Below, piece after piece: positions 1 through 32,000 of a DNA stretch of 32,000 nucleotides. The notes beneath the pieces were generated by a model, which was given only the letters and a program-made list of their open reading frames with translations, was not told where the DNA came from and ran no database searches. A program made the translations under genes and the position numbers. How positions within the stretch are numbered: the stretch's first letter is position 1; every line of letters begins with the position of its first letter. The stretch comes from Geotalea uraniireducens Rf4. Its GTDB lineage: Bacteria; Desulfobacterota; Desulfuromonadia; Geobacterales; Geobacteraceae. The DNA lies in contig NC_009483.1 of NCBI RefSeq assembly GCF_000016745.1, positions 210,001 through 242,000 on the forward strand. Reading direction: 5' to 3'.

Positions 1-923
1 CTGATGCACTGCATAGCCTGTTTGAATTTGGGGTCGTTCGCCATCTCGGTCCTGCGGTTGTCCATGAGGATGATGTGCAGGTCTTTCATGGAGCCGTCGG
101 TGTTGGGTGCCGGACCGGTGATGATCGAGACATAGCTGGTCAGGAGCTGGGCCGTGGCGCTCCGCGGCAGTGCCGTTAACACAGGGACGACATCGGCAAA
201 TTTTTCAACGAACTTTTCGATGCCGACCAGGGCAATATGGATCTTCGGCAGGGTGGTGACCATCCTGGCGTTACCCTCGTTGGTAACGAGGACGATGCTC
301 CCGGTTTCGGCAACCGCGATATTCCCGCCGGTGATGCCCATGTCTGCTGCCAGGAACTTGGAGCGCAGTTCTTTGCGGGCCACCTCGACCAGTCTCGGGA
401 TGTCGGTGGTCAGGCGCTCATTGACCTCCTTGCTGAAGAGATCGGAAACCTCCTCCTTGGTCATATGGATGGCGGGCATGACCATGTGCGATGGTGTCTG
501 ACCGGCCAACTGGATGATCCATTCTCCCAGGTCCGTTTCCCCGACCGCGATGCCTGCCTTTTCCAGATAACTGTTGAGATGAATCTCTTCCGTGGCCATG
601 GACTTGGATTTGACCACGGTTTTAACGTTGTTTTCTTTGGCAACCTTGAGGATGTATTCCTTGACCTTTTCTGGGTCGTTGGTTTGGAAAACCTTGGCGC
701 CAAGGGCTTCGGCGTTCCGGGTGAAAGCGGCCGCCATCAGGTCCAGATGTGATGCGGCATGGGACTTCCGCTCGGCGATGGTGGTCCGCAGCACCTCGAA
801 GTCGATCCCCTCATAGGCCTTGGCGCGGTTGACCTTGTAGGCCTCGGAAAATTTTCCGAGCGCTCCCGTGAGGTTGGCATTGTTGACAGCCCTGTCGATG
901 GATTCCTTGAAATCACTTTTCAT
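1..923 (-). CDS. lutB: LutB/LldF-type lactate-utilisation iron-sulfur protein, N-terminal part (gene runs off the left edge of the window)
   Basis: Absent from the supplied ORF track because no stop lies inside the window. My reverse-strand translation from ATG 923..921 stays open to position 1. It reads MKSDFKESIDRAVNNANLTGALGKFSEAYKVNRAKAYEGIDFEVLR...ADMGITGGNIAVAETGSIVLVTNEGNARMVTTLPKIHIALVG...LHIILMDNRRTEM, the LUD/DUF162 module that opens LutB-family proteins. Its ATG overlaps the stop of the upstream lutC-like gene (ATGA). Confidence 0.8.
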   Translation of the reverse strand, partial: MKSDFKESIDRAVNNANLTGALGKFSEAYKVNRAKAYEGIDFEVLRTTIAERKSHAASHLDLMAAAFTRNAEALGAKVFQTNDPEKVKEYILKVAKENNVKTVVKSKSMATEEIHLNSYLEKAGIAVGETDLGEWIIQLAGQTPSHMVMPAIHMTKEEVSDLFSKEVNERLTTDIPRLVEVARKELRSKFLAADMGITGGNIAVAETGSIVLVTNEGNARMVTTLPKIHIALVGIEKFVEKFADVVPVLTALPRSATAQLLTSYVSIITGPAPNTDGSMKDLHIILMDNRRTEMANDPKFKQAMQCI

Positions 924-1474
924 TCGGCAACTCCATCCAGCTCATCGATAAAGACGATGACCAGTCGCTTCGGGCCATGCACGCCGATGGTGAGTACGCG
1001 CTCGATGTCGGCAGTCCGGCTCGGCCCGGTGATAAAGGCGATGTACCTGCTTGTCTCGGGGGTGATCCTGCTGAAGACTGCGGTTTTATCGGGCAGGATC
1101 CTGTCTGTCCCGATCAGGGTGATATGGATGACAGGCAGGGTTGCTGCCAGCCTCTGCTCGACAGCGGTCTGGTCCGCCACCAGTGAGCCGGTATCCGTTA
1201 AGGCCCAGCCCGCCTCGCTGATGCCGATCCTGGAATCAGCGGCTGTCTGGCGGCTGACGTTAAAGCTGAGCCCGGGAACTTTCCCGCTAAGCTGCGCAGT
1301 GTCGATACCGGTCAAAAACGGGCCGTTGGCCCAGACCGCATAGGATTGCGGCGCATCGGCCGTACCTTCCTGCTGCAGGAACGTCAGGATGAAGCCGAGA
1401 GCATCTCCCCTGGTTCTGAAGCGATGTACCTCTGCGCCAACCCCCTCTGCCCTGAGCTTGAATTGTTCATACAT
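920..1474 (-). CDS. lutC: LutC/LldG-type lactate utilisation protein (LUD domain)
   Basis: 184-aa ORF. It carries the LUD-domain signature ...GISEAGWALTDTGSLV...HITLIGTDRILPD...ITGPSRTADIE... and is translationally coupled to the downstream lutB-like gene. Confidence 0.85.
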   Translation of the reverse strand: MYEQFKLRAEGVGAEVHRFRTRGDALGFILTFLQQEGTADAPQSYAVWANGPFLTGIDTAQLSGKVPGLSFNVSRQTAADSRIGISEAGWALTDTGSLVADQTAVEQRLAATLPVIHITLIGTDRILPDKTAVFSRITPETSRYIAFITGPSRTADIERVLTIGVHGPKRLVIVFIDELDGVAE

Positions 1475-1771
1475 GGAGTATTGCCCCCTTTTTATTTTCG
1501 CACTTCGAGATAAACATTCTATTGGTCGTATTTAATTTAAAAGGCTGTAAAGCGTCAGAACAAAATCCGGGTTCACAGCACTGCTAAAGTTAAGCCAATG
1601 TTTCATTGGTGTAGGAAAGGCGTTTTAATTCGGGGCCTGTCGCTTTGGTGAATCGTGCTGATCTAACGCCTGCTTATACCATGATTGCAAAATGTATAAC
1701 CACATTACATATTACCATAAACGTCTTAACTCTCCTTGTCAACAGAGTTTTTGAGGGTAAGCAAAAAACAC

Positions 1772-1800
1772 TTGACAGGGTTTTGGTAAAAATAGTAATT
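1772..1800 (+). promoter_or_regulatory. Possible sigma70-type promoter for the lactate permease gene
   Basis: TTGACA at 1772-1777, then AGTAAT (4/6 to TATAAT) after a 16-nt spacer. It lies in the ~450-nt AT-rich divergent intergenic region between lutC and lctP. Pattern match only. Confidence 0.3.
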
Positions 1801-1921
1801 GGTAATACAACTTTGCAGAACTCGATTTTATTTTACGATATACAGATTAATAAAACATCGAACAGATAGCCGCACTGCTCAGGAATTGAAGTCCGGTAAT
1901 TTTACCTAAAGGAGAAACGTT

Positions 1922-3871
1922 ATGCCCTGGATTCAGAGCTACACCCCGGTAGGAGGAAGTCTCGGTTTGTCGGCACTGGTTGCTGCCATTCCACTCGTGG
2001 TAATTTTCGTCTGTCTCGCCGTGCTGAAGATGAAGGCCCACAAGGCAGGACCACTGGCAGTTGTGTCTGCCGTTGCCATCGCCATTGCCGTATGGGGGAT
2101 GCCGGCCAAGCTGGCCGGTCTCGCCTTCATGCAGGGGGCGGCCTTCGGCCTCTTCCCGGTTTTCTACATCGTCATCACCACTTTGTTCCTGTACAACATT
2201 ACCGTCAAGGGGGGGCAGTTCGAAATCATCCGGGCCTCGTTGGCCGGCGTGACCGCGGACCGTCGTATTCAGGCACTTTTGATCGCCTTCTGCTTCGGCG
2301 CCTTCATCGAGGGCGCCGCAGGATTCGGCACGCCGGTAGCCATTGCCGGAGCCACCCTGGTGGGTCTCGGTTTCCGTCCGCTCTATGCCGCCGGTGTCTG
2401 CCTGATCGCCAACACCGCGCCGGTTGCCTTCGGCGCCATCGGTATCCCGGTAGTAGCCCTGGCCGGCGTCATGGGCTACGGCGACGACGGCATGATGAAA
2501 CTCTCCACCATGGTCGGCCGCCAGCTCCCCTTCATCTCCGTTGTCATTCCGTTCTACGTGATCATGATCATGGTCGGCTGGAAGAAGACCATCGAAGTGC
2601 TGCCGGCCATCATTACCTGCGGCGTCACCTTTGCCGTCTGCCAGTGGGCCACCGCCAGCTACCTCGGCCCCTATCTCCCCGACATCATCTCCTCCCTGGC
2701 TGCCATGGCTGCCCTGGTACTGCTGCTGCGCGTCTGGAGCCCTAAAGAGAACTACGTCTTCGACCACGAAGCGGCCAGCAAAGGTGTCGAGCAGCATCAC
2801 TATACCGCCGGCGAGGTGTTCCGCGCCTGGTCACCCTATCTGGCCCTGACCGTGATGGTGCTGTTGTGGGGCATCCCCTCCATCAAGGCCCAGCTTGACA
2901 AGAGCAAAGTGGTCATCACCGTGGCCGGCCTGGATAATATGATCGTCAAGAAGGTCTCCAAGCCCGAGGATGGTCTCAAGAAGATCGCCAAGGTGAACGA
3001 GGAGATCGACAAGCAGCTGGCCACCCTCTCCCCGACCGATCCGAAACAGGCCGAGCTGGCTGCAAAACTTAAGGAGCTGAAGGGGCTTGAGGATGCCTTC
3101 CTGCCGGTTGAAACAGGCCTTGCGGGCAAAGGCGCGGTGCTGACCGACGAGCGCCTCCAGGCCTGCGACCTGGTTTCCAAGAAGATGACCGAAACCAAGA
3201 AGCTCTGCGGCGAACTGGTGAAGATCAACGGCGCCAAGAAGGACCAGTTCAAACCCCTCGAAAAGGCGGTCGCCGACCAGCTGCCGATCAAGCTGGCAGC
3301 CAAGTACAATTTCAACTTCATGTCCGCCGCCGGCACCGCCATCCTGATTGCCGCCTTCCTCTCCGCGCTGCTCTGCGGTGTAGGTATGGGAGATACCATG
3401 AAGATCGCCGGCAAGACCCTCTACGACATGCGCTTCCCGGCACTCACCGTAGCCTCGGTGCTCGGCCTGGCCTACGTCATGAACACCTCGGGCATGACCA
3501 ACTGCCTCGGCCTCGTCTTCACCAAGACCGGCCACTGGTTCCCGTTCATCGCCCCCTTCCTCGGCTGGCTGGGGGTCTTCCTGACCGGCTCCGATACATC
3601 CAGTAACGTGCTCTTCGGCGGCCTGCAAAAGGCCACCGCCGAACAGCTCGGCTTGAACCCGATCCTGACCGGCGCGGCCAACACCAGCGGCGGCGTCATG
3701 GGCAAGATGATCTCGCCCCAGTCTCTGGCCGTGGCTACCGCCGCCTGCGGCATGGTGGGCGAAGAGGGCACCCTGTTCCGCTTCACGCTGAAACACTCGA
3801 TCTTCCTGACCATAGTGGTGGGTATCATCGTCTATCTGCAGGCGTATGTCCTCCAGTGGATGATCCCATAG
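1922..3871 (+). CDS. lctP: L-lactate permease (LctP family), with an extra central hydrophilic insertion
   Basis: 649-aa polytopic membrane ORF with typical LctP blocks (FGLFPVFYIVITTLFLYN, GAFIEGAAGFGTPVAI, FLGWLGVFLTGSDTSSNVLFG, GGVMGKMISPQSLAVA). GGAG-type RBS (aaaggagaaacgttATG). Sits next to lactate utilisation genes. Confidence 0.92.
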   Translation: MPWIQSYTPVGGSLGLSALVAAIPLVVIFVCLAVLKMKAHKAGPLAVVSAVAIAIAVWGMPAKLAGLAFMQGAAFGLFPVFYIVITTLFLYNITVKGGQFEIIRASLAGVTADRRIQALLIAFCFGAFIEGAAGFGTPVAIAGATLVGLGFRPLYAAGVCLIANTAPVAFGAIGIPVVALAGVMGYGDDGMMKLSTMVGRQLPFISVVIPFYVIMIMVGWKKTIEVLPAIITCGVTFAVCQWATASYLGPYLPDIISSLAAMAALVLLLRVWSPKENYVFDHEAASKGVEQHHYTAGEVFRAWSPYLALTVMVLLWGIPSIKAQLDKSKVVITVAGLDNMIVKKVSKPEDGLKKIAKVNEEIDKQLATLSPTDPKQAELAAKLKELKGLEDAFLPVETGLAGKGAVLTDERLQACDLVSKKMTETKKLCGELVKINGAKKDQFKPLEKAVADQLPIKLAAKYNFNFMSAAGTAILIAAFLSALLCGVGMGDTMKIAGKTLYDMRFPALTVASVLGLAYVMNTSGMTNCLGLVFTKTGHWFPFIAPFLGWLGVFLTGSDTSSNVLFGGLQKATAEQLGLNPILTGAANTSGGVMGKMISPQSLAVATAACGMVGEEGTLFRFTLKHSIFLTIVVGIIVYLQAYVLQWMIP

Positions 3872-3906
3872 AGAAGCAGGATAAGGTTTTCGTTCACTTT
3901 GATCAC

Positions 3907-3940
3907 AGTTTGAGGTTGAGAATGCTCTCAGCCTCAAACT
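3907..3940 (+). terminator. Stem-loop downstream of lctP (possible terminator, no U-tract)
   Basis: agtttgaggttgaga-atgc-tctcagcctcaaact forms a 15-bp stem with one G-U pair, starting 36 nt after the lctP stop. No T-run follows, so its function is uncertain. Confidence 0.35.
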
Positions 3941-4187
3941 TAACCCTTAGCCAGCCAAGCCGGAACCAAACAAGAAAAACAAAAACGCAATAAGAACACG
4001 GATCAAATCTGATTTAGCGGATTTACGTGAATTAAGCTGAAATTCGGAACAACATGTTTTTTAAAATCCGCGTACATCCGTTCAATCCGCGTCATCCGCG
4101 TTCTATTGAAGAATTTGATTTTGATTCTGTTCACGTTTTTTAACGACTCAAGTCATAAGAGACTAATCTGATTCTTTAGGAGAAACC

Positions 4188-5354
4188 ATGAACATTCACG
4201 AGTACCAGGCAAAAGCAATTTTGAGAGAGTTTGGTGTCCCAGTTCCCGACGGGCACGTCTGTTACAACGGCGCCAGCGCCCGCGAATGGGCCAAGCGCCT
4301 GGGCGAAGGTCCCTGGGTGGTCAAGGCCCAGATCCACGCCGGCGGACGCGGCAAGGGGGGCGGCGTCAAACTGGCCCGTACTGCCGACGAAGTGCGCAAA
4401 ATAGCCCGAGACATGCTCGGCATGACCCTGCGTACCCACCAGACCGGCCCCGAAGGAAAGGTCGTCACCCGGGTGCTGGTGGAAAACGGCTGCAACATCG
4501 CCAATGAACTGTACGTCAGCCTGGTGGTCGACCGTGGCAGCTCCAGGGTAACCGTCATGGCCTCCACCGAAGGCGGCATGGACATCGAAGAAGTTGCCGC
4601 CCAAACCCCCGAGAAGATCTTCACCGAAACAGTAGATCCCCTGGTCGGCCTGACCGCATTCCAATGCCGCAAGATCGCCTTCAGCCTGGGACTGGGCGGA
4701 AAACTGGTGAACAAGGCCGTCTCAGTGCTTCAAGGTCTCTACAAGACCTTTATCGCCTGCGACTGCTCCATGCTGGAGATCAACCCCCTGGTGATCACCG
4801 CCGAGGACGAGCTGCTCGCACTGGACGCCAAATTCGGATTCGACGACAACGCCGTATTCCGTCACCCCAAGCTCGGCGACATGCGAGACTACGACGAAGA
4901 AGACCCCAACGAAGTCGAAGCCTCACAGCATGACCTCTCCTACATCTCCCTCACCGGCAACATCGGTTGCCTGGTCAACGGCGCCGGCCTGGCCATGGCC
5001 ACCATGGACATCATCAAGCATTACGGCGGCGATCCGGCCAACTTTCTCGACGTCGGGGGCGGAGCCACCATCGAGCGCGTCACCGAAGCCTTCAAGATCA
5101 TCCTCTCCGACAAAAACGTGCAAGGGATACTGGTCAACATCTTCGGCGGCATCATGAAATGCGACATCATCGCCACCGGCGTCGTCGAAGCCGCCAAGCA
5201 GGTTTCCCTCAACGTACCGCTGGTGGTACGATTGGAAGGAACCAACGTAGCCAGGGGCAAGGAGATCCTGGCAGAAAGCGGTCTCAACATCGTTGCCGCC
5301 GACGGCATGGCCGACGCAGCCCAAAAAATCGTCCAGGCCGTGGTAGCCTGCTAA
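4188..5354 (+). CDS. sucC: Succinate--CoA ligase (ADP-forming) beta subunit
   Basis: 388-aa ORF starting [20 protein letters not shown], followed by ...[18 protein letters not shown]..., the canonical SucC N-terminus and ATP-grasp. Strong RBS (taggagaaaccATG). Confidence 0.97.
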
Positions 5355-5366
5355 GGAGAGAGAGCA

Positions 5367-6239
5367 ATGAGCATTCTGATCAACAAAGACACCAAGGTCA
5401 TCACCCAGGGGATCACCGGCGCCACCGGCCTGTTTCATGCGCAGGGAGCCCGCGAATACGGCACACAGATGGTCGGCGGCGTAACCCCCGGCAAGGGGGG
5501 CACAACCATAGACGGCTTTCCCGTATACGACACGGTCAGGGAGGCCGTTCTGCAAACCGGCGCCACCGCCTCCGTCATCTACGTCCCGCCACCCTTTGCC
5601 GCCGACTCCATCATGGAAGCAGTCGACGCCGGCATCGAACTGGTCTGCTGCATCACCGAAGGCATCCCCGTCCTGGACATGGTCAAAGTCAAGCAGTACA
5701 TGAAGGGGAAAAAGACCCGTCTGGTCGGTCCCAACTGCCCCGGCGTCATCACCCCCGGCCAGTGCAAGATCGGCATCATGCCCGGCTATATCCACAAACC
5801 CGGCAAAATCGGCGTCGTCTCCAGAAGCGGCACCCTGACCTACGAAGCAGTCTGGCAGCTGACCAGCCTCGGGCTCGGCCAGTCCACCTGTGTCGGCATC
5901 GGCGGAGATCCGGTCAACGGCACCAATCACCTGGACGTACTAAAGATGTTCGAGGCAGACCCGGACACCGAAGCAGTCATCATGATCGGCGAGATCGGCG
6001 GCACCTCCGAGGAAGAGGGGGCCTACTTCGTAAAAGAGCACATGACCAAGCCGGTGGCGGCCTACATCGCCGGGGTCACCGCCCCTCCCGGCAAGCGCAT
6101 GGGGCATGCCGGGGCGATCATCTCCGGCGGCAAGGGCACGGCAACGGAAAAGGTGGCGGTGCTGGAAGAGTGCGGCATCAGCGTTGCGGCCAGTCCGGCC
6201 GAGATGGCCCAGGCGCTGCTGAAGATCTATAAGCCATGA
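5367..6239 (+). CDS. sucD: Succinate--CoA ligase alpha subunit
   Basis: 290-aa ORF with [18 protein letters not shown]..., ...[11 protein letters not shown]..., ...SRSGTLTYE... and ...MGHAGAII..., the SucD CoA-binding region and phosphohistidine loop. Starts 12 nt after sucC. Confidence 0.97.
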
Positions 6240-6298
6240 GGAGTAATGGCGTAGCAAGCGCCTTATCTGCTTCATCCTATTAACCGGAGACCGCTGCA

Positions 6299-6475
6299 AT
6301 GGGAAAATGTAAAGAAAAACCTAAGTATAACGTCGTATCCATGAGGGTTAGCGATGAAGAAAAGGCAACCCTGATCGAGATGACGCTACAAAGCTGCAAG
6401 AGCATTTCCAGGCTTATGCGGGAAGCAATTCGGCTGTATGCCCAGCAGGCAGAGGCTGGCGTCAACCGGAGATGA
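6299..6475 (+). CDS. Small ribbon-helix-helix (CopG/MetJ-like) protein, 58 aa
   Basis: Below the apparent ~60-aa lower size limit of the ORF track; translated by hand as MGKCKEKPKYNVVSMRVSDEEKATLIEMTLQSCKSISRLMREAIRLYAQQAEAGVNRR*. The beta-strand/helix/helix pattern (VVSMRVSDEEK...SISRLMREAIRLY) is typical of RHH DNA-binding domains. GGAG lies 9 nt upstream of the ATG, and an intrinsic terminator follows at 6533-6567. Confidence 0.5.
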   Translation: MGKCKEKPKYNVVSMRVSDEEKATLIEMTLQSCKSISRLMREAIRLYAQQAEAGVNRR

Positions 6476-6532
6476 TAAACCGAATTTGAAGGGTGTTGGA
6501 CGAGCACATACTGCCATGTGTGCTCCTTTCAT

Positions 6533-6567
6533 GGCCGGGGGGAGGTACATCCCCCGGCCAATTTTTC
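6533..6567 (+). terminator. Rho-independent terminator ending the sucCD / small-ORF unit
   Basis: ggccggggg-gaggtacat-cccccggcc forms a 9-bp GC stem followed by aaTTTTTc. A second hairpin (gagcaca...tgtgctc, 6502-6525) lies just upstream. Confidence 0.6.
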
Positions 6568-6701
6568 GACAGGCCGGGAAGTAAGCGCAGTTCATAACCA
6601 GAGGAGGAACGAATGAGGTCGCCGGTCAGCGCGGCATCCTCAAATGATATTGCAATCCGTGAGAATCTGTTGTATTTCTGAACTTCGCTCTCTACCGCTC
6701 T

Positions 6702-7436
6702 ATGTCAGGAAATTCAATGGTTTTCAAACCCATACGTCCGAAAAAAGTCTCAGCACAAATTGCCGAACAGATCCGTTCCTCGATCCTTGCCGGGGAGTTT
6801 GCCCCCGGTGACAAGCTCCCTCCCGAACGCGAACTTGCCGAGATGTTCGGCGTGTCGCGCCCTTCGGTGCGCGAGGCGCTCAATATCCTGACCTCTTCGG
6901 GACTGGTCATGTCCTATCAGGGTGGCGGGACCATCGTCAAGTCCCTGGTGGATATCTCCGCTGGCAGCCCCCTCGCCGAGCTGATCAAGGGAGAACAGGC
7001 GAGGGCTCTCGACGTGATCGAGGTGCGCAAATGCATGGAGGCCTGGACCTCCTATTATGCTGCCCAGCGGGCTCTCCCCGAAGACCTCCGCAAACTGGAG
7101 CGGATTGTCGGGGAGATGGAGCGTAACCTGGAGGAGATGAAACCGTCACAGGATCTTGATGCCAATTTCCATATCATCATTGCCCAGGCAACCCACAACG
7201 TGGTCTGGCTCCACCTCATGCAGAGCATTTTAGATACCATGAGGGAGTTCCAGCGGGGCGTCTGGCGTGCAGTCTATCTTACCGAAGAAGATCACCGGAA
7301 CCTTTTTCTGCATCACCGGGCGGTGTTTGAGGCGATCCGGGACCGTGACGCGGAGCGGGCCAGGGATACGATGCTCACCCATCTCACTTTTGCCGAGCAC
7401 CGCAGCAGTGCTTACGTTACCCAGCAGCAAAAGTAG
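6702..7436 (+). CDS. GntR-family transcriptional regulator, FadR subfamily (winged HTH + FCD domain; LldR/PdhR/GlcC-like)
   Basis: 244-aa ORF. N-terminal GntR HTH (KLPPERELAEMFGVSRPSVREALNIL) and an all-helical C-terminal FCD-like domain (DANFHIIIAQATHN...HHRAVFEAIRDRDAERA). The second ATG at 6717 has the better AGGA spacing and may be the true start. Confidence 0.9.
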   Translation: MSGNSMVFKPIRPKKVSAQIAEQIRSSILAGEFAPGDKLPPERELAEMFGVSRPSVREALNILTSSGLVMSYQGGGTIVKSLVDISAGSPLAELIKGEQARALDVIEVRKCMEAWTSYYAAQRALPEDLRKLERIVGEMERNLEEMKPSQDLDANFHIIIAQATHNVVWLHLMQSILDTMREFQRGVWRAVYLTEEDHRNLFLHHRAVFEAIRDRDAERARDTMLTHLTFAEHRSSAYVTQQQK

Positions 7437-7611
7437 CAGGACGCATACTGTCATCAGGCAACTTCACTTTTCTTGAGACAATTCTACAAGGTGCGCTATT
7501 CGAGAGTTTTCCCTTCTCATACGGTATATTCGCGAAAGCCGCAGAAGTTATCTTCTCGGTGCGCTCTTCCTGGTCGGCACCAACGGCTTTGCCCTGCTTA
7601 TTCCCTGGCTG

Positions 7612-9237
7612 TTGAAGCTGGCCATCGACGCACTGCGCCAACCGCTCGCCACACCGCATACCCCGGCCTACTACGCCGCTTTGATAATCGGCGCCGCGCT
7701 TCTCCAGGGGATTGTCCGCATCTTTTCCCGCACAACCCTGCTCCATGCGGGCCGCCACATCGAGTACATGATCCGCGAGGACCTCTACGCAAAACTCCTC
7801 ACCCTGGACCTTCCCTACTTCTCCCGCGAGCGGACCGGCGACATTCTCTCCCGCTTTGCCAACGACCTGACCAATGTCCGCATGCTGCTCGGCTTCGGCG
7901 TGCTCAATGTGATCAATACCACGGTTGTCTACCTGGCTGCCCTTTTTCTCATGGTCCACATCAGTCCCTACCTCACCATCTGGGCCATCCTCCCCTTTCC
8001 GCTGACCATTATCGCGGTAAAAAGGATGAGCGCCTCCATGTTCCGCCTCTCGCGCAGGGGCCAGGAAGAGCTGTCACGACTCACGAGCCGGGTTGAGGAA
8101 AATGTCTCCGCTGCCGCGGTGATCAAGGCTTACTGCCGGGAAGAGGCCGAGATCGAGGCGTTTCGCGGCATCAGTCGGAGCTATCTTGACTGCAACATGG
8201 GGATGGCCAGGGTCAGGGGGGCAATGATCCCGATCATGGCCGCCACCGGTGCACTGGGAACGCTCATCGTCCTCTTCATCGGCGGCAGCCGGGTCATCTC
8301 CGGGGAACTGACCCTCGGCGACTTCGTCGCCTTCAACGGCTACCTGGCCATGCTCGTCTGGCCGACCCTGATGCTCGGCTGGATCCTCAATCTCATCCAG
8401 CGGGGCGCCGCCTCCATGTCGAGGCTCAACGAGGTGCTCGATGCCAAAGCTACCATCAGGGAGCCGGCGCAGCCCGCGGCCATGGGGACGATAGCGGGGA
8501 ACATCGAGTTCCGCAATCTTTCCTTCACCTATGACAGCGAGCCGTTTTTGCAGGACATCTCGCTGTCGATCCGCAAGGGGATGCGCGTCGGCATTGTCGG
8601 CCCTATCGGCAGCGGCAAATCAACCCTGATGCGACTCATCCCCCGCCTCTTCCCGGTGACAGACGGACAGCTCTTCATCGACGGGGTGGACATCAACCGG
8701 ATTCCGCTTCGGCAGCTGCGCGAGGCCATCGGCTTCGTCCCCCAGGAGAGTTTTCTCTTTTCCCGCACCGTCGGCGACAATGTTGCTTACGGCAAAGAAG
8801 GGGCGACAGCAGCGGAGATCGAGGCAGTCGCCAGCCTGGCGAGCCTGGCGGGGGATATAGAGCGGTTCCCCGACGGCTATGCCACGCTGGTCGGGGAGCG
8901 CGGGGTTACTCTCTCCGGCGGCCAGAAGCAACGGACCGCCATAGCCCGTGCGTTGCTGAAGGATCCGGCCATCCTCATTCTTGACGACCCCCTGTCGGCG
9001 GTGGATGCCCGGACCGAGGAGGATATCCTCCGCGGCTTTGCCGACTACTTCGGCGACCGTACCGTCCTCATCGTCTCCCATCGTCTCTCGGCCCTGCGCG
9101 ACTGCAACCTGATCATCGTCCTGGACAAGGGGCGGATCGTCGAGCAGGGGAGCCACGGGGAACTGCAGGCTCTGGGCGGCCGGTATGCGGCGATTCACCG
9201 CGAGCAGCAGTTAAGGCAAGAGATAGAGGGGTATTGA
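7612..9237 (+). CDS. ABC exporter, fused permease/ATP-binding protein (first of a tandem pair); true 5' end unresolved
   Basis: The ORF-track entry begins at TTG 7612. It has a type-1 exporter TMD, then Walker A GPIGSGKST, signature LSGGQKQR and Walker B ILILDDPLSAVD. The same frame stays open and protein-like back to 7477 (...REFSLLIRYIRESRRSYLLGALFLVGTNGFALLIPWLLKLAIDAL), but has no ATG/GTG/TTG there (see findings). Confidence 0.9.
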   Translation: MKLAIDALRQPLATPHTPAYYAALIIGAALLQGIVRIFSRTTLLHAGRHIEYMIREDLYAKLLTLDLPYFSRERTGDILSRFANDLTNVRMLLGFGVLNVINTTVVYLAALFLMVHISPYLTIWAILPFPLTIIAVKRMSASMFRLSRRGQEELSRLTSRVEENVSAAAVIKAYCREEAEIEAFRGISRSYLDCNMGMARVRGAMIPIMAATGALGTLIVLFIGGSRVISGELTLGDFVAFNGYLAMLVWPTLMLGWILNLIQRGAASMSRLNEVLDAKATIREPAQPAAMGTIAGNIEFRNLSFTYDSEPFLQDISLSIRKGMRVGIVGPIGSGKSTLMRLIPRLFPVTDGQLFIDGVDINRIPLRQLREAIGFVPQESFLFSRTVGDNVAYGKEGATAAEIEAVASLASLAGDIERFPDGYATLVGERGVTLSGGQKQRTAIARALLKDPAILILDDPLSAVDARTEEDILRGFADYFGDRTVLIVSHRLSALRDCNLIIVLDKGRIVEQGSHGELQALGGRYAAIHREQQLRQEIEGY

Positions 9238-11088
9238 ATGCACTTCGGCGGCATCTATGAAGACGAAATAGTCGGCAAGGCCTACGATCGACGGCTCATG
9301 GCGCGCTTCATCCGCCATGTCCTCCCCTACCGGCGGCTGGTGGTGGGCACGCTGCTCATTCTGCCGCTCTTGGCGGCGGCCAAGCTGGCCCAGCCCTGGC
9401 TTTTGAAGATCGCCATCGACAACCATATCGTCGCCGGCCGGATGGATGGATTGCCGCTCGTTGCCGCGTACTACCTGGCCCTGATCCTCGCCGAATCGCT
9501 CCTGACTTTTGTCGAGGTCTACTATCTCCAGTACCTGGGGCAGCGGGTCATGTTCGACCTGCGCATTGAGCTGTTCAGCCATATCCAGCGGCTTTCCACG
9601 CGCTTTTTCGATCGCACCCCGGTGGGGAGCCTGGTGACGCGGCTCACCAGCGATGTGGAGGTGCTGGGGGAGATGTTCGCCGCCGGGGTCATCACCGTTG
9701 TCGGCGATATCCTCGTGCTGGCGGGGATCGTCGGCATCATGCTCTGGATGAACCTGCGCCTGTCGCTGGTTACCTTTTCCGTGTTGCCGTTCCTCCTCTG
9801 GATCGCCTTCACCTTCCGTAACCGGATGCGCACCGCCTTCCGCCAGGTGCGGGCAAGGCTGGCCAACCTCAACACCTTCCTGGCGGAAAACATCGGTGGC
9901 ATGGCGGTGGTGCAGCTCTTCAACCGGCAGCGCGCGGAGCAGGAGGAATTCCGCCGTCTCAACGCCGCTTACCGGGATGCCAACCTGCCGGTCATCACTT
10001 GGGATGCGGCCCTCTACGCTTTGGTCGAGGCACTTTCTGCCGTGGCAGTCGGCCTCATCATCTGGTACGGAGGGGGAGAGATCGTTCATGGCAGCCTCAC
10101 CTTCGGCGCGCTGGTCGCCTTTATCCAGTACATCGAGAAATTCTTCTCGCCGATCCGCGATCTGTCGGCCAAGTATTCGGTCATGCAGGGGGCGATGGCG
10201 GCCCTGGAGAGGATATACCGGCTGCTAGACACGGAATCTTCCCCCTCACCCCAACCCTCTCCTTTAGGCCCGCTGTTTGGGTCCACCGGGGGAGAGGGGG
10301 CCATTGAAGCCCCTCTCCCCTTGGAAAAGGGTGGCGCGGAGCACCGGGTAATGGAACCATCCCCACCCTTCATCGAATTCAAGGACGTCTGGTTCGCCTA
10401 CCAGGGTGAAGAGTATGTCCTCAAGGGATTCAATCTCCGGCTCAAGCGGGGGGAGAAGGTGGCGCTCGTCGGGGAGACCGGCGGCGGCAAGACGACAGTG
10501 ACACGGCTTCTGTCGAGGCTTTACGATGTGAATCTCGGCTCCATCACCATCGACGGGGTCGACATCCGCGACCTCCCCCTTGACCAGTTGCGCAGGAAAA
10601 TCGGCATCGTGCTTCAGGACCCCTACCTATTCACCGGCACGATCGCCTATAACATCGCTCTCGGCGATGCACGGGCAGGGGAGCGGATGGCGCAGGCTGT
10701 CCGGGTGGTCGGCGCCGACCGCTTCATCAGCCGCCTTGCCAACGGTTTCAGCGAAGAAGTGCGGGAGCGGGGGGTGAACTTCTCTGCCGGGGAGCGTCAG
10801 CTCATCTCCTTTGCCCGGGCGGTGGCCTTCGACCCGGAGATCCTCGTTCTCGACGAGGCGACCGCCAGCGTCGACAGCGAAGCTGAAAGGCTGATCGAGG
10901 AGGGGCTCAAAGGTCTTCTCTCCGGCCGGACCTCATTGGTGGTGGCCCACCGCCTCTCCACCATTCAGGACGCCGACCGGATAGTCGTCATCCACCGGGG
11001 CGAAAAGATGGAGGAAGGGAGCCACCGGGAGCTGCTGGCGGCAAAGGGGCTCTATTACCGGCTATATCAGTTGCAGTTCAAGGATTGA
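9238..11088 (+). CDS. ABC exporter, fused permease/ATP-binding protein (second of the pair)
   Basis: 616-aa ORF whose ATG directly follows the stop of the previous gene. Walker A GETGGGKTT, signature FSAGERQL, Walker B ILVLDEATASVD and H-loop VVAHRLST. Probably forms a heterodimer with the upstream gene. Carries an unusual linker insertion (see findings). Confidence 0.93.
   Translation: MHFGGIYEDEIVGKAYDRRLMARFIRHVLPYRRLVVGTLLILPLLAAAKLAQPWLLKIAIDNHIVAGRMDGLPLVAAYYLALILAESLLTFVEVYYLQYLGQRVMFDLRIELFSHIQRLSTRFFDRTPVGSLVTRLTSDVEVLGEMFAAGVITVVGDILVLAGIVGIMLWMNLRLSLVTFSVLPFLLWIAFTFRNRMRTAFRQVRARLANLNTFLAENIGGMAVVQLFNRQRAEQEEFRRLNAAYRDANLPVITWDAALYALVEALSAVAVGLIIWYGGGEIVHGSLTFGALVAFIQYIEKFFSPIRDLSAKYSVMQGAMAALERIYRLLDTESSPSPQPSPLGPLFGSTGGEGAIEAPLPLEKGGAEHRVMEPSPPFIEFKDVWFAYQGEEYVLKGFNLRLKRGEKVALVGETGGGKTTVTRLLSRLYDVNLGSITIDGVDIRDLPLDQLRRKIGIVLQDPYLFTGTIAYNIALGDARAGERMAQAVRVVGADRFISRLANGFSEEVRERGVNFSAGERQLISFARAVAFDPEILVLDEATASVDSEAERLIEEGLKGLLSGRTSLVVAHRLSTIQDADRIVVIHRGEKMEEGSHRELLAAKGLYYRLYQLQFKD
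10241..10320. repeat. GC-rich palindromic (REP-like) element embedded in-frame in the ABC exporter gene
   Basis: Perfect 11-bp inverted repeat ggggagagggg (10289-10299) / cccctctcccc (10310-10320) with a 10-nt loop. An upstream ccctctcc copy (10255-10262) is complementary to ggagaggg (10291-10298). Confidence 0.5.
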
Positions 11089-11098
11089 CGGTACTTTC

Positions 11099-11216
11099 AA
11101 AGGGAAGGCCATCATCTATGGTGAGCGGCAGGTACGGAAAAACAACGCTCATGCATGAAATTGTACGGGAGAGCAATGAGACCGAGATTTGGCAAGAGTT
11201 GAGACGACACCTTTGA
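11099..11216 (+). pseudogene. Relic of a P-loop (AAA-type) ATPase gene, truncated and frameshifted
   Basis: Hand translation of two frames. Frame A (11099-11134) reads KGKAIIYGERQV. After skipping one nucleotide (c at 11135), frame B (11136-11216) reads GKTTLMHEIVRESNETEIWQELRRHL*. Joined, they give a canonical Walker A, GERQVGKTT. There is no N-terminal part (the ABC gene stop is at 11086-11088) and no C-terminal body. Confidence 0.3.
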
Positions 11217-11328
11217 ATTCTTGCATGCCAGATACAAATTGCTTTAACCATTGGAACCCCCTATAATCCGTGGTCATCTTGAATTCAATCACTCTGGGGC
11301 TGAAAAGTCTTTTCGTGATGGAGGCGTT

Positions 11329-11607
11329 ATGACAAGCAAATCCTTGCCGGTTCGCGGCAACTTATCCTTCGAAGAGCTGAAAAAGCTCAATGAGCATGGC
11401 GCGCAATACTGGAGCGCCCGCAAGTTACAGCCACTATTGGGATACACCCAGTGGCGGCGCTTCGAGGATGCGATCAAACGGGCAATGATCTCCTGCGGGC
11501 AGTCAGGGAATAATCCCGATTATCATTTTGCCGGCGCCGGCAAAATGATCGAACTCGGAAGTGGGAAGGAAGTACGCGAGACAATCAAGCGTTCTGTAAC
11601 CACGTAA
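11329..11607 (+). CDS. dinD: DNA-damage-inducible protein D (DinD)-like, N-terminal fragment only (likely truncated remnant)
   Basis: The region LSFEELKKLNEHGAQYWSARKLQPLLGYTQWRRFEDAIKRAMISCGQSGNNPDYHF matches, from memory, the conserved N-terminal block of DinD proteins (~270 aa full length). This ORF stops after 92 aa counted from the ATG at 11329, which has GGAGG upstream. The ORF track shows a longer TTG-initiated version from 11251. Confidence 0.6.
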   Translation: MTSKSLPVRGNLSFEELKKLNEHGAQYWSARKLQPLLGYTQWRRFEDAIKRAMISCGQSGNNPDYHFAGAGKMIELGSGKEVRETIKRSVTT

Positions 11608-11869
11608 TGCGCTGTTAGCATCTTACGTTCCTAATGCTAGCCAGTGAAAATGTAAAATTGGGCGAAGTAAGGTAAAAGCGATTGGCAATAACGACTTATT
11701 GTGTCGTAACCCCATCATAACATGGCAATAAGCAACCATCTTTGCTGGTAGGGACAAATTACATTTTGTTGGATAAATAAATGGTTTTCTGATAAAAACC
11801 AACCCGGAGAACGTTTTCGGCCATGTGTAATTTCGGCAGCTTTTCATTGACAGAGAGATTATCGACTAC

Positions 11870-14800
11870 ATGACTACCCCCGCACAGAAAGCAATCTGGG
11901 TAGAGACCCTCTGGCTCGGGAACCGAAGCCATCCTGATCTTTTTCTTTCTGTGGATGAGGTCATTGGTGTACCGCATGCCTCGGCCATGAGGATCGGGTT
12001 CAACAAATTGAACCTATCCGGTTTTTTCTGCATAGACACCATTCCCACCATTGCATTTCTTTCTCAAGAACGAATCAATCGACTCGAAATAACCAGGGTA
12101 CACAATGCCCTCTGGAACCAGGGACTGGTCAGCCTCCTTTTGGTCACGCTCCCCGACGAGGTCCGTGCTTACTCTCTGGCCAGGAAACCAACCGCAGCGG
12201 ACGAAGACCTCGACGACGACAAAAAAGACAACCGTCTTATTGATTGCCTTGATCTATTGAAAGATGCGCTTGAAATCTCGCATCTGATTACCGGGGTTGA
12301 ATCCGGCCGATATTTTCAAAAGAATAAAGAGTACTTTGCACAAAATGAAAAGATCGATGCATTACTTCTGTCAAATTTAAGGGCCACGGAAAACGAGCTG
12401 ACCTCTGCGCCACTCAATCTGTCAACCGAATCCGCTCAGGCACTGCTGCTGCAGATTACCTTTATTGCCTATCTCGAAGACCGGGGGATTATCGATCCTG
12501 ACTATTTCCGGGAGGCATTGAAAGGCAAGGGGATATCTACTTTAGAACAGTTGCTGGACGAAAATGATCCTGAAAACCTGAATTCGCTTTTCGAAAAGCT
12601 CCATGGAAATTTTAACGGCGACATATTCTTTGCGCCATGTGCATTTGACGGCGAAGCAAAGGCACCAGTACTCAATGCGGGCCATCTGCGAAGTCTTGCG
12701 GAATTCAGAAAAGGGGGTGTCGATAAGACTACCGGCCAAGGTCGTTTCTGGCCGTATAACTTCAAATATATCCCCGTTGAGTTGATAAGCGCCATTTACA
12801 ACCGCTTCCTTGGCGACAGGCCGGTGGAGCGCAAAGTGAGCGGAGCCTTTTATACTCCTCACTTCCTCGCCGATTTAACGGTCAACCAATTGTGGGAAGA
12901 ATTGACGCCGGCAATCCGATCAAGTCAAGACTTCACGGTGCTGGATCCGGCCTGCGGCTCTGCGATATTCCTTGTCAGAATTTTTCAACGAATGGTGGAG
13001 GATTGGCGTTTTCTTCATCCCGGCGGGACTCCCGACTGGGATACTCTGGTTGCCATCGTCGAAAGACTCAACGGTTGGGACAAAGAAACCAGCGCTGTAC
13101 GCATCGGCATTTTCTCCCTCTATATTGCTTTGCTTGAAGAAGTCGAACCAGCTGCAATTCTCAAACTGTTGGCGGAACGGAAATTGTTGCCCCCACTTTT
13201 CAGGAAGACGATGTGCGACAGGGATTTCTTTGGCAAAGATACGCCAAATACCAAATTCGATTTGGTATTTGGCAATCCTCCATGGGTAAGCCGTAAGGAA
13301 GATCAGGTCGTTTCTGCCACTGAATGGTGCAAAGCACACGAACTACCGATGCCGGCGAAAGAACTGGCCTGGGCCTTTGTCTGGAAAAGCATCCAACATA
13401 CTAAATCAGAGGGGATGATCGGCTTACTGCTGCCGGCCATGGGCGTTTTACTCAACCATAGCGAACCTTCCATTCAAGCCAGGGGGCTGTGGCTGAAACA
13501 GGTACTTCTGAGTAAAGTCATCAATTTTTCTGATATCTGCTTCCTTCTGTTCGACGGCGCCAAGCGACCGACGGCTTTGTGTATCTTTCGACCGTCCGAC
13601 AAAAAGCTTAGCGATTATCGGTTCGACTACTGGTGCCCTAAAGCCGACCCGTTGCTGCAACAAACCCGCATGCTTACGTTGAACAGAGGCGATAAGCTAT
13701 CGTTTAAACTATCCACGGTGCTCCATGATCCGGGCTCTTGGGGGCGGCATCTCTGGATGACAAATCGTGACATGAAACTGCTCGGCTGGATTGGCGGGTT
13801 GTCTCGTCTGGAGAGAAAATTAGCCACCTATAAAGAATCACAGCAGAAAGAGTTCGATAAGAAAACAAAAGTTTGGATAATTGGACAAGGATTCCAGCCT
13901 TATAATAGTGAAAGAAGCAACAAGAATACTAAACCGAAAAAATCTAACCGGGTCGAAAAAGTTCCATTTTTGGATGCAAATAAGTTTAACGAATATATTA
14001 TCCCTACGATTTTAATTGACAAGCCTTGGCATACTTCCTTAGTTCGTAGACTTGGGAATCAAGATGGTTTTATTGGACCGCATGTCCTTATACCAAAAGG
14101 CGTACGAAGGAAAACTGGATTATTGAGAGCGGCATACGTAGAGCATGATTTATGTTTTACAGATGCAATACAGGCGATCAATTTTCCTGAGACAGATATT
14201 CAAAGACTTAAACTGCTAACGGTTATACTGAATAGTCATTTTGCAGCATGGTTCTATTTTCATGAAACCGCTAGCCTTGGAGCTGACCGTGCCTTGGTTC
14301 ATGAAGAACAGCTATTGGCGCTACCCTTTCCAGAAATAGACGAGTTGCCTGATCCAAAAGCGGCCAGAAATGCTGCGGATAAGATTGTCATGATTTTTGA
14401 TGATCTGCTTTTGCATAAAGACACATATTCACAAGGCCAATTCCCCGACAACGAAACAATTGAAGAGGTTAACCGGCTCGTCTATCAATACTATGGCCTC
14501 ACTGAATCGGAATTCATACTCATAGAAGACACCCTCAACTATATTCTGCCAAGCATTCAGCCTCGAAACAAAAGCTTCCCGCATCTTTGGAACAAAGCCG
14601 GCAAGAAGCAATGGCAAGAATACATGATCACTCTCTTGTCCGCTCTTGAAGAATGGCTGGACAACGGGAGCCACCTGTCCGCTACATTGATTACCGACAA
14701 CCCAGACGTGCTGCTGCTCGGCCTGAAAATCGAGCAAAGCCGCCCCAAGCAGTCCATTACCTTCTGTGAACAGGGGGGCGATTTCAACAAAACGCTTTCA

Positions 14801-15001
14801 AAAATCAATGAAGAGCTTAAACAGCAGGTGTCGAGAAACATTCAGCTCATGCCCGATCTCCGCATTTTCATCGCCGACACCCTCTACCTGTTAAAGCCGC
14901 GCACCATGCGCTATTGGCTTAAGAGCACGGCTCTGAACGATGCTGATGCAATTATTGCCGATCTTCAAATCCAGAAATTCCATCATGGGTACAAAGGATA
15001 G
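11870..15001 (+). CDS. Large gamma-class N6-adenine DNA methyltransferase of the MmeI/PglX (Type IIL/IIG-like) architecture
   Basis: 1043-aa ORF. It has the helical spacer motif LLLQITFIAYLEDRGII and NFNGDIFF (MmeI/PglX-like). Motif X is GAFYTPHFLADL (~12841), motif I is VLDPACGSAIFLV (12938-12976) and motif IV is FGNPPW (13268-13285). The C-terminal target-recognition-like region contains LLTVILNSHFAAWFYF. No Shine-Dalgarno sequence precedes the ATG, and an in-frame stop lies at 11828-11830. Confidence 0.9.
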   Translation: MTTPAQKAIWVETLWLGNRSHPDLFLSVDEVIGVPHASAMRIGFNKLNLSGFFCIDTIPTIAFLSQERINRLEITRVHNALWNQGLVSLLLVTLPDEVRAYSLARKPTAADEDLDDDKKDNRLIDCLDLLKDALEISHLITGVESGRYFQKNKEYFAQNEKIDALLLSNLRATENELTSAPLNLSTESAQALLLQITFIAYLEDRGIIDPDYFREALKGKGISTLEQLLDENDPENLNSLFEKLHGNFNGDIFFAPCAFDGEAKAPVLNAGHLRSLAEFRKGGVDKTTGQGRFWPYNFKYIPVELISAIYNRFLGDRPVERKVSGAFYTPHFLADLTVNQLWEELTPAIRSSQDFTVLDPACGSAIFLVRIFQRMVEDWRFLHPGGTPDWDTLVAIVERLNGWDKETSAVRIGIFSLYIALLEEVEPAAILKLLAERKLLPPLFRKTMCDRDFFGKDTPNTKFDLVFGNPPWVSRKEDQVVSATEWCKAHELPMPAKELAWAFVWKSIQHTKSEGMIGLLLPAMGVLLNHSEPSIQARGLWLKQVLLSKVINFSDICFLLFDGAKRPTALCIFRPSDKKLSDYRFDYWCPKADPLLQQTRMLTLNRGDKLSFKLSTVLHDPGSWGRHLWMTNRDMKLLGWIGGLSRLERKLATYKESQQKEFDKKTKVWIIGQGFQPYNSERSNKNTKPKKSNRVEKVPFLDANKFNEYIIPTILIDKPWHTSLVRRLGNQDGFIGPHVLIPKGVRRKTGLLRAAYVEHDLCFTDAIQAINFPETDIQRLKLLTVILNSHFAAWFYFHETASLGADRALVHEEQLLALPFPEIDELPDPKAARNAADKIVMIFDDLLLHKDTYSQGQFPDNETIEEVNRLVYQYYGLTESEFILIEDTLNYILPSIQPRNKSFPHLWNKAGKKQWQEYMITLLSALEEWLDNGSHLSATLITDNPDVLLLGLKIEQSRPKQSITFCEQGGDFNKTLSKINEELKQQVSRNIQLMPDLRIFIADTLYLLKPRTMRYWLKSTALNDADAIIADLQIQKFHHGYKG

Positions 15002-15007
15002 GTACTG

Positions 15008-15661
15008 GTGACTTGCGGCGACCCTTCAATCTGGCTGAAACATGTTATCGGGGTTCATGATAAGGTGCTGCAATCGATCATCGATGTCTGGCCTGATTGT
15101 GCCAAGCGCTTTGACTCTATGGCGCTGGAAAACCACATTACTGATCAACTGGTTTTATCTCTCCAACGTGATCCACAATCTCGGAAGAACTGGCTGGTTG
15201 TTCCTCAGCTCAAACTATTGGATGAAGATCTAGCGGGAGATGTAGTAACAAAAGGTTTTATAGATTTTGTCATATATTTTGACCTTATACAGGAAAACTA
15301 TATCGCCTACGAATGCAAACGATTGAATGTCAACTTTGACAGTGGCTTTGAATCACTAGCGGATAAGTATGTCGATAAGGGCCTAATGCGTTATGTTTCG
15401 GCACAGTACGCCCAAGGAATGCCGTTCGGAGTCATGGTCGGCTATGTGCTCGACAACGATGTTCAGGCAGCTCTTGAGGCGGTGAAAAGTCAAATCCAAA
15501 AAAAGAAAGGCAAATTGTTTTGTTTTGATAATCTGCCAACATCCGACTTGCCTACTCTCTCCTTTACTTTTCGATTTTCAAGTACTCACATCAGAAAATA
15601 TGCAGTTATTGAAGTTCAGCATTTACTGCTGCCATTAACGCCTGGCGACCTCATCGAGTAG
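15008..15661 (+). CDS. Hypothetical protein with a PD-(D/E)xK nuclease-like signature, translationally coupled to the methyltransferase
   Basis: 217-aa ORF starting at GTG 15008, 6 nt after the MTase TAG (14999-15001), with AAGGA 9 nt upstream. Candidate catalytic pattern: E41 (ALENHITDQL), D86 (GFIDFVIYF) and E102-C-K104 (YIAYECKRLN). Order and spacing fit the restriction-endonuclease fold. The fold assignment is by eye only. Confidence 0.7.
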   Translation: MTCGDPSIWLKHVIGVHDKVLQSIIDVWPDCAKRFDSMALENHITDQLVLSLQRDPQSRKNWLVVPQLKLLDEDLAGDVVTKGFIDFVIYFDLIQENYIAYECKRLNVNFDSGFESLADKYVDKGLMRYVSAQYAQGMPFGVMVGYVLDNDVQAALEAVKSQIQKKKGKLFCFDNLPTSDLPTLSFTFRFSSTHIRKYAVIEVQHLLLPLTPGDLIE

Positions 15662-15745
15662 CGCTTCGATATGTCGGCAGACACATTATTTCTGCGGCAG
15701 TTTCCCTTGCTATTTTACTAATCGCGCACATCATGGAGCGACGTA

Positions 15746-17656
<1,911 letters not shown>

Positions 17657-17808
17657 GCTGCGCTAAGCCAGGCAGTGACATTCCGTGCAGGTTGAGGAAA
17701 AATAGAACCATGTTATTCTGTTACGGCTTTTCACTTGCTATGCAAAGAGGTTATCTAGTATATAATGCTTAACGGCAGTTATCATTAACCAAGCACCAGG
17801 AATACTCC

Positions 17809-19515
17809 ATGGCAAAAAACCTGAAACTCGGTTCCCGTTTCATCCGGTTTTGTCTCATCAGCGGATTCATCATCGCCGTAACCGGTGTTTATTTTGCGCG
17901 CACCATTTACGCAGATCCGACGACCAGTTCCATCATGCAAAGCAACGCCAACCTTGCTGCTATCGCCTTTGCCCTGAATGCCCTGATAGCGCTGGTAGTC
18001 TTCTGGATGCTGACCGCCAGGAAAATGGTGCAGCGTGTGCAGATCCTGGCTGCTGCCATGAACCGGGGGGCCGAGGGGGACCTTACGGCAAAGGTGGAGG
18101 TTGATTCCGTTGACGAACTCGGCATGCTCGGCGGCACCTTCAACGGCATGCTGGAAAAGCTGGCGGGCATGGCCGAAAGGGTCAATGTTTCGATCCGTGA
18201 GCTGCGGCGCATCTCCGGTGATATCAAGGAGGTATCCCAGCGTGGGGTTTCTGTTGCGGAGATCCAGTCCGAAGGGGTAAAGGGGACGTCGGGTGCCGTA
18301 CAGGAGATAAACGCCTCGGTGAACGGAGTTGCCAGGGCAGTGGAAAGCCTGTCCCGCTCTTCAGCCGAAAACTCTTCATCCATTCTGGAGATGTCCGCCA
18401 GCATCGAAGAGGTGATAAAGCACGTTGAAGCACTGGCCAATGCGGTTGAGGAGGTCAGTACCTCCATCAGCGAAATGGCGGCGGCGGAAAAACAGATCGG
18501 CGCCAGCGTAAACAATCTCATGGCCGATTCCACCACTACGGCCAAGCTGGTTGCGGAGATGGACGGTTCCATCAAGCAGGTGGAGCGGAATGCCTTGAAT
18601 ACGGCCACTATCTCGGAAGAGGTGCGCAACGATGCGGAATCGGGACGGGTGTCCGTTGAGGCGACCATATCCGGTATCGGTGAAATCCGCCGCTCTTCCC
18701 GCATTACTTTTGAAGCGATACAAAACCTCTCCCTGCGTGCCGGCAACATCGGGAAAATCATTCTCGTCATAGATGAACTGGCCGAACAGACCAACCTTCT
18801 CGCCCTGAATGCGTCTATAATCGCCGCCCAGGCTGGTGAGCACGGTAAGGGCTTTGCTGTGGTGGCTGAGGAAATTAAGGAACTGGCAAGACGGACCGGC
18901 AATTCAACCAGGGAGATAACGGATATCATCAAGGGTGTGCAGGAAGAGACCCAGCGGGCCGTCAAAGCGATCAATCTGTCGGAACAGCGGATTGTCGAAG
19001 GCGAACAATTATCGCAACGATCCGGAGAGGCGTTGAACAAGATAGTTGCCGGTGTCCAGATGGCTACCGACCAGGTAAGTCAGATCGCCCGGACTACCGT
19101 CGAGCAGGCCCAGGGGAGCCAGGAGATAAGCAGGGCCATGGAACGCGTTGCGGATATGGTCAAGCAGATAGCCAAGGCCACCCGGGAGCAGGGACACGGG
19201 AGTGAACTCATCATGTCGGCAGTGGAAAGGATGAAGGGTCTGACCAGCCAGGTGAGGTCCTCCACCTTGGAGCAGAGCAGCTCAAGTAATTTGATCGTCC
19301 GTTCCACCGAGGACATTACCACCATGATAATGAATATCAGGCAGGCCTGCACGGTACAGACAGAGAGCAGCCGACAGATTGTCGCGGCCATTGAACACAT
19401 TCAGCAGTCAACCAAAACCAACGTAGAGTCCACCCGGGTGATGGACGGCGCCATGGCCGGTCTTTCCCGCCAAATCGAAGTTCTCAGCAACGAGATGTCC
19501 GACTTCAAGGTTTGA
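17809..19515 (+). CDS. Methyl-accepting chemotaxis protein (two TM segments, HAMP, MA signalling domain)
   Basis: 568-aa ORF. HAMP-like region is [38 protein letters not shown]. The highly conserved hairpin tip is [35 protein letters not shown]. Confidence 0.93.
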
Positions 19516-19569
19516 ACAGAAAACCCCTCGCCAACTCGATTAATATTAATTAGTTAACCTCAAATTAAT

Positions 19570-19597
19570 TTGACACCGCAAATAAACATGCTAAATT
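19570..19597 (+). promoter_or_regulatory. Possible sigma70-type promoter upstream of the response-regulator gene
   Basis: TTGACA (19570-19575), a 16-nt spacer, then TAAATT (19592-19597). It sits in an AT-rich intergenic stretch full of short palindromes (ttaatattaa, aattaatt). Pattern match only. Confidence 0.3.
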
Positions 19598-19694
19598 TAT
19601 AGAATTGTTACGTCGAGGATTCCCATTTGTAATCGATCGCCCATAAACCTTCCGCGACAGCGGCCAAACTTCATCCTGTAATGCGATATGAAAT

Positions 19695-20123
19695 ATGGCG
19701 GAGGATTTCGTGAACGAACAACCGATCATGGTGGTTGAAGACAACCCGGATGACGAATTGCTGACCTTACGGGCATTAAAAAAATGCAATGTCCATAATG
19801 TTGTGGTGAGCCGGGATGGGGCGGAAGCCCTCGATTACTTGTTCCTGGCCCGGAACGAGGCTGCCGCCGAAAAGTATGTCATGCCCCGGTTCATTCTCCT
19901 CGACCTGAAGCTTCCCAAAATAGACGGGCTCCAATGTCTGCTGGCGATCCGGGCAGACGAGAGAACCAAGGATATTCCGATCATCATCGTCACCTCTTCG
20001 AAGGATGAGCGCGACATGAGCCGCTGCCGGACTCTGCGGGTGAAAGGTTACCTGAACAAACCGCTCGATCCGAAGGAACTTGCCGAAACGCTCCAAGAGC
20101 TGGGGATCAACTACCAGACGTAA
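19695..20123 (+). CDS. Single-domain response regulator (CheY-like receiver)
   Basis: 142-aa ORF. Receiver motifs are MVVEDNPDDE, phospho-acceptor FILLDLKLPKIDG, and IIIVTSS...LNKP. Confidence 0.9.
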   Translation: MAEDFVNEQPIMVVEDNPDDELLTLRALKKCNVHNVVVSRDGAEALDYLFLARNEAAAEKYVMPRFILLDLKLPKIDGLQCLLAIRADERTKDIPIIIVTSSKDERDMSRCRTLRVKGYLNKPLDPKELAETLQELGINYQT

Positions 20124-22084
20124 TCTTTGGCAATTTCCCGCTTGTCGTGTCCGTAGAGGATATGGAACACCCGCAGCTTTTTCAGCTTAACCGGTGACAG
20201 AGAGCCTAAAGGAATGTAGACGATCTTTTTGCCGAGCCGGGCCGCGATCTGTCTGAAATAGCTTCTGGGGGGCCTCGCAGCCACATAGACAACATGATTT
20301 TCAGGCGAATAATCGAGCGCCGCCAGAAGCAGCACTTCAGATTTCCCCCGAGCAAACGAATAATCCCCATCGCTCCAGACATCGAGCATCCGCCGCGGCG
20401 GGTAGGAGAGCAGAAAGCCGCCGTATTCGCACCGGGAGATGCCGGGACCGACGATGTTGTCGTCGGGCGGGGTGGCGTAGAAGGCCATGTCCGACTCCTG
20501 TGCATGTTCCCCGAGCCAGGTCATGAGGTAGGGATACCTGTCGTTGCCCCGGTCCTCGTCGAAGATCACTACTATTCCACCGACCCCACCCTTTACCCGC
20601 TGATTTTCCCGTACATAGATCCTCCCCTCGTGGATGTTCCTGAGCGTCTCGCGCATATCGATGCCATCGAGCATTGAGGCCGAGAAGGGCTCCACCCGGC
20701 TCTGCTCTTCGGAGAGCTGCTTCGCCCCCTTTTGTTTCAGGAACCGGCCGTAATCTTCGATGATCAGGTCTTCCGGCGGGTAGGAGCAGATGGACTGGTT
20801 GTCGAACCCTTCCAGCCACTCGCCGGGACGTTTTTCCTTCTTTCTCCTGAGAAAGGCCAGCGGCGAGAGCCCCTTGCCTCGCCGCTGCTCCTTCGGGCGG
20901 AAACGGATGCGGCGGCTTCCCGCCCAGAGATCCTCGGGGTGCAGGAGGATGGTGGGGATGTCGCTCTCTACCTTCTGCCAGGGTGTGAAGGAGGCGAGGC
21001 GGAAAAAGGCATAGGCGAAGTTGTCGTCCACGCAGGAGCGGGCAGCGGCGAGCATCTGGAAGAAGTCGGGGAGGAGCATGCCGGATGTGAGGGCGTAATT
21101 GCGGGCAAAGCGGAAGAATGCCCGTTTCTGCCAGATATGGACCGGTTCGCCGGTCTCCTGCCGGTAGTGGCGGGCGGTCTCCAGAAAGAGGCGATAGGCG
21201 ACACGCTGGCGGTCTGGCATCTCCCCTTCGCCCCCCACGTGGCGGGTGCTTCTGATAACGGATTGCCGCAATACCTCTTCTTCCGGCACGTCCTTTTTCC
21301 CGCCGAGAATCAGCTCAAGGGCGTTAAACTGCTTCCTCAGAGACAATCCATCTGTTGCCGGTTCCGGCGGCAGCTCGCCACGGCGCAGCTCAAAAATAGC
21401 GGAAAGGAACGGGTATTCAGCCAGAATCTCCCGGCAGGAGTCGGGATGGAGATTGAAGAGCCGGACGTTTTCCCTTCTTACCTTGGCGAGGGGCTCTCCC
21501 TGGGGATGAACGAAAAATGTTTTTATCCGCTCCAGGTGGTACATGCCGCAGACGAAAAGGATCCGTCCATGTTTCGCGGAAAGGTTTTGCAGATGGAAAG
21601 CCATCCCCTTTTCCCGGTGCAGGTCCGCTTTGCCGGGTCGGGTGGCGCGGGCAGCCCTGACGAACTCGTCGTAGTAGGCCTTAAGGCCCAGGCGCTGCAC
21701 CGCGTAGGAGTCGGGGAGGGCTTCGTCGTGGAGTGGATAGTCGTCCAGGTCCACGTCGATCAGCTCAAGCGGTATATCCTGCTCCAATGCCAGCCGTGCT
21801 GCCTCCACCAGCGGGTCGGCCGGCTCGATGATGAGGTAGATGTTCTGCGCCGCCTCCGTCTTGCTCCCCGGCTTTGTCTCGTAGCTGAGAACGGATATTT
21901 CCGGCAGCCGGCCGATGCCGCGCAGAAAGGCGGATCTTAGGGTAGGTGGGAGTTCGATGCAGATGCAGTCGGGCTTGAGCCGCGCCACTGCTTCCCGCAC
22001 CAGGTGGGCAAACTCCATCCGATAGTGGAGGATGGGGATGGCATGGACTGGACCGAATTGTTCGAGATGGAGTCTATGGGGCAT
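20111..22084 (-). CDS. Large conserved hypothetical protein; the N-terminal ~190 aa resemble the TraB/PrgY/GumN (Tiki-superfamily) fold, possibly DUF5682-like
   Basis: 657-aa ORF with clean coding character. The N-terminus IPILHYRMEFAHLVREAVARLKPDCICIELP, together with the later ILFVCGMYHLERI, parallels the GTAHVS...PDxVxVEL...VvGxgHxxGI layout of TraB-family proteins. Family assignment is from memory and is low confidence. Confidence 0.8.
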   Translation of the reverse strand: MPHRLHLEQFGPVHAIPILHYRMEFAHLVREAVARLKPDCICIELPPTLRSAFLRGIGRLPEISVLSYETKPGSKTEAAQNIYLIIEPADPLVEAARLALEQDIPLELIDVDLDDYPLHDEALPDSYAVQRLGLKAYYDEFVRAARATRPGKADLHREKGMAFHLQNLSAKHGRILFVCGMYHLERIKTFFVHPQGEPLAKVRRENVRLFNLHPDSCREILAEYPFLSAIFELRRGELPPEPATDGLSLRKQFNALELILGGKKDVPEEEVLRQSVIRSTRHVGGEGEMPDRQRVAYRLFLETARHYRQETGEPVHIWQKRAFFRFARNYALTSGMLLPDFFQMLAAARSCVDDNFAYAFFRLASFTPWQKVESDIPTILLHPEDLWAGSRRIRFRPKEQRRGKGLSPLAFLRRKKEKRPGEWLEGFDNQSICSYPPEDLIIEDYGRFLKQKGAKQLSEEQSRVEPFSASMLDGIDMRETLRNIHEGRIYVRENQRVKGGVGGIVVIFDEDRGNDRYPYLMTWLGEHAQESDMAFYATPPDDNIVGPGISRCEYGGFLLSYPPRRMLDVWSDGDYSFARGKSEVLLLAALDYSPENHVVYVAARPPRSYFRQIAARLGKKIVYIPLGSLSPVKLKKLRVFHILYGHDKREIAKDYVW

Positions 22085-22154
22085 GGGGAAACCTCTGTTC
22101 TACATTCATGAATTCACCGTATTCTCCCGACCCTTATCCACGCTCCTTTTCCGC

Positions 22155-22826
22155 TCAGGAAGGGAGTTCGGTCAATTCGCGACTGTTTATGATCCTGATG
22201 CCATTCTGTCGGTACCGCTCCAGCACCTTGGCCATGTCTCGTCCGGTCAGGACGGCATCCTGGATAACCGTGACCTTGTACCCCCGATTAAGCGCCCCGA
22301 GCGCCGTGTAGTAGACACAGAATGCGGCATCCAGACCTACCAGAAAAACTTCATCCACCTGACGGGCAATAAGAAACTGTTCAAGCTTCGGGTTTGAAAA
22401 GGCATCGGTTCTGTTCTTTTTGAAGTCATTGTTGTTGATGATCATGATGCGGCGGTCAATACGTGGTTCAAGCCGCCCTGCGAGTATGCGCCCTCCATGG
22501 AGCCTGGTGATGAGGTCATTCCCAAAGACCTGCCGGATATAGGCCACCTCCATCCCGGCTTGATCGAACCAGTCGATCACCCTGTTTGATGCAGCAATCA
22601 TCGCTCCAAGGGGTGTGGACGTGGAAAGGGGAATGGACTGTCGGTTGCTGCCGCCACCGCTCTCCTGGATATCCATGACCAGCAGCGCCTTAGTGGGGTG
22701 AGGGTAGGCCTCAATCCGTTTACCCTTGGTGGGGATGAACATGTTTCGCATGACGAACAGGCCGAACAGGAGCATCAGGACAGCGAATAGCGCCAGGGCT
22801 GTGAGGACGACGTTCAGAAAGGTCAT
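22155..22826 (-). CDS. Isochorismatase-family cysteine hydrolase with an N-terminal membrane anchor
   Basis: Carries ALLVMDIQE... and ...VDEVFLVGLDAAFCVYYTALGALNRGYKVTVIQDAV, the isochorismatase/nicotinamidase catalytic-Cys region. Start chosen at ATG 22826 (MTFLNVVLTALALFAVLMLLFGLFV, a TM helix) with GGAGA upstream. The ORF track extends it to 22892. Confidence 0.85.
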   Translation of the reverse strand: MTFLNVVLTALALFAVLMLLFGLFVMRNMFIPTKGKRIEAYPHPTKALLVMDIQESGGGSNRQSIPLSTSTPLGAMIAASNRVIDWFDQAGMEVAYIRQVFGNDLITRLHGGRILAGRLEPRIDRRIMIINNNDFKKNRTDAFSNPKLEQFLIARQVDEVFLVGLDAAFCVYYTALGALNRGYKVTVIQDAVLTGRDMAKVLERYRQNGIRIINSRELTELPS

Positions 22827-22904
22827 GGTCGCTTTTCTCCGTATTAGAAAGAAAAAGAATAAGAAGTTCAGACCTACGCTTTTGATTGTCAATTATGTAG
22901 GTTT

Positions 22905-22933
22905 GACCCTTTTCCATATGACCCTTTTCCATA
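22905..22933. repeat. Tandem 14-bp direct repeat GACCCTTTTCCATA x2 (15-bp period)
   Basis: Copies at 22905-22918 and 22920-22933, between the vapC 3' end and the isochorismatase-family gene start. Confidence 0.6.
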
Positions 22934-22961
22934 GGTCTTACCTTTATGGCTCAGTCCTACA

Positions 22962-23360
22962 TCACACCCAGATAACATTTACCAGATGCTCGACCATCTT
23001 GAATTCCGGGTCACCCGTAATAAGGTCTGCTGAATGCTCCATGGCCGAGGCAAGGGCAAAGGCGTCGGCATAGGATATGGGATAACGGGCCTTCAGTTCC
23101 GCGGCTCGGAAGACGAGGTCATTAGGACATGGGAGAATCGTAAAACCTATCCGCTGAATGTGAATGAACACCTCCAGCTTTTTCTGTTCGCCCAGTCGCC
23201 GCTGGGTTATGTAGATGATCTCACCCAGGTTGATGGCGTTGATCAGGCATGGCGTCTGCTGGGCAATGGCCTCTTTCAGCAGATCTCTCACCTTTTCCCC
23301 GCCCGTTTCCTTTTGAAAGAAGCGAAGCAGGGCAAAGCTGTCAAAAAGGAGCTTACTCAC
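22962..23360 (-). CDS. vapC: PIN-domain ribonuclease toxin (VapC)
   Basis: Reads LLFDSFALLRFFQKE...INAINLGEIIY..., with C-terminal acidic residues (SYADAFALASA...LITGDPEF), the PIN-domain layout. The GTG at 23360 overlaps the vapB stop (GTGAGTAA). The ORF-track version starts at GTG 23378. Confidence 0.85.
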   Translation of the reverse strand: MSKLLFDSFALLRFFQKETGGEKVRDLLKEAIAQQTPCLINAINLGEIIYITQRRLGEQKKLEVFIHIQRIGFTILPCPNDLVFRAAELKARYPISYADAFALASAMEHSADLITGDPEFKMVEHLVNVIWV

Positions 23361-23589
23361 CGGCGAAGTCCTTCCCACGTTCCTTCAGCAGCTCATCCGC
23401 CAGCGATGGGCCGGGAGGCAAAGCCCCATAAGCGGCTTCCACCGCGTCCTTCACCACCGGCGCAATGCAGATCATCTCGCCATACTCATAAATCTGTACA
23501 AGCGCACCAGGTTCCATATGATGGCGTTTCCGCAGTCCCGCCGGAATTACCACCTGCCCCTTGGTTGACACCTTGGCTGTGTTGTCCAT
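23353..23589 (-). CDS. vapB: AbrB/MazE/SpoVT-family antitoxin (VapB)
   Basis: MDNTAKVSTKGQVVIPAGLRKRHHMEPGALVQIYEYGEMICIAP is the swapped-hairpin AbrB-type DNA-binding domain. Start set at ATG 23589; the ORF-track extension to 23670 has no protein-like character. Confidence 0.85.
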   Translation of the reverse strand: MDNTAKVSTKGQVVIPAGLRKRHHMEPGALVQIYEYGEMICIAPVVKDAVEAAYGALPPGPSLADELLKERGKDFAGE

Positions 23590-23607
23590 ACCCGCTCCGC
23601 TAGTAAT

Positions 23608-23625
23608 ACGTTTTGTTAAAAACGT
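23608..23625. promoter_or_regulatory. Candidate vapBC operator (perfect inverted repeat)
   Basis: ACGTTTT-gtta-AAAACGT lies 19-36 nt upstream of the vapB start. This is the usual position for TA autoregulation sites. Confidence 0.4.
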
Positions 23626-23784
23626 ACAACATTCATTTCCTTTGGTCAAGGAGCAATTTTCTTGAATCAAAGATGTTCCTCAAAACCTATTTATGTTAAT
23701 TCTTGAGCTCTGCTGACCCCTCTGGTTGGCTCGTTCGAGCCCGCATGTCAACGGAACATCGCTGGTTTACGGAGATGGGTGGTG

Positions 23785-24603
23785 CTACTTCAAATACCGC
23801 AGCGCTTCTTCGCCAAGTATCCGCTCCACCGCCAGCGGCAAGAGCTCCTTGGGCTCCTTCTCCGTAGCGGCCATCATCTTCAGGGCGTAGCGGGCTATGT
23901 TTATGCCGTCCCGCACCGAATAGAGCTCATCGGCGGCATGGGCGCGCTGCAGAAAGTCCACCACGTACTTGAGGATCGCGCTGCCGGCAAAGGGGAGGTT
24001 CTCCTTGAGGATATGCAGCTCCTCGTCCGCTTCGGGAAAGTCGATGTAGATCTGCGGCTGGAGACGGGAGTGGATGTATTCGGGCACCTCGAAGGTGGAG
24101 GCGTCCTCGTTCATGGTGACGACGATGCGGAAATCGGGATGGGCGGGGATGCGCAGGCCGGTGATGATCGATTCAACGTAGCGCCGGTCGTCCAGAAGCG
24201 GTGCCAGCGAAGCCCACGCCTTTTCGCTCATCCGGTTCCCCTCGTCGAGGATCAGCACCCCGCCGCTGACCATGGCGGAAACCAGGGACGAGGCGGCGTA
24301 CTGGATCTTGCCGTCAGGGCCGATCACCGGCGTGACGATCAGGTCCTCCGGCCGGGTGTCCATGGTGGCCTGGAAGAGATAGACCTTGCGCCCGAGGGTG
24401 CGGGCCGCGGCATAGGCGAGGGTGGTTTTCCCCACCCCCGGTTTGCCGATCAGGCGGGGGTTGAAGGGGATGTCCCGCTCGTCGATGACCATCCAGGCTG
24501 CGAGAAGCTGCTTCAAGAGCTCCCCCTGGCCGACCCATTTCAGTGAGAGCTTCACCGGATTGGCCAAGGTGAGGTTGATATCGTCTATAGTTATTCTCTC
24601 CAT
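23785..24603 (-). CDS. AAA_5-type ATPase (MoxR/CbbQ/NorQ-like)
   Basis: 272-aa ORF. Walker A is GKPGVGKTT and Walker B is VLILDEGNR. The region ...DDRRYVESIITG...HPDFRIVVTMNE... is typical of CbbQ/NorQ/MoxR-class ATPases. GGAGG lies upstream of the ATG. Confidence 0.9.
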   Translation of the reverse strand: MERITIDDINLTLANPVKLSLKWVGQGELLKQLLAAWMVIDERDIPFNPRLIGKPGVGKTTLAYAAARTLGRKVYLFQATMDTRPEDLIVTPVIGPDGKIQYAASSLVSAMVSGGVLILDEGNRMSEKAWASLAPLLDDRRYVESIITGLRIPAHPDFRIVVTMNEDASTFEVPEYIHSRLQPQIYIDFPEADEELHILKENLPFAGSAILKYVVDFLQRAHAADELYSVRDGINIARYALKMMAATEKEPKELLPLAVERILGEEALRYLK

Positions 24604-24643
24604 CCATCCTCCAGTTTTTTCGGAACGAGGAGCGAAGACAAAG

Positions 24644-24805
24644 GTTCGAGGATCGAGGATAAAGGATCGAGGATAAAGGATCGAGGAAAACCATAACCTA
24701 GAACCTAGAACCTAGAACCTCGAACCTCGAACCTCGAACCTCGAACCTCGAACCTCGAACCTCGAACCTCGAACCTCGTTCCTCGAACCTTGCTCCTTGC
24801 TCCTC
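24644..24805. repeat. Heptanucleotide tandem-repeat array A (23 units in unbroken 7-nt phase)
   Basis: Read on the + strand in 7-nt phase from 24644: GTTCGAG; then GATCGAG/GATAAAG alternating x5; GAAAACC; ATAACCT; AGAACCT x3; CGAACCT x8; then diverged CGTTCCT, CGAACCT, TGCTCCT x2. Re-phased as GAACCTC there are 9 perfect copies, at 24715-24777. Confidence 0.95.
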
Positions 24806-24986
24806 AGGTATTGTGTTCATGCAGGTACATCATCGCCAGCCTCGCCCTGTTCTCCAGGCATTCGGGGCAGAGCTCGCCGGCGTCGTTCCAGACCTCGGCG
24901 GCCAGCCATTCCCCGGCCTCGGCGAAGACCGATCTTGCCTCCGCATTTTCGTCAAATTCGCATTTACAAATGGTGCAGGTTTTCAT
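24804..24986 (-). CDS. Small CxxC...CxxC zinc-ribbon protein, 60 aa
   Basis: MKTCTICKCEFDENAEARSVFAEAGEWLAAEVWNDAGELCPECLENRARLAMMYLHEHNT. It has two CxxC pairs, a good SD (AAGGA 6 nt upstream of the ATG) and non-shadow amino-acid composition. It lies between hemH and the AAA ATPase gene on the same strand. Confidence 0.55.
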   Translation of the reverse strand: MKTCTICKCEFDENAEARSVFAEAGEWLAAEVWNDAGELCPECLENRARLAMMYLHEHNT

Positions 24987-25053
24987 ACTTCATCCTTCAT
25001 CCTTCATCCTTCACTTTTCACTACTCACTACTCACTACTCACTACTCACCGTT
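24984..25053. repeat. Heptanucleotide tandem-repeat array B (10 units)
   Basis: + strand: CATACTT, CATCCTT x3, CACTTTT, CACTACT x4, CACCGTT. On the coding (minus) strand these read AGTAGTG x4 and AAGGATG x3. Confidence 0.95.
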
Positions 25054-26000
25054 TTGTGCACCAGGTTCGCCAGGCAGTCGATGAACAGGGGGGACGTGTT
25101 CAGCGACGGCGAGCGGCGGAAATGCTCGATGCCGAGCCCTTTTGCCTCTTCCGCATACTGGATGTCGATCTCGTAGAGGGTCTCGATGTGGTCCGAGACA
25201 AAGGAGAGGGGGACCATGAGCAGCTCCTTGCACCCCCCCTTTGCCAGCTTTTGTATCATCTCCTCCGTGGAGGGCTCCAGCCACTTCACCGGGCCGGCAC
25301 GCGATTGAAACGCCAGGTGATAGTTCACGTTCCCCAGCCGCTCCATGACGAGACGTACCGTTTCCAGAATATGGGAGAGATAGGGGTCACCTTCGTCGAT
25401 GAAAGACTGGGGGAGGGAATGGGCGGAAAAGACCAGCTCCACTTCCGATCGGTTGGAAAACTGCGCCAAACCTTCCTCGATTTTTGCCGCGAGGGCCGCG
25501 ATATAGAGGGGGTGATCGTAGAAGCGGTCCACATAGCTGACCTCGAACCGTGCTCCGGCCTCTCCCAGGACCCGCTTCAGCTCGTTGATGCTGGAGCCGG
25601 TGGTTGCCCGTGAATAGTGGGGGTAGAGGGAGAGGGCGATGACGCGGGAGATGCCTTCCCTCTTGATGGCCGCCAGGGCATCGATGGTTGTGGGTTTCCA
25701 GTAGCGCATGGCGACGAAGCAACGGAAATTTCCGCCGAGCTTTTCTTCCAGGGCCTGCGCCTGTGCTTCGGTCAGCTCTCGGATCGGCGATTTGCCGCCG
25801 ATCTGCGAGTAGTAACCTTCCACCTTCGGCGCCCGTTTGCGGCAGATGCGCCGGGCAATGAACGGCTGCAGGAAGGCTGGTCCGATCTTGATAATTTCCC
25901 GATCGGAGAAAAGATTGAGGAGAAAAGGCTCGACGGCTTCAATGGAATCCGGTCCACCCATCTGGAGAAGGAGTACGGCGGTCTTTTCAGGCATTGTCAC
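25035..26000 (-). CDS. hemH: Ferrochelatase
   Basis: 321-aa ORF. Reads [11 protein letters not shown]...[10 protein letters not shown]..., ...YWKPTT..., ...LSLYPHYS... and ...FSAHSLP...GDPY..., the canonical HemH motifs. The last four codons and the stop lie inside repeat array B. Confidence 0.95.
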
Positions 26001-26198
26001 CTCGTGTTACAGGCAGGGTGTGATGGAACGGAACAATTCAACGCTGATATGAACAGCTATTAAGCAATAAGGGCGTCGATTTGTCAATGGGAATCCCCGG
26101 CAGGCGGGGGCGTGAGCTGTTTTCCGACGCCTCTCGCAAATCCTGTTCAGGTGTGTATAATAATCATGTATCTCCATTCCGGTTGTTTCGAGGTGGCC

Positions 26199-26879
26199 AT
26201 GAAGATCTACGACATAACAATGCCGTTATCTGCCGATATGCCGACGTATCCGGGGGACCCGACGGTAAAGATCGAGCCGGTGACCAGGATCGCCCGGGGC
26301 GATGCAGCCAATGTTTCATGCATTTCCATGTCCACCCACAGCGGCACCCACATCGACGTTTCACGCCACTACAGCGACCATGGCCTTTCCGTGGATCATC
26401 TGCCCCTGACCCTTCTGGTCGGAAGAGCCTTGCTGGCGGAGGTTCACGGGGTGAGAGAGATAGGACGGGAGCAGTTAAAACGGTTGCCGCTGAAAGGGGA
26501 AGAGCGGCTTTTGCTCAAAACGGACAATTCCGCCTTGTGGGTCCGGCAGGGGTTTTGGGAAGACTATGCCCATCTGACCGAAGACGGCGCTGCCTATCTG
26601 GTGGAGATGGGGGTGAAGCTGGTCGGCATTGATTACCTCTCGGTTGAGCGCCATGACGGCAACGGGGACGTGCATCGGCTCCTCCTGGGCAATGGCGCGG
26701 TGATCCTGGAGGGGTTGAACCTGGACGGCGTTTCTCCGGGGAATTATGAACTTATCTGTCTGCCGCTGAAAATAAAGGATGGCGATGGCGCGCCGGTCAG
26801 GGCGGTGTTGCGGAGCAGAGAGGGGACAGGAACCGAGAAGGAATTTGACGCGCATACGAGCAAGTGGCCGCTCGCCTGA
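26199..26879 (+). CDS. Cyclase-family protein (kynurenine formamidase-like metal hydrolase)
   Basis: MKIYDITMPLSADMPTYPGDP...MSTHSGTHIDVSRHY carries the HxGTHxD motif of the putative-cyclase/KynB family. Start set at ATG 26199 with GAGGTGG upstream. The ORF-track extension from 26112 is not protein-like. Confidence 0.85.
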   Translation: MKIYDITMPLSADMPTYPGDPTVKIEPVTRIARGDAANVSCISMSTHSGTHIDVSRHYSDHGLSVDHLPLTLLVGRALLAEVHGVREIGREQLKRLPLKGEERLLLKTDNSALWVRQGFWEDYAHLTEDGAAYLVEMGVKLVGIDYLSVERHDGNGDVHRLLLGNGAVILEGLNLDGVSPGNYELICLPLKIKDGDGAPVRAVLRSREGTGTEKEFDAHTSKWPLA

Positions 26880-26923
26880 GCGTTGGGGATGCGGCGGCAA
26901 TGCAAGGGCATTCTCCGCTCAGG

Positions 26924-27814
26924 TCAGAGTCCCTCTGTCTCTATGCCGAAGTCCCGGCAGGCCTTGAGAAACCCCTCATCAAGCGGCGCAATCGCCTGCA
27001 CCGGTTTGCCGTCCCTGGAGGTGAAGGCCATGGAGCGGCAATGGAGCATCATGCGTGCGGCGGTGTCGCCGCCGTAGGTAGTATCGCCGATGATGGGAAG
27101 GTTGCTGTGCACGAGATGGACCCGGATCTGGTGCGTCCTGCCGGTAAAAGGGAGTGCTTCGAGGAGGGTGGCGCCCTTGCCCACAGCAATGACCCGGAAT
27201 GCCGTGCGCGCCTCCCTGCCGGGGAGGGCCACCCCGTACCTGAACTTGTTCAGCTTGGCTATCGGCGCATCCACCGTCCACTGCTCTTCATCGGGCACGC
27301 CGGCAACCATGGCCCAGTAGACCTTTTCCACCTTCCCCTCCTTCAGCAGGAAAGAGATGTGGGTTGCGGCGCGCTTGTCCTTCGGGAAGAACATCACCCC
27401 CGATGTGCCGCGGTCGAGGCGGTGGATCACCCGGGCAGGCTCTTTCGAACCGAGCGATTTCATATAGGTTTCAACCGCGTACTCCACCGTTCCCTTCAGC
27501 TGGTAAGGGGTGCGCTGGCTGTTGATCCCCGCAGCCTTGTTCACGGCCAGATAGTTTGCGTCCTCGAAGAGCAGATCCTCCTTCCGGTAGGATATTTCGA
27601 CGCAGCGTTCCGGCTCCATTACCCCCAAGGCGATCAGGTCTCCTTCCCGGAGGGGGCGCGAGGCCACCCGCACCAGGGCTTCACAGATGGTGCAGCCGCC
27701 CCAGTCGATGATGCGGCGGATCTGGGTTTTGGAAAGCTGCGGAAAAAGCTCCTTAGCCCCATCGTCGAGGCGCATTCCCGCATGATCGGCTCCCACCACA
27801 ACCTTGAGAATCAT
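26924..27814 (-). CDS. RluA-family 23S rRNA/tRNA pseudouridine synthase with N-terminal S4-like domain
   Basis: 296-aa ORF. The catalytic motif is HRLDRGTSGVMFF, and the C-terminal block is GRTHQIRVHL. Its ATG overlaps the stop of the upstream NUDIX gene (ATGA). Confidence 0.9.
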   Translation of the reverse strand: MILKVVVGADHAGMRLDDGAKELFPQLSKTQIRRIIDWGGCTICEALVRVASRPLREGDLIALGVMEPERCVEISYRKEDLLFEDANYLAVNKAAGINSQRTPYQLKGTVEYAVETYMKSLGSKEPARVIHRLDRGTSGVMFFPKDKRAATHISFLLKEGKVEKVYWAMVAGVPDEEQWTVDAPIAKLNKFRYGVALPGREARTAFRVIAVGKGATLLEALPFTGRTHQIRVHLVHSNLPIIGDTTYGGDTAARMMLHCRSMAFTSRDGKPVQAIAPLDEGFLKACRDFGIETEGL

Positions 27815-28332
27815 GGTGCCCTCCTGCTCGCCCGGAACAGGGCCGTAATGGTCTTGCCGTCGCTGATTCCGCCGTCTACCGCCATCTGCACCGCCTCTGC
27901 CAGCGGCAGGCGCATGGTCTCGATATCTTCGTAAACCTCGGGGTCGGCCTCCCCCTGGGTCAGACCCGTGGCCAGATAGAGGTGGACGACCTCATCGAAG
28001 ACTCCTGGAGAGGTATGAAGGTGGCCGAGGGGTTCCAGGCTTTCGGCGATCAATCCTGTTTCCTCTGCCAGCTCTCGCCGGCCGCACTGCGCCGGATCTT
28101 CGCCGTGGCCGAGCCGCCCGGCAGGCAGCTCCAGCATGAAGGCATCCGCCGCGGGCCTGAGTTGCCGGATCAGGGTGACCGTCCCGTCGGCATGGAGCGG
28201 CAAAACCCCTACCCCGCCGGGATGGCGTATGATCTGGTAGGTGTGCCACCCCTTTGTCCCCACCTTCACGTCCATCTGTTCGATATTCACCACGAGCCCC
28301 TGAAAAAGGGTGACCCCGTTCCTTGTTTCCAT
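27811..28332 (-). CDS. NUDIX hydrolase (ADP-ribose pyrophosphatase-like)
   Basis: 173-aa ORF with the Nudix box GRLGHGEDPAQCGRRELAEETGL. Confidence 0.9.
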   Translation of the reverse strand: METRNGVTLFQGLVVNIEQMDVKVGTKGWHTYQIIRHPGGVGVLPLHADGTVTLIRQLRPAADAFMLELPAGRLGHGEDPAQCGRRELAEETGLIAESLEPLGHLHTSPGVFDEVVHLYLATGLTQGEADPEVYEDIETMRLPLAEAVQMAVDGGISDGKTITALFRASRRAP

Positions 28333-28493
28333 GCCTGCTCCGTTTTGTCAGATAAACATCAACATTTTTAATAGCATTATTCATCTTGTATGTGAAGCCG
28401 GTATTTGCCGGCTATTCCCCGCCCCTTTACAGCCGCGGGCGGAGTGCTATGATTAAATCATAACCTCATAACCATATCCAAAGGGAGGCTGCT

Positions 28494-28712
28494 ATGTACG
28501 GTGAGGATAGAACCTACAAAAAAGTGGAAGTGATCGGCGTCTCGAAAAAAGGCATCGAGGCGGCCATCCAGACGGCAGTTAGCAAAGCCCACAAGACCCT
28601 CGATAAGCTTTCCTGGTTTGAAGTGGGTGACATCCGCGGCCATGTGGGGGACGACGGCATGGTCACCGAGTACCAGGTGGTGCTCAAGGTCGCTTTCCAG
28701 TTGAAGGAATAA
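28494..28712 (+). CDS. Dodecin-family flavin-binding protein
   Basis: 72-aa ORF. YKKVEVIGVSKKGIEAAIQTAVSKAHKTLDKLSWFEVGDIRGHV...EYQVVLKVAF matches the dodecin (DUF1458) pattern. AGGGAGG RBS. Confidence 0.85.
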   Translation: MYGEDRTYKKVEVIGVSKKGIEAAIQTAVSKAHKTLDKLSWFEVGDIRGHVGDDGMVTEYQVVLKVAFQLKE

Positions 28713-28817
28713 ATTCCGCAAATTCTGGTTTTATGGGTGAAAGTTAAGATGGTAAATTCCCCTCCAATCTGCTATTGTCTCGCCAGTTTTTTAACCACTA
28801 CACGAAAGGCGGAGACA

Positions 28818-29270
28818 ATGGCACAGGCAAAGAAGGGGGATAAGGTAAAGGTTCACTATACGGGAAGACTGGACGACGGTTCAGTGTTCGACTCGTCCGA
28901 GTGCAGCGACAGTGATTGCGACTGCTCATCCGGCCCCCTGGAATTCACCATCGGTGAGGGGCAGGTCATTCCCGGCTTCGAAGAAGCGGTCTTCGGTATG
29001 AATATCGATGAGACGAAATCGGTACATATCCCGGTGGATCAAGCCTATGGCGAGCGTATCGAGGAAATGGTCGCCCAGGTTCCGCGCACCGAACTGCCGG
29101 CAGGCATGGCGCCGGAAGTCGGTCAGCAGCTGGAAGTTACCCAGGAGGACGGCAACATCTTCCCGGTGGTGATAACAGAGGTGACCGACACCCATATATC
29201 AATTGACGCCAACCATCCCCTGGCAGGGCAGAATCTGAACTTCGACCTCCGTCTCGTCGAGATCGGCTGA
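28818..29270 (+). CDS. slyD: FKBP-type peptidyl-prolyl cis-trans isomerase, SlyD-like (with IF-flap insertion)
   Basis: KGDKVKVHYTGRLDDGSVFDSS...LEFTIGEGQVIPGFEEAVFGM...HPLAGQNLNFDLRLVEI. Start set at ATG 28818 (GGAGA upstream) rather than the ORF-track 28737. Confidence 0.9.
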   Translation: MAQAKKGDKVKVHYTGRLDDGSVFDSSECSDSDCDCSSGPLEFTIGEGQVIPGFEEAVFGMNIDETKSVHIPVDQAYGERIEEMVAQVPRTELPAGMAPEVGQQLEVTQEDGNIFPVVITEVTDTHISIDANHPLAGQNLNFDLRLVEIG

Positions 29271-29288
29271 TGGTCTGGTGCCGGCAAC

Positions 29289-29338
29289 GCACAAGTAAAA
29301 AGGGACGGGCTTGAAGGCCTGTCCCTTTTTACTTGTGC
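29289..29338. terminator. Bidirectional rho-independent terminator between slyD (+) and the rubrerythrin-like gene (-)
   Basis: gcacaagtAAAAAgggac...gtcccTTTTTacttgtgc forms an 18-bp outer stem. The GC core is flanked by an A-tract on one side and a T-tract on the other, so it works in both orientations. Confidence 0.8.
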
Positions 29339-29360
29339 GTCGTCATCAGTGCCGTTGCGA

Positions 29361-29837
29361 TCAGTTTTCCGTAAGGAAGTGCTCTTCGTAAAGGTCTTCA
29401 AGGGATTGCAGGTGGCGGGTCTCATCGGCCAGCAACCGTTCAAAAACTCCTGCCATCGGCGCTCCTGCGCAACCTTCCGACATCCGCTTGTAGAAATCTA
29501 TGGAACCTGTTTCCAGGTGAATGGCATAGGCGAGGGCTTCCCGGGCGTCGGAATTGGGGCTGAGCTCTTTCTTGGCGAGCACGTAGTTAAGGTTCATGGT
29601 CTTGACCGGCCGGTTCATTTCCTCTACTCCCGCCATGCTTCCCTCAATCAGGGCCTTTTCCAGCTGGTGCTTGTGCTCCAGTTCGTCCAGTGCGGCGTCC
29701 TTGAGGATTTCCCTGGCGCCCTTGTTCGTTACCTTGCGGATTGCCGTAAGATAATGCCTGAACCCCTCTTCCTCCATTGATACAGCCATCTCAACAGCGG
29801 CCTCAAAAGTATAACAGACCTGACCCTGCTCTCTCAT
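29361..29837 (-). CDS. Ferritin-like / rubrerythrin-family diiron protein
   Basis: Four-helix pattern with paired metal ligands: MEEEGFRHY, DELEHKH, HLETGSIDFY and ADETRHLQ. Start set at ATG 29837 (GGGAGG upstream). The ORF-track extension to 29939 is not protein-like. Confidence 0.8.
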   Translation of the reverse strand: MREQGQVCYTFEAAVEMAVSMEEEGFRHYLTAIRKVTNKGAREILKDAALDELEHKHQLEKALIEGSMAGVEEMNRPVKTMNLNYVLAKKELSPNSDAREALAYAIHLETGSIDFYKRMSEGCAGAPMAGVFERLLADETRHLQSLEDLYEEHFLTEN

Positions 29838-29952
29838 TGTCTTTTTGCCTCCCTGTCTTTGAAGAATAATGGAAGTTTTTAACATAACAGCGCGATAATC
29901 ACAAGAAACAATTGTATACGGAGCGGGCCTGCGTACCAATCGGCTTTAACTG

Positions 29953-29982
29953 TTGACACGATTTTGTATACGATGGTATTAA
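29953..29982 (+). promoter_or_regulatory. Possible sigma70-type promoter with no adjacent CDS
   Basis: TTGACA (29953-29958), an 18-nt spacer, then TATTAA (29977-29982). Pattern match only. Confidence 0.3.
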
Positions 29983-30060
29983 TGACTACTTTTTGTCGCA
30001 ATTTCAGGGTGAAGAATTAATGCATTTGGGAATGCCGGGGAATAATGCCTGATTGTATAG

Positions 30061-30099
30061 AAGCCGCCGGATCGGTTAAACAGATCTTGCGGCTTTTTT
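30061..30099 (+). terminator. Intrinsic terminator-like hairpin in the leader of the quinone oxidoreductase gene
   Basis: aagccgc-cg-gatc-ggttaaaca-gatc-tt-gcggctt followed by TTTTTT (the run 30094-30099 includes the last two stem bases). It is + strand specific and ends ~70 nt before the ATG at 30169. Confidence 0.5.
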
Positions 30100-30168
30100 C
30101 GTGCGGAAGAGGGCCAACGAAGAACTTGGCGATTAATTTTAAATATCACATCAAAGGGGGAGATTGTC

Positions 30169-31158
30169 ATGAAAGCTGTATTGCTTGAAGGATTTGGCGG
30201 TGTGGAGGTGCTGAAGGTCGGTGAGGCGGAAAAACCGTCGCCGAAGGAAAATGAGGTTCTGGTCAAGGTGATGGCGACATCCGTCAATCGTCCTGATCTG
30301 GTGCAGCGGGAGGGGAAATATCCGCCGCCGCCGGGTGATTCGGAGATTCTCGGCCTGGAAGTTGCCGGGGTGATCGAGCAACTCGGCTCCAACGTCTCCG
30401 GCTGGCGGGTCGGCGACCGGGTCCTCTCCCTGGTCGGCGGTGGGGGGTACGCGGAATATGCGGTCGCCTATGCCGACCACCTGATGCCCATCCCCGACAC
30501 CATGAGCTTCGAGGAGGCCGCCTGCGTCTGCGAATCCTATATCACGGCGTTTCTCAATATCTTCATCCTTGGCGAGTTCAAGGATGGCCAGACCGCCATT
30601 CTCCACGGCGGCGGCGGAGGGGTCAACACCGCCGGCATTCAGCTCTGCCGGGCGCTTGCTCCCAATTCGAAACTGATCGTCACCGCCTCGCCGGAGAAAA
30701 TGGAGCGGGTCAAGGAAGTGGGGGCCGACCTGGTCGTCAACTTCCGGGAAACGCCCGATTTCAGTGAGATCGTCAAGGAATACACCAACAAGAAGGGGGT
30801 CGACCTGATCCTCGATCATATCGGGGCGAAGTACCTGGCCCCGAACATGAACTCCCTCGCCTACAAAGGGAAGCTGGTCGTCATCGGCGTCACGAGCGGC
30901 ATCAAGGCAGAGCTCAATCTCGCCCTCATGATGGTGAAGCGGCAGCAGATCATCGGCTCGGTGCTCCGTTCCCGGCCGGTGAGCGAAAAAGGGGAGATCG
31001 TCGCCGAGTTCACCAAACGGGCGCTTCCCAAGTTCGCCGACCGGACCATCGTGCCGATCATCGAGAAGGTCTTCCCCCTCGACCAGGTTGTCGATGCCCA
31101 CAGGATGATGGAAGAGGACAAGCATTTCGGCAAGATCGTGCTGAAGATCGGCGCATAG
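30169..31158 (+). CDS. NAD(P)H:quinone oxidoreductase (zinc-independent MDR family, PIG3/Qor-like)
   Basis: 329-aa ORF. Reads MKAVLLEGFGGVEVLKVGE...VLVKVMATSVNRPDLVQREGKYPPPPG...LGLEVAGVI, has the GGGGGV nucleotide-binding loop, and ends in HFGKIVLK. GGGGGAG RBS. Confidence 0.92.
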   Translation: MKAVLLEGFGGVEVLKVGEAEKPSPKENEVLVKVMATSVNRPDLVQREGKYPPPPGDSEILGLEVAGVIEQLGSNVSGWRVGDRVLSLVGGGGYAEYAVAYADHLMPIPDTMSFEEAACVCESYITAFLNIFILGEFKDGQTAILHGGGGGVNTAGIQLCRALAPNSKLIVTASPEKMERVKEVGADLVVNFRETPDFSEIVKEYTNKKGVDLILDHIGAKYLAPNMNSLAYKGKLVVIGVTSGIKAELNLALMMVKRQQIIGSVLRSRPVSEKGEIVAEFTKRALPKFADRTIVPIIEKVFPLDQVVDAHRMMEEDKHFGKIVLKIGA

Positions 31159-31182
31159 GCCGAAGCCCGGCAGAATGGAAGG

Positions 31183-31214
31183 GGGCAGGCCGGTGCGTAC
31201 GGCCTGCCCTTTCT
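31183..31214 (+). terminator. Rho-independent terminator after the quinone oxidoreductase gene
   Basis: gggcaggccg-gtgcgta-cggcctgccc forms a 10-bp GC stem followed by TTTCT. Confidence 0.65.
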
Positions 31215-31232
31215 GCGCAAAGGAGAGGAATC

Positions 31233-31901
31233 ATGCATACGGGAAATGCCGACACAAAGCCGACGATGATGCAATATACGAACCTTGTCGGTTGTTGCCT
31301 TGCTGTTTTACTGATCCTGCTTACGGCTGCGCCGCTTTCTGCCGCAAGCATCAAAAGCCTGGATAATCTGGGCAGAAACCTCTATGCCAATGAAATCAAG
31401 GAGCGAAGCGCACGGCGCATGGAATCCTTTGCCGCCTTGCAGTCATCTCTGGACAGCCTCAACACCGGCCAGGAAATTTCCAGCGTCGTGCAGATAAACA
31501 AGGCGCTTTCCCTTGTGGAGCAAAGCCGGCAGTTGCAGCGCAAGGCGGGAGAGGACCTCACGGCGCTTTCCGGCTACATAACCGCAAACAGGATGAAGCT
31601 GGAAGCTGAGGGGCTGGATAGTTTCCTCCCCCTGGCAGAGCTGGACGACAAGACCTCCAGGCAGTATGAAGAGTCCCTGCGGCTTTATCTTGCTGCCTAT
31701 AAAGCGTTGCTCGAATACTCACGGGACAATATCCTCCCTCTGCGGGTAGGGCGGCAACCGGAGCAGGGTCAGTACGAAGCCTTGTACAATGGCTATGTTA
31801 CTGCGGCGAACAAGCTGGGTGAAGTCGATGCCGAGCGGTTCGGGTTCGTGGCGGATTTCGTCCGCGAGCACCCTGACCTCGCTCCCTACGTGAAAAAATG
31901 A
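31233..31901 (+). CDS. Hypothetical exported protein (N-terminal signal/anchor, helical body)
   Basis: 222-aa ORF with RBS aaaggagaggaatcATG. The hydrophobic segment is LVGCCLAVLLILLTAAPLSAAS. I recognise no family. Confidence 0.7.
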   Translation: MHTGNADTKPTMMQYTNLVGCCLAVLLILLTAAPLSAASIKSLDNLGRNLYANEIKERSARRMESFAALQSSLDSLNTGQEISSVVQINKALSLVEQSRQLQRKAGEDLTALSGYITANRMKLEAEGLDSFLPLAELDDKTSRQYEESLRLYLAAYKALLEYSRDNILPLRVGRQPEQGQYEALYNGYVTAANKLGEVDAERFGFVADFVREHPDLAPYVKK

Positions 31902-31935
31902 GCTGCAATCACATCATGAAAACAAGGAGTTTATC

Positions 31936-32000
31936 GTGAACTTATGCCCTTGCGGGTCAGGCATTGACTACGGGAAATGCTGCGAACCGCTGATCAAAGG
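31936..32000 (+). CDS. SEC-C metal-binding motif protein (YchJ-like), 5' fragment running off the right edge
   Basis: GTG 31936 with AAGGAG 6 nt upstream. The translation VNLCPCGSGIDYGKCCEPLIK contains the CPCGSG...KCC SEC-C motif. Confidence 0.6.
   Translation, partial: MNLCPCGSGIDYGKCCEPLIK

Follow-up and report, generated by a model that had tools for sequence, protein, structure and literature searches.

Geotalea uraniireducens Rf4 carries a strictly conserved cassette of two genes (Gura_0162/0163) that couples an N6-adenine methyltransferase with a small PD-(D/E)xK-like protein. We lean towards reading the cassette as a restriction-modification-type defence module with its two activities on separate proteins. 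The pair lies within a 32,000-nucleotide stretch of contig NC_009483.1 (positions 210,001 to 242,000; hereafter the window). In the literature we found neither a description of this gene pair nor a methylome, cleavage or phage-resistance report for any member of the cassette. The original prediction, made from the DNA letters alone, is confirmed in its sequence observations and partly supported in its interpretation.

The Gura_0162/0163 locus

The methylase ORF occupies positions 11870-15001 of the window (+ strand, 1043 aa, ATG start), and the ORF of the small protein follows at 15008-15661 (+ strand, 217 aa, GTG start). Six nucleotides separate the two genes, the junction reading AAAGGA-TAG-gtactg-GTG, and direct reading of the sequence places a Shine-Dalgarno-like AAAGGA for the small gene (14993..14998, + strand) in the final methylase codons. 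Coordinates, spacing and the AAGGA inside the methylase 3' end are all as originally predicted. The GenBank products are shorter (1016 aa for the methylase, 198 aa for the small protein); since family-conserved residues precede the GenBank starts, R19 and P22 of the methylase and G4 and W9 of its partner, the longer predicted ORFs are supported.

Both genes sit in a low-GC island, and the pair has an ABC exporter pair on one side and selB on the other. The GC content is 0.43-0.50 over approximately 11000-15700 versus ~0.62-0.66 on either side, which bears out the AT-richer insertion proposed earlier. Gene relics had been proposed to flank it, and this holds on one side: at the upstream edge a 118-aa ORF (11251..11607, + strand) corresponds to the N-terminal third of a DinD/Bro-N gene, and downstream there is no comparable relic. 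The fragment matches NCBIfam PRK11525 (DinD; E = 6e-24) over profile positions 10-80 of 288 only, is also matched by PADLOC PDC-S13 and Pfam Bro-N, and shares 69% identity with the N-terminal part of a DinD homologue of full length (295 aa) that directly precedes the same cassette in a related locus (L048). The stretch between relic and methylase (11608..11869) is non-coding and here lacks the small regulator-like gene; it contains neither a + strand ORF of at least 20 aa nor a consensus sigma-70 promoter, and tblastn with upstream-gene types a, b and c detected no leftover of any of them. As predicted, none of PglZ, BrxC, BrxL, HsdS, HsdR, Res and McrBC adjoins the pair in the window, and the same holds for the conserved neighbourhoods of related loci.

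Domain architecture of the 1043-aa methylase

The 1043-aa protein combines an intact gamma-class N6-adenine methyltransferase core with a built-in DNA-recognition region, in an architecture of the Type IIG/IIL/PglX kind. The core (residues 301-580; 12770..13609, + strand) contains motifs X (GAFYTP), I (DPACGS) and IV (NPPW); the GAFYTP, DPACGSAIFLV and GNPPW of the original prediction are all present in the translation in the order X-I-IV, and D359-P-x-C-G-S364 and G468-N-P-P-W472 are invariant in the family. Pfam assigns N6_Mtase (E = 8e-16) and Eco57I (E = 1e-8). PDB profiles of CamA, BseCI, MmeI and HsdM match over the core, and PDB sequence matches cover this part only. Preceding the core is a spacer that is mostly helical in the model (residues 141-300; 12290..12769, + strand); it includes the predicted motifs LLLQITFIAYLEDRGII and NFNGDIFF, both present in the translation, and its invariant residues are Q195, F198, Y201-L-E-D204 and N249-G-D251.

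The N-terminal domain (residues 1-140; 11870..12289, + strand) is conserved and modelled as helices and strands with pLDDT ~90. Its invariant residues are R19, P59, L81-W-N-Q-G85 and L103, and no D, E or K is invariant there in the family alignments. The methylase therefore has no recognisable PD-(D/E)xK site of its own, which makes it plausible that a nuclease is provided by another protein.

Downstream of the core lies a putative target-recognition domain (TRD; residues 581-830; 13610..14359, + strand), which together with the methylase aligns with CamA in Foldseek and in which some relatives match Pfam TaqI_C. It is not hypervariable (mean pairwise identity 0.29-0.55); this would be unusual were the system Type I, and we counted it against the reading that we favour. 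In MmeI-family enzymes the TRD is conserved too, and changes of specificity come about through a few contact residues within it. The remaining residues 831-1043 (14360..15001 including the stop codon, + strand) form an alpha/beta domain at the C-terminus; its terminal motif, LKPR..R.WL.STAL.DADAI, is strongly conserved, includes the invariant K1009, P1010, R1014, W1016 and D1024 and is kept in relatives at ~25% identity.

The 217-aa protein is a candidate nuclease

The small protein (Gura_0163; 15008..15661, + strand) is PD-(D/E)xK-like and, judging by an invariant tetrad and by its model, a candidate nuclease effector. The tetrad had been numbered correctly as E41 (codon 15128-15130), D86 (15263-15265), E102 (15311-15313) and K104 (15317-15319, all + strand). 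It is invariant in alignments of 31, 66, 118 and 12 sequences, the last comprising the most divergent relatives, in which the E, D and ExK positions are also kept; among the 118 sequences Y121, G125 and Y134 share this invariance at a mean column identity of 22%. As judged from these alignments, the conservation of E41...D86...E102-x-K104 far exceeds a chance pattern.

The structural model has a pLDDT of 84.6; of the five AlphaFold models only one was confident, which we counted against the favoured reading. Its predicted order of helices (H) and strands (E), H41-54, E63-73, E79-92, E97-110, H118-131, E140-147, fits a PD-(D/E)xK core. The Foldseek search that had been proposed as a check did not confirm the nuclease fold: there was nothing significant, with best E-values of 0.08 in PDB and 0.005 in BFVD and low TM-scores. 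A PD-(D/E)xK nuclease fold is therefore likely, short of proof. The only recurrent Pfam matches are weak and all below curated thresholds: PDDEXK_9 (best 7e-4) in seven members of the 118 and HSDR_N_2 in two. One non-significant PDB match aligned the D...ECK segment to a chain named 'Restriction endonuclease'. The want of a significant nuclease match and the sub-threshold nature of these sequence links were counted against the favoured reading.

The family comprises ~1,400 clusters at 50% identity. It is an independent family, and no model in Pfam, NCBIfam, PADLOC or PHROGs matches it. The pairing had originally not been recognised as a described system. The small protein indeed matches nothing in these libraries, but its partner is covered end to end by two PADLOC Type IIG (REase_MTase_IIG) models, PDLC03623 (E = 7e-83) and PDLC03603 (E = 1e-38).

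Conservation and genomic context of the cassette

A full-length methylase homologue lies directly 5', on the same strand, in 80 of 80 loci seeded with the small protein. Seeding with the methylase recovered the small gene in all four metagenome loci and in 10 of 12 loci on viral contigs, down to 23% methylase identity; the viral-contig loci without it are only those in which similarity is confined to the methylase core. The small gene thus follows this methylase clade in the neighbourhood census suggested earlier, and the two form a real, strictly conserved cassette, not an accidental pairing, that is found across many bacterial phyla. The two genes usually overlap in related loci, in 25 of them by 4 nt and in 14 by 1 nt (39 together), a sign of translational coupling. 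Divergence of the one protein is matched by that of the other, their pairwise identities correlating with r = 0.94. Per-domain analysis of this co-divergence indicated no docking domain, and the small protein has no profile similarity to any methylase domain; both observations were counted against the favoured reading.

In about half of the related loci a third small gene abuts the methylase start. The window is without such a gene, so the description as a two-gene cassette is accurate for Geotalea but often gives way to three genes among relatives; in many loci small, C-protein-like HTH genes are found 5' of the methylase. Some copies are on plasmids or integrative elements, with identical copies across species, and the neighbours of some include integrases, transposases, ArdA, GmrSD and TIR genes as well as PglX, PglW, PD-T7-1 and PD-T7-5 genes. 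We counted this mobility and defence context, together with the low-GC island, in favour of a defence role.

There are hints that the two proteins depend on each other physically or functionally. One relative (P0316) is an in-frame methylase-small protein fusion, and in several loci the methylase is disrupted next to an intact small gene. Weighed against these hints, the ExK motif of the fusion is degenerate, and the disrupted loci could reflect errors of assembly, given that they come from four MAGs and a draft genome.

Relation to known systems

Type IIL/IIG enzymes (MmeI, DrdV, BpuSI, Eco57I) have the same order of N-terminal domain, helical spacer, gamma-class m6A methylase, TRD and C-terminal domain, and align with the cassette methylase in Foldseek over 870-1035 columns (E = 1e-11 to 3e-16). 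The TRD is neither swapped nor hypervariable, and the MmeI family is similar in this respect. In contrast to Type IIL/IIG enzymes, the N-terminal domain of the cassette methylase is without PD-ExK residues, and its obligate partner, a nuclease-like protein of 217 aa, is encoded separately downstream. Pfam MmeI_N, MmeI_hel, MmeI_TRD and MmeI_C do not match the methylase, and MmeI_Mtase reaches 13.4 bits versus a cut-off of 27.

The best whole-length structural match is BREX PglX/BrxX (query-normalised TM-score 0.42-0.43). Residues 185-427, in the helical spacer and the first part of the core, partially match BREX-2 PglX and PADLOC PglX models, and some cassette copies adjoin genuine pglX genes. 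However, the methylase scores 47.8 bits against the 400-bit cut-off for BREX-2 PglX and has no DUF7008 C-terminal domain, and PglZ, BrxC, BrxB, BrxA and BrxL are absent from the window and not conserved in relatives. As far as one account goes, BREX systems apparently contain no nuclease (PMC9122589). The label 'MmeI/PglX-like' given originally is thus apt for architecture and fold, as Foldseek matches to CamA, BpuSI, PglX/BrxX, MmeI and DrdV (E = 1e-11 to 1e-17) illustrate, but not for family membership, the Pfam MmeI and NCBIfam PglX models scoring far below their cut-offs. For the methylase-plus-TRD part, the best-scoring match by both structure and sequence is CamA, the orphan m6A methyltransferase of Clostridioides difficile (Foldseek E = 2e-17, target-normalised TM 0.62-0.68; profile E = 5e-11). 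CamA differs in its size of ~580 aa; N-terminal domain, helical spacer and C-terminal domain are all missing from it, and it is not known to have a linked nuclease gene.

Like Type I systems, the cassette has methylation and recognition on one entity and a nuclease candidate on a separate polypeptide, and it is to the HsdR nuclease domain that the weak HSDR_N_2 matches refer. An 'M-S fusion plus separate R' intermediate was proposed by Bower et al. 2018 (PMC6158711), and engineered HsdM-HsdS fusions restrict once complemented with HsdR. Unlike Type I, the cassette has no ATP-dependent motor or helicase domain anywhere, its candidate nuclease is a bare protein of ~210 aa, and its TRD is fused into the methylase and not swapped between members. 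A conceptual likeness exists to the heterodimeric Type IIS enzymes BspD6I, BtsI and BsrDI, in which a small catalytic PD-(D/E)xK subunit without DNA specificity cuts only once a large DNA-recognising subunit recruits it; there, however, the large subunit is a nuclease or nickase and the methylases are separate genes. A 'split Type IIG' has been proposed for Haloferax volcanii HVO_A0006/HVO_A0237, where a Type IIG-like methylase without a nuclease might be complemented by a stand-alone PD-(D/E)xK protein of ~219 aa (PMC4389544). There, a normal Type IIG gene has been fragmented in association with a transposon (PMC4389544), and the nuclease piece is rare and homologous to Type IIG N-termini, whereas the small protein of the cassette forms a family of its own that is conserved across phyla and encoded downstream.

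Alternative explanations

The pair could be an ordinary Type II restriction-modification system, in which the small protein is an independent sequence-specific endonuclease, probably homodimeric, with the same recognition site as the methylase, the extra methylase domains being irrelevant to cleavage. The M-then-R order, its tight coupling and the C-protein-like genes 5' in many loci fit this, and so does strict co-occurrence, which would be no less expected of an ordinary Type II pair; known Type IIP enzymes have a size range that includes 217 aa, and a conserved TRD could accompany a recognition site common to both proteins. We nevertheless regard it as rather unlikely. The ~300 N-terminal residues and the 210-residue C-terminal domain are well conserved but unneeded by a stand-alone methylase, as CamA illustrates; the small protein stays one family while the methylases diverge to ~23% identity, whereas stand-alone restriction endonucleases usually diverge past recognition; and the loci with a disrupted methylase beside an intact small gene would be lethal with an autonomous endonuclease, although these may be assembly errors. 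That the large protein alone is a complete Type IIG enzyme, with the small protein an accessory second-strand cutter, regulator or stabiliser, is very improbable despite the end-to-end PADLOC matches and the Foldseek alignments with BpuSI and DrdV, both Type IIG/IIL enzymes, over ~1035 columns. Residues 1-140 have no invariant D/E/K where MmeI, BpuSI and DrdV carry their PD-ExK site, neither MmeI_N nor any other Pfam nuclease domain is found in the large protein, and its PDB sequence matches are restricted to the core; the PADLOC Type IIG label we take to denote a sequence cluster rather than demonstrated cleavage in this clade.

Cleavage might not be involved at all: the methylase could provide an epigenetic or BREX-like mark and the small protein could be a non-catalytic partner, be it a sensor, a factor for methylation specificity or activation, or a DNA-binding protein with a nuclease-like fold. 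As described for Type I BREX in a preprint, PglX requires partners to methylate, and its rank as best whole-length structural match (0.43), the cassette copies adjoining BREX pglX and the unconfirmed nuclease fold would all suit such a scenario. We consider it improbable, given a tetrad that is invariant over ~1,400 clusters, an active-site hallmark, and BrxA, BrxB, BrxC and PglZ that are not conserved nearby. Inactivated nuclease-fold domains typically lose their catalytic residues, and in one described set of inactive restriction endonuclease domains the motif is fully degenerate (PMC12839542). Slightly more doubtful still is a toxin-antitoxin-like or abortive-infection module, in which the large protein restrains a toxic small nuclease through methylation or direct binding until phage infection or loss of the element releases it, the primary effect being cell suicide or addiction and not a selective attack on foreign DNA. 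Carriage by plasmids and integrative elements, the occurrence of identical copies in different species, tight translational coupling and a conserved non-catalytic N-terminal domain that could serve as sensor speak for it; intact small genes beside disrupted methylases and the lack of any sign of a trigger speak against it, and site-specific methylation itself is apparently under selection, because the methylase active site and TRD are fully conserved.

A putative split restriction-modification module

In the restriction-modification reading that we favour, the methylase would place an m6A mark at a specific position in host DNA and the small protein would act as a Mg2+-dependent PD-(D/E)xK endonuclease cutting unmarked incoming DNA. 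The small HTH-like gene abutting the methylase start in about half of the relatives probably controls expression in the manner of a C protein, and the Geotalea copy has lost it along with most of the neighbouring dinD-like gene. The split Type IIL/IIG-like system with cleavage in trans that was originally envisaged is backed by the cassette, the tetrad and the nuclease-less N-terminus, but the fold on which it draws is unconfirmed. Less certainly, the small protein may have no sequence specificity of its own and act as a subunit that the methylase-TRD protein recruits or licenses. Such an arrangement would resemble the dependence of HsdR on HsdM/HsdS in Type I systems and, by the same analogy, that of the small subunit on the large one in heterodimeric Type IIS enzymes. 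If this is the case, the cassette would functionally be a 'split' Type IIG/IIL enzyme.

The large protein is an intact adenine methylase of Type IIG/IIL/PglX-like architecture

The large protein of the cassette (1043 aa, positions 11870–15001, + strand) contains an intact methylase core: Pfam N6_Mtase (E = 8e-16) and Eco57I (E = 1e-8) match within residues 305–574, the gamma-class motifs follow the order X-I-IV (NPPW), and motifs I (DPxCGS) and IV (GNPPW) are invariant among 36 homologues. The gamma-class m6A core called in the original prediction is thereby substantiated. Two PADLOC models of the REase_MTase_IIG type match the protein end to end, PDLC03623 (E = 7e-83, residues 52–1033 against positions 54–1013 of 1022 in the profile) and PDLC03603 (E = 1e-38). 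The full-length structural model is confident (pLDDT 85.7, pTM 0.86). Foldseek aligns it over 870–1035 columns with BpuSI, PglX/BrxX, MmeI and DrdV (E = 1e-11 to 3e-16, query-normalised TM 0.33–0.43); for the MmeI structure 5hr4 the values are E = 1e-13, 870 aligned columns and a TM of 0.41 (query) or 0.54 (target). The part comprising the methylase and its putative target-recognition domain (TRD) matches CamA (E = 2e-17). A family profile searched against PDB sequences yields matches confined to the methylase core (CamA, BseCI, MmeI, HsdM and PglX). Judged by the predicted structure, the large protein has the architecture of the Type IIG/IIL/PglX class.

The label 'MmeI/PglX-like' is thus apt for the overall fold but not for the family models. 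Pfam MmeI_Mtase reaches 13.4 bits (cut-off 27), MmeI_N, MmeI_hel, MmeI_TRD and MmeI_C do not match, and the NCBIfam PglX models stay far below their cut-offs (BREX-2, 47.8 vs 400 bits; BREX-1, 16.3 vs 500; BREX-6, 12.7 vs 900). Enzymes of the MmeI type carry their PD-ExK site in the N-terminal region. In alignments of 36 and 66 homologues, residues 1–140 of the methylase contain no invariant D, E or K; the conserved set there consists of R19, P59, L81-W-N-Q-G85 and L103, and Pfam detects no nuclease domain anywhere in the protein. At most, the large protein could still contain an endonuclease site of an unconventional type. Conservation along the chain is fairly even (mean pairwise identity 0.29–0.64), with no hypervariable TRD.

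The small protein belongs to a large, unnamed family of predicted nucleases

The small protein (217 aa) has no match in Pfam, PADLOC, NCBIfam, PHROGs or PDB sequences, and so the PADLOC comparison places only the larger member of the originally predicted pair. Its relatives are numerous: a homology search found them in 62 clusters at 90% identity, and an exhaustive search of 50%-identity representatives returned 1,426 at E ≤ 1e-3 and 595 at E ≤ 1e-10. Nearly all of the best 150 of these 1,426 are stand-alone, unannotated proteins of ~210 aa. A search with a divergent profile returned 1,325 proteins, the best 120 of which are all 'hypothetical' and carry no Pfam domain. The family therefore amounts to ~1,400 clusters at 50% identity, and no domain database names it.

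Across 118 members with a mean column identity of 22%, the invariant columns are E41, D86, E102, K104, Y121, G125 and Y134, with H194 and H205 nearly invariant; in the most divergent relatives the E, D and ExK positions as well as Y121, H194 and H205 are all invariant. The E41/D86/E102/K104 pattern on which the original prediction was built has thus withstood every alignment in which we looked for it, namely three family alignments, the most divergent one included, and the set of 66 loci encoding both proteins. When the 118 members were scanned singly, the sole recurrent Pfam matches were weak, all of them sub-threshold: PDDEXK_9 in seven (best E = 7e-4) and HSDR_N_2 in two.

One of five AlphaFold models of the small protein is confident (pLDDT 84.6). 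It places helices at 41–54 and 118–131 and strands at 63–73, 79–92 (with D86), 97–110 (with E102 and K104) and 140–147, an order that fits the PD-(D/E)xK core in this single confident model. The structural comparison proposed with the original prediction did not confirm the nuclease fold: with Foldseek, no match from PDB or BFVD reached significance (best E = 0.08 and 0.005, respectively, none convincing). Searches of PDB sequences with the single protein and with two family profiles likewise returned nothing significant. We consider the small protein a predicted, and likely, PD-(D/E)xK nuclease. Its profile shows no similarity in hhalign to that of the whole methylase or to the N-terminal, TRD and C-terminal parts; descent of the methylase N-terminal domain from a copy of the small protein, by degeneration, is thus not detectable.

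The two genes occur together across bacterial phyla

We have scanned ~186,000 species-representative genomes, one per species, and confirmed relatives of the small protein in at least 326. Among the best 80 of these loci, a homologue of the large protein lies directly upstream on the same strand in 80 of 80, full length wherever the contig permits; the overlap between the two is 4 nt in 25 loci and 1 nt in a further 14. The converse search, seeded with the methylase, agrees: long metagenome contigs carry a family member with the motif ECKRL directly downstream in four of four cases, and in a viral collection the small gene is present at 10 of the 12 loci with a methylase similar over its whole length (43% down to 23% identity). 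Of the remaining two, one is cut by the contig edge and the other has only ~590 nt of downstream sequence. Where the similarity is restricted to the methylase core, the small gene is absent (4 of 4 viral-collection contigs). Whether the small gene always follows this methylase clade, a question posed by the original prediction, can thus be answered in the affirmative for the 80 loci found through the small protein.

Pairwise identities of the two proteins correlate strongly (r = 0.94, 2,145 pairs). Per-domain 'mirror-tree' correlations and regression did not locate a docking domain, because each of the methylase domains follows the small protein about equally well. Carriers include Pseudomonadota, Desulfobacterota-type lineages, Acidobacteriota, Spirochaetia, Verrucomicrobiota, Actinomycetota, Gemmatimonadota and Nitrospirota, among others.

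Gene models and the island in Geotalea

In the window the small gene (15008–15661, + strand) has a GTG start and follows the methylase gene at the junction AAAGGA-TAG-gtactg-GTG. Both open reading frames share one frame, with the TAG and two codons between them (14999–15010), unlike most relatives, in which the genes overlap out of frame. The GenBank counterparts, Gura_0162 (100% identity) and Gura_0163 (99%), are both labelled 'hypothetical protein' and start further downstream, with products of 1016 and 198 aa. Upstream of these starts lie R19 and P22 of the large protein and G4 and W9 of the small one, all invariant or nearly so in homologues. For this reason the longer frames of the original prediction, which retain these residues, are the better gene models, and the GenBank starts are probably too far downstream (affected stretches 11870–11950 and 15008–15066).

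The cassette sits in a stretch of GC content 0.43–0.50 (~11000–15700) between flanks at 0.62–0.66. An ABC exporter gene pair (7612–11088) borders this island on the left, and selB (15746–17656; 379 bits vs a 242-bit cut-off), followed by a chemoreceptor gene, borders it on the right. For the island we detected no tRNA, flanking direct repeats, Rfam families, consensus promoter or terminator.

Upstream of the methylase gene, a 118-aa frame (11251–11607) corresponds to the first third of a DinD/Bro-N protein. Its closest counterpart in a related locus, with 69% identity, is the N-terminus of a complete DinD homologue of 295 aa in a distant metagenome-assembled genome (MAG; locus L048, 2844–3731), where the DinD gene directly precedes a regulator, the methylase and the small gene, all within a single island of lower GC content. 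In some lineages, then, the cassette may be accompanied by a dinD-like gene when it moves. Since L048 has the full array and the window has only the DinD third and no regulator, the Geotalea copy looks like a deletion derivative of a four-gene island that has lost the 3' part of dinD and the regulator.

The window also contains two perfect palindromes, one of 28 bp within the DinD fragment (11522–11549), coding for the conserved motif HFAGAGKM, and one with 14-nt arms and a 3-nt loop within the methylase coding region (13243–13273). Neither has an evident function, and both may be coincidental.

Upstream genes, neighbourhoods and mobility

No further large partner gene is conserved across the related loci. 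In about half of them a third small gene, of at least three kinds, abuts or overlaps the methylase start. The commonest kind, two types of a single family (about 150–158 aa, 37 loci), matches MerR-type HTH proteins weakly; a second (97 aa, seven loci) is HTH-like and weakly similar to phage transcription regulators; and a third, found in an alphaproteobacterial subfamily (183–220 aa, four loci, L103–L106), overlaps the methylase start. Examples are found in L018 (6427–6903), L035 (6460–6930), L072 (6550–6843), L097 (5424–5900) and L100–L106. These genes may encode regulators resembling C proteins. The window contains none of the types, nor any remnant.

Neighbouring genes elsewhere are a mixture of housekeeping, mobile-element (integrases, transposases, relaxase, ArdA) and defence genes. 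The location in defence islands that the original prediction asked about is borne out for some loci, which lie beside GmrSD, TIR, PglX, PglW, PD-T7-1, PD-T7-5 or other Type IIG-like genes. Three plasmids carry the full pair, and two further ones, from Agrobacterium, carry a form with a truncated methylase; a phage genome collection gave no match.

Several neighbourhoods merit a separate description. One small protein (P0338, loci L103–L105) is identical across many Alphaproteobacteria and is indexed in 230 blocks of the collection. It is encoded in a conserved element with the order tyrosine integrase, 220-aa gene, methylase, small gene, followed by a DEAD/ResIII helicase (842 aa, encoded on the other strand) and a ParB_N protein, which suggests recent spread on an integrative element. 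In two Spirochaetia genomes (L020, 3302–6934; L064, 3261–6917) the cassette lies directly downstream of a BREX-type pglX, with 1 nt between; this pglX is genuine (DUF7008, E = 4e-144). On the Bradyrhizobium elkanii plasmid pBel61 the genes directly behind the cassette (L097, 9980–18636) encode a methylase of 1376 aa with an Eco57I domain, an N1pC/P60 hydrolase and a helicase, which may form a second defence system in the same island.

Fused, truncated and disrupted copies

Fused ('Rosetta stone') or annotated relatives are almost non-existent among the 150 best-scoring of 1,426 database proteins and, in the divergent-profile search, the 120 best of 1,325, apart from two. P0316 is an in-frame fusion of a methylase C-terminus with the small protein; its ExK motif is degenerate and the fusion is probably defective. 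P0275 is a chimera in which a methylase-like segment (cf. residues ~120–175) is joined to the core of the small protein.

A stop codon or frameshifts interrupt the methylase in ~5 of 100 loci (L001, 121–3300; L002; L028, 7187–9998; L045; L105, 1906–5017), and a full-length small gene is kept in three of these, L001, L028 and L105. L105 comes from a draft genome assembly and the other four from MAGs, which makes sequencing or assembly errors possible. On the Agrobacterium tumefaciens plasmid pAtA74a_a, and also in H5, a 739-aa methylase is followed by an intact small gene (L098, 4492–7381); it corresponds to residues ~288–1034 of the window protein and has neither the N-terminal domain nor the helical spacer. 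We considered and dropped the idea that the methylase N-terminus is dispensable: members of the same subfamily are normally 1027–1034 aa long, and the short form is therefore probably a truncated derivative.

A proposed restriction-modification module with a candidate nuclease in trans

The best-supported reading is that the cassette is a restriction-modification-type module, in which the large protein would recognise a DNA site and methylate adenine, and the small protein would act as the endonuclease. With restriction-modification systems in general it shares the linkage of a methylase to a candidate nuclease, the low-GC island, the occurrence on plasmids and integrative elements and, in some loci, defence neighbours. 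We favour, with less confidence, a version in which the small protein must be targeted or activated by the large one. The chief alternative is a conventional Type II system, whose endonuclease would act autonomously; it would account for the same linkage. The dependent version is preferred because the methylase retains N- and C-terminal domains, conserved and non-catalytic, with which a plain Type II methylase could dispense, and because the small protein remains one recognisable family across very deep methylase divergence. Two anecdotal observations point the same way: the P0316 fusion, degenerate ExK motif notwithstanding, and the disrupted methylases beside intact small genes in L001, L028 and L105, if these are not assembly errors.

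Other readings are less likely. The large protein could be a self-sufficient Type IIG enzyme and the small one an accessory; what it shares with Type IIG as defined in PADLOC is only the end-to-end match to a sequence cluster, and its N-terminal domain shows no conserved motif of a nuclease. A non-cleaving pair, BREX-like or epigenetic, would be in keeping with the PglX-like fold, but PglZ, BrxC and other Brx genes are absent from the window, as originally noted, and are not conserved in 28–80 related neighbourhoods. A toxin or abortive-infection module is also less likely than the favoured restriction-modification reading; the methylase disruptions, if genuine, would mean that a cell can tolerate the small protein when its methylase is missing.

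The cassette would work most like a Type IIG/IIL enzyme in two chains, or a Type I system minus its motor. It is not assigned to the MmeI family, BREX or Type I, because it does not pass defining tests for them. With the MmeI family (Type IIL) the large protein shares the gamma-class m6A core and the overall fold, but it has no conserved N-terminal PD-ExK, and no Pfam MmeI domain reaches its gathering threshold. Type I systems have an HsdR with an SF2 ATPase motor and a separate HsdS, whereas the cassette includes no ATPase or helicase gene and has none as a conserved neighbour. We rejected the BREX-related systems of PMC12839542 as a match, since they are DUF499/helicase-centred and multi-gene. 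The one proposal of a split Type IIG concerns Haloferax volcanii and a gene fragmented by a transposon (PMC4389544); an arrangement of the type 'M-S fusion plus separate R' was engineered, and its role as an evolutionary intermediate discussed, in PMC6158711. We found no description of the conserved pair in a literature search that covered full text, including locus tags, and the PMC12839542 survey, with REBASE and subscription journals outside its scope; nor did the literature yield methylome or phenotype data for any carrier, and no known carrier is among the genomes of the methylome survey of Blow et al. 2016.

A bolder reading, which we put forward tentatively and rate as rather doubtful, is that these loci represent a widespread, unnamed class of restriction-modification systems, in which a PglX/MmeI-like methylase-TRD chain, its N-terminal domain conserved but not catalytic, would recruit or license a minimal PD-(D/E)xK subunit that is encoded downstream and has no specificity of its own. 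If so, these loci would exemplify in nature the step that has been postulated between Type I and Type IIG systems, an 'M-S fusion plus separate nuclease'. The N-terminal domain, with its ALWNQG motif, might serve as a regulatory or sensing element that gates cleavage.

Implications

Because the small-protein family is unnamed in domain databases, defence-annotation pipelines show a lone 'Type IIG' or 'N-6 DNA methylase' gene at these loci and miss the likely effector. If the nuclease is a trans-acting subunit, the cassette would be a natural split Type IIG/IIL system, with a bearing on how Type I, Type IIG and classical Type II systems are related. MmeI-type enzymes are prized because their specificity can be re-engineered in the methylase-TRD chain, and a cutter on a separate small protein could provide a modular scaffold for new restriction or nicking reagents. 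In Geotalea uraniireducens Rf4 itself, the cassette may stand in the way of genetic transformation. Its function is probably 'just' restriction-modification; what sets it apart is the size and phylogenetic breadth of a likely effector family that current annotation does not see, and a split architecture that would be of mechanistic and practical interest.

Follow-up and report, generated by a model that had tools for sequence, protein, structure and literature searches.

Between a small, conserved open reading frame (ORF) and the gene of a MoxR-like ATPase, the window (by which we mean the whole stretch of 32,000 nt that was analysed) carries a tandem array of heptanucleotides. The array raises three questions: whether it is real, where it comes from, and what, if anything, it does to the genes on either side of it. 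The explanation that we favor, and to which we would give a probability of about 0.6, is that it represents a slippage-expanded copy of one of the fast-evolving, repeat-built palindromes of the Geobacteraceae, which would act as an intercistronic RNA hairpin and would be at most modulatory. The features on which this reading is built are collected in Table 1, where related loci and contigs are designated by L numbers.

Table 1. Features of the window (positions on the 32,000-nt stretch) and elements found at related loci.
Feature	Position or locus	Strand	Remark
Ferrochelatase gene hemH	25035-26000	-	opens the conserved cluster
Second pair of 7-mer arrays, hemH / small-ORF junction	24988-25050	-	
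Conserved 60-aa Cys-rich ORF, two CxxC pairs	24804-24986	-	directly upstream of the array
Hairpin 5' arm	24700-24804	-	sense GGAGCAA x2, GGTTCGA, GGAACGA, GGTTCGA x8, GGTTCTA x3
Core, apparently recently expanded, nine GAGGTTC (sense)	24715-24777		three copies in L082
Apical loop units GAAAACC, ATAACCT (plus strand)	24686-24699	-	in register; conserved in L001 and L082
Hairpin 3' arm	24623-24685	-	CCTCGATCCTTTAT 14-mers (2.8 copies), CCTCGAACC, TTTGTCT, TCGCTCC, TCGTTCC
Shine-Dalgarno GGAGGA of the ATPase gene	24607-24612	-	just 3' of the hairpin base, outside the main stem
MoxR-like AAA_5 ATPase gene	23785-24603	-	directly downstream of the array
Paired arrays, CCGTTCA x4 with AACGGTC x11	L036		
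Paired arrays, GTGAATG with TTCACCA x12-14	L051, L065		between the ATPase and 657-aa genes
Further paired arrays	L071, L030, L076		
Small-ORF / ATPase junction: GTGAAAG/CTTTCAC heptamer hairpin	L002, L020, L093-L098		
Small-ORF / ATPase junction: GGCAAAG/TTGCCTA hairpin	L076		
Small-ORF / ATPase junction: 130-147-nt hairpin, ATCTGAG and TCTCCG units	Geomonas, Citrifermentans		followed by a T run
Small-ORF / ATPase junction: G/C-rich palindromes	L026, L060		
Small-ORF / ATPase junction: palindromic element	L084, L017, L031, L034		core like the GRCGTAGCGCTGCTACGCC family of the G. metallireducens paper
Small-ORF / ATPase junction: spacer of just 0-20 nt	about fifteen loci, e.g. L012, L028, L032		

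The plus strand can be cut into 7-mers from 24616 to 24804 without a single register shift. Before 24644 the units read GAACGAG, GAGCGAA and GACAAAG, and the next one is GTTCGAG. An alternation of GATCGAG and GATAAAG follows (24651-24685), and after it come GAAAACC, ATAACCT, three AGAACCT, eight CGAACCT, CGTTCCT, CGAACCT and two TGCTCCT, the last of which ends at 24804. An initial annotation of this DNA had described a 7-nt tandem array of 23 phase-locked units. The register cut (23 units over 24644-24804), TRF and the nine GAACCTC copies of the core, all of them perfect and read as GAGGTTC on the sense strand, confirm this description, and the array proves to be slightly longer, with about 26 units in the same register over 24623-24804. 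TRF reports a period of 7 at 24695-24790 (13.7 copies, 94% matches, score 157) and a period of 14 at 24649-24687 (2.8 copies, 100% matches). The sequence CGAGGNNCGAGG occurs 10 times in the window against 0.18 occurrences expected; all 10 lie inside the array, and the remainder of the 32-kb window holds no further copy.

Two inverted arms of 60 nt each (24627-24686 and 24746-24805) are 78% complementary, and both of them are 7-nt periodic. The phase is kept across the loop as well, but this would happen by chance in one case out of seven and was given no evidential weight. Read on the sense strand, the array begins with a unit of the 5' arm that overlaps the TGA stop codon of the 60-aa ORF, and 10 nt lie between the end of the array and the GGAGGA of the ATPase gene; the 7-mers of its 3' arm are pyrimidine-rich on this strand and contain CCTC. 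With its excess of head-to-tail 7-nt copies and a length that differs between relatives, the locus is a heptanucleotide simple sequence repeat in the sense of Mrazek 2007. A minus-strand ORF of 40 aa that runs across the array (24698-24820) was rejected as a gene: it results from the repeat itself and would be far shorter in the close relative L082.

Tandem repeats are a classical source of mis-assembly, and it was thus plausible to ask whether the array, or its length, is foreign to the real genome. L001, a contig assembled from short reads (SRR29904084), encodes an ATPase identical to that of the window, and its spacer is also the same, with an exact match of about 110 nt, up to the point where the contig breaks inside the (GAGGTTC)n run. 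This identity of both gene and spacer argues against an artefact, and a break inside a perfect run is what is expected of a real repeat that exceeds the word size of the assembler. On the other hand, L001 is the only independent contig with identical flanks, and because of this break it leaves the copy number unconfirmed; exact-protein look-ups of the hemH product and of the 60-aa ORF returned no record, and thus no second assembly spanning the array. Nevertheless, homologous arrays with fewer units are present in four or more other assemblies, and the perfect run is only 63 nt long, which is below ordinary read length. An assembly artefact, which the initial annotation had allowed for, therefore seems extremely improbable to us.

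The genes around the array, hemH, the 60-aa ORF and the ATPase gene among them, are all located on the minus strand, on which the order is hemH, 60-aa ORF, array, ATPase, a MazE/PIN toxin-antitoxin pair, an isochorismatase-family gene and a gene for a 657-aa protein. Neither the 60-aa nor the 657-aa protein has a Pfam or NCBIfam match. The ATPase is 83-97% identical to proteins of other Geobacteraceae (among them Geotalea, Citrifermentans and Geomonas), and the core order of hemH, small ORF, ATPase and 657-aa protein is repeated across 80 orthologous loci. The junctions of the cluster in relatives often consist of a 4-nt overlap (ATGA) or of just 0-20 nt, and such tight junctions suggest that the cluster is co-transcribed and translationally coupled. 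The location of the array on the sense strand of an apparent operon, proposed in the initial annotation, thus finds support both in this conserved, co-oriented cluster and in the junctions of its relatives.

Several features of this region deserve a mention in their own right. The conserved cluster corresponds to 20111-26000 of the window (minus strand) and to L002-L081, across the Geobacteraceae, and its link with ferrochelatase may point to a chaperone system that serves metal insertion or is related to haem. In most species little separates the ATPase gene from the 657-aa gene, but in the window (22155-23670) this junction has received the MazE/PIN pair and the isochorismatase-family gene, just upstream of which a perfect 15-nt direct repeat, TGACCCTTTTCCATA, is present twice (22904-22933). 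Other cargo is found at the same junction in close relatives (L082 2864-4994, L093 2525-3424), namely DUF4410, small genes and toxin-antitoxin pairs, and the junction looks like an insertion hot spot. Elsewhere in the window, G+C falls to 0.45-0.49 over about 5 kb (11001-16000) in comparison to 0.52-0.66 in the rest, and this segment may have been acquired horizontally. At 29287-29340 there is a 24-nt inverted repeat, 96% complementary, with a 6-nt loop and a T/A-rich center (ACGCACAAGTAAAAAGGGACGGGC / GCCTGTCCCTTTTTACTTGTGCGT), which may be a terminator or an operator.

Folding of the array region had been recommended as a check, together with the claim that self-complementary arms would form a long imperfect hairpin, and both came out in favor of the hairpin. 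The sense RNA (24590-24815, minus strand) is predicted to form a single long imperfect hairpin with an MFE of -98.5 kcal/mol (z = -5.2), and not one of 200 shuffled sequences folded as well; the antisense strand folds nearly equally (z = -5.6). In the predicted structure the outer 30 nt of each side pair well, GAGGAGCAAGGAGCAAGGUUCGAGGAACGAGG with CCUCGAUCCUCGAACCUUUGUCUUCGCUCCUC, and the extra GAGGUUC units of the longer 5' arm fold upon themselves near the apex. A promoter scan of 23500-26300 found no promoter-like site. In Rfam, no family matched anywhere in the window at gathering thresholds, and at E <= 1 the region was hit only by models of plant microRNA precursors, with 25-27 bits against thresholds of 117-135.

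Homologous hairpins, all of them shorter, are located at the same junction in related genomes. In L082, with an ATPase 97% identical to that of the window and flanking DNA identical at about 93%, the spacer is 116 nt long; in L083 (ATPase 96% identical) it measures 95 nt, and in L039, L041, L045 and L029, a group that includes Geobacter argillaceus, 94-104 nt at an identity of about 87%. The arms and the loop of these hairpins are recognisably homologous to those of the 200-nt version in the window. The 5' arm of L082 consists of GGAGCGA, two GGTTCGA and two GGTTCTA units, and its 3' arm is short of one 14-mer. Relative to L082, the window copy has gained about 84 nt, mainly in the form of mutually identical GGTTCGA units, and since these units are still identical, a recent expansion by slippage is suggested. 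Of the slipped-strand length variation that had been put forward for this array, the differences in length are borne out between lineages (200, 116 and 95 nt), with slippage as their probable cause. Within a population, no variation was seen in a related lineage, in which a different and short imperfect heptamer hairpin, along with a 9-unit junction array, both at the corresponding sites, is base-for-base identical in five metagenome samples.

The folding of the short homologues is less striking, with z-scores of -1.3 to -1.6, and of +0.3 in L029. Their consensus stem is kept, nearly without compensatory changes: an alignment of the homologous hairpins gave a positive covariation term (+2.09), with changes on both sides in only 2 of 19 pairs, and was uninformative. 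Compensatory change being so scarce, selection for pairing is not demonstrated.

Taken over a wider range of species, the site between the small ORF and the ATPase gene is occupied by several unrelated sequence families (Table 1), and most relatives in which the spacer exceeds 90 nt carry a hairpin that fills it. Among close relatives, the units at this junction are CGAGGNN, GTGAAAG, GGCAAAG or ATCTGAG. Many of the spacers above 90 nt fold far better than their shuffles, with z as low as -8.8, and in the spacers that we read the base of the hairpin is located about 15-20 nt upstream of the start codon. Between the close species Geomonas oryzae and G. edaphica the element is cleanly present or absent, a difference of about 125 nt, and a comparison of these filled and empty sites revealed no clear target-site duplication. 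It needs to be stressed that the spacer is dispensable in many species, and thus a neutral or selfish element fits these observations equally as well as a functional one.

One of the families is also dispersed. A palindromic element with the core GCGGCGTA...TACGCC is found in L084 (2350-2470), L013 (17130-17320), L027 (20120-20310) and L056 (13200-13400), and again upstream of the ATPase gene, in the small-ORF / ATPase spacer, in L017, L031, L034 and L074. Matches to (CGAGGNN)x3 in L013, L027 and L056 turned out to belong to a palindromic element other than that of the window, and those in L088 and L092 lie within hairpin-rich sequence; they were set aside.

Is the period of 7 nt itself a peculiarity of this locus? 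The initial annotation had asked for a tandem-repeat count of 7-mer arrays, and we ran it on 1.42 Mb of Geobacteraceae DNA, with a minimum of 3.5 copies as the single criterion for every period. Period 7 leads by far among periods that are not multiples of three, with 33 arrays, followed by period 5 (13 arrays) and period 8 (3 arrays), and none were found with a period of 10 or 11. When an inverted partner was defined as two or more reverse-complement units in tandem, no further than 250 nt away, 17 of the 51 seven-mer arrays reported by TRF had such a partner, as compared with 5.5% of shuffled-unit controls. Sorting of the arrays into coding and non-coding ones by spanning open frames was uninformative, because arrays at gene ends extend the open frames.

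The unit family of the window was also detected at unrelated loci. On the metagenome contig L087 it forms a hairpin in the trpE/trpG spacer, which by reading has about 36 nt in common with the 3' arm, with one mismatch, and on another metagenome contig, L090, it makes up three arrays beside a duplicated toxin-antitoxin module. Presence of the same units at unrelated loci implies that local slippage does not account for everything: identical units must arise repeatedly, or the elements are mobile. Both contigs come from a metagenome scan with a 19-nt anchor taken from the 3' arm, which gave eight matches, and among those inspected they are the only two with extended similarity. The match in L085 is unrelated, A+T-rich and due to chance; L086 and L091 have a similarly low G+C (0.43-0.44), and L088, L089 and L092 have the anchor alone in common, in a different context. 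On L090 (1-1942, activated sludge) the tandemly duplicated module comprises two genes, with ORFs of 99 and 79 aa, and arrays of the GGATCGAGGAWAAA type, which differ little from the 14-mer of the window, flank both of its copies. These arrays may mark the module duplication, or they may promote it.

It is worth comparing these findings with repeats known from other bacteria. The heptanucleotide STRR repeats of Calothrix and Nostoc, reportedly described by Mazel and colleagues in 1990, consist of units dispersed in many copies per cyanobacterial genome. Like the array in the window they are tandem heptanucleotide arrays in non-coding DNA, but both the phylum and the unit differ (Geobacteraceae and GAGGTTC here); the parallel with STRR drawn in the initial annotation is an analogy only. 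The REP/BIME sequences of enterobacteria are extragenic palindromes known as mRNA stabilisers. They resemble the window element as imperfect palindromes between co-transcribed genes (as the cluster genes would be) whose presence varies among relatives, but REP units have no internal tandem repeats.

Within the Geobacteraceae, elements of this kind have been described before: paired inverted arrays of 7-9-nt units have been published for Geobacter metallireducens (Aklujkar et al. 2009, PMC2700814). Three classes of paired tandem-repeat sites on opposite strands were annotated there: four GTTGCTYN octamers (24 pairs), three TCTCCGTS[Y] repeats (21 pairs), and five MTYCTGA heptamers per strand (eight pairs, one of them between proB and proA), along with a 49-copy element that contains four GGACCGG heptamers (PMC2700814). 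The window array shares with them the family, the short tandem arrays on opposite strands, the variable spacer and the intergenic location, within operons included. However, its unit, GAGGTTC/CCTCGAT, matches none of GTTGCTYN, TCTCCGTS[Y] and MTYCTGA, and in comparison to the third class its arms are longer and very unequal (16 and 10 units versus 5 and 5). Judged by its sequence, the array would be a further class beyond the three published ones. The general kind of element to which it belongs was noted in Geobacter in 2009 and is uncharacterised.

Two other bodies of work are relevant here. According to the account of Mrazek 2007 given in PMC4679880 and PMC4692102, heptanucleotides are more abundant than any other long repeats in most prokaryotic genomes, and polymerase slippage has been suggested as the source of their excess. 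The GGGAATC repeats of Xanthomonas and GGGGAYT repeats of Nostoc differ between close relatives at the same junctions and are sometimes present as inverted pairs (Rehm et al. 2015). The window array agrees with such prokaryotic heptanucleotide repeats in the excess of 7 nt over other non-triplet periods, in being intergenic and variable among relatives, and in the occasional inverted pairs; it departs from them in a unit that is neither G-rich nor quadruplex-forming and in that the opposite arm of the hairpin is also repetitive. In hmw1A of H. influenzae, (ATCTTTC)n forms one arm of a 5'-UTR hairpin that is processed by RNase III, and expression tracks the number of units (Rapun-Araiz et al. 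2025, PMC12721329). The similarity lies in a heptanucleotide array, variable in unit number, that forms one side of a long RNA hairpin ahead of a gene. In hmw1A, however, the other arm is non-repetitive and G-rich, the gene is that of a phase-variable adhesin, and the repeat lies between promoter and gene; effects on RNase III processing and on expression are established there, whereas the window hairpin is known here from its sequence and predicted fold.

How might the array have arisen, and what might it do? The plan of the element is that of two short-tandem-repeat arrays (here of 7 nt) on opposite strands. Its ancestor would have been a hairpin of about 95-115 nt built of diverged GGNNCGA / CCTCGNN heptamers, which replication slippage would have lengthened to 200 nt in this lineage, with a gain of about seven GAGGTTC units, one TAGGTTC and two or three more units in the sense 5' arm and of a single 14-mer in the 3' arm. 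Provided that one mRNA covers the cluster, the element should fold into a long hairpin, imperfect and of about 50 base pairs, with the Shine-Dalgarno sequence left outside the main stem. A stem-loop between cistrons might act as a barrier to exonucleases or as a site for a double-strand RNase (RNase III), and with either the barrier or the cleavage, the mRNA of the ATPase and 657-aa genes could vary in level independently of that of hemH and the small ORF. The effect is probably small or near neutral. Slippage alone leaves unexplained why both arms are repetitive and why identical units occur at unrelated loci.

The hmw1A system suggests a more ambitious role, in which frequent changes in the number of GAGGTTC units set the expression of the ATPase and 657-aa genes, thus making the array a tunable or phase-variable switch. 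Modelled on (ATCTTTC)n, such a switch would rely either on RNase III and a hairpin in the 5' leader or on repeated GAGG motifs that capture ribosomes. Nine perfect units are indeed a slippage-prone substrate, their number differs strongly between lineages with about 93% identical flanks, and hmw1A provides the precedent of a heptamer hairpin arm that controls expression through RNase III (PMC12721329). However, when the number of GAGGTTC units was varied in silico from 0 to 15, the probability that the Shine-Dalgarno sequence of the ATPase gene is unpaired stayed at 0.32-0.33 (equilibrium folding as a proxy), and the sequestration of ribosomes or of the Shine-Dalgarno sequence proposed in the initial annotation is thus left without support. 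The constancy of the short hairpin and 9-unit array of a different lineage in five metagenome samples speaks against frequent change, the adjoining genes are of a housekeeping type, neither surface nor contingency genes, and the spacer element is absent in many species. We thus consider a switch unlikely. Another function for a stem-loop at this place would be that of an intrinsic terminator or attenuator, with hemH and the small ORF on one side and the ATPase gene on the other. In Geomonas and Citrifermentans a run of 6-8 T follows the hairpin and directly precedes the GGAG of the ATPase gene, and it is plausible that it could terminate part of the transcripts there. The stem in the window is followed by GAAAAAAC and not by a T run, as an intrinsic terminator would be, a terminator scan of 23500-26300 found no minus-strand site, and the 5' arm is far longer than the 3' arm, unlike in compact terminators. 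Termination at the window array is hence very improbable.

It might also be that the array works at the level of DNA, the inverted arrays being binding sites of an IHF/HU-like nucleoid protein or global regulator, as was put forward, in the form of a prediction, for the paired classes of G. metallireducens (PMC2700814). The architecture, with arrays on opposite strands at a variable distance, is the same, and the presence of one unit family at unrelated loci is what a common recognition sequence predicts. Yet the IHF consensus WATCAANNNNTTR has no match in the array or in the whole window, so that this reading is not supported for the window array, and the units are wholly different between close relatives, which a conserved regulator is unlikely to tolerate. 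From helical geometry, moreover, a 7-bp period should place successive sites on different faces of the helix, and the G. metallireducens proposal is itself a prediction. We regard a protein-binding array as quite unlikely, and return to the slippage-expanded intercistronic hairpin as the preferred reading.

One may go further and imagine a process specific to the Geobacteraceae that makes, spreads and resizes paired arrays of about 7 nt at gene junctions, with the resulting hairpins serving as tunable intercistronic RNA elements. This is a speculative idea, and we would not bet on it. If it were true, paired arrays would originate from a mobile palindromic element or from template-switching, and the ratio of arm units would set the relative expression of neighbors in core metabolic operons. 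The single array in the window, a hairpin built of repeats and unusual in its length, is of little import. More can be learned from the comparison, in which one and the same junction holds unrelated heptamer hairpins, another palindrome, or nothing, and a third of the heptamer arrays of the family form inverted pairs. This comparison offers a testable system for two questions, namely why 7-nt repeats dominate among the long repeats of bacteria and whether hairpins built of repeats tune operon expression; as Geobacter is genetically tractable, reporter and RNase III work is feasible.

Heptamers are also found at the other end of the small ORF. The second pair of arrays in the window, for which no inverted partner was located, overlaps the stop codon of hemH and reaches into the start codon of the small ORF, and its sense units read four GTGAGTA, GTGAAAA, GTGAAGG, three ATGAAGG and ATGAAGT. 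In many species the stop codon of hemH and the start codon of the small ORF overlap in a 4-nt ATGA; other species have arrays of GTGANNN or ATGAAGG heptamers in its place (window, 11 units; L082, 7; L093, 9). Such sites are located at L020 9716-9751, L025 9750-9778, L030 9774-9802, L032 9773-9802, L033 9795-9823 and L093 1151-1211. Every unit combines a start codon with a TGA stop and with purine-rich sequence that resembles a Shine-Dalgarno, and the arrays have the look of a coupling motif duplicated in tandem; their period of 7 nt places a stop in all three frames. Upstream of hemH, L093-L096 carry inverted octamer arrays at 7-31 and 61-85, ACGCAGAG x3.1 and TCTCTGCG x3.1, the architecture of which is that of the window hairpin, but with an 8-nt unit.
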